Source of the DNA: Candidatus Entotheonellaceae bacterium
GTDB lineage: Bacteria > Tectomicrobia > Entotheonellia > Entotheonellales > Entotheonellaceae
Reading direction: 5' to 3'
DNA length: 64,000 nucleotides
NCBI GenBank assembly: GCA_965238075.1
Contig: OZ250173.1
Coordinates: 2,752,001-2,816,000 of the forward strand
Each line of letters opens with the position of its first letter. Position 1 is the stretch's first letter. Below are positions 1-64,000 of the stretch, piece after piece. A program made the translations under genes and the position numbers. The notes under the pieces were generated by a model that was given only the letters and a program-made list of their open reading frames with translations, had not been told where the DNA came from and searched no databases.

Positions 1-936
1 GGAAACGAAGGCGTTCGGCAGCCCGGTGAACACCAGGAAGCGGGCGAATATCATGGCGCCGATGAGGATGAAGAACACCAGCGCGGTGGTCTGTGCCGCC
101 TCGTTCAACGCCGCCGCGAAGTTGCGCCATGTCAGGCCGCCTGACAGCAGGGCCAGGATCAGCGCCCCCAAGGCCCCGGCAGCGCCGGCCTCGGTGGGGG
201 TGAAGACGCCGGTGTACATGCCGAGAATGATCCCCGCTACCAGGACGATGATACCCCACACGCCGCCGAGCGATTTCAGCCGCTCAGCCCACGAAACCAC
301 CACCTCGGAACGCGGCGCTAACTGGGGCCGCATCAGCGCCGACACCACGATCCCCAGCGTGAAGATCACCGTCAGCACGGCGCCGGGCCCCACCCCGGCG
401 ATCAGCAGAATGCCGATCGACTGCTCGGTCAGGATGCCGTAGATCACCATCAGCGCGCTGGGCGGAATGAGCATGCCCAGCATGCCCGCCGCTGCGATTG
501 TGCCGCAGGCGAAGCGTTTGTCGTACGCCCGCTTGCGCATTTCCGGCAGGCTGATGCGGGTGAACACCGCGCAGGCCACCACGCTGGAGCCGGTGCAGGC
601 GCCGAACAGGGCGTTGGCCCACGTCGTGGCGATGGCCAGGCCGCCCGGCAGCCGACCGACCCATTTGTACGCCGCGTCGAACGCCCGGCTGCTCATCCCG
701 GCGTGCGTGGCGAACAGCCCCATGAGGATGAACAGGGGCAGAACGGTGAAGGCGAACGAGGCAGTGGTGGCATACGGTGTCGTGGTCAGCAGCCCCAGGC
801 CGAACTTGATACTGCCGGTCATGCAGATGATGCCAACGAAACCCACCACGGCGAGCGACAACCCGACGTGAATCCCCAGCGCCAGCAGCACCAGCACCGC
901 GACGAAGCCGACGATTCCCCACACCATTGGATCCAC
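1..936 (-). CDS. dctM: TRAP transporter large permease (DctM family), 3' end outside window
   Basis: Manual translation from GTG at 936 (VDPMVWGIVGFVAVLVLLALGIHVG...); hydrophobic, contains GTLGMLIPPS-type and GVFTPTEAGA motifs; follows dctQ. Confidence 0.9.
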   Translation of the reverse strand, partial: MDPMVWGIVGFVAVLVLLALGIHVGLSLAVVGFVGIICMTGSIKFGLGLLTTTPYATTASFAFTVLPLFILMGLFATHAGMSSRAFDAAYKWVGRLPGGLAIATTWANALFGACTGSSVVACAVFTRISLPEMRKRAYDKRFACGTIAAAGMLGMLIPPSALMVIYGILTEQSIGILLIAGVGPGAVLTVIFTLGIVVSALMRPQLAPRSEVVVSWAERLKSLGGVWGIIVLVAGIILGMYTGVFTPTEAGAAGALGALILALLSGGLTWRNFAAALNEAAQTTALVFFILIGAMIFARFLVFTGLPNAFVS

Positions 937-946
937 GCCGTGCTCC

Positions 947-1450
947 CTATGGTTGCTTTTTGAGGTCTTGGAGCCGCCGCGCTATGTCGGCGACAAATTG
1001 CAGGCACAGAACAGCCGCGCCGAGGGGCACGACGAACTGCGACGGATAGCGGGGAATGTTGATCAGCCCGGCGACGTAATCGCCCACCAGCCACGAGGTC
1101 CAGGCCCACCCGAAGCCGCGCCACAGGATGGTGGCGTACACCATGATGCCGAGGCAGTAGGCCAGGATGTCCAGACAGATGCGGGCGCGCGGCGGCAGGC
1201 GCAGGGTGACAAATTCGACGCGGATGTGGGCGCCCGTTCGCTGCGTCGAGGCGAGGGCAAGGAAGACGATGAACACCAGCATGAAGGAGGCGACTTCGTA
1301 AGTCATGGGCACCGGGCTGTTGAACAAATAACGCCCGGTGATGTCGGCCGCCACCAGTACCATCAGCAGGAGTACGGAGGCTGCCGACACCGCGTTGGCG
1401 GCGGCAACCAGCCATCCCAGCGCCCGGTCGAGCCGCGATACGTCCTGCAT
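947..1450 (-). CDS. dctQ: TRAP transporter small permease (DctQ)
   Basis: 167 aa, 4 TM segments, AHIRVEF motif, between dctP and dctM. Confidence 0.9.
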   Translation of the reverse strand: MQDVSRLDRALGWLVAAANAVSAASVLLLMVLVAADITGRYLFNSPVPMTYEVASFMLVFIVFLALASTQRTGAHIRVEFVTLRLPPRARICLDILAYCLGIMVYATILWRGFGWAWTSWLVGDYVAGLINIPRYPSQFVVPLGAAVLCLQFVADIARRLQDLKKQP

Positions 1451-1469
1451 GGCAGCCTCCTTCGTGGCG

Positions 1470-2537
1470 TCAGCGAAAATCTGCCGCCCACTTGCGGGGG
1501 AACTGGTGTCCCATGGACTCCAGCAACTCCAGATAGCGCACCATTACCGCCTTGCCGGCCCGCCGCTTGCCCTCCATTTCCTCAATCCAGGTGCCAGGAA
1601 TGTCGGACAGGGCGTTGGACCATTTCACTTTCTCGTCGAACGGCATCTCGTGGAAGATCACGCCGGCTGCCTCGAACCCAGCCTTGGCCTCTTCGCGCCG
1701 GATGCGGATCAGGTCAGCGTTGCGCGCCACGGCTTCCTTGCCCACCTCCATCATCAGCGTCTGCAAGTCTTCCGGCAGGCTGTTCCAGAACGTCGTGTTG
1801 ATGGTGATCAGAATGGGCATGGCGGCGCCCATGTCGATCCACGTGGCGTGCTTGTTGAAGTCCTGGTACTTGTAGGCGAAGGAGATGTCCCAGGGTAGGA
1901 ACTCGGCCTCGACGACGCCTGTTTGCAGGGCCATATAGCGCTCGGCAACCGGCATGTGAATGGCCAGGGCACCGGCGCTGTTGAGGATTTTCGGGTGGTA
2001 GGCGCCGATGGAGGCGATCTTGACGCCATCCAGGTCGTCGAAGGTGACCAGGGGCCGCCTGGAGGTGAGGTTGTAGGTGTCGATGACCAGCGGGAAGAGA
2101 AGTTTCTGATTGTACTGCTCGATCTCGGCCTTGAGTTCCGGCACCTCCTCGAACATGCGTTGACAGGCGTCGAGGATCATCTTGGGGTCGCCCGGACCGA
2201 AGGGTACCGCGTAGGTCCAATTGACGAGCGGCAGCTTGCCGGCGTAGTAGGGCGCGGCGATGCTGCCCACCTCCACCAGCCCGATCTCGACGGCTTCCAG
2301 CTCCTCGCCGGCCTTGGTGAGGGCGCCCGCCCAGAAGAACTCCCAACTGATGCGGCCCTCGCTGCGCCGGGCGACCTCGTCGGCCCACCACTTGGCCGTT
2401 TCGCTCACCAGAAACGGCGGCGGCGCGATTGGCGACGTGAACTTCAGCCGCAACGTCTGCGAGACGACAGGGGCGGCGTACAACAGGGACAGGGTTACAA
2501 GGATGCCGATAGTCTTCATCAAACGGTTCGTACCCAT
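1470..2537 (-). CDS. dctP: TRAP substrate-binding protein (DctP family)
   Basis: Signal peptide MGTNRLMKTIGILVTLSLLYAA; ERYMALQTGVVE motif; start chosen at ATG 2537 after AGGAG. Confidence 0.85.
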   Translation of the reverse strand: MGTNRLMKTIGILVTLSLLYAAPVVSQTLRLKFTSPIAPPPFLVSETAKWWADEVARRSEGRISWEFFWAGALTKAGEELEAVEIGLVEVGSIAAPYYAGKLPLVNWTYAVPFGPGDPKMILDACQRMFEEVPELKAEIEQYNQKLLFPLVIDTYNLTSRRPLVTFDDLDGVKIASIGAYHPKILNSAGALAIHMPVAERYMALQTGVVEAEFLPWDISFAYKYQDFNKHATWIDMGAAMPILITINTTFWNSLPEDLQTLMMEVGKEAVARNADLIRIRREEAKAGFEAAGVIFHEMPFDEKVKWSNALSDIPGTWIEEMEGKRRAGKAVMVRYLELLESMGHQFPRKWAADFR

Positions 2538-2719
2538 CTCGTGTGATCTCCTTAACCCGGCCAAGCCGACGGGGACGTCCAAGGGTGGTAAACGCCGCGC
2601 ATCATAGCACAGCCCGACGTGCAGACCAGTTCGACCGAGGTTTCTGGAATTCCTGAAGGACCAATTGCTTGAATACCTTGAATACATAGATTTCATACGC
2701 CGTTAGGCGTCGTATCCGG

Positions 2720-2980
2720 TCATCCGTGGCTTCGGCGACGTACGTCATGCCGTTGCGCCAAGCGCTGAAGCGGAAGAGGTGAGCGTGCGCTGCTGTTCGG
2801 CTCGCTGCAGCGAGCCGACGCCGTTCCCGGCAGCGACGCCGACGTGCTGCTGGTGCTGCGCACGACCGATCTGCCGTTTTCCGAACGCGCCGCCGTGTAT
2901 CGGCCCGAGGGCGTTGGCATCCCTGTCGGTCTCCTCAGCCTATACGCGCGCTATACGCGCGTCGAATTTTGGATAACATG
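2720..2980 (+). pseudogene. Degraded minimal nucleotidyltransferase (MNT) gene
   Basis: Frame reads ERALLFGSLQRADAVPGSDADVLLVL (GS...DxD motif) but has no in-frame start; boundaries approximate. Confidence 0.6.
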
Positions 2981-3043
2981 CTGGCCGCCGGCAACCGCTT
3001 TGTCAGCCGGACACTGGCGCAGGGCAGGGACCTGCTTTGAGCT

Positions 3044-3796
3044 TTACCCACGCCCGACAAACGGCATCTTCGTCGCCATCACCGTGATGAACTGCACGTT
3101 GGCGTCCAGCGGCAACCCGGCCATGTATACCACGGCGTCGGCCACGTGCGCGGCATTCATCGTCGGCTCCACCATCACCTCGCCGTGCGCCTGCAGCGCC
3201 CCGCCCTGCATGCGCTGGGTCATCTCGGTGGCGGCGTTGCCGATGTCGATTTGACCGCACGCGATGTTGTACTTGCGCCCGTCCAGCGAGGTGGCCTTGG
3301 TGAGACCCGTCATGGCGTGCTTGGTGGACGTGTACGGCGCCGAGTTGGGCCGCGGCGTGGTGGCCGAAATCGAGCCGTTGTTGATAATGCGCCCGCCCAT
3401 GGGGTCCTGGGCCTTCATCAATTTGAACGCCTCCTGGGTGCACAGAAAGGCGCCGGTCAGGTTGATGTCCACCACGGTTTTCCACTGCTCGTAGGTGAGG
3501 TCTTCCAGCGGTATGGGTGGCGCGCCGGTGCCGGCGTTGTTGAACAGCACGTCCAGGCGTCCGAACGCCTCCTTGGTCTTGGTAAACAACGCCCGAATCG
3601 AGTCCGGATCGCTTACGTCGGTGGGAACCGCCAGCGCCCGCGAGCCCGCCTCGCCGGCTGCTTTCACCGTCTCCTCCAGGCGCTCGGCCCGCCGTCCGGC
3701 CAGCGCCACCGCGTATCCCGCCCGCAGCAACGCCAGCGCCGTTTCCCGGCCGATACCGCTCCCCGCGCCCGTAATGATCGCCACCTTGTCACTCAT
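3044..3796 (-). CDS. Short-chain dehydrogenase/reductase
   Basis: [17 protein letters not shown] motifs. Confidence 0.92.
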
Positions 3797-4068
3797 CTCT
3801 TACGTCTCCTTCGTTCGTTATCTGCGATGAATGTTTCCTAAACCCGGCGCCCGCGACCTATGCCCCAGCCCCGGCTTCAACCAGTTTAGGCTATCGAATG
3901 CGACTCGTTTGCGCCAGCGGAATTGCGGCCCGGTTTTTCGCTTGACCCGACGCTGCTCCGCCTGCATATTAGCGCGTGGTTTCCAAGACATACGGGCTTC
4001 ACAGCCGAGGCAAGAATCCATGCCGTTCGGTCCGGCGCGGGCCATGCGGCAACAAGGAGGAAGGCGAC

Positions 4069-5325
4069 ATGATACGAACGGGTTCGATAGTGTGCGGGAT
4101 GCTGGCGCTGGTCGTGTTGCTGAGCGCCGGCACGGTCCTGGGCGACACAACGGACGTCAAGACCTTGTCAACGGTGGTGATCGAGAAGAGCGGTGCCCAC
4201 TGCCAGGACGATCCCAGTTGCTTCAATCGCTACCATCCGGCCATCAAACCGGCGGCACGGGCCAAACCGGGCCAGCAGATCGTTTTCGCAACGCGGGACG
4301 CCCTGGATACCGACCTGAATTTCGAGTCCACCGCCGATGACATGGCGGCGCTTGACCTGAATCTCGTCCATCCCATGACCGGCCCCGCTTACATCGAAGG
4401 CGCCGAACGCGGCGACGTGCTGGCCGTGACGCTGGTGGACATCGCGCCCGATCAGTACGGCTACACCCTTATCGTGCCCGGCTTCGGGTTCCTGCGGGAC
4501 AAATTTCCCGATCCGTTCATCGCCAACTGGCGTTTGACCCGGCTGGAAGCGACCTCCCCGCAGATCCCCGGCGTGGCGGTGCCGTTCAACGGCTTTATGG
4601 GCTCGGTCGGCGTGCTGCCCGGTGAGCCCGAAATCGAGATGATCCTAGCACGCGAGGGCGAGCTCGCCGAGGCCGGCGGCATCGCGCTGATGCCGCAGCC
4701 GACCGGCGCCCTGCCGGCGGACGTCTGCGGCCCAGAGGGAACGCACAAGGATACCTGTCTGCGCACCATCCCGCCGCGCGAGAACGGCGGCAATATGGAC
4801 ATCAAGCAGATTCAGGTCGGCACCACGCTGCTGCTGCCGTGCTTCGTGGATGGCTGCGGCCTGTTCGTCGGCGACGTGCATTACGCGCAGGGCGACGGCG
4901 AAGTGTCCGGCACCGCCATCGAAATGGGCGCCCGCGTGACCGTGGTCACGGAAATCCGCAAAGGCATGGCCGCTTCCGTTTCGATGCCGCACTACGAGGG
5001 CGGCGCGCAACTCAAGGCTATCGAGCCCTCCTCGTTCTATGCCACTACCGGCATCCCGATAAAGGCCGCCGGCGAGGTGCCGATCTACGAGACCTACCTC
5101 GACAGCCAGAAGATCGCCGCGCTGAGCAACTTGTCGGAGAACCTGACGCTGGCGGCGCGCAACGCCCTGCTCGGAATCATCGACTACATGGTCGAACAGA
5201 AGGGTTTCACGGCGCAGCAGGCGTACATCATCTCCAGCGTGGCCGTCGATCTGCGCATCGGCCAGTTGGTTGACGTGCCGAACTACACGGTGTCGGCCAT
5301 CCTGCCGCTGGACATCTTCAAGTAA
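4069..5325 (+). CDS. Acetamidase/formamidase (FmdA/AmdA family) with N-terminal signal peptide
   Basis: VHPMTGP, PPRENGGNMD, GDVHYAQGDGE motifs; AAGGAGG RBS before ATG 4069. Confidence 0.88.
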   Translation: MIRTGSIVCGMLALVVLLSAGTVLGDTTDVKTLSTVVIEKSGAHCQDDPSCFNRYHPAIKPAARAKPGQQIVFATRDALDTDLNFESTADDMAALDLNLVHPMTGPAYIEGAERGDVLAVTLVDIAPDQYGYTLIVPGFGFLRDKFPDPFIANWRLTRLEATSPQIPGVAVPFNGFMGSVGVLPGEPEIEMILAREGELAEAGGIALMPQPTGALPADVCGPEGTHKDTCLRTIPPRENGGNMDIKQIQVGTTLLLPCFVDGCGLFVGDVHYAQGDGEVSGTAIEMGARVTVVTEIRKGMAASVSMPHYEGGAQLKAIEPSSFYATTGIPIKAAGEVPIYETYLDSQKIAALSNLSENLTLAARNALLGIIDYMVEQKGFTAQQAYIISSVAVDLRIGQLVDVPNYTVSAILPLDIFK

Positions 5326-5421
5326 ACCCAGGGATCGCACGGCAAGGCGTGCGGTCCGAAAACGCGGGCCGGGTGCGAGGTTTCACGCCTCCCGCCCGGC
5401 CCGTGTTGTTTGTGAGGCGAT

Positions 5422-5988
5422 ATGAGGCGGAGACAGTTTTTGCACGCCGCACTCATCAGCGCGCTGGGGCTGGTGAGCAGCGGGCACACGCCCTACCGGC
5501 AATGGATGGTCTACCGGCAGCGGCACCTGCTGATTCTTACGGATCGCAGCGACCCGCCGTCCTATCCCCTGGGTAAACTGGTCGCCGCCGTTTTGGCAAC
5601 CCACCTGCCTGCCAGCAAGGCGAGGGTGACCCGCGCCCCGCACACCGAACGCATCGCCAGCCTTATCAGCAGCAAGCAACTCGACGTGGCCCTGATGTCG
5701 CCGCCTGACGCGGTCGCACTGGCCGCCGGGCTGCCGCCGTTCGAGGCATATGGGCCCGTCGCCCTGCGCACCCTCATCGCCCTCGACGGCTACCTGCTGG
5801 TTTGCCGCGATGACTTTCCCGCCCGTCACGCCTACGCCGTGACCAGCACCCTGGACCTGCACCGCGACGAGTTGCCGCAGGCCGCCGCAGCCAGTGCGGA
5901 GCCGCCCGCCATCCCCCTGCATCCCGGCGCGCTTGCTTATTTTGAGGGCATACCACCGTCTGCCGAGGAAGTGGAGGAGAAACACTGA
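5422..5988 (+). CDS. Exported protein with twin-arginine-like signal, possibly TAXI-like solute-binding fragment
   Basis: MRRRQFL start; C-terminal IPLHPGALAYF resembles TAXI binding-protein ends. Confidence 0.55.
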   Translation: MRRRQFLHAALISALGLVSSGHTPYRQWMVYRQRHLLILTDRSDPPSYPLGKLVAAVLATHLPASKARVTRAPHTERIASLISSKQLDVALMSPPDAVALAAGLPPFEAYGPVALRTLIALDGYLLVCRDDFPARHAYAVTSTLDLHRDELPQAAAASAEPPAIPLHPGALAYFEGIPPSAEEVEEKH

Positions 5989-6054
5989 TGCCTGACGCCA
6001 CCCCTGCGCCTAGTGACGTTATGGCGACTGGGAGGCGATAAGGAGCATGGGAAC

Positions 6055-6235
6055 ATGAAACGCAGTTGCGTCGTCACAGCCATATGGGACGCAGACGCGA
6101 GAGTTTTTTTACTCGGAAAGCGACATCAAAGGGTTGCACGTCGAGGCGGATACGCTGGAAGCGTTTGAAGCCTTGGTCGCTGATCTGGGCAAGCTGATGC
6201 AAAAGGTCAGTAGTGGTAGCGAAGCTGCGCGATGA
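6055..6235 (+). pseudogene. DUF1902-like (HicB-related) small gene, frameshifted in a T7 run
   Basis: Removing one T at 6104-6110 gives MKRSCVVTAIWDADARVFYSESDIKGLHVEADTLEAFEALV; AGGAG RBS. Confidence 0.6.
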
Positions 6236-6461
6236 GTAGTGCGTCAGCTTCAACTTTATAGACCATCCGATGCTCATCGGTGATGCGCCGCGACCAATAC
6301 CCAGCCATGCCATGTTTCAACGGCTCCGGCTTGCCCATGCCTGCAAAGGCTGCCCTTTGGCAATCCTTGATAAGCCTATTGATGCGTTGGAGGATTTTCC
6401 GGTCTGTACGTTGCCAATACAAATAGTCGTCCCAGGCATGCTGGGAGAAAATCAGCTTCAC
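6207..6461 (-). CDS. yoeB: Txe/YoeB family toxin
   Basis: AWDDYLYWQ, GKPEPLKH, WSRRITDEHR, C-terminal RYHY. Confidence 0.95.
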   Translation of the reverse strand: MKLIFSQHAWDDYLYWQRTDRKILQRINRLIKDCQRAAFAGMGKPEPLKHGMAGYWSRRITDEHRMVYKVEADALLIAQLRYHY

Positions 6462-6709
6462 TCCAGCAGTTCCCGCTTTGTCCCACCGCCGGCTGCCAGC
6501 TCGGCGATGGACTCGAGGAGGCGGCGTGCATTTTTCGGACTGCGGAGGAGGTAGGCGGTTTCCTCAAGCGCCTGATAGTCTTCAAGAGAGATCATGACGA
6601 CGGAGTCCCGATTTTTACGGGTGATGATGACCGGGGCATGATCATCGCAGACCTTTTCCATGGTTTCCGCAAGGTGATTCCGGGCGTGTGTGTAAGGTAT
6701 CGCGTTCAT
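6458..6709 (-). CDS. yefM: YefM/Phd antitoxin
   Basis: ARNHLA, PVIITR, LEETAYLLRSPKNARRL; overlaps yoeB start. Confidence 0.95.
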   Translation of the reverse strand: MNAIPYTHARNHLAETMEKVCDDHAPVIITRKNRDSVVMISLEDYQALEETAYLLRSPKNARRLLESIAELAAGGGTKRELLE

Positions 6710-6722
6710 CTGGTGTCCCTCA

Positions 6723-6752
6723 TGTTGTACATGTACAGGTAACTGTACAACA
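6723..6752. promoter_or_regulatory. YefM-YoeB autoregulatory operator
   Basis: TGTACA palindromes at 6726, 6732 and 6744 (last two 12 bp apart) within TGTTGTACA...TGTACAACA, directly upstream of yefM. Confidence 0.75.
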
Positions 6753-6784
6753 CAGAGACACGCCCAACAAGGGCGGGGAGCCGA

Positions 6785-6942
6785 CAGGGGAAGCGTATAT
6801 GGCGTTATCCGGTCAAGACGTATAGCAGATAACGCCGATTCCGCTCTGCCCGTCTACGTCGGGCCTTAACGCCTCGCTTGTGGCGCGATTCCCGGCGGAT
6901 CAGGTTCAACGCCATGTGGCGCAACACCGACATCGTTTGAGC
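6785..6942 (-). mobile_element. ISAs1-family right-end remnant (transposase C-terminus plus IR)
   Basis: Reads AQTMSVLRHMALNLIRRESRHKRGVKARRRRAERNRRYLLYVLTG* then a ...CCCTG terminus. Confidence 0.65.
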
Positions 6943-7163
6943 TCTAACATTCCCGTTCAAGCCGGGGACAGGCTCTCCCGACATAGGGGGAGGAAGGAAA
7001 ACGCCTCAAACCAAGACACCACGGGCCGTTTGTGAGGCAATATGAGGCGGAGACGATTTCTGTATGCCGCAGCCGTCCCTCCTCATACCGGCGCGTTGGG
7101 TTATGTCGACGGGCCAGCCCCCCACCTGTCGACGAGGCGTTGAAATGACTCTGGAGTTTACTT

Positions 7164-7514
7164 GTGGATGACTTTAACGCCGTTTGCGGAACTACTGATC
7201 TGTCACCCGGCAGCATGACCTGGGTCGCCGTGGACCGGGAGCGGGTGCTGCTGGCCAACGTCGAGGGAACGTTCTACGCTCTCAGTGACGTGTGCGGCCA
7301 CCTGCGCGCGCCGCTGTCGCGCGGTCGGCTGGACGGCTACAGCGTCGAATGCCCGCTGCACTTCGCCTGCTTCGATGTCCGCACCGGAGCATTGATCAGC
7401 GGTCCGGTCGCTACCGATGTGCCTACCTACCAAGTCTGCGTCGAGGACGGCACCGTGTACGTCAGCTCCCAACCGCAGGCTCGCCTGCTGGACGCCGACT
7501 CGAAAATGCCTTAA
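7164..7514 (+). CDS. Rieske [2Fe-2S] ferredoxin
   Basis: CGH...CPLH ligands, FDVRTG. Confidence 0.9.
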   Translation: MDDFNAVCGTTDLSPGSMTWVAVDRERVLLANVEGTFYALSDVCGHLRAPLSRGRLDGYSVECPLHFACFDVRTGALISGPVATDVPTYQVCVEDGTVYVSSQPQARLLDADSKMP

Positions 7515-7559
7515 TAATGTCCCTTCACTTCATCCACGCCACGCACCGAGGACCCACAC

Positions 7560-8204
7560 ATGGAAAAGTTCACGATCCTGAGCGGCATTGCGGCGCCCAT
7601 GGACATGATGAACATCGACACTGATCAGATCATCCCCAAGCTGCACCTGCGCACCATCAAGCGGACGGGCCTCGGCAAGGTGGTCTTCGACGAGCTGCGC
7701 TTCAACCCCGACGGCAGCGAAAAGCCGGACTTCGTGCTCAACCGCGAGCCATACCGCCGCGCCAGCATCCTCGTCGCCGGGGACAATTTCGGCTGCGGCT
7801 CGTCGCGCGAGCACGCTCCCTGGGCGCTGCTTGATTTCGGCATCCGCTGCATCATCTCAACCAGCTTCGCCGACATCTTCTACAACAATTGCTTCAAGAA
7901 CGGCATCCTGCCCGTCACCGTCGGCAAGGACGACTGGCGCCTTTTGCTGAGCGACGCCACCGACCCGGAAACCCCCCGGCTGACGGTGGACCTCGAAGCC
8001 CTGACGATCACCCGGCCCAACGGCGACCCGATCACCTTTGAAATTGACGACTTCCGGCGTGACTGCCTGTTGAACGGCCTTGACGACATCGGCCTGACGC
8101 TTCAGAAAGCCGACAAAATCGACGCCTTTGAGGCGGCGCAGAGAAAACAGCAGCCCTGGCTGTACGCCCCGGCTGGGCCTACAGCGAGCGTCAGTCGAGC
8201 GTAG
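7560..8204 (+). CDS. leuD: 3-isopropylmalate dehydratase small subunit (or paralog)
   Basis: [32 protein letters not shown]. Confidence 0.9.
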
Positions 8205-8246
8205 AAAACAAATCTGCACGAGCGTAGCGAGTGAAGGAGAAACGCT

Positions 8247-9656
8247 GTGGCGAGCCCGCAAACCCTGTTCGATAAAATCTGGCAGAGCCACGTCGTGGAC
8301 ATGCAGGACGACGGCACCACGATTCTGTACATCGACCGCCACCTGCTGCACGAAGTGCTGTCGCCGCAAGCCTTCGAGGGATTGCGGCTGGCCGGACGCC
8401 AGGTGCGGCGGCGCGACGCGACCCTGGCCGTGGCCGACCACAACGTTCCCACCACCGACCGTCGGCAGGGTATTGAAGACCCGGAATCGCGTCTGCAGGT
8501 CGAGACCCTGAGCATCAACTGCAAAGAATTCGACGTGCCGATCTTCGACATGCTGGACCCGCGTCAGGGCATCGTGCACGTCATCGGGCCGGAGCAGGGA
8601 TTCACCCTGCCGGGCACTACGGTGGTGTGCTGCGACAGCCATACCGCCACGCACGGCGCTTTTGGGGCGCTGGCGTTCGGCATCGGCACCTCCGAGGGCG
8701 AGCACGTGCTCGCCACGCAGACGCTGCGCACATCCAAGCCCAGGAACATGCGCGTGCTGGTCGACGATCCGCTGCCGCCGGGCTGCACCGGCAAGGACCT
8801 CATTCTGGCGATCATCGGGCGCATCGGCACCGCCGGCGGCACCGGCCATATCGTCGAATACGTCGGGCGGGCCTTTCGTGACTTGTCCATGGAAGGACGC
8901 ATGACCGTCAGCAACATGACCATCGAAGCCGGCGCACGCGCCGGTCTGGTGGCACCCGACGACAAGACCTTTGCCTACCTCAAGGGCCGCCCTATGGCGC
9001 CGCAGGGAGCGCAGTGGGACGCCGCGGTGGCCTATTGGCGGACGCTCAAGTCCGACGACGGCGCCGTGTATGACCGTGAAGTACGGATCGACGCGGCGGA
9101 CATCGCCCCGCAGGTGACCTGGGGCACCAGCCCCGAGGACGTGGTGCCGATTACCGGCGCGGTGCCCGACCCGCAGGAGGCGCCGACGGAAGCCAAACGC
9201 GCCGCTATGCGCCGGTCGCTCGATTACATGGGGCTGACGCCGGGCACCCGGATGACCGACGTGGCTATCGACAACGTGTTCATCGGCTCGTGCACCAACA
9301 GCCGTATCGAGGACCTGCGCGCCGCTGCTGACATCCTGCGCGGCCGGCGGGTTGCCGCCCATGTGGACGCGATGGTGTCGCCGGGGTCGTCGATCATCAA
9401 GCAGCAGGCCGAGGCCGAGGGGCTGGACCAGGTTTTCATCGCTGCCGGCTTCCAGTGGCGCGAATCTGGCTGCTCCATGTGCCTGGGCATGAACCCCGAC
9501 CGCGTGCCGCCCGGCAAGCGTTGCGCCTCCACCTCGAACCGCAACTTCGAGGGCCGCCAGGGCCGCGATGCCCGCACCCATCTCGTCAGCCCGGCGATGG
9601 CCGCTGCCGCGTCGGTCACAGGCCGTCTCACCGACGTGCGCCAACTGGCCCGCTGA
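8247..9656 (+). CDS. leuC: 3-isopropylmalate dehydratase large subunit (or paralog)
   Basis: [26 protein letters not shown]. Confidence 0.9.
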
Positions 9657-9665
9657 GAGGTCTGC

Positions 9666-10721
9666 ATGGTGCAGCGTCTTTCCGTCCTCGACCAAACTAT
9701 CGCCGCCGCCGGCCAGCCCGCCCACGTCGCCATCCGCAACACCGTGGCGTTGGCGCAGCATTGCGAACGACTGGGCTATGCGCGCTTCTGGGTCTCCGAA
9801 CACCACAATCACCCGACCATTCTCGGCACGGCGCCGGAAATTCTGATCAGCGCCATCGCCGCCACCACGTCACGTATCCGCGTCGGTAGCGCCGGAATCA
9901 TGCTGCCGCACTACGCACCGTTCAAGGTCGCCGAGCAGTTCCGCGTGCTCGACGCCCTGGCGCCCGGGCGCATCGACCTGGGGTTGGGGCGCGCCCCCGG
10001 CTCGGACGGCCTGACGGCCTTTGCCCTGCACCCGCTGGCGAATGAGCGTCCGGCGCAATTCCCTTCCGATGTGCGCGACTTGCTGGCCTGGGTGAGCGGC
10101 GCGCCCCTGGCGGACGGCCATCCGTTTGCCGCCGTCAAGGCGCACCCAATGAGCGACACCGTGCCGGAGACGTGGATTCTCGGCAGCTCGACCTATGGCG
10201 CTCAGGTGGCGGCGCATTTCGGCCTGCCGTACTGCTTCGCCTGGTTCTTCACCGACGGCCAGGGCGCCCGGCAGGCGCTGCGGGTTTATCAGGGGGCTTA
10301 CCAGCCCAGTGAGCGGCACCCGCATCCGCACGCCGGCATCTGCGTGTGGGCCCTGGCCGCCGACAGCGAGGAAGAGGCGCAGTACCACTTCACCTCGCGG
10401 GCCATTTGGCGCCTGTCGCGCGACCGGGGGGTGTTTCTGCCGTTTGAAGCGCCCGACGTCGCCGCGACACAACCGTTGAGCTCTGCTGAGGCAAAGCGGG
10501 TGGAACAATTGCGCCGCGATTCGCTGGTGGGCACCAACGAGCACGTGGCGGCCCGTATCCGCGAGCTCGCCGAGGACCTCAACGTGCAGGAAGTCGCGGT
10601 CGTCACCTGGACCTACGACGAGGCCGTCCGGCAGCGCAGCTACGAGCTCCTGGCCCAGGCTTTTGGGCACGCCGATCAGGCCGCCCCGACAACCACCGAG
10701 AGTGTTCCACTGCAGTCATGA
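9666..10721 (+). CDS. Luciferase-like (LLM) flavin-dependent oxidoreductase
   Basis: LSVLDQ, FWVSEHHN, GRIDLGLGRAPG. Confidence 0.9.
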   Translation: MVQRLSVLDQTIAAAGQPAHVAIRNTVALAQHCERLGYARFWVSEHHNHPTILGTAPEILISAIAATTSRIRVGSAGIMLPHYAPFKVAEQFRVLDALAPGRIDLGLGRAPGSDGLTAFALHPLANERPAQFPSDVRDLLAWVSGAPLADGHPFAAVKAHPMSDTVPETWILGSSTYGAQVAAHFGLPYCFAWFFTDGQGARQALRVYQGAYQPSERHPHPHAGICVWALAADSEEEAQYHFTSRAIWRLSRDRGVFLPFEAPDVAATQPLSSAEAKRVEQLRRDSLVGTNEHVAARIRELAEDLNVQEVAVVTWTYDEAVRQRSYELLAQAFGHADQAAPTTTESVPLQS

Positions 10722-10757
10722 GGCGCGCGCCGCCTGCTGGCTGATCCCCGGAGAATT

Positions 10758-12446
10758 ATGGATACCCCGCAACCGTTCAGCCTGCTATGGCCCACCGGCG
10801 CGGCACGCTGCCACACGGAATTGGACGCCCAATGCGTGCGCGACCTGGAGTTGGACCAGACCCTCTTGGCGCTCACGCGCAGCAGCATCGAACGCGGCAA
10901 AGTTCGGGACATTCTCACCCGCATCTGCACCGACCCCGCCGTCATTGCCTACCGCCAAGACGTCATCGAAGACCTGTGGGACCATCCGGCATTCCGTGAA
11001 GGTCTGGAGGCCCTCTTGCCGTCCATCGGTGCCCTGGAATCGTATCGCTCCTCCTATTACCGCAAACGCTCAACGTTTCAGGACGTTACGTGGCGTCTGG
11101 GCGAGCTGGATCATTTCGTCAGTTGCGTCAGCGGCCTGAATGATCTGTTCGACGCAGTGGGGGAGGGCGTGCAGGCCGAGGGTTGGCGCGCCCTGCGCGG
11201 TTTCATTGCTCAAACCGCCGGCGACCCCGTCTACCGCAACCTGACGCGCGAGCTTCCGGGTATGCTCGACACGCTCCGCACCAAGGCCAGTGTCACCATC
11301 GGCGTCAATCTGGACAGCCAACTGCGGCCCGTGGCGGCCACGCTGCTGTCGGTCAACGCCCGGCGTTTCACCTCGTCGTCGTTCATCGACCGTCTCCTGG
11401 GCCGGGAAGGCGACGCCTTCAAGGGTATCGGCCCGCTGCATAGCGTGCCCGAAATCGATTCCGGCCCTGGCATCCCGGGTTTGGCAGGTGGCCGTCAGGA
11501 CGTGAATCCGCTTATGGTGCCGCTGTTCAGCGACCTCGCCCGGGTGCTGGATTCCGTCTGCCGACCGATTGCCCGTATCCTGCGCCGCTACGTCACCGTG
11601 CAGAGCGGCTTTCTGGCTTCGCTGAGCGGCGACATGGCATTTTACATGGCTGCCATCCGGCTCATGGAACGGCTGCGGAATCATGGGTTGCCGGTGTGCC
11701 GGCCCGGCATCGCACCGACGGACGAACGGGTTGGCGAATTGCGCGAGGCATACAACCTGAACCTGGCGTTGCAGGGTGCGGGGCAGACAGGCGGGGCCGA
11801 CCGTATCGTCAGGAACGACGTCTGCATGGACCGTGACAGCCGCATCACGATACTGACCGGCCCCAATCAGGGTGGCAAGACGACCTACACGCAGATGGTC
11901 GGGCTGTGCCAGATTCTTGCTCAGGCCGGTCTGTGGCTACCGGCGGCGAGTGCCCGCGTCAGCCTGGTCGATAACATCTTCACCCACTACCCGGTCGAGG
12001 AGAGCCTGGCCAAGGCCACGGGGCGGTTCGGCGACGAAGCACAGCGCCTGAGTCAGATATTCAAGCGCGCCACGCGGCACAGCCTGATTCTGCTGAACGA
12101 ATCGCTGGCCAGCACCAGCCCCGGCGAGAGCGTCTATCTGGCGCAGGACATCAGCCGTATTCTGCGTCGCATGGGCACGCGCGCCATTTTCGCCACGCAC
12201 TTGCACGAACTCGCCGCCGCCGTGCCGCAGCTCAATGCCGAGACGGATGGGGACAGTGGGTTGGTGAGCCTGGTGGCGTCACGCTTGCAGGACGGCGAGG
12301 ATGGCGATCAGCGGTCGTACAAGATTCTTCCGGGTCCGCCCATGGGGCGCAGCTATGCCCGCGAGATCGCCTCGAAATACGGCATCAGCTATGAGCAATT
12401 GACGACGCTGCTGCAGGAGCGCGGCGTGTTGGATGAACCGTCTTGA
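10758..12446 (+). CDS. MutS-related ATPase (domain V, no mismatch-binding domain)
   Basis: Walker A TGPNQGGKTT, LILLNES, FATHLHEL. Confidence 0.85.
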   Translation: MDTPQPFSLLWPTGAARCHTELDAQCVRDLELDQTLLALTRSSIERGKVRDILTRICTDPAVIAYRQDVIEDLWDHPAFREGLEALLPSIGALESYRSSYYRKRSTFQDVTWRLGELDHFVSCVSGLNDLFDAVGEGVQAEGWRALRGFIAQTAGDPVYRNLTRELPGMLDTLRTKASVTIGVNLDSQLRPVAATLLSVNARRFTSSSFIDRLLGREGDAFKGIGPLHSVPEIDSGPGIPGLAGGRQDVNPLMVPLFSDLARVLDSVCRPIARILRRYVTVQSGFLASLSGDMAFYMAAIRLMERLRNHGLPVCRPGIAPTDERVGELREAYNLNLALQGAGQTGGADRIVRNDVCMDRDSRITILTGPNQGGKTTYTQMVGLCQILAQAGLWLPAASARVSLVDNIFTHYPVEESLAKATGRFGDEAQRLSQIFKRATRHSLILLNESLASTSPGESVYLAQDISRILRRMGTRAIFATHLHELAAAVPQLNAETDGDSGLVSLVASRLQDGEDGDQRSYKILPGPPMGRSYAREIASKYGISYEQLTTLLQERGVLDEPS

Positions 12447-12454
12447 ACGTTGTG

Positions 12455-12489
12455 CCCTCGCCCCTCCGCGGGAGAGGGTTGGGGTAAGG
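12455..12489. repeat. REP-like palindromic element
   Basis: CCCTCGCCCCTCCGCGGGAGAGGGTTGGGGTAAGG hairpin-type extragenic element; runs into the panE RBS. Confidence 0.5.
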
Positions 12490-12498
12490 AGGAAGCAC

Positions 12499-13437
12499 AT
12501 GCGTATCGCGATGGTGGGGGCCGGCGGTGTCGGCGGCTATTTTGGCGGCCGGTTGGCGCAGGCTGGTCACGACGTGACCTTTATCGCCCGAGGCGAGCAC
12601 CTGAGAGCCATGCTGCAAGAGGGGCTGCGGGTGGAAAGCATCAACGGCGATTTTGCCGTTTCGCCCGTGCAGGCTACCGATAAACCCGATGGCATCGGCG
12701 CCGTCGATCTCGTCATCATGGGCGTGAAGGCGTGGCAAATCCCCGAGACCGCTGCCCGCCTCAGCCCGATGCTCGGGCCGGACACCTTGGTGCTGCCCTT
12801 GCAAAACGGTCTGGAAGCGTCATCGCAATTGGCGGAGGTCCTGGGGCCGTCGCCCGTGCTGGGCGGCCTGTGCGCCATCTACAGTTTCATCACGGCGCCG
12901 GGTTGCATTCGCCACATTGGCATCGATCCCTCGGTGACGTTCGGCGTGTTGCAGCCGAGCCAGGCGAGTCGGTTGGCTGAGATTCAGGAGGCCCTGCAGC
13001 AGGCCGGCGTGACGGCCAACATCGCGCCGGATATCCGGGTGCCGTTATGGGAAAAATTTCTGGTGCTGCGCTGGGGGGTCGTTGGCGCCGTGTCTCGCGT
13101 GCCCGCGGGTGTGCTGCGCCGATTGCCGCAGGCTCGGGCCATGATCGACCAGGCTGGCCGTGAAGTGCTGGCCGTCGCCAAGACACAAGCGATCGGCCTG
13201 TCGGTGGATGCCCTGCAACGCAGCAGCGCTTTGCTGGATAGTTTACCTGCCGGCGCTACCACCTCGCTACAGCGCGACGTCATGGAGGGCCGCCCCTCGG
13301 AACTGGATGCGCAGGCCGGGGCGCTGGTACGCCTGGGTGAGCAGGTCGGCGTCACCACGCCGTTGCACACCTTCATTTACCACAGTTTACTGCCGATGGA
13401 GATGCAGGCGCGCGGTGAAATCGGCGAGGAGGTTTGA
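12499..13437 (+). CDS. panE: 2-dehydropantoate 2-reductase
   Basis: GAGGVGG, LPLQNG, WEKF, SLQRD...RPSELD. Confidence 0.88.
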   Translation: MRIAMVGAGGVGGYFGGRLAQAGHDVTFIARGEHLRAMLQEGLRVESINGDFAVSPVQATDKPDGIGAVDLVIMGVKAWQIPETAARLSPMLGPDTLVLPLQNGLEASSQLAEVLGPSPVLGGLCAIYSFITAPGCIRHIGIDPSVTFGVLQPSQASRLAEIQEALQQAGVTANIAPDIRVPLWEKFLVLRWGVVGAVSRVPAGVLRRLPQARAMIDQAGREVLAVAKTQAIGLSVDALQRSSALLDSLPAGATTSLQRDVMEGRPSELDAQAGALVRLGEQVGVTTPLHTFIYHSLLPMEMQARGEIGEEV

Positions 13438-13452
13438 TACCCGCTCGGTTCC

Positions 13453-14706
13453 TTACCGGCGCTCGCTGCTCAGTATCTCTCGCGTGGCGTCCATAATCCT
13501 CGGCAATACCAGCACCGCCACCGACAGCACCATAATCCCCGTCAGCGCAAAAATCCGAATCGCAAAGACCGGACTGACGTTGGCCGCTACTGCGCCGATC
13601 AGCAACGAACCCACCGGTCCGGCGCCGATCGCCAGACTGATGACGCCGAGCGCCCGGCCGCGCATGTCGTCCTTGGCGAGGATGAGGATCAGCGCCGATT
13701 GCATGGTGGCAAAGCCGGCCATGCCCAGCCCCAGCAGAAACAGTATCGGGAACGATATGACGTACCATTGCGACAGCGAGAAGGCGAACAACGCCAGCAG
13801 CGACAGAAGCGAGCCGCCTACGTAGACCCGTCCGTGGTACCGCAACCCGACCGCCAGGGTGATGAGCGAGGCGCCGACCGACGAGCCCAGCCCCTCTGCC
13901 GCCTGCAAAGTGCCAATCAGTGCCGGGCCGGCGTGCAGTACGTCGCGTGCCAGCACCGTCACCATTGGCACATAAGGGAACATCAGCAGGTTGATAATTA
14001 ACGTGATGAGAACAGTGGCCAGGATGACGGGATTGCTGCGCACGTAGGCGATGCCTTCGACGAGATTGCGTATGACCGGCTGCCGTGCCGTCGTGCGAGG
14101 CTGCCCGGTGCCGGCGGGAAAGGGCAGCAAGAACACGTAGCTCAACGCATAGCACACCGCTACCGCCACGGAGCCGCCCGCCACGCCCGTCAGCCCGATG
14201 AGCACCCCGGCCACGCCCGGCCCGACCATGCGACTGCCGTTCATACCGATCGCGTCCAACGCAATGGCGTTGGTTACCCCTGTCGGCCCCACCAGATCGA
14301 AGATTGCCGCCCGCCGCGCCGGGAAGCTCAATGCCCAACACGCCCCGGTAATCAGCATGGCGACGTAGGCGTGCCACACCCGCACGGTGTCGGTGAGCAT
14401 CAGGAAGGCGAGGGCGCAACTCGCCAGCACCGCGATCCCTTGGGTGACCGTCATCAAGCGGCGACGGTCGACCCTGTCCACCAGCACGCCGCCGACCAGA
14501 CCCAGCAGCAAGGTGGGCAGCATACTGAAGAACCCCACCAGCGACACCAGCCACGGCGAATCCGTCAGTTCGAGGATCATCCAGGCGAGCAGCGGCATTT
14601 GCATCCAGCGCGAGGTGTAGGAAAAGAAATTGGCCAACCACAGGAAGGGGTAATGACGGTATCGGAACGCCCTGAACGGGCCTGAGGGATACGGCTCGGA
14701 GGTCAT
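13453..14706 (-). CDS. MFS transporter
   Basis: About 12 TM segments, GGVLVDRVDRRR motif A. Confidence 0.9.
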   Translation of the reverse strand: MTSEPYPSGPFRAFRYRHYPFLWLANFFSYTSRWMQMPLLAWMILELTDSPWLVSLVGFFSMLPTLLLGLVGGVLVDRVDRRRLMTVTQGIAVLASCALAFLMLTDTVRVWHAYVAMLITGACWALSFPARRAAIFDLVGPTGVTNAIALDAIGMNGSRMVGPGVAGVLIGLTGVAGGSVAVAVCYALSYVFLLPFPAGTGQPRTTARQPVIRNLVEGIAYVRSNPVILATVLITLIINLLMFPYVPMVTVLARDVLHAGPALIGTLQAAEGLGSSVGASLITLAVGLRYHGRVYVGGSLLSLLALFAFSLSQWYVISFPILFLLGLGMAGFATMQSALILILAKDDMRGRALGVISLAIGAGPVGSLLIGAVAANVSPVFAIRIFALTGIMVLSVAVLVLPRIMDATREILSSERR

Positions 14707-14753
14707 TGAATCTCTGGGCGGCCGGGGATTGGGTGGCGAGATATGGTGCTGGC

Positions 14754-14783
14754 AGTGTAGGTCCGGCGCCGGGGAGGTGTCAA
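14754..14783 (-). promoter_or_regulatory. Putative sigma70 promoter of the MFS gene
   Basis: TTGACA-N18-TACACT on minus strand. Confidence 0.5.
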
Positions 14784-14864
14784 GAAGGGCCAGTGGATAT
14801 GGTACATTGCCCCGGTTCTGACGACCCAGACTTGGCGCGGTGAGACCACGAAGGAGCCCCTGAG

Positions 14865-16505
14865 ATGGCCGATTGGTATGAGAAACGCACCCTCGGCAGC
14901 CTGCCCGACAGCATGGCGCGTAGGCTGCCGCACCGGGAAGCGTTGGTTTTCGAGGCGTGGCGGTTTACCTTTGCCGAGGTGGCGGCGGAGGTCGACCGCG
15001 CTGCCAAGGCACTGATAGCCCTCGGTGTGTGCCCGGGCGATCATGTCTGCCTGTGGCTCAACAACTGCGCGGACTCGATCTTCATCCTATACGGCTTGGC
15101 GAAGGTCGGCGCCGTGCAGGTTCCGATCAACACCCGCTTCCGCACCCGCGACTTGGCGTACGTGCTGCATCAGTCCGACAGTGTCATGCTGATCACCCAT
15201 GAGGTCTCTGGCCCTGTCGATTACCTCGACATGGTGCGGCAGGTTGTCAGATTGCCGGCTGGGGAGGTGGTGGTGTCGGACCCCGATTATCCCCAGCTGA
15301 AGCGCGTGGTGATTGTTGCCGATGACGCGCACCCTGGCACCACCGCGTGGCAGGCCGCCTTGCAAGCCGGCACCGCCGTGCCGGACGAGGAACTGCGCCA
15401 GCGCGCCGATGTCGTGGACTGCGACGCCCCGGCGCTCATCATGTACACCTCGGGAACCACCGGTTTTCCCAAGGGCGTCGTGCACACACACAACCTGGTG
15501 CGCAACGTCGAGGAAAGGGCCTACCGCCTAGCCGTGACGCCGCGCGACGTCATTCTCAACTACCTGCCGCTGTTTCACGCCTTCGGTTATTCCGAGGGCG
15601 CTCTGACGTCCATGCTCACCGGCGCCAAACAGATCGTCACGCCCACCTTCGACCCGCCCGCCTGCCTCGATCTGATCGAGCGCGAAGGCGTCACCCTGAT
15701 GCACGGCTTCGAGACCCACATGAAGGACCTCAGTGACGCTCAGGAGCGCCAGCCCCGCGACTTGAGGACGTTGCGTACTGGCCTGTTTGCCGCCGGCATG
15801 CACAGCGCCACCCCGATATGCCGCCGCGGCGCCCGACTGCTGGCGCCGTTCAAGGCCGTCTCCGGGTACGGCATGACCGAGGTCTGGATCGGCGCTGCCC
15901 TCGGCGCTCTCGACGACGACGAAACGCGCCGTGACGAATCGTCCGGTTACCCGGCGCCCGGCTACGACATGCGCATCGTCGATCCCGACTCCGGCGCCGA
16001 GCTCGGCGCCAATGTCCCCGGCGAGTTGCAGGTGCGCGGCTACTGTCTGATGCTCGGCTATTACAACAAGCCCCAGGAAACGGCGGCCTGTTATACTGCC
16101 GACGGCTGGTTCAAAACCGGCGACACCGCTTACTGGCGCGACGACGGCTACCTGCGTTTTCTGGGGCGTTACAAGGACATGCTCAAGGTGGGTGGGGAGA
16201 ACGTCGATCCGATGGAGGTTGAGGGCCTGCTCCTGGAGCATCCCGGCATCAGCCAAGTCGCGGTCGTGGGCCTCGCCGATGCCCGGCTCACTGAGGTGCC
16301 CGTCGCCTTCGTGCAGCCCGCTGCGGGGCGCGTACTCGAAGCCGGCGCGGTCATCGACTACTGCCGCGGCAAGCTGGCGAGCTTCAAGTTGCCTCACCAC
16401 GTCGTGTTTGTCGACGATTTCCCGATGACGGCGTCGGGCAAGATTCGTAAAACCGAACTGCGGGATCAGGCCCGACAAACCCTGGGCAACGATAGCGAGA
16501 CCTGA
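14865..16505 (+). CDS. AMP-dependent acyl-CoA ligase
   Basis: YTSGTTGFPKG, YGMTE, FKTGD, SGKI. Confidence 0.92.
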   Translation: MADWYEKRTLGSLPDSMARRLPHREALVFEAWRFTFAEVAAEVDRAAKALIALGVCPGDHVCLWLNNCADSIFILYGLAKVGAVQVPINTRFRTRDLAYVLHQSDSVMLITHEVSGPVDYLDMVRQVVRLPAGEVVVSDPDYPQLKRVVIVADDAHPGTTAWQAALQAGTAVPDEELRQRADVVDCDAPALIMYTSGTTGFPKGVVHTHNLVRNVEERAYRLAVTPRDVILNYLPLFHAFGYSEGALTSMLTGAKQIVTPTFDPPACLDLIEREGVTLMHGFETHMKDLSDAQERQPRDLRTLRTGLFAAGMHSATPICRRGARLLAPFKAVSGYGMTEVWIGAALGALDDDETRRDESSGYPAPGYDMRIVDPDSGAELGANVPGELQVRGYCLMLGYYNKPQETAACYTADGWFKTGDTAYWRDDGYLRFLGRYKDMLKVGGENVDPMEVEGLLLEHPGISQVAVVGLADARLTEVPVAFVQPAAGRVLEAGAVIDYCRGKLASFKLPHHVVFVDDFPMTASGKIRKTELRDQARQTLGNDSET

Positions 16506-16515
16506 GCACTCCGTC

Positions 16516-17463
16516 TCACGCCGACGGGGGTTCCAACAGGGCGTTGACCTCGGCGACTTCCTCGGCGCTCAGCGTCCACTCGATGGCCTTGACGTTGCTC
16601 AGCATGTGCTCCAGCCGTGTGGCGCCGGTAATCACCGAGCACACCTGCGGCTGCGCCAGCAGCCACGCCTGCGCCAGTTCGTTCAGGCCGTGTCCGCGGG
16701 CTTCAACCCAGGATTGCAGGCGTTCTACCGTGTCGTAATGCACGTCCTTCATGTATTTCTGCACCTGTGCGCTGAACTCCCCGCGTGAGCCCGCCGGCGC
16801 CGGTTCGCCGCGTTGGTACTTGCCGGTCAGAAAGCCGCCGGCCAGCGGATAGTAGGGTACGAAGCCGACGTTGTGGGCTTGGCAGTAGGGCAGGACCTCG
16901 CGTTCGACGTGGCGTTCCAGCATCTGGTATTCGGACTGAATGGCCACGAAGGTCGACCAGCCGCGCAACTCGGCGATGGCGTTGGCCCTGGCCAGCTGCC
17001 AGGCCGCGAAGTCCGAACAGCCGATGTACCGCACCTTGCCCATGCGCACCAGATCGTCCAGCCCGCGCAACGTCTCCTCAACCGGCGTCTGCGGGTCCCA
17101 GCGGTGCACGTAATACAGATCGATGTAGTCGTTCTTCAGGCGTTTCAGACTCTTTTCTACCTGGTGCATCATGTGATAGCGCGACGCCCCGCGGTCGTTG
17201 GTGCCGTCGCCGGTTGAGATGACAAACTTGGTGGCAACCACGAACTTGTCCCAACGGCCCTTCAACGCCTTCCCCAGGGTTTTCTCGGATTTGCCCTTTG
17301 TGTACATGTCTGCCGAGTCGATGAAATTGATGCCCAGGTCCTGCGCCGCGTCGATTATCCGGTTAACCTCGTCCTGCGGCAGCACCTTGTCGCCGAAGCG
17401 ATTGGTGCCCAGCCCGATGACCGATACCCGCACACCGGCGGGGCCTAGTTGTCGGTATTCCAT
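16516..17463 (-). CDS. Aldo/keto reductase
   Basis: GINFIDSADMY, YIDLYYVH, PLAGGFLTGKY. Confidence 0.93.
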   Translation of the reverse strand: MEYRQLGPAGVRVSVIGLGTNRFGDKVLPQDEVNRIIDAAQDLGINFIDSADMYTKGKSEKTLGKALKGRWDKFVVATKFVISTGDGTNDRGASRYHMMHQVEKSLKRLKNDYIDLYYVHRWDPQTPVEETLRGLDDLVRMGKVRYIGCSDFAAWQLARANAIAELRGWSTFVAIQSEYQMLERHVEREVLPYCQAHNVGFVPYYPLAGGFLTGKYQRGEPAPAGSRGEFSAQVQKYMKDVHYDTVERLQSWVEARGHGLNELAQAWLLAQPQVCSVITGATRLEHMLSNVKAIEWTLSAEEVAEVNALLEPPSA

Positions 17464-17569
17464 TGTGCCTCTTTCTTCTCATGTGGCTGATTGCATATGA
17501 TTGCTTTGCCCAGCATCGTGCCCACTAATCGGCCCTCGTCTCATGCGCCCAGCTGTGAATCCGCTGCCG

Positions 17570-18160
17570 CTACGCCTGCCGCGACTCCCACAGTCCCTCT
17601 TGTGCAAATGCGGTGAGTTGCATGCTTGTCAGGCCCGGCAGCACCTTGCTCTGATCGACCTCGACGTAGCTGGAATTCACCAACCGATGCACGCAAACCC
17701 TATCGGCCCGGTACCGCCATACCTCCGGCACGCCCAAGGCCGCATAGATCGGCAGCTTGTCCAGCGACGAGCGAGCCACGTCGACCTCGATGATCAAGTC
17801 CGGGGGCGGGTCGTTGCTGAGGTCGATACGGCTCAATCCCCAAACCCGTGGGGCGTGCGCCACATAAAACGAAGCATCCGGTTCAAAGCCGCGTCCTAAG
17901 CCTTCCTGTTTGAAGGTGGTTGAGCCGGAGCGCAAGTAGTCCTGCCCTCGCGCATTCAGAATTTCCTCGGCAACCCCGCTGGCGACATCCCTGAACCTTT
18001 CATGCTCATAACTCGGCGTCACGATTTCCAGCACCCCTTGGTCGAACGCCATGCGCGTCTGCCGACAGTCGCCGCCGTCGGCCAGCAGTGCCTCGTACGT
18101 TTCCCAACTGACGCCATCCATCAGAACCGGCTGATCGGCCGGCTGTATCACGGTCGCCAT
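17570..18160 (-). CDS. Uma2 (DUF820) family endonuclease-like protein
   Basis: VSWETYE, FEPDASFY, PPPDLIIEV, YAALGVPEVWRY. Confidence 0.88.
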   Translation of the reverse strand: MATVIQPADQPVLMDGVSWETYEALLADGGDCRQTRMAFDQGVLEIVTPSYEHERFRDVASGVAEEILNARGQDYLRSGSTTFKQEGLGRGFEPDASFYVAHAPRVWGLSRIDLSNDPPPDLIIEVDVARSSLDKLPIYAALGVPEVWRYRADRVCVHRLVNSSYVEVDQSKVLPGLTSMQLTAFAQEGLWESRQA

Positions 18161-18281
18161 AAGAGCCTCCAAATGGTGAGGATGCCGCACTTGGCCGGGT
18201 GTGCTGGACACCCGTTGGGGGAAGCGATAGGGTAGGGCAAGACATTAATCCGCACAAGCCGAATACGGGAGACACCACATC

Positions 18282-19007
18282 ATGGCCAACCGTGACGACA
18301 TCAAGCAGCGCATCCACCGGGGCGACGTGCTCATTGGTGTTTCGGCGCCTGTGACCGCAAGCAAGAACCAGCTCGAAGGCATCCTCGGCAAGGACGACTA
18401 CGCCTTTGTCTCTACCGATAGCCAGCACTCGGCCTTCAACGAAGAGACCCTGGTGCGATTCTGTAATTTTGCCGACGAACTCGAGGTGCCCGTGCAGTTC
18501 CGTATCAAGCACACCTACCACAGCTATCTCATCGGCAACGTCCTCGACCTCGGCCCGGCGGGCATCGAGGTGCCGCAGGTCGAAGAGCCGGCCACCGTCG
18601 CCGAGGCCCTCAAGTATTTCTACTATCCGCAGCAGGGGAAGCGCAGCTGGGGCGGCGTGGCGCGCTGGAAAATCGACGGCAATGACGACCGCCTGGCTTA
18701 CGCCGATTGGTGGAACACGCACGGCTGGCTGTGCCTGCAGATGGAATCCATCCAGGCCGTCAGCAACGCCCGCCACCTCGCCAAGCCCGGCGTCGACTGC
18801 CTGACCTGGGGGCCAAACGATCTTCGGTATGACATCGAAGCACACCCCCAGCACCCGTTCCGCACCGTGGACGCTTGCGTGCAGCACGTCCTCAAGCAGC
18901 TCGAAGGCAGCACCACGCGCGTCTCCTTCCGCAGCTACGATCCTGCCCTGCGCAACAAATACCTCGACATGGGCGTTACCATCCTGATGGAGAGCCCCAA
19001 GCCGTAA
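18282..19007 (+). CDS. HpcH/HpaI aldolase family protein
   Basis: DSQH, VLDLGPAGIEVPQVE, QMES, GPNDL. Confidence 0.8.
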   Translation: MANRDDIKQRIHRGDVLIGVSAPVTASKNQLEGILGKDDYAFVSTDSQHSAFNEETLVRFCNFADELEVPVQFRIKHTYHSYLIGNVLDLGPAGIEVPQVEEPATVAEALKYFYYPQQGKRSWGGVARWKIDGNDDRLAYADWWNTHGWLCLQMESIQAVSNARHLAKPGVDCLTWGPNDLRYDIEAHPQHPFRTVDACVQHVLKQLEGSTTRVSFRSYDPALRNKYLDMGVTILMESPKP

Positions 19008-19048
19008 CTGTCAACCATGAGCTTGCGGAAAGTCACAGGTAGAAACAT

Positions 19049-19813
19049 ATGGCAGATGCAGCAGAAGAGTTCTCAGGCAAAATCGCCATTGTAACGGGCG
19101 CCGCACGAGGTATGGGGTACGCCGTGGCGAAGCGGCTTGCTGCCGGCGGTGCCAGCGTCGTTATCAATGACATTAACGCTGAGGCGGCAGCACGAGCGGC
19201 CTCTGATCTGCACGCCCTCGGTCATGCAGCGCTTGCCGTGCCTGGAGACGTCACATCTGGCCAAGATGTGGGCCGACTCGTGGCGAGGGCGGTGGACCAA
19301 TATGGAGAGGTACATATCTTAATCAACAACGCCGGGATACTCCGCCCAACGCCCGTCATCGACATTCAGGAAGACGAGTGGGACCTGGTCGTCAACGTGA
19401 ACCTGAAGGGAACATATCTGTGCTCCAGAGCCGTGTTGCCTGGCATGCAAAAGACGGGCTGGGGGCGTATCGTGAATTTTTCTTCCACCGCCGGCAAAAG
19501 CATCAGCACCGTGGGCGGCGCCCACTATACGGCGGCTAAGGCAGGCATTTTAGGCTTCACGCGCCATCTGGCTAAAGAGGTCGCCGGGTACGGTATCACG
19601 GTCAATGCCGTCTGTCCTGGTCTGATCGATACCGAGATGGTCAGATCTACCATCAGCGCTGAGCGAGCCCAGGCATACGCCGACAGTTTCCCGATCAAAC
19701 GCTTGGGAGAGCCCTTCGAAGTCGCCGAACTGGTGGCTTTTCTGGCCTCCGATCGAGCCGCCTATATCACCGGGGCGTCGCTAGATATCAACGGTGGCGA
19801 TCTCATGATCTAG
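19049..19813 (+). CDS. SDR oxidoreductase (FabG-like)
   Basis: TGAARGMG, NNAG, YTAAK. Confidence 0.9.
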   Translation: MADAAEEFSGKIAIVTGAARGMGYAVAKRLAAGGASVVINDINAEAAARAASDLHALGHAALAVPGDVTSGQDVGRLVARAVDQYGEVHILINNAGILRPTPVIDIQEDEWDLVVNVNLKGTYLCSRAVLPGMQKTGWGRIVNFSSTAGKSISTVGGAHYTAAKAGILGFTRHLAKEVAGYGITVNAVCPGLIDTEMVRSTISAERAQAYADSFPIKRLGEPFEVAELVAFLASDRAAYITGASLDINGGDLMI

Positions 19814-19842
19814 AGGGTAGCCAGGCCTCCGGAGAATCAGGC

Positions 19843-20814
19843 ATGCAACGCATACTGGTTACGGGTGCAGCCGGACAAATTGGCTCCGAACTGGTGCCCG
19901 AACTGCGACAACGGTATGGCAACGCCAACGTCATCGCCGCGGGTCACCACACTCCCTTGCCTGCTGACGTCCGGCAGGCCGGCCCTTGCACAACCATTGA
20001 CATATCAGACCATGCGCAGATTGACTGGGCCATCAAAGCCTATGAGATCGACACGATCTACCACCTGAGTTCGATCCTCTCTGCATTGGCCGAGCAACGC
20101 CGCCGGGTGGCGTACCGCGTTAATATACAAGGGCTTTACAATATCCTGGAGGCTGCCGTAGACAATGGCCTTGAACGGGTCATCATTCCCAGCTCCATCG
20201 CAGCCTTCGGGCCGGATACCCCTGGTGATCGTACCCCCAATGAGACCGTACAGAAGCCCAACACGCTTTACGGCATCTCCAAGGTCTTTGGGGAACTCAT
20301 GGGCAATTACTACTTCCATCACCTCGGATGCGACGTGAGAGGGGTCAGGCTGCCCGGCATCATCAGCTGGAAGACCGAACCAACGGCTGGAACGACCGAT
20401 TACGCCGTGGCGATTTTCTATGGCGTCATACGTCAGCGCCACTACACCTGTTACCTGAAGCCAGACACCTTTCTGCCGATGATGTATATGCCGGATGCCA
20501 TCCTGGCCCTCATACAGGTTGCGGAAGCGGATGGGAAGCGACTGCATCATCACGCCGATTTCAACGTCAATGCAATGAGCTTCACACCCTCCGATCTTGC
20601 CAACGCCATACAATCCAGGCTTCCAGAGTTCCGCATCGATTATCGCATCGATCCGCTCCGCCAAGCGATTGCCGATTCCTGGCCGAATTCCTTGGACGAT
20701 TCAGCGGCAAGATCGGAATGGGGTTGGCAACCGAATTTTGATATGGACGCCATGGTTGACGACATGCTGGAAAACCTGACCAGGAAGCTTGCCGCACCAG
20801 AGGGGTCTGGATAA
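19843..20814 (+). CDS. NAD-dependent epimerase/dehydratase, SDR-type L-threonine dehydrogenase-like
   Basis: GAAGQIG, YGISK, GTTDYAV, RQAIADSWP. Confidence 0.85.
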   Translation: MQRILVTGAAGQIGSELVPELRQRYGNANVIAAGHHTPLPADVRQAGPCTTIDISDHAQIDWAIKAYEIDTIYHLSSILSALAEQRRRVAYRVNIQGLYNILEAAVDNGLERVIIPSSIAAFGPDTPGDRTPNETVQKPNTLYGISKVFGELMGNYYFHHLGCDVRGVRLPGIISWKTEPTAGTTDYAVAIFYGVIRQRHYTCYLKPDTFLPMMYMPDAILALIQVAEADGKRLHHHADFNVNAMSFTPSDLANAIQSRLPEFRIDYRIDPLRQAIADSWPNSLDDSAARSEWGWQPNFDMDAMVDDMLENLTRKLAAPEGSG

Positions 20815-20846
20815 AGAAGCCATATCAATAGACTGGAGGGATGCAT

Positions 20847-21638
20847 ATGGACCTGGGATTGCAAGGTCGGGTGGCGATTGTTGGCGGCGCTAGTCAGGGA
20901 CTGGGGCGCGCCTGTGCCATGGGACTGGCCCAAGAGGGCGCACGGGTCGCCATCAGCAGTCGCCGTGCAGAGCCGTTACAGGCAACGGCGCAGGAGATTC
21001 GCTCGGCCACTGGTGTGGAGGTGCTCGCTGTGCCCGGTGACCTCTCCTGCCTGGCCGATATCCAGAACTTGATCCAGCGCACCGTCGACCACTTCGGACG
21101 CCTCGACATCGTGATCAGCAATTCCGGTGGACCGCCAGAGGGCAGGGCGGTGGACACGAGCGAGGACAACTGGGAGCGCGCCATCCAGATGGCGTTGCAA
21201 TTTTTCATCCGCATGAGCCGTGAGGCCGTACCGCACCTCAAGCAGCAGTCATGGGGCCGCATCATCAACATCCTGGCCAGCACCGTGTATCAACCCATCG
21301 ACAATCTGGCGACCTCAGGCGTGACCCGCTTAGGTGCAGTGGCCTTTGCCAAGAGCCTGGCTGATGAAGTAGGCCGGGACAACATCCTGGTCAACAACGT
21401 GGCGCCTGGCTTCCTACTCACCGATCGCATGATGGATCTCTTCAAGACCAGAGCACGGGAAACGGATACGGACCTGGACACCGTGTTGCAAGCGCGCGCT
21501 TCGACGATACCCCTGGGCCGGTTCGGACAGCCCGAAGAATTGGCCAATCTGGTGACGTTTCTGGCCTCGGAAAAGAATAGCTACATAACCGGCACCACTA
21601 TCCTGGTGGACGGTGGCGTTGTCCGGTCGGTCATGTGA
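20847..21638 (+). CDS. SDR oxidoreductase
   Basis: MDLGLQG, GASQGLG, NSGGPP. Confidence 0.88.
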   Translation: MDLGLQGRVAIVGGASQGLGRACAMGLAQEGARVAISSRRAEPLQATAQEIRSATGVEVLAVPGDLSCLADIQNLIQRTVDHFGRLDIVISNSGGPPEGRAVDTSEDNWERAIQMALQFFIRMSREAVPHLKQQSWGRIINILASTVYQPIDNLATSGVTRLGAVAFAKSLADEVGRDNILVNNVAPGFLLTDRMMDLFKTRARETDTDLDTVLQARASTIPLGRFGQPEELANLVTFLASEKNSYITGTTILVDGGVVRSVM

Positions 21639-21645
21639 GGGCGCC

Positions 21646-22548
21646 TTAACCTTTCTCGTGCTCGGCCAGGAAGGCGAGTAATTCCGCGGCGGTTTCGTGA
21701 GGCCGTTCTTCGGGGAGGAAATGGCCGCAGTCGATACCCTTGCCGCGAACGTCGTGGGCACGCTCTCGCCACGTGTCGAGCATGTTGAGCTTGGCGCCGG
21801 TCTGCCAGCCGGGGCGTCTTGCCATGTTGGCGCCCCAAAGAACCAGAACCGGGCAATCCAGCTTGCGGCCGCGGTCGGCGTCGTCGTGTTCCAGGTCGAG
21901 TGCGATGGCCCGGTAATCCCCACATGTGGCGCGGATCGTCTCGGGGTTGTCAAAGCAGCGCAGGTATTCCGCGTAGGCTTCGGACGTGATGGCTCCGGTC
22001 ACGGCGGTCCACTGTTCCAGCAGAAAATCCAGGTACACCTTGGCGCTGTTGCCGATCAGCGTTTCCGGTAGCGGCGACGGCTGGCGCATCAGGTTCCAGT
22101 GAAACCACGAATACGCCAGCTGACTGTCCATGGCCTCGAAGGCCGCCTGCGACGGCACGACGTCGAGCGAAGTGAGGCTGCGCACGCGTCCCGGATGGTC
22201 CAGCGCCAAGCGATGACTGACCCGCGCGCCGCGGTCGTGCCCGACGAGGTGGAAGGTATCGAAACCCAGCGCCGCCATCACCTCGACCTGATCCTGCGCC
22301 ATGCTGCGCTTGCAATACACGCTGTGATCGCCCGCCGCGGCCGGCGGCTTATCGCTGTCGCCGTAGCCCCGCAGATCGGGTGCCACGATGGTGTGCCGAT
22401 TGGCCAGCAACGGCGCCACTTTGTGCCATTCGACGTGGGTTTGCGGATAGCCGTGCAACAGCAGTACCGGCGGCCCGCTGCCGCCATGCACCGCATGGAT
22501 ACCCACACCGTTGACCGTCAGCCGGGTCCGAGTAAAACCGTCAAACAT
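21646..22548 (-). CDS. Alpha/beta hydrolase, haloacetate dehalogenase-like
   Basis: LHGYPQ, GHDRGARV, FHW, DYRA, GHFLPEE. Confidence 0.8.
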   Translation of the reverse strand: MFDGFTRTRLTVNGVGIHAVHGGSGPPVLLLHGYPQTHVEWHKVAPLLANRHTIVAPDLRGYGDSDKPPAAAGDHSVYCKRSMAQDQVEVMAALGFDTFHLVGHDRGARVSHRLALDHPGRVRSLTSLDVVPSQAAFEAMDSQLAYSWFHWNLMRQPSPLPETLIGNSAKVYLDFLLEQWTAVTGAITSEAYAEYLRCFDNPETIRATCGDYRAIALDLEHDDADRGRKLDCPVLVLWGANMARRPGWQTGAKLNMLDTWRERAHDVRGKGIDCGHFLPEERPHETAAELLAFLAEHEKG

Positions 22549-22619
22549 CGTGGATTCTCCTGGGAAATCCTGGAGGTGAGAAGGTCTGACCCATTCCGCC
22601 GATTCTCACCGCCCGCCTG

Positions 22620-22960
22620 ACACGCCCCGGTCGCTTCGGCGGGGGCCTGTCCCGGACTGGCTCCAGGGCGGGAGTCCAGAAGGCTTTCCGGGGCCAGGGT
22701 CGCTGGATTCCGGCCTGCGCCAGAATGACGATTTGAGGGCTTTGGATGGTCTGTCTTCATAGTAATCAACGATGCGCCCCCGTTCACGGGGTCAGGCTCT
22801 GCAGGCCACATGAAGGGTCATGGAAAGGGGTTCCGGGGCGACCACCGCCCCCCTGACAAGGGGGTTGGGGGGTTACGTTCCCCCCAGGTGGGCCCCGTGC
22901 CCACCCTGTGGATGCCCGCCTGCGCGGGACCCTGGGCACCCACAAGGGGCGCCACTACGA
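22620..22960. repeat. Mosaic of several REP-like palindromic elements
   Basis: CTGGATTCCGGCCTGCGCCAGAATGACG (22703-22730), CCCCCCTGACAAGGGGG, TGGATGCCCGCCTGCGCGGG, GGGCACCCACAAGGGGCGCCACTAC (22934-22958). Confidence 0.6.
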
Positions 22961-23104
22961 CGGTCGGGGGCGTTGCGCAGGCAATTTTCATTAGGAATGA
23001 CGACTACAGGGGCAGGAATTGGCGCCGGCCCCCCTGGCACCGCGGCCAGGGGCCGCCAATGACCAAGGGGGCTCAACAGAACAGGGGACATGATGGGGTA
23101 AGGA

Positions 23105-24136
23105 TCAGCCCCGCTGATAAATCTGCAGGCGGTGCCGGTTGGTCTCCGCGACGTACAGCCGATTGTCTGCGTCCACCGTGACCGAAGCCGGTCCCCAGAA
23201 GTAGGGTTCGGTCTGCGAAGAAATTTGGTAGGGCGTTTCGAGGTGCGGCGGTAAAGACGGCGTCAGGTCGGCGACCTCCCTCGTTCCCTGCTCGTCGGGA
23301 TTGACCGCAAAGAACGCCTCGGCCCACTTCGACAGCGTCGCCTGGCCCCGCAGCCGCTGCTGAAAACTGCCGTCCGGTCCTAGTACCTGTATCCGTTCGT
23401 TGCCCCAGTCCGCCACGTAAATGTTGCCATCCGCGTCCACCGCCACGCCGGAGGGTCGGCTGAACTGGCCGTCGCCGTCACCCGAGCTGCCGAATGCCGC
23501 CACATACGTTCCGTCGCCGGTGAACTTCTGGACGCGGTCGTTTCGCCAATCAGCCACGTATACGTGGCTGCCGGCGGCGCATAGCCCCCACGGCATGTTG
23601 AACTGACCGCTGCCGGCGCCTTTCTCGCCCCACTGGCCCATATACTGGCCGTCCGTCGTGAACTTCTGAATGCGGTGATTGTTCTGGTCCGCGATGTAAA
23701 CGTTGTCATCGTCGTCGATGGCAATGCCGGCTGGCCCGTTCACCTGCCCGTCGCCGCTGCCCATGACGCCCCACTTGCCCAGGAAAGTTCCGTCGGAGGT
23801 GTTGAAAATCGACACGCGGTGGAGATATTCGTCCGTGACGTACAGCCGCTCCTGGCCGTCCAACGCCATCGCCACCGGCAGTCCAAACTGGCCGTCGCCC
23901 TCGCCAAACCCGTTGCCGAACTCGCCCAGGTATTCCTCATCGAGGTTGCAAATGCCGATCCGGATGGCTGTCGCCCGCGCCGGGTCGCAGCGGTTGAGCA
24001 CGAAAATGCGCCCGTCACGGCTCACCACCACATCGTGCGGGTTGGCAAAACCGCGTCCGTTATCGCCGTTGTTCACGATACCGATGGTCTTGACGTATGC
24101 CATCGTCACGCCCTGCATCACGCCTTGCGTACTCAC
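23105..24136 (-). CDS. NHL-repeat beta-propeller protein
   Basis: Repeated GQFxxPxGxAxD...YVADxxNxRIQ units. Confidence 0.9.
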   Translation of the reverse strand: MSTQGVMQGVTMAYVKTIGIVNNGDNGRGFANPHDVVVSRDGRIFVLNRCDPARATAIRIGICNLDEEYLGEFGNGFGEGDGQFGLPVAMALDGQERLYVTDEYLHRVSIFNTSDGTFLGKWGVMGSGDGQVNGPAGIAIDDDDNVYIADQNNHRIQKFTTDGQYMGQWGEKGAGSGQFNMPWGLCAAGSHVYVADWRNDRVQKFTGDGTYVAAFGSSGDGDGQFSRPSGVAVDADGNIYVADWGNERIQVLGPDGSFQQRLRGQATLSKWAEAFFAVNPDEQGTREVADLTPSLPPHLETPYQISSQTEPYFWGPASVTVDADNRLYVAETNRHRLQIYQRG

Positions 24137-24158
24137 GCCTCAACCTCCCTCTTGATAT

Positions 24159-24196
24159 AAAAAAATGGGCGGGCTGTAAAACCAAGGCCCGCCCGC
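24159..24196 (-). terminator. Intrinsic terminator after DUF1800
   Basis: GGGCGGGC...GCCCGCCC stem followed by a T-run on minus strand. Confidence 0.7.
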
Positions 24197-24205
24197 GAAA
24201 TGCCA

Positions 24206-25624
24206 TTACGCCAACTGATACTCCCGGGTCGAGGCAATAATCCGCAACACGTTGCTGACCCGTTGCTCCGTGGCATCGCCCGGCTGATGGCCGCTGAGGT
24301 TCAGCGCGCCGCCGCCCGCCGCGGCGAAGTCCACCAGCGCCGTGCGCGTATCGTCCTCAACCGCCACCGGCCCCAGCAGGTCCAGACACTGATCGACGAG
24401 TTGCTCCGGCGTCAACACGCCGCCGTTCTCGGCGGCCAGACGGTCGATGATGGCCCGCACGCCCGGCTTATCCAGGCTGCTCAGCTCCTGCGCCACGAAG
24501 TTGACCCGCTCGACCAGCGAACCGCTGTCGATCCACTCCATGCCCTCATGCCAGCCCTCAACGGATGGCGGCTGCAGCAGGCCCTGCCCCATGAAGAGGC
24601 CCTGATAGGCCATCTGGTGCACGCCCAGCGTCGGGGTGCGGTAACTGCCGGCTTGCCGGATGGCGCCCACCAGAAGCTCCACCGGCCCCTTCACCCGCGC
24701 ATAACGCGCCTTTTCAGACATGAAATAATCCGACAGGAACAGCGTCCGCAGCACCGCGCGAATCTCGTAGCCGGAGTCGAAGTACGACTGCATCATCGCC
24801 TCGACCACCTGCTCACCATCGGCGTCCGCTTCGTCGGCGGCGAAGAACTGGAACAGCCGCGTGCTGACGAAACGCGCCGTCGCCTGCTGCCGGGCGATAA
24901 TGCCGATGATGTCCTCACCGTTGAAATTGCCCGTCTCGCCCAGGAACGTCTTCTGTCCCTCGTCGTGGTCCCAGTCGCGGTACTGGAAGTGCCAGGCGAT
25001 ACGGCTGTACGGCCAGATCGAATCCTTGCTGGCGCGCATCGCCATATACTCGGCGTTGCCCAGCGTCCAGCCGGTGAACGCCCGCGAGCACTCCTTGATG
25101 TCCTCTTCCGTGTAGTTGCCGATGCCCATCGAGAACAGCTCGAGCAGCTCGCGCCCGTAGTTTTCGTTGATGGCACCCTTGTGGTTGTCGGTGTTGTCCA
25201 GCCACAGCAACATCGCCGGGTCCTTGGACAACTCCACCAGCAGGGCGTCGAAGCGCCCCAGGCCGTGGCGCCGGAACATGTCGATCTGATTCAGCAAGGC
25301 TCTCGCCTGGTTCAGCTTGCTGTAGCCGGTGGCGAACAGCCCGTGCCAGAACAGGGCGATCTTTTCTTCCAGCGGGCACTTGGTCGTGACCATGCGATAC
25401 AGCCAATTGGCGCCCGCGCCGTCCAACTGCCGCAGTTCCGACTGATCGACGTGGTAACGCCGGATAATGTCATCGGGCATCACTTCCGGGTCGCCAGGGT
25501 TGAGCAGTTCATCCACCGTCGCCGTGTAGCCCTGCGCGGCGTAGGCCTCGAGCTCGTCCCGCGTGGCTCCAAAGCCGGCGCGACGCATCAGGTGGGCCAG
25601 AAGCGCAAAGTCCTGATTACTCAT
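24206..25624 (-). CDS. DUF1800 domain protein
   Basis: HLMRRAGFG, FWHGLFAT, NENYGRELLELFSMG. Confidence 0.9.
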   Translation of the reverse strand: MSNQDFALLAHLMRRAGFGATRDELEAYAAQGYTATVDELLNPGDPEVMPDDIIRRYHVDQSELRQLDGAGANWLYRMVTTKCPLEEKIALFWHGLFATGYSKLNQARALLNQIDMFRRHGLGRFDALLVELSKDPAMLLWLDNTDNHKGAINENYGRELLELFSMGIGNYTEEDIKECSRAFTGWTLGNAEYMAMRASKDSIWPYSRIAWHFQYRDWDHDEGQKTFLGETGNFNGEDIIGIIARQQATARFVSTRLFQFFAADEADADGEQVVEAMMQSYFDSGYEIRAVLRTLFLSDYFMSEKARYARVKGPVELLVGAIRQAGSYRTPTLGVHQMAYQGLFMGQGLLQPPSVEGWHEGMEWIDSGSLVERVNFVAQELSSLDKPGVRAIIDRLAAENGGVLTPEQLVDQCLDLLGPVAVEDDTRTALVDFAAAGGGALNLSGHQPGDATEQRVSNVLRIIASTREYQLA

Positions 25625-25681
25625 GTTCCTGTCTCCTTATCCTGTTCGCACATCGGCGGATTGGCTGTTTGGAGTTCTCCT

Positions 25682-26824
25682 TTACGCAACCGCCGGTTTG
25701 AGGAAATCGAACTGCTCGAAATGTCCATTGACGATCGGCGCGGATTCCAGCCCCATCCACTGCTCCAACAGAGTGGCGTAGGTGCAGCGGAAATCATTAT
25801 TGAAATGCAGATCGCCTTCGAGTTGGTCTTTTTCTTCCAGGGAGGGATATTCGCCGTACATGCCGCCCTTCACCGAATCGCCGATGACGAACGCCACGCC
25901 GCCGGAACCGTGATCGCTGCCGGAGCCGTTGTCCTTCACGCGTCGCCCGAACTCCGAGAAAATGTAAATCACGGTGTCGTCAAGGCGATTGTGTAGCTTC
26001 AGGTCGTCCATGAAGCTTCCCACCGCGCTGTCGACGTGCTCCCACAGCTGGGCGTGCGTCGGCAGTTCGCCGGAATGCGTGTCGAAGCTGGCGTGGGTGG
26101 TGTAATAAATGCGGGTGCCGATGTCGGCGAGGAGTACCTGGGCTATAGCCTTGAGGTTATGCGCCACGGGATTGTCGGGATAGTTGACCGTGGAGGCATA
26201 CTGGGCCGGCGCCTGGCGAAGAATGTCGGCGCCCTTGAGCACATCGGCGCCTGTCTGCCCGAGATAATCGAAGACAACGTCCCGGCCCGCCGCGCCGCCG
26301 TACATCTTGGTGAAGGTTGCCAGGGCGGATTGCTTGAGCGCTTCGTCTTGCAGGTCCGGGAACAAGCCGTAGGTGTCGAGGTTGCCCACCGACGCCACCG
26401 GAACGCCCCGCAGACCCAATGCCCGCGGCAGGCCACGACCGAAGTTGATGCCCGTCAGCACGTTCTCAGACTTGGGATCGAGCTCGCGAATAACGCGACC
26501 CAGCCAGCCCTCGGTGCCGATCTTGGCGGGCTCGGCGGTGTGCCAGATGTCCAGAGAACGGAAGTGGGAACGATTGGGGTTGGGATAGCCGATGCCGTTG
26601 ATGATGGCGACTTTGCCTTCGTCCCACAAATTCTTGATGGCGCCCATGCTGGGGTGGAATCCGAAGTGATCGTTGATGGGCAGGACGGCATCGGGGGCGA
26701 TGTGAACGGTGGATCGGAAATCGTAATACAGGCCGTTGCTGTAGGGTACCACGGTGTCGAGGCAGTCGTTGCCGCCGCTAAGCTGTATCACCACCAGCTT
26801 TTTGTCACGCTGAGAAACCATCAT
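25682..26824 (-). CDS. DUF1501 domain protein (no Tat signal)
   Basis: LSGGND, NRSHF, FDTH, SEFGRR, DHG; start at ATG 26824 after AAGGAG. Confidence 0.9.
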   Translation of the reverse strand: MMVSQRDKKLVVIQLSGGNDCLDTVVPYSNGLYYDFRSTVHIAPDAVLPINDHFGFHPSMGAIKNLWDEGKVAIINGIGYPNPNRSHFRSLDIWHTAEPAKIGTEGWLGRVIRELDPKSENVLTGINFGRGLPRALGLRGVPVASVGNLDTYGLFPDLQDEALKQSALATFTKMYGGAAGRDVVFDYLGQTGADVLKGADILRQAPAQYASTVNYPDNPVAHNLKAIAQVLLADIGTRIYYTTHASFDTHSGELPTHAQLWEHVDSAVGSFMDDLKLHNRLDDTVIYIFSEFGRRVKDNGSGSDHGSGGVAFVIGDSVKGGMYGEYPSLEEKDQLEGDLHFNNDFRCTYATLLEQWMGLESAPIVNGHFEQFDFLKPAVA

Positions 26825-26987
26825 CTTCTCCTTTCCGGATGGGTTGTTCGCAAACGGGTCGTCGGGATGACCGGGTGCCGAAGTATAACCGATAAACACG
26901 ATTCGGCCCTGAGGCGCTACCCTGTCGATATAACATATATCCATCAACGAGTACAGGGCATTTACCCAGCGGGTTTGCAGGGTTGTT

Positions 26988-27359
26988 TTATGACGCCCGT
27001 GCTGCCTGCAGACAGCGTTCGTGCCAGAATCGGGACCACGCCTCGTACTGTCCCAAATCCGGCTGATACCTGTCGTGGTATATCATCGCAATGCCGCCGA
27101 TCTGCCCGGCAACGTCGAACACCGTCAGCGCCACACGTACCAATTGCCCACGGTATTGCTCGCGCCGGTCGGCTTCGATGAACTTGGCGTCGGACAACGA
27201 AAACAGTCCCGCCTCGTTCATGGGTGTGAGAACGCGTTCCCGTAAGTCTTCAACCGCCATGTCCTGGGCGAACACGTACAGACTCAGCCGCCCGGGGTCG
27301 AAGGCGATCACCTTCGCATGGTCCAACAGCCAATCAAAGTCAACCTTGCCTGACGCCAT
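26988..27359 (-). CDS. Hypothetical protein
   Basis: 123-aa ORF with AAGGAG RBS; no family recognised. Confidence 0.6.
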   Translation of the reverse strand: MASGKVDFDWLLDHAKVIAFDPGRLSLYVFAQDMAVEDLRERVLTPMNEAGLFSLSDAKFIEADRREQYRGQLVRVALTVFDVAGQIGGIAMIYHDRYQPDLGQYEAWSRFWHERCLQAARAS

Positions 27360-27429
27360 ACCAGACTCTCCTTAATCGACTTCCAGGGTGCACGCAAGCT
27401 TCGGATTCATGTTAGCACCGGCGCGTTTT

Positions 27430-28500
27430 CTAGCTGCCGTCCGAAGTCATCTGCGTTGGCTCGAACAGCGACGCAATGGTTTCGGAGTTGGGCGGCATGG
27501 CGACACCGGCTTCGGTGATGATACCGCGGATGTAGGGGGCGGGGGTCACGTCGAAAGCGGGGTTGGCGACTTCGACGTCGGCAGCCGCGATGCGTTGGCT
27601 GCCGACGAGGCGGACTTCGTCGCCATGGCGTTGTTCGATAGGGATGGCAGCGCCGGTTTCAAGGGCGCGGTCAATAGTAGAAAGGGGCGCGGCGACGTAG
27701 AAGGGCAGGGCGTGCTCCTTGGCGAGTACGGCGAGGCCGTAGGTGCCGATTTTGTTGGCGGTGTCGCCATTCGCAGCGATGCGGTCGGCGCCGACGATGA
27801 TCAGATCGATCTTGCCTTCCCGCATGAAGTACCCGGCCATATTGTCGGTGATGAGCGTGACCGGGATGTCGTCCCGCTGCAGTTCCCACGTGGTGAGGCG
27901 GGCGCCTTGCAAAAAGGGCCGGGTTTCGTCGGCAAAAACCTGGATGTGCCGGTCGGCGAAGTGCGCGGCGCGTATCACGCCGAGGGCGGTGCCGTAGCCG
28001 GCTGTGGCCAGGGCGCCGGCGTTGCAGTGGGTCAGAACCGTGCTTTGAGGCGGCACCAGCGGCAGGCCGTGCTCGCCGATACGACGATTGATATCGATGT
28101 CTTCCCGCCACAGGCGGTGTGCCTCCAACGTGAGCGCCTCCTGTAGTTGCCGCAAGGAACCGTCGAGATACGGCTCGGCGCAGGCGCGCATGCGTTCAAT
28201 GGCCCAGAACAGGTTGACGGCGGTTGGCCGGGTTTGCGCCATGAGCTGGCAGATGGATTCAAGCCGGGCCTTCATGTTGTCTTCAGACTCGTGCGACACC
28301 TGCCGCATGCCCAGTGCGATGCCTGCCGCCGCCGTCACCCCAATGGCCGGGGCGCCGCGTACCACCATCGTGCGGATGGCCTCGGCAACATCTTCGGCCG
28401 TACGGCACATGACGTACTGTTCAGAAGTCGGCAGCTTGCGCTGATCAAGTAGCCGTACAGCGTCCTCAAGAATTTCGATCGTGCGGATGAGCGATTCCAT
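27430..28500 (-). CDS. mtnA: S-methyl-5-thioribose-1-phosphate isomerase
   Basis: [39 protein letters not shown]. Confidence 0.95.
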
Positions 28501-28509
28501 AACAGACCT

Positions 28510-28830
28510 TTAGGCGGGTGAGTGGGGGATACCCAAGGCAGCGGCGACTTGCGGCAGGGTGACCCCCGCAATATGGACGAGCTTGTGGCGGCTTTTTTGG
28601 CCGGACTGCAGTCGGACCTGTGAGCGGCGCACGCGCAGCGCCTTGGTCAGGAAGGCCAGGCAGGCGGCGTTGGCGGCCCCGTCAACCGGCGGCGCCGTAA
28701 GACGCAGACGGAGGTCATGATCGTGCACGCCATCAAAGCGTTCCATTCTGGCGCCGGGCTGTACGCGCACGCGCAACAAAACACCCTTGGGGGTAGCGGT
28801 AAGTACGGGCGAGTGAGGAACCGCTGCCAT
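28510..28830 (-). CDS. yggU: DUF167 (YggU) family protein
   Basis: RVQPGA, APPVDGAAN, GQKSRHK; next to proC. Confidence 0.88.
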   Translation of the reverse strand: MAAVPHSPVLTATPKGVLLRVRVQPGARMERFDGVHDHDLRLRLTAPPVDGAANAACLAFLTKALRVRRSQVRLQSGQKSRHKLVHIAGVTLPQVAAALGIPHSPA

Positions 28831-28842
28831 GCCGCCGAGCCC

Positions 28843-29682
28843 CTATTTGAGACCCCGGCCAAGCTCTTGCGAACGTTCGGTGGCGCGGCGTACGGCCGCC
28901 ATCATCAGCCCTCGCAAGCCACCGTCTTCCAGCGCCTGCATGCCGGCGATGGTGGTGCCGGCGGGTGAGGTCACCATGTCCTTCAGTTCACCCGGATGTT
29001 TCCCGGTTTCGAGGACCATCTTGGCGGCGCCCAAGACGGTTTGCGCGGCTAGCATGGTGGCGGTCGAGCGGTCCAGGCCCATCAGGACACCGCCGTCGGA
29101 AAGGCCCTCAATGAGAGCAAAAACGAACGCCGGACCGCTGCCGCTCAAGCCGGTGACGGTGTCCATCACGCCGTCGCTTACGACCGTGGCACGGCCGACG
29201 ACGTTGAAGATGCGTTCCACCAGGGCGATGTCCGCTGGAGTGGCCACAGCGCTAGGTGAAATGCCTGCGGCACCAGCCAGAACCAGGGCCGGCGTGTTCG
29301 GCATGACCCGCACGACACGGCTGTCGTCAGCCAGAGCGCGTTGCAGGGTGGACAGGGGGATTCCCGCAGCGATCGAGACGATCAGCTTATCCCGGTTGAC
29401 CTCCGGCGCGATGGATTCCAGCAACGCCGGCACGGTTTGCGGTTTCACGGCCAGGAAAATGACTTGGCTATCGCGCACCGCCTGCGGATTATCGTGGGAG
29501 GTGCAAATACCGTATTCCTCGCGCAGATAATCGCGTCGCTCCCGGATGACGTCAGTGGCCACGATGTGCCGGGGATTCACGGCCAAGCCGGTGAGCAAGC
29601 CCTTGATAAGGGCCTCGGCCATATTGCCGCCGCCGAGAAAGGCGAAGCGCAGATTTTCGATCATGGTTTCCCCCTGGCTCAT
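28843..29682 (-). CDS. proC: Pyrroline-5-carboxylate reductase
   Basis: GGGNMA, RVMPNTP, SGSGPA, VTSPAGTT. Confidence 0.95.
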   Translation of the reverse strand: MSQGETMIENLRFAFLGGGNMAEALIKGLLTGLAVNPRHIVATDVIRERRDYLREEYGICTSHDNPQAVRDSQVIFLAVKPQTVPALLESIAPEVNRDKLIVSIAAGIPLSTLQRALADDSRVVRVMPNTPALVLAGAAGISPSAVATPADIALVERIFNVVGRATVVSDGVMDTVTGLSGSGPAFVFALIEGLSDGGVLMGLDRSTATMLAAQTVLGAAKMVLETGKHPGELKDMVTSPAGTTIAGMQALEDGGLRGLMMAAVRRATERSQELGRGLK

Positions 29683-30416
29683 CAGCGGCGCTCCGGGCGC
29701 GGGCCAAAAATGGCTGTCCCGACTCGCACCAGGGTCGCGCCCTCTTCGATGGCCACCTCATAGTCTGCCGTCATGCCCATGGATAGTTCGTCGAACGTCA
29801 TGCCGTCGTAGCCCTCTTGGGCCAGGCGATCGCGCAATTGGCGCAACTGGCGGAAAAAGGGTCTGGCCTCGTGTGGCTGCGACGTGGGTGGCGGAATGGT
29901 CATCAAACCGCGCACCTGAATATGCGGCAAGGCGGCGAGTTGTCTGATGTCGTTCAGAAGGTCTGCCGTCGTCCAGCCGCTCTTGCTCGTCTCGCCGCCA
30001 ACGTTCACCTCCAGCAGCACCGATAGCCGGCGCCCCAGACGCTCGGCGCGGCGGTTGATTTCCTCGGCGAGTTCGAGGCGATCAAGCGAATGCATCATGT
30101 CGAACAGGTCGAAGACGTACCGCACTTTGTTACGTTGTAAAGGGCCGATCAGGTGCCACTCGACACCGGCCCGCCCGATCTGACCCAGCTTCTGCCGTGT
30201 TTCCTGGAGATAATTTTCCCCCAGGATGGTCACCCCCGCGGCAATGGCGGCACGAATGCGAGCGGCATCCACCGTCTTGCTGGCGGCAACCAGACGCACG
30301 GACATCGGGTCGCGACCAGCGCGTTCGGCCGCCTGTCGCATGCGTGTACGGACGCGCCTGACATTGTCGGCGATCGACAGAACTTTGTCGGTATCGGGTG
30401 CCTTGGCCTGCGTCAT
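29682..30416 (-). CDS. yggS: PLP homeostasis protein YggS
   Basis: AASKT, GENYLQE, LSMGMTADY, VRVGTAIFG; start approximate. Confidence 0.93.
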   Translation of the reverse strand: MTQAKAPDTDKVLSIADNVRRVRTRMRQAAERAGRDPMSVRLVAASKTVDAARIRAAIAAGVTILGENYLQETRQKLGQIGRAGVEWHLIGPLQRNKVRYVFDLFDMMHSLDRLELAEEINRRAERLGRRLSVLLEVNVGGETSKSGWTTADLLNDIRQLAALPHIQVRGLMTIPPPTSQPHEARPFFRQLRQLRDRLAQEGYDGMTFDELSMGMTADYEVAIEEGATLVRVGTAIFGPRPERR

Positions 30417-30513
30417 AACGATCTCTAATGTGACAATGTGGCGATTGCAACGATGTGGAAGCAAGGCGCTTGTATAGCAAGGCACCCGGCAAAGCGCAAT
30501 CATTTTTCCCCGT

Positions 30514-31362
30514 TCACCGAGTGGGGGCCGGTTTGCCATTACGCCGTATGCCGATAACGGCCATGCCGCGTCCGGCCGCTGGCCCCTCGGCGCGGTGGGA
30601 ATAGAAGTGTTGGTGGTGGCACTGCGTACACGGTGACACGGTCTCAATATGGGACGGCGGTACCCCTGCGGCCAGGAGTTGGCCTTCGTTGGCAGCCGTG
30701 AGGCTCATCGTCCAGGGTCGGGCCGTATCTCTGTGCCGCTCGCTGGGTTTGATGAACCGTGGCCAATCGGGGAAACGCTTTTGGAAGGGGCGTACGGCGC
30801 GGTCGTCCAGGTCATAGCAGCACGCGCCTATGGCCGGGCCAAGCAAGGCGTGCAATTGAGTCGGGTGGACGCCAAATTGCTGTTTGATGACGCCGATTGC
30901 AGCGCGAGTAACGAGATGGGAGGTTCCCATACGGCCGGCATGCACGAGCGCAACAAGTGGGGTATGCAAGGCGTAAAGCACGATGGGGAGGCAGTCGGCG
31001 GCGAGAATGCCTAGGGCCGCGTTGGGCTGCGTTGTTAGCAGCGCATCGGCCTCGACACCGGCAAGGCCGTTTTGCAATGCCGCAGAATCAACAACGCACA
31101 CCCTGTTTCCGTGGACCTGACGAACCGTGTGGAGCGCTGGCCCTTCCAGACCCAGCGCTTTCAACAACGCCTCACGGTGCCTGCTGACGACATGGCGCGG
31201 GCCCCGGTCGTAACTGAGATTGAACCCGCCCGTCGCAGAATCGGTCCGGCGCGTGGTAAAGGCGCATCGGAGCCAAGCATGACCCTGTATGGCGGCCGGT
31301 ATCAAGTACGCGACTTCAGGCGTGCGACACCACAGCAGGCGTCCTTCCGCAACGGCCTGCAT
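30514..31362 (-). CDS. pgeF: PgeF/YfiH laccase-domain protein
   Basis: QVHG, ADCLP, HAG, GPAIG..CY, FYSHR. Confidence 0.88.
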   Translation of the reverse strand: MQAVAEGRLLWCRTPEVAYLIPAAIQGHAWLRCAFTTRRTDSATGGFNLSYDRGPRHVVSRHREALLKALGLEGPALHTVRQVHGNRVCVVDSAALQNGLAGVEADALLTTQPNAALGILAADCLPIVLYALHTPLVALVHAGRMGTSHLVTRAAIGVIKQQFGVHPTQLHALLGPAIGACCYDLDDRAVRPFQKRFPDWPRFIKPSERHRDTARPWTMSLTAANEGQLLAAGVPPSHIETVSPCTQCHHQHFYSHRAEGPAAGRGMAVIGIRRNGKPAPTR

Positions 31363-31397
31363 GTGCCTCTCTCCGTGTGCGACTGGATTCGGATCTG

Positions 31398-32585
31398 TTA
31401 ACGGACTTTGCGGCGCACAAAGGCGGGAATGTCCAGGCGCCGTCCGCCGGGTTCAGTGGCAGGAGGCACGGCCTCTTTGGGACCTTGCGACCGCTGGCGA
31501 CGTTCCTGACCCCCGTCAAGACCGTACATGTCCTGATTGGTGCGCCCCGTTGGCCGTAGCGCCCGCGCGTCCCCGTCCCGATGATGAAAGCCGGTGGCGA
31601 TAACCGTCACGCGCAATTCGTCTTCGAGTTTCTCGTCGGTCACGGCGCCGAAAATGATATGCGCATCTTCGTGGACCGCCTCGCGGATAATCGACGCCGC
31701 GTCGTGAACTTCATGAAGTGCAATGTCATAACCGCCGGTGACGTTCAATAAAATGCCGCGTGCGCCGTCAATCGAGGAATCCTCGAGCAGCGGACTGGAG
31801 ACAGCCAGGTGCGCCGCCTCAATGGCCCGCTTGTCGCCATATCCGACACCGGTTCCCATAACGGCCAAACCCATACCGCTCATGATGGTCTGAACGTCGG
31901 CGAAATCCAGGTTGATCAGGCCGGGCGCGACGATCAGGTCTACAATGCCTTCCACCGCCTGTCGCAGCACGTTGTCCGCTACTTTGAAAGCGTCGCGCAG
32001 CGAGGTGCCACGACCCACGACCTGCAGCAACCGCTGGTTGGGAATGGTGATCAGTGTGTCTGCCGTGTTGCGCAGTGCGCGCACGCCCTCCTCGGCCTGC
32101 GTTTTGCGCGTCTTACCCTCGAAATCAAACGGTTTGGTGATGACCGCGACCGCCAAGCAACCCAGTTCCTTGGCAACTTTGGCGATAATCGGCGCTGCGC
32201 CCGTGCCGGTGCCGCCACCCATGCCGGCGGTAATAAACACCATGTCGGTACCGGCCAGATGGTCGCTGATTTCCCGATGGCTTTCCTCTGCGGAGCGGCG
32301 GCCGACTTCGGGATCTGCGCCAGCGCCCAGGCCCTTGGTCAATTCCGACCCGATTTGCAGCTTGGTCGATGCCAAGGTGGCCTCGAGCGCCTGCAGATCG
32401 GTATTCGCGGTAATAAATTCAACGCCTCCACTGCGTTCCTCGATCATGTTGTCTACGGCGTTGCCGCCTGCACCGCCCACGCCGATGACCTTAATCGACG
32501 TCACGCCGTTATGTGCGCGTTCGGCAAGGTGAATACGGTTGTTTTCGTCCCCAGACACATCGGCCAATGACAAACGATTCTCCAT
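31398..32585 (-). CDS. ftsZ: Cell division protein FtsZ
   Basis: GMGGGTGTG tubulin motif, NLDFADV, C-terminal LDIPAF. Confidence 0.97.
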
Positions 32586-32606
32586 CTCTCTCCGCCCCCT
32601 TCTGCT

Positions 32607-33845
32607 TTATGAAACGAAGTCAGTGAACCAATCGCGCACGCGATGGTAGAACCTGCTGAACAGACCTTGCCCCGCGAACTGGTGTAAACGACCCTGTTGC
32701 TGTCTAGCCGCAAATAACAACAAGCCCACACTCGTGGCATTCACGGGGTTCTTTACAATTTCCGTCAGCCCCTCGATGCCATTGGGAATACCACACCGAA
32801 CTGGCACCTGAAACACCTCCTCTGCCAGTTCCACGACGCCCTCCAACGACGCCGTCCCGCCCGTCAGAATGACGCACGAAATCATGTCAGCATCGTAGCC
32901 GCTGTCATTGATCTCGCTTAGGACCATCTGCAAAATCTCCTCAGCCCGTGGTTCGATGATCTCGCAGATGTCGAGCCGCCGCATACGCTCGGTCTCGTAA
33001 TTGCCGTTGAAACTGACCTCCACCACGTCGCGGTCATTGACGAGCGGGAGGTATGCGCAGCCGTGGGCTTTCTTGATCTGTTCGGCATCCGGCACGGAGG
33101 TATTCAGCCCGATAGCCAGATCTTTGGTAATGTGCGCGCCGCCGACACCCAGAACCGTCGTGAATTTCAGGCTGCCGTCTGAAATCAGCGCGATGTTGGT
33201 GCTACCGCCGCCGATGTCGATAAGCAGCACCTCCGCGTCGCGTTCATCGGCATTCAAGGTCGCCTCACTGACGGCTAGCTGCTCCAGCACAATGTCCTCG
33301 ACTTCGAATCCGGCCTTGTTGACACATTTGATGACGTTGTTGGCCGCAGCCATGGTGACGGTGACAATATGGACTTTCGCCTCCAGGCGGGTAGCGGACA
33401 TTCCGAGAGGCGGTTCCAGAATGCCGCCTTGGTCGTCCACGACAAACTCTTGCGGCAAGACATGAATGATCTCGCGATCCTCCGGCAGTGCCACGACCCG
33501 CGCCGCCTCGATGACCCGCTCAATCTCGCGCCCGGTAATTTCCTGGTTCTTCACGGCGATGATGCCGGCGCTGTTGATGCCGCTGATGTGCGGACCGGCA
33601 AGACTCACGTAGACGGAGTCAACCTCGACACCGGCCATGATCTGGGCTTCTTCGACGGCTTTGCCGATGGCCTCCACGGTCCTATCCATATGGGCCACGA
33701 CACCCTTCTGGAGCCCGCTGCAAAGATGGGAGCCGATACCGATCACGTCGATCATTCCATCGTCTTGGGTTTCTCCGATGATGGCCGAAATTTTGGTGGT
33801 CCCCATATCCAGACCAACTACAATGTTGCGTGCCTTGCGGCCCAT
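32607..33845 (-). CDS. ftsA: Cell division protein FtsA
   Basis: GLDMGTTK, DIGGGST, LTGG. Confidence 0.96.
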   Translation of the reverse strand: MGRKARNIVVGLDMGTTKISAIIGETQDDGMIDVIGIGSHLCSGLQKGVVAHMDRTVEAIGKAVEEAQIMAGVEVDSVYVSLAGPHISGINSAGIIAVKNQEITGREIERVIEAARVVALPEDREIIHVLPQEFVVDDQGGILEPPLGMSATRLEAKVHIVTVTMAAANNVIKCVNKAGFEVEDIVLEQLAVSEATLNADERDAEVLLIDIGGGSTNIALISDGSLKFTTVLGVGGAHITKDLAIGLNTSVPDAEQIKKAHGCAYLPLVNDRDVVEVSFNGNYETERMRRLDICEIIEPRAEEILQMVLSEINDSGYDADMISCVILTGGTASLEGVVELAEEVFQVPVRCGIPNGIEGLTEIVKNPVNATSVGLLLFAARQQQGRLHQFAGQGLFSRFYHRVRDWFTDFVS

Positions 33846-33863
33846 AGTGCTCCTCCCAACGCG

Positions 33864-34679
33864 TCAGCCTTTGGGTATGACGATAATCCTATTTCGATAT
33901 GAAAGATCAATGGCCTGTACTGCGAGCCCTTGATGGGCAATGTAGGTCAAGACGTGCGGTAGGCGCCCCAGTTGGGAGACGATCTGCCCCTCACCAAAAC
34001 GCAGTTGGAACGTGTACGGTTCTATCTTCCACACCGAGGCGCCCGAGGCCGAGACGGAGAGTTTCCGGAGGCGCATGGTGGCATTCAATGGGGATTTCCG
34101 GTAGGTGTGTAGCAATTCAAAGGCGCGTTCAATCTCCTTCAGGTCCAGGCGCATACCGGGCGACAAGACGTGCTGTTGATTCAAAACCAGCTCCGGTAGG
34201 GCGCCATCCTCTTCGGGATCGAAGTCGCGTAGGACGTGCCCTTCGGTATCTACGATCAGGCTCTGCCCGCGCAAGCGTATGACAAGGGCAGGGGACTGCT
34301 CCCGAATGGTAACCTCCAGCGTGTCGGGTAGGAGGCGGCGCAAGGCTACCGTTTGGATAAATGGATGGCCGGATAAGCGCGTTCCGAGCCGTGGCAAATC
34401 GATTGCCAGCAGCGAATGATCGGCCGGAATGGCGAGAAGATAGCGAATGTGTTGCTCCGAGAGCGTTTTGTTACCGGTGATTCGAATGGTCCGCAGCTTG
34501 AAATAATCGGCCTGTACGACACGTTCCCACACGCCGTACGCGCCCCATGCCAACACCGCACACAGTGTCAGTCCCACCAAGCATTTGCCTAGGAAGAACG
34601 TTCTGCGCAGCCAGCGCCTGGCACGCAGTTGTCGGCGTTGTGCTTGATGCAGCGCGTTGCTGATGGCGGCTAGTGGCAT
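33864..34679 (-). CDS. ftsQ: Cell division protein FtsQ
   Basis: TM plus POTRA-like region, C-terminal IDLSY; position before ftsA. Confidence 0.85.
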   Translation of the reverse strand: MPLAAISNALHQAQRRQLRARRWLRRTFFLGKCLVGLTLCAVLAWGAYGVWERVVQADYFKLRTIRITGNKTLSEQHIRYLLAIPADHSLLAIDLPRLGTRLSGHPFIQTVALRRLLPDTLEVTIREQSPALVIRLRGQSLIVDTEGHVLRDFDPEEDGALPELVLNQQHVLSPGMRLDLKEIERAFELLHTYRKSPLNATMRLRKLSVSASGASVWKIEPYTFQLRFGEGQIVSQLGRLPHVLTYIAHQGLAVQAIDLSYRNRIIVIPKG

Positions 34680-34682
34680 GTC

Positions 34683-35624
34683 TTAGCCCTTCTCCCCGAC
34701 GATGCGCACTTCCCTGGTCAGTGAGATGTCATACGCTTCCTGAACGCGGTCCCGGATATAAGCGATTAAGGTTTCGACATCGGCAGCCGTAGCGCGGGCA
34801 ACGTTAATAATGAAATTGGCGTGCACTAGCGAGACTTGCGCACCGCCGATTCGGGTGCCCTTCAATCTCAGGCGTTCGATCAAATACCCGGCAGCCCGCC
34901 CGTGGGGGTTTGTGAAGGTAGAGCCGGCGCTGGGCAATGTAAGGGGTTGCGTCTGGCGCCGCCGCTTGTATGCTCCGCGCATGGTCGAGTTGACGGCTGA
35001 TGCGTCGCCGCGCTGAAGCCGTAGGGTCGTTTCCAACAGGATGGCCCCCGGCGGATACGAGGAGGCCCGATAGCGCAATCCCAAGGCACTGGCCGGCAAG
35101 TTGTATACGTTGCCGTCTCGACACAACATACGCGCGGCTACCAAGGTGCCACTCATGTCTCCGAGGCTGGTGCCGGCGTTCATCACCATGGCCCCGCCAA
35201 TCGTCCCCGGTATTCCGTAGGCAAATTCCAGGCCGCTCCAACCACGCCTGCCTACTTGCATCGCCAAGCGCGACAACGAGTAGCCGGCGCCCACTTTCAC
35301 GACCGCCGTCTCGCCGTCGGCATTGGGTTGCAGATCATAGCTACGGAATGCGCCGCGCATCAGCAACATGATACCACGGATGCCGGCGTCACGTATCAGC
35401 GTATTGGAGCCGCCGCCGAGGACGGAAAGCGGAATTTCATGCCGGTTGGCTATGGCCAGCACCTGTCGGAACATTTCAAGGTTGTCGATCTGTACCAACG
35501 CGTCCACAGGGCCGCCGACTCGTAGCGAGGTGTAGGGGGCCAAGGGACACCCAAAGGCCATGCGCGCCGGGATATCGCGCAGAAGCTCCGGGAGATTCCA
35601 TTGCGGTGCCTGTGCCGGCCCCAT
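34683..35624 (-). CDS. murB: UDP-N-acetylenolpyruvoylglucosamine reductase
   Basis: GGGSN, IPGTIGG..MNAG, SAGSTF, HANFIIN. Confidence 0.93.
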   Translation of the reverse strand: MGPAQAPQWNLPELLRDIPARMAFGCPLAPYTSLRVGGPVDALVQIDNLEMFRQVLAIANRHEIPLSVLGGGSNTLIRDAGIRGIMLLMRGAFRSYDLQPNADGETAVVKVGAGYSLSRLAMQVGRRGWSGLEFAYGIPGTIGGAMVMNAGTSLGDMSGTLVAARMLCRDGNVYNLPASALGLRYRASSYPPGAILLETTLRLQRGDASAVNSTMRGAYKRRRQTQPLTLPSAGSTFTNPHGRAAGYLIERLRLKGTRIGGAQVSLVHANFIINVARATAADVETLIAYIRDRVQEAYDISLTREVRIVGEKG

Positions 35625-35625
35625 C

Positions 35626-37011
35626 CTATGCCTTTCCCGTCCGCAGGAATTCCTCGGCAACTTTCCATACGTCGCCCGCGCCGAGGGTCAAAAGCACGTC
35701 GTGCTTTCGTGCGTAACCATTCAGAAATGGCACCACCTGAGAGGCATCGTTGAGGTAATACACGTTCTTTTGTCCGTGTGCGGTGACGCCTTTGTATAAG
35801 ACGCCGGTCGTGACACCCGGAATAGGTTCTTCACCGGCGCCATAGATGTCCAACATGATGAGCGCATCGGCCTCGCTGAATGCCATGCTGAATTCCCGCT
35901 GTAACAGGTGCGTTCGAGTGTATCGGTGCGGTTGAAATACCACGACGAGACGTCTGTGCGGCCACACCGTTTTGGCAGTCCTGAGCGTGTGGCGGATTTC
36001 CTCGGGATGATGACCGTAGTCATCGACGACCGTTACGCCATAGCATTCGCCGCGCGTTTCAAAACGCCGCTGCACGCCGCCAAAACTTTCGAGTGCACTT
36101 GAAATAGCCGATTTAGACAGCCCTAACTCGCAACCTACTGTTATCGCTGCCAAAGCGTTAGAGACATTATGACGTCCTGGAAGGTTAAGGGTGAAGCGGC
36201 CTAACGACGAGTCTTTCCTGACAACCTCAAAAAACATTTGCAGCCCTGCATTGTATATGTTTTGGGCCATGTAGTCAGCAGAATTATTCAACCCGTAGGT
36301 CATCACAGGAGCCTTCATTTCGTAATCATTGACTAGTTCTTTTAAATTTTCGTTATCATTGCATATTATATTTAATCCATGATAAGAGACATTATTCATA
36401 AATTTCTTGAAGTATTGGCTTATATCTTCAAGATTTTCGTAATGATCAGGGTGCTCCAGGTCCAGCGTTGTAATGACATTCATAACCGGCGGTAACAGAA
36501 GGAATGACCCGTCACTTTCATCAGCCTCGGCAACCACGTAATCGCCCTGACCGAGCTTCCCGTTGCTCCCCAGGCTCTTCAGTCGCCCCCCGATCAGCAC
36601 GGTAGGGTCCAGACCTCCAGACTCCAGAACCGTTGCGATCAAAGATGCCGTTGTTGTTTTTCCATGCGTGCCGGCAACGGCAATACCCTGTCTGCCGCGC
36701 ATCAGTTCCGCCAGCATCGCCGCCCGCGGAATGACCAGGGTATCTTGCGCGTGCGCCGCGGTCACTTCGACGTTGTCCGGCGATATGGCAGAGGAAACCA
36801 CCACAATGTCGCATCCCGAGATATGAGACGCCGCATGGCCCTGGAACACCGTGGCGCCCCCATCCTGCAGCTCATGTGTTACATCGGACAGGGCTATGTC
36901 TGATCCGCTGATGGTGTAGCCGAGTTGAAGCAGGACGGTGGCGATGGCACTCATGCCCATACCGCCGATGCCAACGAAATGAATGTGGCACGCTTTACAT
37001 AACATAGACAT
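35626..37011 (-). CDS. murC: UDP-N-acetylmuramate--L-alanine ligase
   Basis: GIGGMGMS, GTHGKTT, EADESD, DDYGHHP, FQPHRY. Confidence 0.95.
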   Translation of the reverse strand: MSMLCKACHIHFVGIGGMGMSAIATVLLQLGYTISGSDIALSDVTHELQDGGATVFQGHAASHISGCDIVVVSSAISPDNVEVTAAHAQDTLVIPRAAMLAELMRGRQGIAVAGTHGKTTTASLIATVLESGGLDPTVLIGGRLKSLGSNGKLGQGDYVVAEADESDGSFLLLPPVMNVITTLDLEHPDHYENLEDISQYFKKFMNNVSYHGLNIICNDNENLKELVNDYEMKAPVMTYGLNNSADYMAQNIYNAGLQMFFEVVRKDSSLGRFTLNLPGRHNVSNALAAITVGCELGLSKSAISSALESFGGVQRRFETRGECYGVTVVDDYGHHPEEIRHTLRTAKTVWPHRRLVVVFQPHRYTRTHLLQREFSMAFSEADALIMLDIYGAGEEPIPGVTTGVLYKGVTAHGQKNVYYLNDASQVVPFLNGYARKHDVLLTLGAGDVWKVAEEFLRTGKA

Positions 37012-37014
37012 CTC

Positions 37015-38133
37015 TCACGCCACGGAAGCGTCGAGCATTTGCAGACACGCGCTGACGATATCGTGAGCCGCGTGCGGACGCCCGAGGCTGCGACTCTGCG
37101 CTGCCTGTTCTCTCAGGCTTGCCGGATCAAGAATGTACGGTCGCAAGTGTTCATAGAGCCACCGTCCGGTCAGCTCCACATCGAGAATGACGTGCGCCGC
37201 GCCGCGTTCTCGCAACGCCAGGGCGTTGTGGCGTTGATGATCGTCGGCGGCATGGGGATAAGGCACCAGAATGGCAGGTTTGCCGCAAGCTGTCAGCTCC
37301 GCCAGCGTGCTGGCACCGGCCCGGCACAGTACAAGATGAGCCCAGCGATAGCGTTCTGGCATGTCGTGCAGGAAAGCGTGGACCTCTGCCGTGATACCAC
37401 TTCCTTGGTATGCCTCGGTGACGCGGAGCAAGTCGGTTTCACCCGTTTGGTGTACGAAACTGACTCGCTGTCTGTGTGTCTCTAGTAAAGGCAACGCCTC
37501 TATAACAGCCTGATTGAGCCGATGGGCGCCCTGGCTGCCGCCCACCACAAGGATGTTGAGACGGGTCGTGTCGTCGGGTGCCGTATCCGACGTCTGGGCG
37601 ATAATTTCGGGGCGGATCGGCGTGCCGGTACATACAACCTGTGGCTCCGGCAGAAAATCGCTGCTCTCCGGGAAGGCTGTAAACACCCGCTGGGCGTATC
37701 GTGCCAGGACGCGCACGGTGAGGCCGGGCACGAGGTTCTGCTCCATGATGACCCGCGGCAGACGCAGCAGCGCCGCAGCCAGCAGGGCAGGTGCCATGAC
37801 GTAGCCGCCGGCCCCGATAACCAGGTGAGGTCGCCAGCGGTGCAACAGCCGGAGAGCCTGCAGCGTGCCAATACTCAGCACACCCAAGGATCGGAGCTGG
37901 GCCAGTTTCGTGCGGCCTTGCAAGCTCTGTACGTTTACCGTGTACAAAGGGAAACCTTCTCCGGGCACCAAGCGCTCCTCCAGTCCACCTCGCCGCCCCA
38001 AAAAGGCGACGTCGGTGCCGGGGCAAGCGGCCTGAAAACACCGGGCCACGGCAATGCCCGGATAAAGGTGTCCGCCGGTTCCTCCGGCAGCCACCATAAT
38101 TCGCCATCCCGGCTGACCCGGCATAGGCGCCAT
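37015..38133 (-). CDS. murG: MurG glycosyltransferase
   Basis: GGTGGH, GGSQGA, RAGAST, HQRHNA. Confidence 0.95.
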   Translation of the reverse strand: MAPMPGQPGWRIMVAAGGTGGHLYPGIAVARCFQAACPGTDVAFLGRRGGLEERLVPGEGFPLYTVNVQSLQGRTKLAQLRSLGVLSIGTLQALRLLHRWRPHLVIGAGGYVMAPALLAAALLRLPRVIMEQNLVPGLTVRVLARYAQRVFTAFPESSDFLPEPQVVCTGTPIRPEIIAQTSDTAPDDTTRLNILVVGGSQGAHRLNQAVIEALPLLETHRQRVSFVHQTGETDLLRVTEAYQGSGITAEVHAFLHDMPERYRWAHLVLCRAGASTLAELTACGKPAILVPYPHAADDHQRHNALALRERGAAHVILDVELTGRWLYEHLRPYILDPASLREQAAQSRSLGRPHAAHDIVSACLQMLDASVA

Positions 38134-39221
38134 TACGTTTTCCTTCCGGCGATGTTCAGCATGGTTCCCACAGCAAGCATTGAGACAAGAAGATTCGATC
38201 CGCCGTGACTGATGAATGGCAGCGGCATGCCCTTGGTTGGCAGCAGACCGCTAACTACCCCCAGATTTATGGTGACCTGCAGGGCCAGGGAGATGAAGAT
38301 GCCAAGTCCCAAATAGCTGCCGAAGGGCTCGTTGCACTTCACGGCGATGTTCAGGATGCGCCACAGCAGCACGGCAAACAGCGCGATGAGTGCAAAGGCG
38401 CCGATCAGGCCCATCTCTTCACCGATAATCGCGAAGATAAAGTCGGTATGCGATTCGGGCAGATAGAACAGTTTTTGCTGACTCTGTCCCAGCCCAACGC
38501 CGGCCCAACCTCCTCTCCCTAGAGCCTTGTGAGCCTGGACGATCTGATAACCGCTACCTTGCGGGTCCTTCCATGGCTGGAGGAAGGCCAACACACGGTT
38601 GAGGTTGTAGCCGGCGAAAAACAATTTGTACCAGAGGAATGGCAACATCCCGGCGGCCGTGAGCGCCAGGTATCGCCATGGAACGCCGGCAATAAGCAGT
38701 ATTAAGCCAGCGGACGCCACCAGAACGACCGCGGTGCCCAGATCCGGCTGCAGCATGACCAGGCCAAAGACGATGCCCATCATGATGACATTGGGAAGGT
38801 AAGTATGAACGAGGCTCTCCGGACGGTGTGAATTGGCCGCTAAAATGCGGGCCACGTACATGATCAGGACGTACTTGGCGAGTTCCGATGGCTGAAAGGA
38901 GAAGGGGCCGAGAACCAGCCAGCGTTGAGCGCCGCCAACTTTCTTGCCAGCCACCAAAACAACGACCAACAGCAGCAGCACAAAGCCCGCGGCCGGCAGC
39001 GCCAAGCGCCGTTGCACCGGATACGGAACCGAAGCCGCTATCCACATTGCCACCAATCCCAGGCCGGACCACATCAACTGGCGCTTCAGGAAGTACAGGG
39101 AATCGTCATAACGGTCTTGCGCCATGATGGCGCTTGTGCTGTAAAGCATTCCCAAGCCGACCGTGACCAGGACGAGGGTCACGACGAGTAGGGGCAGGTC
39201 GGTGCGTCGTGCTGAGAACAT
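38133..39221 (-). CDS. ftsW: FtsW (SEDS) peptidoglycan polymerase
   Basis: QPSELAK, QPDLG, LPESHTDF, GGS. Confidence 0.95.
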   Translation of the reverse strand: MFSARRTDLPLLVVTLVLVTVGLGMLYSTSAIMAQDRYDDSLYFLKRQLMWSGLGLVAMWIAASVPYPVQRRLALPAAGFVLLLLVVVLVAGKKVGGAQRWLVLGPFSFQPSELAKYVLIMYVARILAANSHRPESLVHTYLPNVIMMGIVFGLVMLQPDLGTAVVLVASAGLILLIAGVPWRYLALTAAGMLPFLWYKLFFAGYNLNRVLAFLQPWKDPQGSGYQIVQAHKALGRGGWAGVGLGQSQQKLFYLPESHTDFIFAIIGEEMGLIGAFALIALFAVLLWRILNIAVKCNEPFGSYLGLGIFISLALQVTINLGVVSGLLPTKGMPLPFISHGGSNLLVSMLAVGTMLNIAGRKT

Positions 39222-39228
39222 AGACGGT

Positions 39229-40314
39229 TTACCGGAGCTTCAGGGTGCTGAGACTGAGCAGGGCCAAGGCGATGGCGATGATCCAGAATCGGACGATGAC
39301 TTTTGGTTCCTGCCATCCCTTTTCTTCAAAGTGATGATGCAAGGGAGCCATGCGGAACACACGCTTTCCCGTCAACTTGAACGACACCACTTGCACGATG
39401 ACCGACAGGGTCTCGATGACGAAAAGGCCGCCAATGATCATTAAGAGGAGTTCGTGTTTGGCCAGCACCGCAATCATTCCCAAAGCGCCGCCAAGAGATA
39501 GGGAGCCCACGTCGCCCATGAAAACCTGGGCGGGATACGAATTAAACCACAGGAAACCCAGGCTAGCGCCAAGCAAGGAACCGCAGAATACGGCAACCTC
39601 GCCGGCACCGGGTACGTGCAGGATATTCAGGTATTCGGCAAAACGTGCATTTCCCGCCACATAGGAAAGACCCGTGTAGGCGAGGGTGGCAATAATCACG
39701 GGCCCGATGGCCAAGCCGTCCAAGCCGTCGGTGAGGTTGACGGCGTTGCTGGTGCCGACGATGACCATGATAGCAAATGGGATGTACCACCAGCCAAGAT
39801 CGGGCGTGAGCTCCTTGAAGAACGGCACGCTCAGGCGTGTCACGCCGCTGCGGTCTTCCGCAATGAGCAGGAGCACCAGCACCATGACGCCTGCCACGAC
39901 GATTTCCGCGCCGAATTTATATTTTGCCGGCAGGCCGGCGGGGCTTTTCCGCACGGTTTTCAGGTAATCATCCCAGAAGCCGATGGCGCCGAAGCACAAA
40001 GTCGTGCTCAGCACCAACCAGACGTAAGGCTTGCCCAGGTTGCCCCATAACAGGGTCGACACACCAAGTGCGGCAAGGAGAAGCACGCCGCCCATCGTCG
40101 GCGTGCCGGCCTTGCTGAGGTGAGACTGCGGACCGTCGTCGCGCACCACCTGCCCCACCTGCAGGTTACGCAACAGCCGGATGACGTACGGACCGATCAG
40201 CCAACTGATGATCAGGGCGGTCATGATGGCATAGGCGGTGCGAAAGGTGATGTAGCGGAAGACGTTAAACGCGGTGAAGGTTTGATGCAGCGGGTACAGG
40301 ACATGGTAGAACAT
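39229..40314 (-). CDS. mraY: Phospho-N-acetylmuramoyl-pentapeptide transferase
   Basis: [28 protein letters not shown]. Confidence 0.96.
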
Positions 40315-41729
40315 CAAGACCCTCCCGGCTCTGCAACAAGGGCTTCAACGAGGTGCTCCATCGCCATGCCGCGCGATCCTTTGAGCAGTACCACGTCCTG
40401 GGGTTGCATCAGTTCGGCCAACAGGTTCAGAACGTCTTGCTGGCTGGTGGTATGGTGGATGCGGGCGTGCTCCATCCCGGCTTGATGGGCGCCGCGGGCG
40501 ATGTGTTCAGCCGCTGGACCCAGAGCGATCAGGGTATGCACATTGGTTTGCGAGACCAGGGAGCCGACCTCTTGATGGAATGCCGGACCGCCATCTCCGA
40601 GTTCCAGCATATCGCCCAGCACTGCGATGTGACGTCCGGTACCGGGAACCCCGGCGAGAAAGTTCAGGGCTACCTGCATGGATTGCGGATTGGCATTGTA
40701 GGTATCGTCGATTAGCCACACGCCCTCCTGTCCGCGGCGCATGGCCAGGCGTCCGTAAACGCCCCGATAATGTTGTAAACCCCAGACGATACGCTGCTTT
40801 GGCACCTCAAAGGCCATGCCGACAGCCGCCGCCGCCAGCGCGTTCATAATTTGGTGCGCCCCCGGTACCTGAAGCCTGAATTCTTGCGTTCCGTCGTCCA
40901 GGACCACACAACACCGCGTGCCGGCAAGGCCCAGATTCTCTTGCACCCATCCACGCACATCGGCGTGCTGCGTTTGTCCAAAGGTTATCAAGCGCCCCGC
41001 CGATTGCTGTCCCAAGGCCAAGGCCTTCGGGTCGTCGGCATTGACAATCGCCACGCCTGACGCGTCAAGCGACGTCGTCAGTTCGCCTTTGGCCTGTTGA
41101 ATGGCCTCAACAGAGCCCAGGCAGCCGAGGTGGGCAAGACCGATATTCGTGATGACGCCAACATCCGGCTGGACGATCTCGCACAGACGACTGATTTCGC
41201 CCAAATGATTCATGCCAAGTTCGAGCACCATGGCGCGTTTCAGTACGTCCAGATCCAGCACGGCAAGGGGTACGCCGATATGGTTATTCAGATTGCCGCT
41301 TGCCTTGTGGGTGGAGAACCAAGTCTGCAGAACGCTGGCGATCATCTCCTTGACGGTGGTTTTGCCGTTGCTTCCGGTCACGGCCACCACCGAGCCCTGA
41401 AACCGTTGCCGGTGGGCGAGAGCAAGATCCTGCAACGCCTTTTCCGTGTCCGCGACGCAAATCACAGCCGGGACCGCCCCGTTCTCGCTCAGCGCCGCTT
41501 CGTTGAGGCAGGCCGTATTGGAAACCAGGACGCCAGTGGCGCCGCGTTGTATGGCGTCGGGCACGAAGCGATGCCCATCGAATCGCTCCCCGCGCAGCGC
41601 GACAAACACGTTGCCGGCCTGCACCGTTCGGGAATCGGTGCTGATGCCGCACACGTCTTGTCGTTCGTCGCCGCGGAGGAGGGTGCCATGCGCCCAGTGC
41701 GCGAGGTCGGCAACACGCCATGTCGGCAT
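40314..41729 (-). CDS. murF: UDP-MurNAc-tripeptide--D-Ala-D-Ala ligase
   Basis: [28 protein letters not shown]. Confidence 0.95.
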
Positions 41730-41731
41730 AA

Positions 41732-43225
41732 CTATCGCTTTATCCTGTGAAAGGCCGCTCGTGCCACTTCCCGGTCATCAAAGTGGCAACGTTGTTGACC
41801 AATGATTTGGTAGTCCTCGTGACCTTTGCCGGCGATGACAACGGTATCCTGCGCCTGTGCCCTGGCAATCGCCTGTTCAATGGCTTGGCGGCGGTCGGGG
41901 ATGGTGGTATAGCTGGACGAAGGTGCGGTCAGACCATCGACGATGTCGTCGATGATGCGCTGGGGGTCTTCGGTTCGGGGATTGTCGGAGGTGATGATCG
42001 TGTAATCGCTGATGGTGGTTGCGGCTTGGCCCATGAGCGGGCGTTTGCCGGGGTCGCGATCGCCGCCGCATCCAAAGACGGTGATCAAGCGACCGACGGT
42101 TTCGGCCCGCACCAGGCGCAGAACCTGCTCCAATGCCGCGGGTGTATGCGCGTAATCCACGAACACGGTCACATCCTGTCCGCAGTCGACGCGCTCTAAC
42201 CGGCCTGGGACCTTGTGGAGCTGTGCGACGCCTTGTCGAATCGCCCCCGCGTCTATGCCCAAAGCCTGCGCGATACCGATGCCGGCGAGCAGGTTGTAAA
42301 TGTTGTGACGTCCCACGAGAGAAGAACTCAGGGCGAGAGGCCCTTCGGAAGTCGGCAAAACGAAGCGAATCCCGTCGAGGCCGTGGTGGACAGCATGGGG
42401 CTTTAGGCTGGTAGAACTGGCGAGGCCATAGGTTAGTGGACGGGCGTGGGACGTCCGGAGGAGAGCACGTCCGTATGGATCGTCGAGATTCAGAACGTGC
42501 CACTCCGCTTCGAGGTCCCGAAACAGCCGCGCCTTCGCGTTGAAGTAGGCCGATTCGGAACCGTGATAATCAAAATGATCACGACTCAAGTTGGTAAATG
42601 CCGCCACTGCAAAAGGGCAGCCTCGTACGCGCTCTTGTGTCAGGGCATGGCTTGAAACTTCCATCACCGCATAATGGGTGCCCGCAGCGACCATTTGAGA
42701 CAGCAGGTCGTGCAACAATGGGGCATCGGGGGTGGTCTGTGGCGACGGTAGGCGTTTCGATCCGATGCGATAATCCACTGTGCCCAGCATCCCGACAGAA
42801 TCTCCGGCGGCCTGCAGGATAGCTTCCACAATGTAGGCCGTGGTGGTTTTGCCGTTTGTCCCGGTAATACCGATCAGGGATAACTGGCGCGCCGGGTGCT
42901 GGTAGTAGGCGCTGGCCAACATCGCTACTGCCTGGTGGCAATCCGGTACTCGAATGACCGTCTGTCCCTCGGCCTGCACCCTGGGCCACAGCGTGGCAGG
43001 CAGTTCCTCAACGACAAGCACGCTGGCGCCCTTGTCGAGCGCTTCGGTGAGAAAGAGGTGCCCGTCCGTACGCGTCCCTCTCAGGGCGGTGAACAGGGTG
43101 TCTTGCTGCACCTGGCGCGAGTCCGTTATGAGATGCTCGACTGGGCAATGCGCGCTGCCCACCAGGATCTCACCCGACAGCTCGGATATCAGGGTTGCCA
43201 GATCACGACTCGTTTCCAAAACCAT
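41732..43225 (-). CDS. murE: UDP-MurNAc-dipeptide--DAP ligase
   Basis: GTNGKTT, DYAHTP, DNPR (DAP-type motif), GKGHE. Confidence 0.95.
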   Translation of the reverse strand: MVLETSRDLATLISELSGEILVGSAHCPVEHLITDSRQVQQDTLFTALRGTRTDGHLFLTEALDKGASVLVVEELPATLWPRVQAEGQTVIRVPDCHQAVAMLASAYYQHPARQLSLIGITGTNGKTTTAYIVEAILQAAGDSVGMLGTVDYRIGSKRLPSPQTTPDAPLLHDLLSQMVAAGTHYAVMEVSSHALTQERVRGCPFAVAAFTNLSRDHFDYHGSESAYFNAKARLFRDLEAEWHVLNLDDPYGRALLRTSHARPLTYGLASSTSLKPHAVHHGLDGIRFVLPTSEGPLALSSSLVGRHNIYNLLAGIGIAQALGIDAGAIRQGVAQLHKVPGRLERVDCGQDVTVFVDYAHTPAALEQVLRLVRAETVGRLITVFGCGGDRDPGKRPLMGQAATTISDYTIITSDNPRTEDPQRIIDDIVDGLTAPSSSYTTIPDRRQAIEQAIARAQAQDTVVIAGKGHEDYQIIGQQRCHFDDREVARAAFHRIKR

Positions 43226-43273
43226 GTTGCTCCCTGTCTGCGGTTTGTGCCGTCGTGTGCCTGTTCACCAACC

Positions 43274-45034
43274 TTACCGCTCTGCCAGACTCAGCTCTTC
43301 TGTGCGGTTGGCGATGTAAGTGTCTTCGATCTCTGGACGGATCCTGCCGGGTGGAACCTGCAAATGGTGCAGCGCCTGTGCCGCAATGCGGCGGAACACT
43401 GGGGCTGCTGCTGAGCCGCCCCATCGTTTTTTCTTCGGTTCATCGAACATGACGAGCATCACGAACCGAGGCGCCTCAGCCGGGGCGTAGCCGATAAAAG
43501 AAGCCACAACTTTGCTCCGGCTGTAGCGGCCGTTTTCGGCCTTCTGTGCGGTGCCGGACTTCCCAGCCACCAAGTAGCCGTCCAAGGCGGCCTGGGTGCC
43601 CGTGCCCCGCTCAACAACGCCGACCAGGATTGAGGTGAGGCGGTTCGTCGTTTGCTGCGACAGGATACGACGGCGGCGCTCGGGCTTGAACGTCTGCTCC
43701 AAGTCGCCCTTGACCATGCGGTCAACAAGGCGCGGCCGTAATAGCCAGCCGCCGTTGGCGATGGCGGAAAAGGCGGCGACCAATTGCATTGGCGTCACAG
43801 TGATTTCCTGCCCAATCGTCAGCGAATCGTGCGACAGGGCCGACCAATCCTCCGGGTGGCGGATTCCGCCGGGATGCTCAGCCGGCAGGTCGATGAGGGA
43901 TTTCTCGCCGAACCCGAAGCGCCTGATGTATTCGTAGAACTGCTCGGAGCCGATCCGTTCATTTACTTTGGCCATGCAGATGTTGCTGGAATTTTCCATC
44001 ACCTCTGGAAAGGTGAGGAACTCAAATGGCTTATGATCGCGCAGCACGCGGTTGTTGCGTATCGTCCGGCCCTTCTCGCAGAAGAAAACCTCGTCCAGGT
44101 TAACGGTTTTCTCCTCCAGTGCCGCCGCCGCCGCAACAACCTTGAAGGTGGAGCCTGGCTCTACGGGGTCGGTGATGGCTCGGTTGCGCCGCCAGGAACG
44201 TTGCTCTTTGTTTCGATAGTCGTTCGGGTTAAAGAAGGGATAGGATGCCAGCGTGAGGATGCCGCCCGTGTATGGATCCATGATGACGACCAGACCGCTG
44301 CGAGCGCCTATCGCCTCCGCCTGCCGGGCAAGTTCCTTCTCCGCGATGTGTTGCAGCCGCATATCAAGCGTCAGGTGAAGGTCTGCCCCACGAGGTGGCC
44401 CCGCGTGGGCTGCCTGGTCGAAGCTCACGGTCCGACCCCGCGCGTCCCGTGTTCCATTGGTGCGAAGTGGCTGTGCCGCCAATACGTCATCGTATTGGCG
44501 TTCCAAGCCCCCCAGACCCTGCTCGTCGACTCCGGCATAGCCTATCGTGGAACCCGCCATAACGCCTCTGGGGTAAATCCGGCGCGTTTCCTTCATTATA
44601 TGAATGCCGGGGAGCTTCAGAGCTTCCAATGCTGATACCTTTTCCGGCGATACCTGACGCGCCAGCCACACAAAGGAAGCCTTAGAGGTGAGTTGCTGCT
44701 CAAGGCGGCTTCGGGAGAGGGATGGGAAGATGCTGACTATCTTTTGTGCCGTGGCACCGGGTTGCCTGACATCACGAGGTGCCGCATAAACGGAGGGGGC
44801 TGGGATGCTGGCGGCCAGGACATTGTTGCGCCGGTCGTAAATGCTGCCCCGCACTGGCGCCACGGTAATCCGACGCCCATACTGCGCCTCCGCCGAATCT
44901 CGCCAGTAGGTGTATTGCCCAACCTGAACAACGGTCAACCGCACCAGTATTGCCAAAAAACCAAGACCAAAAAAACCCACGACGAGATACAGCCGTGGGC
45001 GGCTATAGCCTGTGGAATACCTGACGCGCCTCAT
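43274..45034 (-). CDS. ftsI: Penicillin-binding protein FtsI (PBP3)
   Basis: EPGSTFK, SSN, GKSGTAQ. Confidence 0.93.
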   Translation of the reverse strand: MRRVRYSTGYSRPRLYLVVGFFGLGFLAILVRLTVVQVGQYTYWRDSAEAQYGRRITVAPVRGSIYDRRNNVLAASIPAPSVYAAPRDVRQPGATAQKIVSIFPSLSRSRLEQQLTSKASFVWLARQVSPEKVSALEALKLPGIHIMKETRRIYPRGVMAGSTIGYAGVDEQGLGGLERQYDDVLAAQPLRTNGTRDARGRTVSFDQAAHAGPPRGADLHLTLDMRLQHIAEKELARQAEAIGARSGLVVIMDPYTGGILTLASYPFFNPNDYRNKEQRSWRRNRAITDPVEPGSTFKVVAAAAALEEKTVNLDEVFFCEKGRTIRNNRVLRDHKPFEFLTFPEVMENSSNICMAKVNERIGSEQFYEYIRRFGFGEKSLIDLPAEHPGGIRHPEDWSALSHDSLTIGQEITVTPMQLVAAFSAIANGGWLLRPRLVDRMVKGDLEQTFKPERRRRILSQQTTNRLTSILVGVVERGTGTQAALDGYLVAGKSGTAQKAENGRYSRSKVVASFIGYAPAEAPRFVMLVMFDEPKKKRWGGSAAAPVFRRIAAQALHHLQVPPGRIRPEIEDTYIANRTEELSLAER

Positions 45035-45408
45035 GGTTCCCTCGTTACTGTTGGGAGGTCGTGTTGGGGGTTGTGCTGCGAACGCACGTAAATGATCTGG
45101 GTGCTCTGAGGGATTCGCAAACCAAGAAATTTGGTAGCGATCTCTTCAATACGAGATAGTTGACTCAGCGAGACGAGTTCCAGGCGCAACTCCTCTTGGC
45201 GCTGCAAGGCTTCTACGCGTTGTTTTTGAAGAACGCCTTCGCGGTAGCCCATATCTACAAGCCGCATCTGCGGCCAGAGGTAGAGCAAAATGCCTCCTAG
45301 CATCGCAACTGTGCAACAAAACAGGACGAAGATTGTCGGCTTGCCCACAATGCGTTCCTGGCGCTGCCGCCGTACCGTGTCTGATGCCTGCTGTTGTTGG
45401 CTTTTCAT
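45031..45408 (-). CDS. ftsL: Cell division protein FtsL
   Basis: TM plus coiled coil, RIEEIA; between rsmH and ftsI. Confidence 0.85.
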   Translation of the reverse strand: MKSQQQQASDTVRRQRQERIVGKPTIFVLFCCTVAMLGGILLYLWPQMRLVDMGYREGVLQKQRVEALQRQEELRLELVSLSQLSRIEEIATKFLGLRIPQSTQIIYVRSQHNPQHDLPTVTREP

Positions 45409-45411
45409 GGT

Positions 45412-46371
45412 CTAGTTCTCGGTGTCCAATTTTTCCGCGGCTCGAAACCGCGCGCTCCGGCTGCGTGGGTTGGATGCTTGCTCCTCAGGCCGGGGAGCAA
45501 GCGGTTTGCGCGTCAGGATTTTCAACTGCGGGTGGAGACCACAGCAGCATTGGGGCAGGCGAGGCGGGCACTGGCACCCTCGTGCCTGCTGGCGAAAAAA
45601 TGTCTTAACTTGACGATCTTCCAGAGAATGAAAGGCGACGACACTGAGGCGGCCGCCACTGCGCAGCGCCGCCACGGCTTGCGGCAAGGCATCGGCCAGG
45701 GCCGGCAGCTCGTTATTCACCGCTATGCGGAGGGCTTGAAAGACGCGCGTCGCAGGGTGAATGCGGGGGGGCCAAGCGGCTCGCGGGATGGCTTGAGCGA
45801 CGAGGTCGGCCAAATGGCGCGTGCGCGTGATGGCTGAGTTGTCACGCACAGTCAAGATCGCCTTGGCAATTCGCCCGGCCCAGCGTTCTTGGCCCAAGGT
45901 GCGGAAGATAGTCCGCAACTGTTCGCTGGAAGCCTGATTGATGAGGGTGCTGGCGGTGGCTTCCTGCCGGGTGTCCATGCGCATGTCGAGGGGACCGTCT
46001 TGACGAAAGCTGAAGCCGCGCGAGGGGGTGTCTAACTGATGCGACGATACCCCGAGGTCGAAGAGGATGCCGTCGACGCGTGGGTGCCCGCACTCCTGCA
46101 ATATCTCCCCGAGATCACGAAAATTTCCATGCCGCGCCAACAATCGCTGACGCCACGGCTTTCCCCAGTCACGCGCTGCGGCGATGCAGTCTTGATCGCG
46201 GTCGATGCCGATCACCATGCTTGATGCCTCACTCGCCTCCAACAAAGCGCGGCTATGCCCGCCGCCGCCCAGGGTGCAGTCCACATAGACCGCGGGGCTG
46301 GAACTCAGCAAGTGGCTGAGCACCTCCTCCTGCATGACAGCGCAATGTTTAACGAGTGGCGCGGCGTCCAT
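45412..46371 (-). CDS. rsmH: 16S rRNA m4C1402 methyltransferase
   Basis: DCTLGGGGHS, DLGVSS, HPATRVFQALRI, NPRSRSA. Confidence 0.95.
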   Translation of the reverse strand: MDAAPLVKHCAVMQEEVLSHLLSSSPAVYVDCTLGGGGHSRALLEASEASSMVIGIDRDQDCIAAARDWGKPWRQRLLARHGNFRDLGEILQECGHPRVDGILFDLGVSSHQLDTPSRGFSFRQDGPLDMRMDTRQEATASTLINQASSEQLRTIFRTLGQERWAGRIAKAILTVRDNSAITRTRHLADLVAQAIPRAAWPPRIHPATRVFQALRIAVNNELPALADALPQAVAALRSGGRLSVVAFHSLEDRQVKTFFRQQARGCQCPPRLPQCCCGLHPQLKILTRKPLAPRPEEQASNPRSRSARFRAAEKLDTEN

Positions 46372-46382
46372 CGGGTCTTGCC

Positions 46383-46832
46383 TCACAGTTTGAGAGCGGC
46401 AATTTGTTCGTGGGACTCGAAATCGGTCGGCTGATTTGCTTCGTAAGCTTCCCAACGGGTCGGAGACCACAATTCGAGCTTCCTTCCAACACCCACCATG
46501 TGAGCCTCGGAGCCGATGCCGGCGCAATGTCGCAACTTCTGAGGAATCAGCATGCGTCCCTGTCGGTCCAGGTTCAACATGGAGGCGCTGGAGTAAAAGC
46601 TGCGTGTGAAAGAGCGGGCCTTGGCATCGTTTGGCAACTCATTTACCTGTTCCTGAATATCCATCCAAACGGACTTGGGGTAGACGACCAAGCAGTTCTC
46701 GAAATACCTGGTGATGAACAGAAGACCCCCGTCCTCAGGGCCGTAGAGCTCGTGTAGGATGTGACGCAGCCCTACGGGTACGCTTAAGCGACCCTTTTCG
46801 TCCAGGCTGAGATCGTATTCCCCCACTAACAC
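46383..46832 (-). CDS. mraZ: Transcriptional regulator MraZ
   Basis: DEKGR and DRQGR motifs; first gene of dcw cluster. Confidence 0.93.
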   Translation of the reverse strand: MLVGEYDLSLDEKGRLSVPVGLRHILHELYGPEDGGLLFITRYFENCLVVYPKSVWMDIQEQVNELPNDAKARSFTRSFYSSASMLNLDRQGRMLIPQKLRHCAGIGSEAHMVGVGRKLELWSPTRWEAYEANQPTDFESHEQIAALKL

Positions 46833-46868
46833 AACAGGGCGTCCTTTTAGGATTATTGAGGCATTTCA

Positions 46869-46893
46869 CTCCACTTTATCCCATTCTCTCCCA
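46869..46893 (-). promoter_or_regulatory. MraZ-binding direct repeats
   Basis: TGGGA-N5-TGGGA-N5-TGGAG upstream of mraZ. Confidence 0.75.
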
Positions 46894-47050
46894 CATGGGG
46901 AATATAGGAGCTGCCTCGAAACCCGTCAAGGGGTAAATTCCGACGCCTGTGAAATCATGGGTCTCGTGCACCACTATGACAGTGCGTTGAGGAATATGAA
47001 AGACATTCAGCGATGACCAATGCACGAAGAAATATAAAGGCGGGTTATGG

Positions 47051-47502
<452 letters not shown>

Positions 47503-47848
47503 AAGACTAAAAAGACGGGCGTCGTTCAGCACTCAGCGTACATTCGTGTTTCGTTATCGCAAGCGGTGGGACTGATCGCTTCGGTGGTCAATACCTTGCG
47601 GTCATACTGCTGTGGGTCGATCGACCCTGAGATGTGGAACAACGAGCATAAAACCCAACGACATCAATATGTGAGATAACGTGCCTCGTTGCCTTCGTAT
47701 GTGCGATCCGTAACCAGAACGGGTTATTACGCTGCAGGAGCGGGCAGGAACTTGCGGCTTGTGCCCTTGCGAGGTGTTTGACCTGTCCGCTCCGTAGAGA
47801 GCGAGTGGGATGGAGTCTTACTGAGCCTCTGTTCGGTGTTACCAGGCC

Positions 47849-48229
47849 CTAATTGCCGCCTTGGTACGGTGGGACCGCGAGCGTTCGTAGAAAGGCCACG
47901 AGGTTCTGCAATTGATCGTCTTTCAAGTCGAATTGCGGCGGCATGATCGGGGATTTGCCAACAGCGGGACCGCCTTCTTTGATGACTCTGAACAGGTGTT
48001 GGTCCGACAGCGCGTTCATGTAGCCCCCATCGGTGTGGTCCCTCGGTGGGGGCTGCAAGGCTTTGGCGGTCGGTGTGTTGGCTTTGCCGTCCGGCCCGTG
48101 GCAAGGTGCGCAGCGTTGCTCATAAAGCGTCTTGCCAGCTTCGATGTCCGCCGATTCGGCAAGACCGGAAGTACCGACCAGTGCCGCTACTGCCGTCGTC
48201 AAGAAAACCACCACACACTTACTGAACAT
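47849..48229 (-). CDS. Monoheme cytochrome c
   Basis: Signal peptide, CAPCH, distal MPP. Confidence 0.88.
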   Translation of the reverse strand: MFSKCVVVFLTTAVAALVGTSGLAESADIEAGKTLYEQRCAPCHGPDGKANTPTAKALQPPPRDHTDGGYMNALSDQHLFRVIKEGGPAVGKSPIMPPQFDLKDDQLQNLVAFLRTLAVPPYQGGN

Positions 48230-48335
48230 ATCCGAAAACCTCCCCCCTTGAGAAACAGGCAACCATCACATCCCGCGCAGCGCTCGCTGCTCCTATCGCC
48301 CCGGGCTCTGCGGCACTCTTCGCGAGTGAACCCGT

Positions 48336-49430
48336 CTATGTGGAGACGGAAACCATTTCCGAAATACCCAGGTTGGGACGCGCATCAAGATCAAGAAAGG
48401 CAGGGTACTGGTAAAGTTCCCTGCAAGCCTCGTATCGGAAAGCCGCTGCCGCGGCAATCATGGCGGCATTATCGGTACACAAAATAGGGGATGGAAAGAG
48501 AACCGGCAAACCCAACGATTCTCCCGCCAAAGCCATCCGCCGCCGAAGCACTGTGTTGCAGGCCACCCCGCCTACCACAGCGATGGCTTCAGCCTTTGTC
48601 TGTTCGACGGCTCGAATCGTTTTGCTCACCAAGGCATCGACGACCGCTTCCTGAAAGCTGGCCAGAATGTCGTTGCGGTCTTGTTCCCATTGTGGGCTAT
48701 CAGGTAGCGGCCAAAAGGAATCGTCCTGAAAAATACGTTGACCGTGCAGGTCGCTTACGTCGAGGAGGTGAGATCGGACAGCGGCTTTCACGCCGCTGAA
48801 ACTGAAGTCCAGGTTGTTCCGTCGCTGCATGGCGCGCGGAAAGTGGACCGCTGCAGGGTTCCCGTGCTCTGCCAAGCGGTTGACAACCGGACCTCCAGGG
48901 TAGCCCAAACTGAGCATCTTGGCAACCTTGTCGAAGCATTCGCCGGCAGCGTCGTCGCGCGTTCGTCCCAGCACGTCGTATCGCCCCCTTTGCGGGCAAT
49001 AATACAGGTCCGAGTGCCCCCCGGAGACCACTAAGGCGACGAATGGACACGGCACGGATTCGTCCCCGAGGTAGATGGCGCTGACGTGGCCGTCCAGATG
49101 ATGTACGCCGACTAACGGCTTCCCCAAGCCGTAGGCCAGGGATTTCGCAAAGCTCAAACCAATCAAAAGCGCGCCGACGAGCCCCGGACCTTGCGTGACG
49201 CCAATGAGGTCGATGTCGCGCAGCGTCACGTCTGCCTGCACCAGTGCGGCTTCAACCACGGGTCGGATGTTCTCCGTGTGGCTCCGGCAGGCCAGTTCCG
49301 GAACCACGCCCCCATAGGCCGCGTGGATACTGTGCTGTGAGGAAATGATGTTGGCGAGGACATCGTGGTCGTCCGCCAAAACAGCAGCGGACGTTTCGTC
49401 GCACGAGGTCTCGATTCCCAAGGTGAGCAT
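48336..49430 (-). CDS. tsaD: t6A synthase TsaD
   Basis: GIETSCDET, HHLDGH, VSGGH, CTDNAAMI. Confidence 0.95.
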   Translation of the reverse strand: MLTLGIETSCDETSAAVLADDHDVLANIISSQHSIHAAYGGVVPELACRSHTENIRPVVEAALVQADVTLRDIDLIGVTQGPGLVGALLIGLSFAKSLAYGLGKPLVGVHHLDGHVSAIYLGDESVPCPFVALVVSGGHSDLYYCPQRGRYDVLGRTRDDAAGECFDKVAKMLSLGYPGGPVVNRLAEHGNPAAVHFPRAMQRRNNLDFSFSGVKAAVRSHLLDVSDLHGQRIFQDDSFWPLPDSPQWEQDRNDILASFQEAVVDALVSKTIRAVEQTKAEAIAVVGGVACNTVLRRRMALAGESLGLPVLFPSPILCTDNAAMIAAAAAFRYEACRELYQYPAFLDLDARPNLGISEMVSVST

Positions 49431-49486
49431 GGTGGGATTCCGTCAGGGGCGCCGACCAAGCGCTACCCAGGTGTGTGGACCGCGAG

Positions 49487-50752
49487 TTACTCCTGCGGTT
49501 CGGCCTGGGCCGCCTTCTCCTTTTCTGTCATTTTGTCGGTGAGAAAGTCAAAAGCCTTTTGCAGTTGCGTGTCGCCGGACAGATCTTCACCCGGCAGTTC
49601 CATCTGACGCCGGCTGCGCAGTTCCGACCCCGGCTCGTCGGACTCAGTTACCGGTTCCAGTTCGACAACGATATCCGGCGTAATGCCCTTGCCATGAATT
49701 TCGGCGTTGTTGGGGGTGTAATACTTCGCCGTCGTCAGACGCAAGCCTGAGCCGTCGCTGAGCGGAATGATCGTTTGCACCGAGCCCTTGCCGAAGCTCT
49801 GCGTGCCGATGAGGGTGGCGCGGTCCCAGTCCTTCAAGGCGCCGGCAACAATTTCGGAAGCACTGGCGCTGCCGCCGTTGATCAGAATGGCCAGCGGCCG
49901 GTTGGACCAAATGTCCCCACCTTTCGAGAACCCCTTCATATTCTGATTACTCAGACGCCCCTTGGTGTAAACGACCAGCTTGCCGTCTTCCAGAAAGACC
50001 TCGGACACCGCGATCGCCTGGTCCAAGAGGCCGCCCGGATTGTTGCGGAGGTCAAGGATGAGGGCTGAAATGCCTTGTGATTCAAGCTCCTGCAGGGCTT
50101 CCTTCACCTCGTTCACGGTGGTTTTCTGGAAGCTTCGCACCTTGATGTACCCCACATCCTCGGGCAGCTTGGTCCATCGCACACTTTGGATCTTAATGAC
50201 CGCGCGGACAATGGTGAAATCCTTGGGTTCGGCAAACCCTGGGCGCAGGATGCCGATCGTCACCTCCGTGCCTTCGAGGCCTCGAAGTTTCTTCACCGCT
50301 TCGAGCAGCGTCATGTCCTTGGTCGACTCGCCCTCCACGAGCACGATTTTATCGCCGGCCTGGATGCCCGCCCGGAAGGCCGGCGTGCCTTCGATAGGGG
50401 AGACCACGGTCAGCACGTCGTCGCGAATCGTAATCTCGATGCCCAGGCCGCCGAAGCGTCCTTCCGTTTCGACCTGCATCTCGCTGAACATTTCCGGCGG
50501 CATGAAGGACGAATGCGGGTCAAGGCTGCGCAACATGCCGCGGATGGCGCCGTGGATGACCCGCTCGGGCTCCACTTCCTCCACATAATTTGCTTCGACG
50601 TAGGAGAGGACTTCCGTGAAAATCTTCAGGTCCTCGTAGCGCTCAATTTGGAAGGGGTGGCGATTCGCCATCACCACGCCCGTGCAAATGCTCACCAGAA
50701 CGACGATGACTGACCATAACCACACCGGCTTTCCCCGAAGCTTCTGCGCCAT
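49487..50752 (-). CDS. ctpA: S41 C-terminal processing protease
   Basis: PDZ GGLGI, DLRNNPGG, SASASE, FGKGSVQ. Confidence 0.93.
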   Translation of the reverse strand: MAQKLRGKPVWLWSVIVVLVSICTGVVMANRHPFQIERYEDLKIFTEVLSYVEANYVEEVEPERVIHGAIRGMLRSLDPHSSFMPPEMFSEMQVETEGRFGGLGIEITIRDDVLTVVSPIEGTPAFRAGIQAGDKIVLVEGESTKDMTLLEAVKKLRGLEGTEVTIGILRPGFAEPKDFTIVRAVIKIQSVRWTKLPEDVGYIKVRSFQKTTVNEVKEALQELESQGISALILDLRNNPGGLLDQAIAVSEVFLEDGKLVVYTKGRLSNQNMKGFSKGGDIWSNRPLAILINGGSASASEIVAGALKDWDRATLIGTQSFGKGSVQTIIPLSDGSGLRLTTAKYYTPNNAEIHGKGITPDIVVELEPVTESDEPGSELRSRRQMELPGEDLSGDTQLQKAFDFLTDKMTEKEKAAQAEPQE

Positions 50753-51016
50753 TGGGATTTTCCTTATTTAACTGGTAGGGCCCCGTTCGTCCTCAGCCGC
50801 CATGCTTCTTTTGGGCGACCACTGCCTGCTTGAGCGCGTCTCAATTCTGATGGAATTAGCGACTTGCGTATCACAATTCCCGCAAAATAAGACTGGATGA
50901 AATCTGTAGCCGGTGGAGAAGGCACCATAAAGCAAACGGCCCGTCTTGTAAAGGTTGCGGAACCCGTTGGGCGGGGTCCACTACGCCACGCCAGGCGTTC
51001 TTGCAGGGTGTCTGTG

Positions 51017-51202
51017 TCATGCCGTCGTTCCCTCCGTGAATCGTCCTTCAATCCAGCCTTCGATGCGCGTCAGTCGCTCTTTGACGGTCGCCATGTCCGC
51101 TTGCAAGGCGTCAATGCGTCTGCTCAAACGGTCGAACATGCGCCACTGCAAGCCGACAACGGCCACCCCAACGCCAATGATTGCCCAGAATTCAGCACTC
51201 AT
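51017..51202 (-). CDS. Small membrane-anchored coiled-coil protein (61 aa), cut off from its RBS by an IS
   Basis: MSAEFWAIIGVGVAVVGLQW...RIDALQADMATVKERLTRIEG. Confidence 0.65.
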   Translation of the reverse strand: MSAEFWAIIGVGVAVVGLQWRMFDRLSRRIDALQADMATVKERLTRIEGWIEGRFTEGTTA

Positions 51203-51204
51203 GC

Positions 51205-52699
51205 GAGCCACTTGCAGAATTGCGTGTACGAGTGGGATTTTCTTTCTCCGTGTCAAGCACGGGGCAGGCTCTGGGGCTGATTGGTGGACATTGGGGCCGC
51301 TTTCTGATTCTGTTGAGTTGTCAAACAACCGAATCAGGAGGAACGACCCCAATGGCCTTACGTGAGATACTATCGAGTTACTGGTCTTGCTTTCAAGCGC
51401 TGCTGTTCCCGCAGCTTGAGGAAACGATCGGGGCGCTGGGGGAACGCCATCAGCGCTTCGTCATGGTGCTCGAATGGGTGCGGGTGGAAACGCTGCTGCC
51501 GTACCAGCACCGGCGTCGCGGCTGTCCGCCAAGCGACCGCGCGGCCTTAGCCCGCGCCTTCATCGCCAAGGCCGTCTTCGCGCTGGTTAGCACCCGGATG
51601 TTGCTTGATCGTCTGCGCCACGACAGCACCCTGCGCCGGTTGTGCGGCTGGCGTAGCGTCAAGCACATTCCGAGCGAGGCGACGTTTTCACGTGCCTTTG
51701 CCGAATTTGCCGACAGCGCCTTGTCGAGCCACCTGCACGAGGCGCTGATCAAACGCACCCAGGGTGAGCGTCTGGCAGGCCATATTTCACGCGATTCGAC
51801 GGCGATTGAAGGGCGCGAGAGACCGACCCCGAAGGCACCGCAGCCGGCCAAGCCGAAGCGAGGGCGCGGGCGTCCGCGCAAGGGCGAGGAGCGTCTCACG
51901 GAGCCGCGCCGTCTGGAGCGCCAGCGCAACATGACCCTGCCGGAGATGCTCGCCGACTTGCCGTACGCCTGTGACATTGGCGTCAAGCGCGACGCCAAGG
52001 GCTATCAGACGTCATGGAGCGGCTACAAGTTGCATATTGACGCGGCCGACGGCGCCATCCCGGTCAGTTGCCTGCTTACCTCGGCGTCGCTGCACGACAG
52101 CCAAGTCGCCATCCCGCTGGCGACCCTGACGGTGGGGCGAGTCCGCAACCTGTATGACCTGATGGACAGCGCCTACGATGCCCCGGAAATCCGCGCCCAC
52201 AGCCGCGCCCTGGGTCATGTTGCGATCATCGACGTCAACCCCCGCAGCGGCGCGCGCAAGCAGGCGCTGCGGCAGGAGACGCAGGCACGGCGTGCCTGTG
52301 GGTTGGTCCTGTCTGAGGAGAGACGTTACCACGAACGCTCGACCGTCGAGCGTGTCAATGGTCGCCTCAAGGATGAATTCGGAGGTCGCAGCGTGCGCGT
52401 GCGCGGCCATGCCAAGGTGCTGTGTCATCTGATGTTCGGGATTGTGGCGCTCACGGTTGATCAGTTGATGCGCTTGGTGACCTGAAGCTGGTCTCGCGGC
52501 CCCGTTTCCTCCATCCCGGCACGCACTGCTGTCCTGTACGCAGGGGGAGAGTTGCGTCCGCATCGCAAGACGGGAGCCGGAACTCGGCACCGCCATGGCT
52601 GAATTCGTGGCAGTTGGAACCACCGACGGCAAATGATTCACCGTACGGTCTCATGACAACCGCTCCGAGGCCAAACTAGCGGAGTTTTGCAAGTGGCTC
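51205..52699 (+). mobile_element. Complete IS (IS5/IS1182-like), 1495 bp
   Basis: IRs GAGCCACTTGCA(G/A)AA; ATGC duplicated at 51201-51204 and 52700-52703. Confidence 0.9.
51352..52485 (+). CDS. DDE transposase
   Basis: PSEATFSR, SRDSTAI, GYKLH, MDSAYD, RSTVERVNGRLK. Confidence 0.92.
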   Translation: MALREILSSYWSCFQALLFPQLEETIGALGERHQRFVMVLEWVRVETLLPYQHRRRGCPPSDRAALARAFIAKAVFALVSTRMLLDRLRHDSTLRRLCGWRSVKHIPSEATFSRAFAEFADSALSSHLHEALIKRTQGERLAGHISRDSTAIEGRERPTPKAPQPAKPKRGRGRPRKGEERLTEPRRLERQRNMTLPEMLADLPYACDIGVKRDAKGYQTSWSGYKLHIDAADGAIPVSCLLTSASLHDSQVAIPLATLTVGRVRNLYDLMDSAYDAPEIRAHSRALGHVAIIDVNPRSGARKQALRQETQARRACGLVLSEERRYHERSTVERVNGRLKDEFGGRSVRVRGHAKVLCHLMFGIVALTVDQLMRLVT

Positions 52700-53066
52700 A
52701 TGCGTCGTTTCCTTACGCTCCCAAGAGCGGTTCAAGACTGATTAACACCATACAAGGCTGCCGTATCGTTATTACCGTCGCATGCCGGAATCCAGCGACC
52801 CCGGAGCCAATCCGGGGCAGGCTTCCCACCGCGTCAGAGTTCAGAGTAGCATATCAATTTGGCCTATCATCTGCTTTGGTTCGAGACCAACTTCTTTGCC
52901 GGCCGCGCGACCTATCCTATCAGGGCTTGGACTGCCCGTCACTTGGCGACCTTGATAGGTACGACCGCAAAGCGCCACGAAACCCAGGCGATAAACCGCC
53001 CCCACGGGTTCGCGCCGCCCCGTGGAAATTTTGCGACGTCACGGAAAAAGTACGACAGCGCCAGGG

Positions 53067-53334
53067 GTCGGGTAAGGAGGCGTCATCGCTGTACCCCCCA
53101 AGGTAGGGTCGAAAGCTGGCGCGGTGGCCACAGGGTCGGGGAGTCGCGGTTGGCCGGAGTTTCGCCATCTTCCGGTGCCTCAGTCCGTCCCTTAACCCCG
53201 TCCCCAGCTTCCGCCACGTCGTACGCAGCATGCGGATTTCCCACAGCCGAGGTTCCTTATAGGGAATCACTCACAAGGTGCGACTTCAGGTCGTCGCACG
53301 AAGCGCATATGAGAGCCGTCACGCGTTCGGCTCT
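53067..53334 (-). mobile_element. Group II intron relics (internally deleted intron, possibly nested in a second intron 3' end)
   Basis: GTGCG 5' end at 53299; GGGAAATCCGCATGCTGCG...ACCGCGCCAGCTTTCGACCCTAC DV/DVI-like end at about 53103; second DVI-like ...CTCCTTACCCGAC at 53067. Confidence 0.65.
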
Positions 53335-53338
53335 GGAT

Positions 53339-53427
53339 GTAGGTCGGGTTAGCCGCAGGCGTAACCCGACATTCCGACGCGCTGTCCCCCGACCTCTGTC
53401 GGATTACGCTACGCTAATCCGACCTAC
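53339..53427. repeat. Inverted pair of GTAG-family REP elements
   Basis: GTAGGTCGGGTTAGCCGCAGGCGTAACCCGACA and TGTCGGATTACGCTACGCTAATCCGACCTAC. Confidence 0.8.
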
Positions 53428-53769
53428 GGTTATACCGGTGCCGGGTTTGATCCCGGATCAAAGCCTGCCCCCGACTTGAATAGGGGGCCAGCGGTGATTC
53501 CTCCAGTCGGGTGAGGCCATATGCGCTTACCCTGATCCGTTGGGTGACGTGTTTGCGCTTTACCATTGGGTGTACTTCTCTCATTGAGTTATTCACCCGT
53601 GAGTGGGGTCACGCGATGAACGATGCGCAACGCAACCTGCTTGCCAAATCCCTGGCCGACATTGCCAAGGGTGTCTTTATTGCTGCCCCTATCGCCCGCG
53701 GCACAGGCAAGATAACCCCGTGGGTGGGCCTGGCCGTCGTGGGTGGCGCAATGGGCTGCTACGTTAGTG

Positions 53770-55099
53770 CTGAGGTTTTGCAATCTGGCCTGACTATCGT
53801 AGAGTACGCGCCCTTTTCTTCCTACCTTCCAAGACTTCCGCAGGAGGCTCTCTTATGCCGACGACTGTGGACTTCCCAACCCTTGTGAAACAAGCATTGG
53901 CCCTTTTCGGCGATGTCTTTGACAACGAACCCGCCCGGCGGCATTTTGCTGAGTATCTCACCGGTTTGATGGTGGCAGAGCGTAAAAACATCAGCGCCAT
54001 CAATCGCCTATTTGCCGTTACGACGGATCAATCCTGCCTCAATCGCTGGCTGGTCGAGGCGTCTTGGGACGCGGCGGTGCTCAACGACCGCCGTCTGGCC
54101 TGGTTGCAGGACAACCCGAAGACCCGCTACAGCCCTCACGGCGTCATTGCCATTGATAATACCCTGGTCGATCACAGCGGCAAGCTCATTGAGGACGTGG
54201 GCTGGTTGTGGGACCATGCCCAGCAGCGCCACGTCATCGCCCACGACTACCTGATTTCCAACTACGTCTGTCCCTCAGGCAGTCATTATCCGATCGAGTG
54301 GCGGAGGTTCAGGAAAAAGGACAGCTGCCCGTCCGAGGACTTCAAGGATCACACGACGCTGTGCCTCGACTTGATTGACGATGCCCTGGCACGGGACATT
54401 CCCGGCGATTTCACCTTTGACAGCTATTTTACCCACGCCAAGATACTGAACCATATCCATGCGAAACAGCGTCACTACGTGGGGGCTCTGAAGCTTAACC
54501 GCAAGGTGGTCTTTGAGGGCCGAGAACAGAAGCTGCAAGAGGTGGCTAGCCAGATACCCTTTAGAGACAAGAAAGCGGTGCGTGCGGGCAAGCGCTGCTA
54601 CTGGTATTTCAGCAAACGGATGCGCCTTGCGACAGTGAGTCATCCGGTTCGCATCGTGTTGTTTTGGAAGGACCGTTTTGCGACTGAGGCGAGCAAGGCC
54701 TTGGTGAGCAACCGGGTGGTTTGGGAGGTACTTCGCATGTTGAGGGTGTACCGCCATCGTTGGACGGGCACCGAGACCTTTCATCGGGATGGCAAGCAGC
54801 AATTGGGGCTAGGAGATTGTCAGGTGCGCAGCGGCAAGGGCCAGACCCGCCACGTGTATCTTGTCAGCGCCGCGTACAGTCTTCTGATGCACGCCATGCA
54901 CGCGAGCAGTCCGCATGAATGGACTCGTCGAACGCTGACGACGATTGGCGAAGCCTGTCGGGCGGTGAAGGGAGAACTTCTCGAACGCTTGGTGGACTGG
55001 ATCGTGGACAAACTAAGCGATGACGACTGGTCCATGTCACAGATTAAGGCTGTCTTGGCTCAGGCGTGACCGGGTAGAAGGCAAAATGCAAAACTCCAG
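53770..55099 (+). mobile_element. Complete IS (IS701-like), 1330 bp
   Basis: IRs CTGAGGTTTTGCA / CTGGAGTTTTGCA; TTAGTG duplicated at 53764-53769 and 55100-55105. Confidence 0.88.
53855..55069 (+). CDS. DDE transposase (IS701/IS4-like)
   Basis: YLTGL...KN, AIDNT, FDSYF, YRHRW..ETFHRDGKQQLGL. Confidence 0.88.
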   Translation: MPTTVDFPTLVKQALALFGDVFDNEPARRHFAEYLTGLMVAERKNISAINRLFAVTTDQSCLNRWLVEASWDAAVLNDRRLAWLQDNPKTRYSPHGVIAIDNTLVDHSGKLIEDVGWLWDHAQQRHVIAHDYLISNYVCPSGSHYPIEWRRFRKKDSCPSEDFKDHTTLCLDLIDDALARDIPGDFTFDSYFTHAKILNHIHAKQRHYVGALKLNRKVVFEGREQKLQEVASQIPFRDKKAVRAGKRCYWYFSKRMRLATVSHPVRIVLFWKDRFATEASKALVSNRVVWEVLRMLRVYRHRWTGTETFHRDGKQQLGLGDCQVRSGKGQTRHVYLVSAAYSLLMHAMHASSPHEWTRRTLTTIGEACRAVKGELLERLVDWIVDKLSDDDWSMSQIKAVLAQA

Positions 55100-55309
55100 T
55101 TAGTGCTCACAATTTGCTTGCCGGAGGTGGCTTTGCATAAAATGCCGCTGATTCACGGGACCTTTTGTGCAAGATGACTTCCTGCACAAAACCCGGTTGG
55201 ATATAGGCTTTCTCCGCCGAAGTCCGACAAACCCGGCACCAACCAAGCCGGAATACCGTCAGCCTGTGATACAATCTCTCGATTTTCACCATGCCGGGGG
55301 CCCCTCACC

Positions 55310-55723
55310 ATGCAGGACTGGATCAAAGAAAACAGCATTCCCATTACGATTGTCATCTCGACTGTCGTCGCCCTTGCCACAGTCTTGACCGTCATCCAGA
55401 CCTCCACCAATTCAATCCACTACCGACTCGACGACATGAACCACCGCCTGAACGACATCAGGGCCGAGATGAACCACCGCTTCGATGCCCAAGACAAGTA
55501 CATCAACCAGCGCTTCGACGCCGTAGACCACCGCTTCGATGCCCAAGACAAGTACATCAACCAACGCTTCGACGCCGTAGACCAACGCCTGGAGGGCCTG
55601 GAAAATGACGTCTCGGAACTCCGCCAACTCACCGTCAGCATCAGCGAACGCGTCTCCCACAACGAAGGACAAATCGACGTCATCAGGCAACAACTCCAGA
55701 CCGCCGACGCGCCCTCGCCCTGA
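55310..55723 (+). CDS. Membrane-anchored coiled-coil repeat protein (cassette passenger)
   Basis: N-terminal TM, then heptad-like repeats HRFDAQDKYINQRFDAVD x2. Confidence 0.75.
   Translation: MQDWIKENSIPITIVISTVVALATVLTVIQTSTNSIHYRLDDMNHRLNDIRAEMNHRFDAQDKYINQRFDAVDHRFDAQDKYINQRFDAVDQRLEGLENDVSELRQLTVSISERVSHNEGQIDVIRQQLQTADAPSP
55475..55582 (+). repeat. 54-bp in-frame tandem duplication
   Basis: Two copies differing at one synonymous site (CAG/CAA). Confidence 0.9.
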
Positions 55724-55835
55724 ACGCAGCGTAAGCTCACCCGACGTCCACAGGTCCTGACGGTAACCACGTCGGACACGACTGGCCTTTTGTGCAAAAC
55801 CGGCTCTCTGTGCAAAGCCGCCGGAGGTGACCGTC

Positions 55836-55940
55836 ATGACTGAGTTGGATGTGGTCGGCCTCGTCTTCTGTGCCCTGGTGATTGTTGGCCTTGTGTGGTC
55901 CATCATGGATGCCCGTAAGCGCAAAGCCAAATCCAAGTGA
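55836..55940 (+). CDS. 34-aa single-TM peptide
   Basis: GGAGG RBS; MTELDVVGLVFCALVIVGLVWSIMDARKRKAKSK. Confidence 0.6.
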   Translation: MTELDVVGLVFCALVIVGLVWSIMDARKRKAKSK

Positions 55941-56481
55941 TAGCCGGATCCACGGAAACGGGGTCACGCCGCCCCGTGGAAGTTTTGCGACGGTGCGAAA
56001 AAAGTGCTGAAAAAAGTGCTGAGGATGTTTGACATGCGCGACAATCCCGTATAGAAGGGACGTAAGCCAACAATTTAACAAGGCGTTGCACGCTGGGACG
56101 GGTCGCGTTCCGGCACCCGCTATGGGCCGCTGGCGCATGGCGGGTGGGCATGGTCGCAACTCTGGGATGGTCAACTCGGAAATTCTACCGCCATGTGGTC
56201 TATTGACGGTAGTATCCAAACCGTGGTAAATATGCCCACCTTGTTAACCGGACGCTAACACGAACCAAATGGCGGCGTACCGGAGGGCAACCTGGAAAGG
56301 CAGAGGGGGACAAGTCTTACAACGTGTTGCGATGCCAATAGCCAGGAACGCCGTAACACCCCAGCGTGCACCTCCGGTGCGGTACGATGGGTGTTGAAGG
56401 GTGACCATCGGGCAAGCTTGTAACGAGGTGCTGCCAACCTAAGGACCAACGTAACGTAGGCCACACAAAGGAGTCCAGTCC

Positions 56482-57972
56482 ATGACCTATGTATCTCGAG
56501 TACTCGTTCTACTGTTAGTAGGGCTTTTCATGATGAGCGCGTCGGCTTCGGCCGACGACCGGCTGACGGTTAGCGGTAACATGGATTTCCGTTTTCTCAT
56601 GTTGGAGAACTATTCCAATGCTGATCGCAACTACACGGACGCGGTGCTGGGGGGAGACGGTAACGTCCTTCAACAGCGGGGCGATGAGGATTCGCTGTCA
56701 TTTCTTCACCAGCGCCTCAATTTGAGGTTTTCGGTAGAGGCGTTGGAAAACACCAAGGTTGTTCTTCAGACGCACGTGGATAAGGCGTGGGGTCTACACA
56801 CCTACGAAATCGGCGTTGGCTCCTACAGTAGCGACAACTGGGCGGTTGAAGGGTACTGGTTGGAAGGCCTGATTCCAGGCACCGCGGCGAAGTTCGAGCT
56901 TGGTGTTCCTTATTTCGCTGCCGAGTCCGGCGGGTGGGCTGCAGCCAACAAGATTTTTAACACCGCTGCCCCCGGCGCAACCCTGAGCGCCCCGCTCGGT
57001 GACACGATCAGCACCTACACGTGGTTTTCGTGGATCGGGTCGGACCTTGACGGCTATCTTTCGGCCTACGGTGGCCAGGATGCTCATGGCGACGACTGGG
57101 CTCTCGGGACCCGTGCCACCTTCACGCTTGCGGAAGGTCTGGAGGCTGATTTAATTTATGCCTACCATTTCACGGAATGCGGTCGAATGGAGAGGGCAGC
57201 GCAAGAGACGCCCACGGGCTGTGATACGGGCGCTTTATACGGTTCGGGCAGCAATACCGCGCATGAGGAAAACCGCCACTGGATCGGCAGCACCGTGCGT
57301 TACGATTATGGCGATTTCAGCTTTTCGCCTACCCTGATCCTGTATATGGCCGATGATGAGCTGGCGGGGAAAACCGAGTCCATGCTGGTCGACGTGCGCG
57401 CCAGCTACGACATGGGCCCGCTGTCGCTTTCGGGCCGGTTTGTGTACACGCCGGGTAGTGGAGTCAACTCGGATGGCACACAGCGCACCGACAAGGACTA
57501 TGACGTGATCGGTGTCTGGGGCATCCCTCATGCTAGCCAGTGGTTTAGCTTGTTTGGCAATTCCTCCGGCAGTCCCACCTTTAACGACTTGGGGCCCCTG
57601 CTGGTCGGCGATTCCGTTCAGGGGAACATCAGGCACGAGAGCTTCGGTCTGGTGCACTTCGCCGCCAAGGCAGAATATACGCTGACCCCGCAGACGTCCA
57701 TTGGGGCGGCCTTGGGTCTCTTCAATACTGCCGAAGATACTTCAGGTATGCCGAGGGATTCGGCGCTGGCGGCTACCTACGCTGGTGGGTCGAACCTTGC
57801 GACCGAGGTCGACGTGTGGCTGCATTATAATCTCTACTCCAACACCACCATTTCCTTTTTCGTGGCTTATGCCATGATGGGCGACGCTCTGGACCTGACG
57901 ACGACGGATGGCACGACGTACGAATCCCAGGACGCGATGGGCGCCGGTGGCAGAGTGGTTTACAGCTTCTAA
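56482..57972 (+). CDS. Outer-membrane beta-barrel/porin-like protein
   Basis: Signal peptide, amphipathic beta-strand pattern, C-terminal VVYSF. Confidence 0.75.
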   Translation: MTYVSRVLVLLLVGLFMMSASASADDRLTVSGNMDFRFLMLENYSNADRNYTDAVLGGDGNVLQQRGDEDSLSFLHQRLNLRFSVEALENTKVVLQTHVDKAWGLHTYEIGVGSYSSDNWAVEGYWLEGLIPGTAAKFELGVPYFAAESGGWAAANKIFNTAAPGATLSAPLGDTISTYTWFSWIGSDLDGYLSAYGGQDAHGDDWALGTRATFTLAEGLEADLIYAYHFTECGRMERAAQETPTGCDTGALYGSGSNTAHEENRHWIGSTVRYDYGDFSFSPTLILYMADDELAGKTESMLVDVRASYDMGPLSLSGRFVYTPGSGVNSDGTQRTDKDYDVIGVWGIPHASQWFSLFGNSSGSPTFNDLGPLLVGDSVQGNIRHESFGLVHFAAKAEYTLTPQTSIGAALGLFNTAEDTSGMPRDSALAATYAGGSNLATEVDVWLHYNLYSNTTISFFVAYAMMGDALDLTTTDGTTYESQDAMGAGGRVVYSF

Positions 57973-57997
57973 TCTAACCCCCGCCAAGTAGGGTTCG

Positions 57998-58036
57998 ATG
58001 GCCGACGGCTTCCCCAGCCGTCGGCCATTGTTGTTT
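57998..58036 (+). terminator. Intrinsic terminator
   Basis: Perfect 13-bp stem ATGGCCGACGGCT/AGCCGTCGGCCAT followed by TGTTGTTT. Confidence 0.8.
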
Positions 58037-58048
58037 CAGCGCCTTGAT

Positions 58049-58079
58049 GTAGGTCGGATTACCGAAGCGTAATCCGACA
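58049..58079. repeat. GTAG-family REP
   Basis: GTAGGTCGGATTACCGAAGCGTAATCCGACA, same family as 53339. Confidence 0.8.
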
Positions 58080-58278
58080 TTCCATCATTCCATGCACCTT
58101 CCTCGAGCGCTACCCGAAGACTGGCCTCTCCTCACCTTCTTCAACCAACCACCGCGGTCTCACTTGGCCGGTGTCCTGCCAAGCGACCGCACACACAAAG
58201 ACGAGCCAAGGTTGACTTAGCAGCCCGTCTTCCGACACTATGTCCTACCGCAAAGCACCGACCCACAGGGGAAATACC

Positions 58279-58668
58279 ATGCCAACGGTTGATACGCTGA
58301 AACTCAAAACCAGGCTTTCGGAAAGCGGTATGCCTGAATCCCAGGCGCAGGTTCTTGTTGAAGAACTCGATGAGGCACTGAGCGCCGCGATTTCTCGTGA
58401 GACCGCGACAAAGGCTGACGTGGTCGAGTTGCGCGCCTTAATCCACGGCCTGGACGAACGACTCACTGAGTTCAAGACCGACAACGCAAAACAGCTCGAC
58501 GCACTCAGGAGCGATACCGGCAAACAACTCGACGCACTCAAGACCGATCCTGCCTCCATGAAGACTGAGATTCATGACATAAAAGGCGAGCTCAAGCTGT
58601 TGCGTTGGATGATTGGCGCTACGTTGACTATCACTATCGGCATTGGGGTCAGGTTACTGTTCATGTGA
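58279..58668 (+). CDS. DUF1640/CCDC90-like coiled-coil protein with C-terminal TM
   Basis: DTLK...GMPESQA...ATKAD; KQLDAL repeat; LLRWMIG TM. Confidence 0.75.
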   Translation: MPTVDTLKLKTRLSESGMPESQAQVLVEELDEALSAAISRETATKADVVELRALIHGLDERLTEFKTDNAKQLDALRSDTGKQLDALKTDPASMKTEIHDIKGELKLLRWMIGATLTITIGIGVRLLFM

Positions 58669-58913
58669 CCACGTGCCGAACACGCCAAAGACCGCAGAAC
58701 GTAGACCCAGGACTGCCAACACCGACTCTCCTGAGAATCCCGCCAGACATCCTGGAATTCTCTGAGCAAATGTCCTGTAACTACACACCCGCAGCAGTGC
58801 CATTTGGCCCTGGAGTACAAAATCCCGCGCCGTGCGTTTGCCCCCCCTTGGAGGGTACTGGTATCATCACTGCCGTCATGTGGAATTACCAACATTGTGA
58901 GAAGGACCGGGCC

Positions 58914-59627
58914 ATGAGAAATCGCGGATTGGCAATCGGGTTGGGTTGGTTGGCCGCCGTCCTGTTCTGTTGGCCGGGGATGTCGGATGCGGCCACGTAC
59001 CAGCTCCAGGTGGGCAGCGTTCCCGAGCATGTTTTCATGTACTTTGTGGAAGACCGTACGTTGCCGCGCATCGAGGCATATCTCGACGACACACGGCGTT
59101 CCAAATTTGTGCTATTCCGCGACCGGCAGCCGCGGCCGCTGGAACTCACGGGACCGGGGCAGTCGGTACCGTTCCCCGTCAATGTCACGCTCCCAAAGCG
59201 AAATGACCCGTGGGGCGTAACGACCTGGGACGGCGAAGCGGGGCAACTGGCGGTGTTTCGCATCCGTGGCATACAGAGCGATCACCAGAAGCTGAGGCGC
59301 GTGGCCGTGCAAACGGATGGGGTTCTGACCCGCTTTCCGGTGCGCGGCATTCCGGCGTCCCGATTGCAGCCCATGCAGGTGCCGGCAACGGCGGTGGGTT
59401 ATCTGACGCATGCCCTCGAAAGCGGCACGTTCCCGGTCTGGGTTGAACGGCGTGCGGTGTCCTACGACGGGCTGTCGGTGATCATCGGGAGGCACCATAA
59501 CGCGCAGGAATCCGATACGGTGTACCTGGTGGTGCGCATGCCGCAGGCGGGACAGGTGTACAAGGTCATACTGGGCTGGAAAACCGTGAAGCGAGAGGGT
59601 GGATATGCAAACATTCAGGGCAGGTGA
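58914..59627 (+). CDS. Secreted hypothetical protein
   Basis: Signal peptide MRNRGLAIGLGWLAAVLFC...SDA; AAGGA RBS. Confidence 0.65.
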   Translation: MRNRGLAIGLGWLAAVLFCWPGMSDAATYQLQVGSVPEHVFMYFVEDRTLPRIEAYLDDTRRSKFVLFRDRQPRPLELTGPGQSVPFPVNVTLPKRNDPWGVTTWDGEAGQLAVFRIRGIQSDHQKLRRVAVQTDGVLTRFPVRGIPASRLQPMQVPATAVGYLTHALESGTFPVWVERRAVSYDGLSVIIGRHHNAQESDTVYLVVRMPQAGQVYKVILGWKTVKREGGYANIQGR

Positions 59628-59678
59628 AATTAGAACAAAGGGCTGCGTCAGCCATGGCCGGCAGCAGGGGAGACGCGT

Positions 59679-61604
59679 ATGACCCGCCGGGTGCAATGCC
59701 TGTTGTGGACCGCGGCGCTGTTGATGTGGCCTTGTCTGGCATTGGCGCAGGTAAGTTACGACTTCGACGCTGCGGCCAGCGACGTGGCAGACCAGTTGGC
59801 GCAGCGCTTTCCCCATCTGCAGGGTGAGGTGGTCGACGTTCAGGGCGAGGAGCTTTACCTTAGCCTGGGGGCGCGGGATCAGGTGCTTGAGGGCATGCGG
59901 CTGAACGTGTTTCGGGAAGGCGACGAGTTGACTTCCCCCAGCACCGGCGAGGTATTGGGTCGGCTGGAAGAAGACCTGGGAACGGTCACGGTGACGCAGG
60001 TTGCCGAGACATACGCCGTGGCGGCGCTGACGGACACTGCTAGCGGCGTGAAGGTGCAAGCCGGCGACAAGGTACGGATTACCGCCGGGCGGTTGTCCCT
60101 GGGTTTGCTGCCGGTAAGCGACCAGACCGGACGCGCGATGCCGTTGGCCGCGTTTGTCGATGCCGTGCAACATGGCCTCAATGCCACGGGCCGGTTTCAC
60201 GTGCTGCCGAGGGCGCGCCTGACGGTGTGGCTGCTGGAACGCAACCTGTCGCCCGGCGATGTGCTGGCACCCGAAGTTATGCCCGAGGCGGCGAGCGCTC
60301 TGGGTGTGGCCTATGTTGCGCAGCCGGTACTACGGGTTACTGGTGACACGGCGGTTGTCGAACTTCGTTTGTTCGCACCCGCTCAACCGCAAACGCCCGT
60401 GACCACAGCCTTGGCCATCCTTTCCGAAGCCGTGGCAATGCCCCAACGACCCGTCTCCCTGCCGGTTTCTCAACCTCCCGCCGCCGTCTCCACGCCGCCA
60501 ACCCGCCCCGATTCGCCGCCCGCCGCGGCTCCGACGCCCCCGGCACCGGCGGACGATCTAACGACGCTGCAGAGCCTGCTGAGCGCTGACCCGCTTGCGC
60601 TTGAGAAGAGCTACGTACCTCTGGCGCAATTCCCGACCGAGTTGCGCGGTTTTGATGCCGCAGACATCGACGGCGACGGCCAGAGCGAACTGGTGATGCT
60701 CAGTGACACAAAGGTGCTTTTGTATCACGTGCAGGAAAGCCAATTGGTCCCTATCGCTTCCTATTCCGACAACCGCCCCGGCACTTTGTTGAGCGCGCAA
60801 CTGGTGAGACTTGGCGACGGGCAGACGCCGGGTGTGGTGGTGAATCGTTACAGCCCCAACCGAAGGGGCATGGATTCGTTCTTCCTGGCCCTACAGGGTA
60901 ATCGGTTGGTCCGACAGCAGAAGGGCCTGTCGGATATTTTGCTCGCCGTGGATACTGATGGCGACGGGGTGAACGAAAGCATTTGGGGGCAGCTCTTCGA
61001 CGGCAAGGATTTTTTCCGGCGCGGCCAAGTGAGGCAATACGAACTGCGGAACGGCCGCTTGAAGCGGCAGCGGAAGTTGTCGCTGCCCGGCGGGTTCCGT
61101 GCCACCGGCGCTGCTCTGGCCCAACTCGGGGCACCGGGAAACCGTCAGTTGGTATTCGTGGATGAGCGCCACAACCTGCAGGTGTACGATGGCAAGACCA
61201 GGCGCTGGAAGTCTCCCACAGACGTAGGGGGCAGCTACGTGTTTGCTGCGCTGGAGATACGTTACAGCCCCAGGGTCGCTGATCAGGCACAGTTTGACTT
61301 CGAGGCCATTCCGGCGGTGGCGGATTTCGACGGCGACGGCATTGACGAGGTGCTGGTTCCCCAGAATCAGAGCCGTCTCGGCGTGGTGCCGAATCTGAAC
61401 CTGTACAGCGGCGGTCACGTGGTGCTGATGCGCCAGACACCGCAAGGCTTCACGCTGTCGCCAATCAGCCCCGGATTCGATGGCGTGGTGAGCGGCGTGG
61501 CGGTGCTGAAGGGCCGCATGCCGGGGATTCTGGTGGCGGTTTCCAAGCGGGAAGGGGTGCTGAAGCAGAAGAAGCAAACGATACTGTATCTGAACCGCTT
61601 TTAG
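59679..61604 (+). CDS. Secreted VCBS/FG-GAP repeat protein with FlgT-C-like N-terminal domain
   Basis: Signal peptide; Pro-rich linker; DIDGDGQSE, DTDGDG, DFDGDGIDE. Confidence 0.75.
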   Translation: MTRRVQCLLWTAALLMWPCLALAQVSYDFDAAASDVADQLAQRFPHLQGEVVDVQGEELYLSLGARDQVLEGMRLNVFREGDELTSPSTGEVLGRLEEDLGTVTVTQVAETYAVAALTDTASGVKVQAGDKVRITAGRLSLGLLPVSDQTGRAMPLAAFVDAVQHGLNATGRFHVLPRARLTVWLLERNLSPGDVLAPEVMPEAASALGVAYVAQPVLRVTGDTAVVELRLFAPAQPQTPVTTALAILSEAVAMPQRPVSLPVSQPPAAVSTPPTRPDSPPAAAPTPPAPADDLTTLQSLLSADPLALEKSYVPLAQFPTELRGFDAADIDGDGQSELVMLSDTKVLLYHVQESQLVPIASYSDNRPGTLLSAQLVRLGDGQTPGVVVNRYSPNRRGMDSFFLALQGNRLVRQQKGLSDILLAVDTDGDGVNESIWGQLFDGKDFFRRGQVRQYELRNGRLKRQRKLSLPGGFRATGAALAQLGAPGNRQLVFVDERHNLQVYDGKTRRWKSPTDVGGSYVFAALEIRYSPRVADQAQFDFEAIPAVADFDGDGIDEVLVPQNQSRLGVVPNLNLYSGGHVVLMRQTPQGFTLSPISPGFDGVVSGVAVLKGRMPGILVAVSKREGVLKQKKQTILYLNRF

Positions 61605-61605
61605 C

Positions 61606-61639
61606 GGAATGTCGGATGACGCTGCGCGAATCCGACTAC
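61606..61639. repeat. Degenerate GTAG-family REP between convergent genes
   Basis: GGAATGTCGGATGACGCTGCGCGAATCCGACTAC. Confidence 0.7.
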
Positions 61640-61643
61640 TGGA

Positions 61644-62486
61644 TCAAATGACCGAGGTGACGAAGAGAGCCGTGGACAGGTAGGCGCTGGCCTCCAGCAA
61701 GCCGGCAGCGATGTTTTTGTCCTCGGCGACTTCGTTATCCAGCAGGGTGCTGCGAAACCGGATTGGCCCGCCGAGAATCAGGCACTGCACCACCAGTTGC
61801 CGCACCGGGTAGAACACCACGACGACCAGCAGGGCGATGGCGAAGCTCAGCAGCGAATCCGCCAGGGTGGTGAATTCGCCCGACGCGGCCTGTCCGACCA
61901 CGATGCCCATGGCGATCAGCAAGCCCGCCTGCGCAATGCCGGCCGCCAAGTTGCCGGAACCGATTTCCTGCACGTCGTCGTAGCCGGTGAGCCAGCGAAA
62001 AACGTAGGTCATGGCCAGCAAGGCCAACTGACCGAGGACGAAGAAGAGCAGCAGGATCCAGAATCCACCGCCTTCGCCGTCCAACGCCCCGCTATAGGTC
62101 AGGCTGGTGGCGACGTAGGCCCCGGCGACCACGACGGCGGCCGCGACGTTGTGTGCCTCCAATTGTTCGCGCACGTGCAAGCCCAGGAAGAGCCGGCAAC
62201 TGACCAGCGTCACTACGGTCAGCAGCACGATGCCCAGTCCGCCGTACAGCGCCACGTCCAGCACATCCTGCCACAAGCCGCGGCCCGGCGTGCCGAGCAG
62301 CACGGTGATGGTCCAGATGACCCCGAACAGATACCCCGCCACGGCCAGACCGATAGCCGGATTGTCATGATCGGTGAGCGCTACCCGCAGGCTGAAGCCG
62401 AGCACCCATTGCAGAACCAGACGAGCCAGGACCAGCAGAATCAACGGCGCCGCAACCACAAAGACCACTTCCGTAACACTCATCAT
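61644..62486 (-). CDS. DUF350 membrane protein
   Basis: Repeated DNPAIG / NVAAA / GNLAAG / KNIAAG motifs between TM segments. Confidence 0.8.
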   Translation of the reverse strand: MMSVTEVVFVVAAPLILLVLARLVLQWVLGFSLRVALTDHDNPAIGLAVAGYLFGVIWTITVLLGTPGRGLWQDVLDVALYGGLGIVLLTVVTLVSCRLFLGLHVREQLEAHNVAAAVVVAGAYVATSLTYSGALDGEGGGFWILLLFFVLGQLALLAMTYVFRWLTGYDDVQEIGSGNLAAGIAQAGLLIAMGIVVGQAASGEFTTLADSLLSFAIALLVVVVFYPVRQLVVQCLILGGPIRFRSTLLDNEVAEDKNIAAGLLEASAYLSTALFVTSVI

Positions 62487-62552
62487 TGGCTTCCTTTGCG
62501 AGGGTATCGTGCGCGAGGAGAGGCGAACTGCGGGGCGCAGTATAGCACAGCG

Positions 62553-64000
62553 TCAGACCGCCCGGCGTTGGCGCATGAACAGGATGAGGGGAGTCACCGC
62601 AAGACACAGGATGACCACCAGAATGAAGCAATCCTGGTAGGCGGCCACGGATGCCTGCTGCACCAGGTGCCGCTGCACCATGGCCAGGGTCTTGGCTTCC
62701 ATCATGCCGCCGGTCTCACCGGCGTGCAGCAGGAGGTTGTGGACGGGCCCCACCACGTCGGACCAGGGCAGGGTTGAGGCAACCTGCTCCTGGGCCAGCA
62801 TGCCGCTGTGGTAGGTGGTGCGGCGCTGCAAAACGGTGGTCATCAGGGCCAGGCCCATGGTGCCGCCGAGGCCATGTTGAATGAGATTGATCAGCCCGGA
62901 GCCCATGCGCACCTGATCGGGCCGCAGCACCATCAACGCCGCCGCTGCCATCGGGATGAAGATGAACCCCATGGTGACATAACGTGCTGCGATCATGCCG
63001 ATCATCCAGCTCGTGGGGCGGTCGAGGCTGAGGAAGGAAAACGCATACGTGGCCGCCATAAACATGCCCAAGCCGCAATACATCACCAACCGGCGGTCGA
63101 CCAGGTCCACGAGGCGCCCGGCGCAGACCGTCGTGAGGGCCATGCCCAGCGCTCCCGGCAGCACGATATATCCCGCCTGCGCCGGGGTGTAGTCGAACAG
63201 TCGCTGCAACAGGAAGGTCTGCAGAAAGTTGGTGCCCCAAAAACCCATTGAGGTGACGAACAACGTCACCGACACGGCCGCAAAACCCAGATTGTTGAAC
63301 AGGCGCAGATCGACCAGTGGCTCCTTGCGGCAGAGTTCAATGGCAAGGAAAGAGACAAACGCCAGGCAAGCGGTGACCAGCAGGCCTTGCGTCAGCGGGG
63401 CATCCCAGCCGTAGCGCTGGCCTTGGCTCAGGGCGATCAGCAGGCTGACCAGAAACACCGTGAGGGTGGCCAGGCCGGGCAGGTCCAAATGGCGCTTGAT
63501 CGTTTCGCGGGTGTTTGGAATCACCAGGAGCACCAGCACGATGCCGATAATGCCCGGCAAGGTGTTGAGATAGAAAATCATGCGCCAGTGCATGTATTCG
63601 GTGACGTAACCGCCGAGCACCGGGCCGACGACCGGGCCGCACGACATGCCGAGGCCGTACAGGCCCATGGCGAGGCCGCGCTGGTGGGGCGGGAAGGTCT
63701 GCGTGAGGAAGACCATGGCCATCGGCATCACGGGGCCGCCGCCGAGCCCTTGCAGGATGCGGAAAAAGATCAGCGCGTTGCCGCTCCAGGCGAGGCCGCA
63801 AAGGGCGGAACTGACGACGAACATCGACAGACTGATGAACAGCAGGTTGCGGTTGCCCATGACGTTGCCCAGCCAACCCACCGTGGGCACCATGACGGCG
63901 CCGGCAATCATGTAGGCATTGATGATCCACTGAACCTGGTCGAGATTCATGCTGAAGGTGGTCATGATCGGCGGCAGGGCGAGGTTGACCGTGGCGTTGT
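62553..64000 (-). CDS. DHA2 (EmrB/QacA) MFS efflux permease, 5' end outside window
   Basis: VNLALP, FRILQGLGGG, GPVVGPVLGG, PLVDLRLF. Confidence 0.9.
   Translation of the reverse strand, partial: NATVNLALPPIMTTFSMNLDQVQWIINAYMIAGAVMVPTVGWLGNVMGNRNLLFISLSMFVVSSALCGLAWSGNALIFFRILQGLGGGPVMPMAMVFLTQTFPPHQRGLAMGLYGLGMSCGPVVGPVLGGYVTEYMHWRMIFYLNTLPGIIGIVLVLLVIPNTRETIKRHLDLPGLATLTVFLVSLLIALSQGQRYGWDAPLTQGLLVTACLAFVSFLAIELCRKEPLVDLRLFNNLGFAAVSVTLFVTSMGFWGTNFLQTFLLQRLFDYTPAQAGYIVLPGALGMALTTVCAGRLVDLVDRRLVMYCGLGMFMAATYAFSFLSLDRPTSWMIGMIAARYVTMGFIFIPMAAAALMVLRPDQVRMGSGLINLIQHGLGGTMGLALMTTVLQRRTTYHSGMLAQEQVASTLPWSDVVGPVHNLLLHAGETGGMMEAKTLAMVQRHLVQQASVAAYQDCFILVVILCLAVTPLILFMRQRRAV

Follow-up and report, generated by a model that had tools for sequence, protein, structure and literature searches.

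The unit at positions 55129-55819 of the window (the whole 64,000-nucleotide stretch of DNA that was analysed) is very probably a non-autonomous mobile insertion cassette of a group of IS903-related cargo transposons with a single transposase. We lean slightly towards a broader reading, in which a single IS903-like cassette gave rise to a genus-specific family of repeat-variable membrane coiled-coil genes in a sponge symbiont, with 10-40 copies per genome and later domestication, and the same ends form a cassette platform that extends across phyla and into archaea. In the domestication part of this reading, the ends would decay and the genes would stay under selection and expand into arrays; the platform part would take in toxin-antitoxin (TA), TIR, RCC1-like and IscB cargo, MITEs and a zinc-finger transposase group that has no name. 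Below, G000 denotes the genome of the window, G001 to G005 five relatives from the same genus, L numbers loci and X numbers runs.

The cassette and its target site

The cassette is 691 bp long, starts with GGCTTTGCATAAAATGCCG and carries GGCTTTGCACAGAGAGCCG, read on the minus strand, at the opposite end (Table 1). It is flanked by an exact 9-bp duplication, GCCGGAGGT, at 55120-55128 and 55820-55828. The TGCACAAAA motif is found at 55183 on the plus strand and in the reverse orientation at 55163 and 55788, the core of the A end being located at element position 24 counted from that end. The first-pass annotation had proposed a transposase-less unit of this size with inverted repeats, a perfect target duplication, subterminal motifs at both ends and one passenger ORF, and all these features hold, with both the coordinates and the duplication being exact. 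In particular, the only non-overlapping long ORF is the 137-aa passenger, and a six-frame profile search of the cassette detected no transposase remnant (best independent E-value 1.4). A minus-strand frame of the B end that resembles a decayed transposase tail scored nothing in the profile search, and an Rfam search produced no match. A MITE was considered as the identity of the unit and rejected because the unit encodes a protein.

It is extremely improbable that chance repeats or an assembly artefact explain the unit. The terminal repeats are imperfect, with 14 of 19 bases matching, as might be expected of a chance pairing, but the probability that two specified places match exactly over 9 bases is 6.5e-6 for the base make-up of G000. 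Furthermore, contigs from run X3, which may be the source sample, cross both junctions without difference, and the left junction is found at the same site in related strains from two other studies.

Table 1. Features of the cassette and its flanks, in window coordinates
Feature	Position	Strand	Comment
First gene of the target pair	53616..55128	+	flank; split by the IS701-family element (53770-55099) and by the cassette, the latter close to the 3' end of the gene
Left 9-bp duplication, GCCGGAGGT	55120..55128	+	last codons of the interrupted host gene
End of type B	55129..55191	+	terminal inverted repeat and core copies, spaced as in autonomous elements
Inverted core copy of the B end	55163-55171		ends at element position 43
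Direct core copy of the B end	55183-55191		element position 55
Conserved motif TGTGATACAAT	55265..55275	+	upstream of the passenger
Passenger gene	55310..55723	+	137 aa
54-nt unit (33 + 21 nt), two copies	55473..55580	+	length-variable part of the gene
End of type A	55784..55819	-	terminal inverted repeat and a direct second copy 18 bp inside
Right 9-bp duplication	55820..55828	+	contains GGAGGT, which precedes the start of the following small gene by 7 nt
34-aa hydrophobic ORF	55836..55940	+	second gene of the target pair; flank, outside the element; paralog at G000:C1:2548393-2548502

The insertion falls within the final codons of a small gene, directly upstream of the 34-aa ORF. A paralogous gene pair without the cassette is present at G000:C1:2548393-2548520, with one copy of the 9-mer, the same small ORF and a left flank identical to that of the cassette in 23 of 24 bases; the unoccupied target in G000 is an empty paralog rather than an empty allele. 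The search for an empty site suggested in the first-pass annotation was rewarded in part, with an unoccupied paralogous target and no orthologous empty allele among the five relatives: the 51-56 kb region is missing altogether from G001, G002 and G005, G003 yields no match, and in G004 the small ORF has different surroundings. No joint that skips the cassette was seen in the contigs of four runs, and such contigs cannot show absence. Two other studies provide runs X7 and X9, whose contigs contain the left junction and the gene at ~90% identity, the gene being 33 nt shorter within the repeats. These contigs are too short to accommodate the IS701-family element at this place; the cassette insertion is thus older than that element and common to the strains. 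The target consensus over 46 sites is weak, no base exceeding 0.42.

The ends and the probable transposase group behind them

The ends of the cassette are widespread in the genus. The 14-mer GGCTTTGCACAAAA, with at most one mismatch, occurs 4-32 times per genome in the six genus genomes (0-2 times for the reversed control). The end pairs in 20 fetched regions span 159 to 6087 bp of enclosed DNA; four have an exact duplication, and three more a duplication with 1-2 mismatches. The genes encoded between these ends include SPFH, TIR, Panacea, ParA, DUF433/DUF5615 and RCC1-like genes, and the cargo of the G002 cassettes takes in host-like genes and gene fragments. In other genomes, the 18-mer end is present in at least 120 loci, which, among the matches listed, belong mostly to Acidobacteriota but also to Verrucomicrobiota, Chloroflexota and archaea. 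When the nearest repeat pairs were analysed (n=61), the 9-bp duplication was exact in 20 and had at most one mismatch in 26, compared to at most one exact duplication at lengths of 6-8 or 10-12 bp. Most of these repeat pairs are MITEs of 98-339 bp. The RNA matches come from sponge metagenomes. Other copies with different duplications and different cargo, for which a search had been proposed, are indeed present, and coiled-coil genes are just one type of content: the ends enclose many cargoes, or none.

Several of these loci deserve separate mention. The RCC1-like cassettes L051:1077-2842 and L052:1039-2846 of G002 are 98% identical and located 1.45 Mb apart; their 9-bp duplications are exchanged, which implies either an inversion between them or an assembly join. 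A third RCC1-like copy in G002 is 98-99% identical where covered. In Dehalococcoidia, L094:3501-5294 is a 1794-bp unit with the same ends, an 8/9 duplication and a long ORF with RRXRR and HNH domains, which we take to be IscB-like. At L056:3807-3854, the inner inverted core of the B end is a full second repeat, resulting in a 48-bp near-palindrome.

The link to a transposase comes from sister cassettes. A 405-bp element of G002 retains 37 codons of a transposase tail, and three loci of G003 contain similar scraps. In the genus, transposase 3' scraps occur within or at the edges of the loci L051, L069, L321 and L322. For the sister cassettes that retain it, the scrap shows an origin by deletion. 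Used as a query, the tail scrap retrieved 16 proteins, of which 10 are 388-421 aa long and combine PF01609 with PF04434, presumably a SWIM finger; a C-x-C and a C-K-H motif are visible in the PF04434-bearing transposases. The profile derived for the transposase matches 1383 representatives at 1e-30. We analysed 85 loci with a full gene (80 from one set and five of the seven from a second set, two partial matches being excluded). Of these, 34 have an end on the proper side, compared to two when the motif is reversed. In 22 loci, the element is bounded by paired repeats and a 9-bp duplication (20 exact); they amount to 21 distinct elements because two loci contain the same one. The remaining 63 loci, with no bounded element, include many short contigs or other repeat subtypes.

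The autonomous elements are 2388-8447 bp long, and all contain DNA beyond the transposase. Among the 21 distinct elements, 17 combine an A end, in which direct core copies are located at 24 (and 44), with a B end, in which an inverted copy ends at 43 and is usually accompanied by a direct copy at 55. The core copies of the window's cassette, at 43 and 55 on the left and at 24 on the right, occupy the commonest positions among the autonomous elements. Pfam assignments for 48 chosen cargo ORFs include PemK (2), restriction nucleases (3), DNA methylases (4) and HTH-IrrE (3), and about half of these ORFs have no Pfam match. The closest named relative of the transposase is IS903 (27% identity over residues 94-380), with the acidic residues and the Y-R-E motif aligned; the first seven bases of IS903 (HK022 copy), GGCTTTG, are those of the cassette, and both have 9-bp duplications. 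The best model is NF033579, for which four proteins score 107-124 bits, all four below the cut-off of 140. No solved structure was found for the transposase profile.

We also observe four autonomous members (L221, L223, L226 and L231) with transposases of 322-324 aa that lack the N-terminal finger and have the same ends; thus, the finger may be dispensable.

The first-pass annotation had left the mobilising family unassigned. This no longer stands: the shared ends and the transposase scraps in sister cassettes point to an IS903-related family, mostly with a zinc finger. By analogy, the family transposase would be IS903-like in its working, yet an atypical member. An autonomous element with the same inverted repeats, which the annotation had suggested looking for, exists in other genomes, but no intact cognate transposase was found in G000 or its five relatives. 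In G000, a whole-genome profile search detected no cognate transposase (best E 0.61), and no intact cognate was found in the six genus genomes, which are 91-93% complete, so that the window's copy is probably stranded. Likewise, no intact cognate was found in 17 genomes of the class or phylum, apart from a 296-residue match at a contig start in G014, a member of another family, where the repeat subtype is different. The transposase remnant query found nothing in plasmids, nor in the at least 120 repeat loci among the matches listed. An intact element that has the consensus end is present in two viral contigs, and viruses are a possible route by which the transposase could be supplied.

The proposed mechanism follows the binding and cutting chemistry of IS903, which we assume as the model for the cassette. 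The DDE transposase from an autonomous copy would bind cores of the TGCACAAAA type in both of the unequal ends, cut at GGCTTTG and insert the unit through a 9-bp staggered cut. From these sequence relationships, we infer that the cassette was mobilised in trans by a zinc-finger IS903-like transposase, of which G000 and the five relatives yielded no intact copy. The window's cassette itself most likely arose from a cargo-carrying member by internal deletion of the transposase gene, and this copy is probably old as well as stranded.

A different resident transposase, such as that of the neighbouring IS701 or IS1182-like elements, is a very unlikely mover of the cassette. These elements are located within 4 kb of it in the window, the IS1182-like ends contain TTGCA, and G005 has eight matches to a 406-aa gene with a weak profile match. 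However, the termini of these elements (GAGCCACTTGCA, GAGCCTCTTGCA, CTGAGGTTTTGCA) differ from those of the cassette, for which reason both window elements were rejected as the mobiliser; moreover, the IS701 duplication is 6 bp long, whereas the subterminal spacing of the cassette agrees base for base with that of the IS903-like family.

In the paper listings covered, no description of this transposase group was found. Standard annotation misses the group: its transposase does not reach the NCBIfam cut-off, and there is no recognisable gene in the cassettes and MITEs. The core copies at 24/44 and 43/55 provide a simple search key for the ends.

The passenger protein and its probable spread in the genus

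The passenger protein contains a hydrophobic stretch at residues 11-29 (mean 2.37), that is, an N-terminal membrane anchor, which is followed by a long helix built of 11-residue (RFDAQDKYINQ) and 7-residue (RFDAVDQ) repeats. The fold is predicted to be one long helix (mean pLDDT 92.8, pTM 0.42). The two copies of the 54-nt unit are 98% identical, and the sister gene in G004 has one unit fewer. Thus, the earlier description of the product as a coiled-coil membrane protein agrees with the hydrophobic stretch and the predicted helix, and that of the gene as repeat-variable with the shorter versions in G004 and in the X7 and X9 contigs. Searches of Pfam, NCBIfam, PHROGs and PADLOC yielded only generic coiled-coil matches, HSBP1 among them, which is barely above its cut-off (28.9 vs 28.6) and was counted as generic. 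The first Atlas match (0.90) has no family, no homologues were found in viral contigs, and no description of the passenger was found in the paper listings covered.

The TGTGATACAAT motif is aligned across the passenger cassettes and absent from the other cargo, and is present also upstream of paralogs. In our assessment, it resembles the extended -10 promoter consensus and is a putative promoter-like element; a scan for -35/-10 promoters reported no site. A passenger-like gene is partly covered by RNA contigs from run X8, but it may be a paralog, or the contigs may derive from DNA, and they were set aside as evidence.

The passenger is under purifying selection: dN/dS is ~0.21 (0.049/0.235) against the G004 sister over 118 codons, and 61 of the 67 paralogs have kept an open frame. 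It is rather doubtful that the gene is selfish or near-neutral cargo that rides the mobile unit without benefit to the host. The high copy number, the variable length, the presence of some truncated or frameshifted copies and the higher pooled dN/dS over the paralog C-termini (0.35) are compatible with such cargo, but the paralogs with open frames include copies without ends, and the G004 comparison involves one partner without ends. Most likely, the passenger is a membrane-anchored coiled-coil accessory protein. Because the companion cargo includes toxin-antitoxin, restriction-modification and TIR genes, an envelope function in phage defence is our best guess at its role, a tentative one.

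Two more small coiled-coil/membrane genes are located in the window, at 51017-51352 and 58240-58668. Both have the opposite layout, with the anchor later or C-terminal, and the product of the second shows a weak CCDC90-like match.

Relatives of the passenger number 701 at E 0.001, with 11-46 matches per genus genome and few, weak ones beyond the genus. The census included the whole of G000 and the fetched loci of G001-G005 and comprised 67 copies with the C-terminal motif; ends were detected with a matrix trained solely on 20 autonomous ends. At least one end is found at 27 of the 49 dispersed paralogs (both ends at eight), compared to 2.05% of 2000 random places, and no end at the other 22 and at all 18 array paralogs. 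Within two mismatches, a duplication flanks seven passenger copies, three of which represent one shared insertion, leaving five distinct sites. In G000, the both-ended cassette at 1291811-1292544 is 68% identical over the full length and has a 5/9 duplication, that at 2355637-2356315 has a 7/9 duplication, and three further single ends adjoin paralogs.

Passenger repeats and 13 copies without a matched promoter motif were excluded from the tree, which comprises 54 of the 67 copies. On this tree, both-ended copies require seven changes, at least five of them forced by well-supported branches. The arrays form the inner part of a clade in which cassettes with both ends occupy the two outermost rows; one of these rows is long-branched, and the inner node is weak. 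In each of the 10 passenger B ends that were aligned, the gene points away from the end, and the spacer between the B end and the promoter is alignable among most passenger cassettes. Because of this fixed orientation and alignable spacer, an early origin in a cassette, with later loss of the ends, is the simplest reading and a likely one. The early passenger cassette would have been copied to many sites in the genus, with the ends decaying and the gene staying under purifying selection. The repeat number may have shifted by slippage, and one locus may have grown into the tandem arrays.

The main alternative is repeated capture, whereby ends or MITEs landed independently around the copies of a host coiled-coil family and moved some of them. 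Both inside and outside the genus, MITEs and single ends occur frequently, the G002 cassettes carry host-like genes and fragments as noted above, and the closest sister gene (G004, 88% amino-acid identity) retains the promoter, the gene and the 3' tail without these ends. Nevertheless, repeated capture is unlikely in view of the constant gene orientation and mostly alignable spacer, the alignment of one paralogous cassette over the full 691 bp, and the similar distances of the ends, ~50-125 nt past the C-terminal motif.

An early cassette origin also bears on the first-pass idea that a cassette spreads small repeat-variable coiled-coil genes: this passenger family does appear to have been scattered by the cassette, but the ends are not confined to coiled-coil genes. 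Sponge symbionts hold many small paralogous membrane or repeat genes of obscure origin, and the tie of one such family, copy by copy, to a defined transposon end outlines a route from mobile cargo to a fixed family.

The end-less sister in G004 (L313, upstream of 7731) is preceded by GCTTTGAAGC twice, and this pair possibly represents the end of an element of some other kind or subfamily. The passenger family forms tandem arrays at L320 (G002:C1:3272000-3282400), at L319 (G001) and at G000:C1:1049600-1052000. The G002 array consists of ~15 units of ~650 bp, each with the promoter-like motif and no ends, and in all three genomes the arrays adjoin an alanine-rich gene starting with MNLKK or similar.

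Described cassette systems and neighbouring elements

Mobile insertion cassettes such as MIC231 of the IS231 group (IS4 family), from Bacillus cereus sensu lato, possess two inverted repeats, no transposase gene and at least one coding sequence within ~700 bp to 3 kb, and contain different passengers between shared ends that are mobilised in trans (PMC6199540); such cassettes are also named in PMC3129680 and PMC3281130, and nothing further comes from PMC11578231 and PMC6542083. Set against this description, the window's unit has IS-type inverted repeats, a coding sequence and no transposase gene within 691 bp, and its ends are common to autonomous IS and to cassettes with other cargo. Transposition in trans may be reflected here in the distinct duplicated sites and in the three G002 RCC1-like cassettes, which are 98-99% identical. 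In contrast to MIC231 as presented there, the ends and transposase are those of the IS903-related group and not of IS231, the ends are unequal and studded with core copies, mobilisation in trans is something we infer for the window's unit, and one passenger became a genus-wide gene family.

The autonomous relatives share with IS903 the GGCTTTG termini, the 9-bp duplication and a DDE_Tnp_1 transposase. However, members of the IS903 group, of ~1050 bp in the group table of PMC3281130, encode only a transposase, whereas the relatives described here contain cargo, and most have an N-terminal zinc finger of ~85 residues that is missing in the IS903 group. With their one transposase and unrelated passengers between one repeat pair, they are transporter IS, of which the IS1595 family offers examples. 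The term denotes IS with passenger genes (PMC3129680); compared to those elements, the transposase group is different, the duplication is of 9 bp, and the window's unit has no transposase.

The system had been proposed to be undescribed. This appears to hold for the transposase group, which is new for such cassettes, and does not hold for the kind of element, which is that of described mobile insertion cassettes. What is new is the extension of mobile insertion cassettes to an IS903-related group; its weight is limited because the element kind is known and the copy is probably inactive.

Several other elements are present in the vicinity. An IS1182/IS5-like element with ends GAGCCACTTGCA occupies 51181-52700 of the window, and a relative with similar ends has eight matches in G005, three compared copies of which are >99% identical. 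The IS701-family element at 53770-55099 is flanked by a 6-bp duplication, TTAGTG, is represented by one copy in G000 and has very deep cover in the runs examined. Finally, a short element at 53339-53428 has extremely high depth and numerous loose ends in each of the four runs, which indicates a high-copy repeat of these communities.
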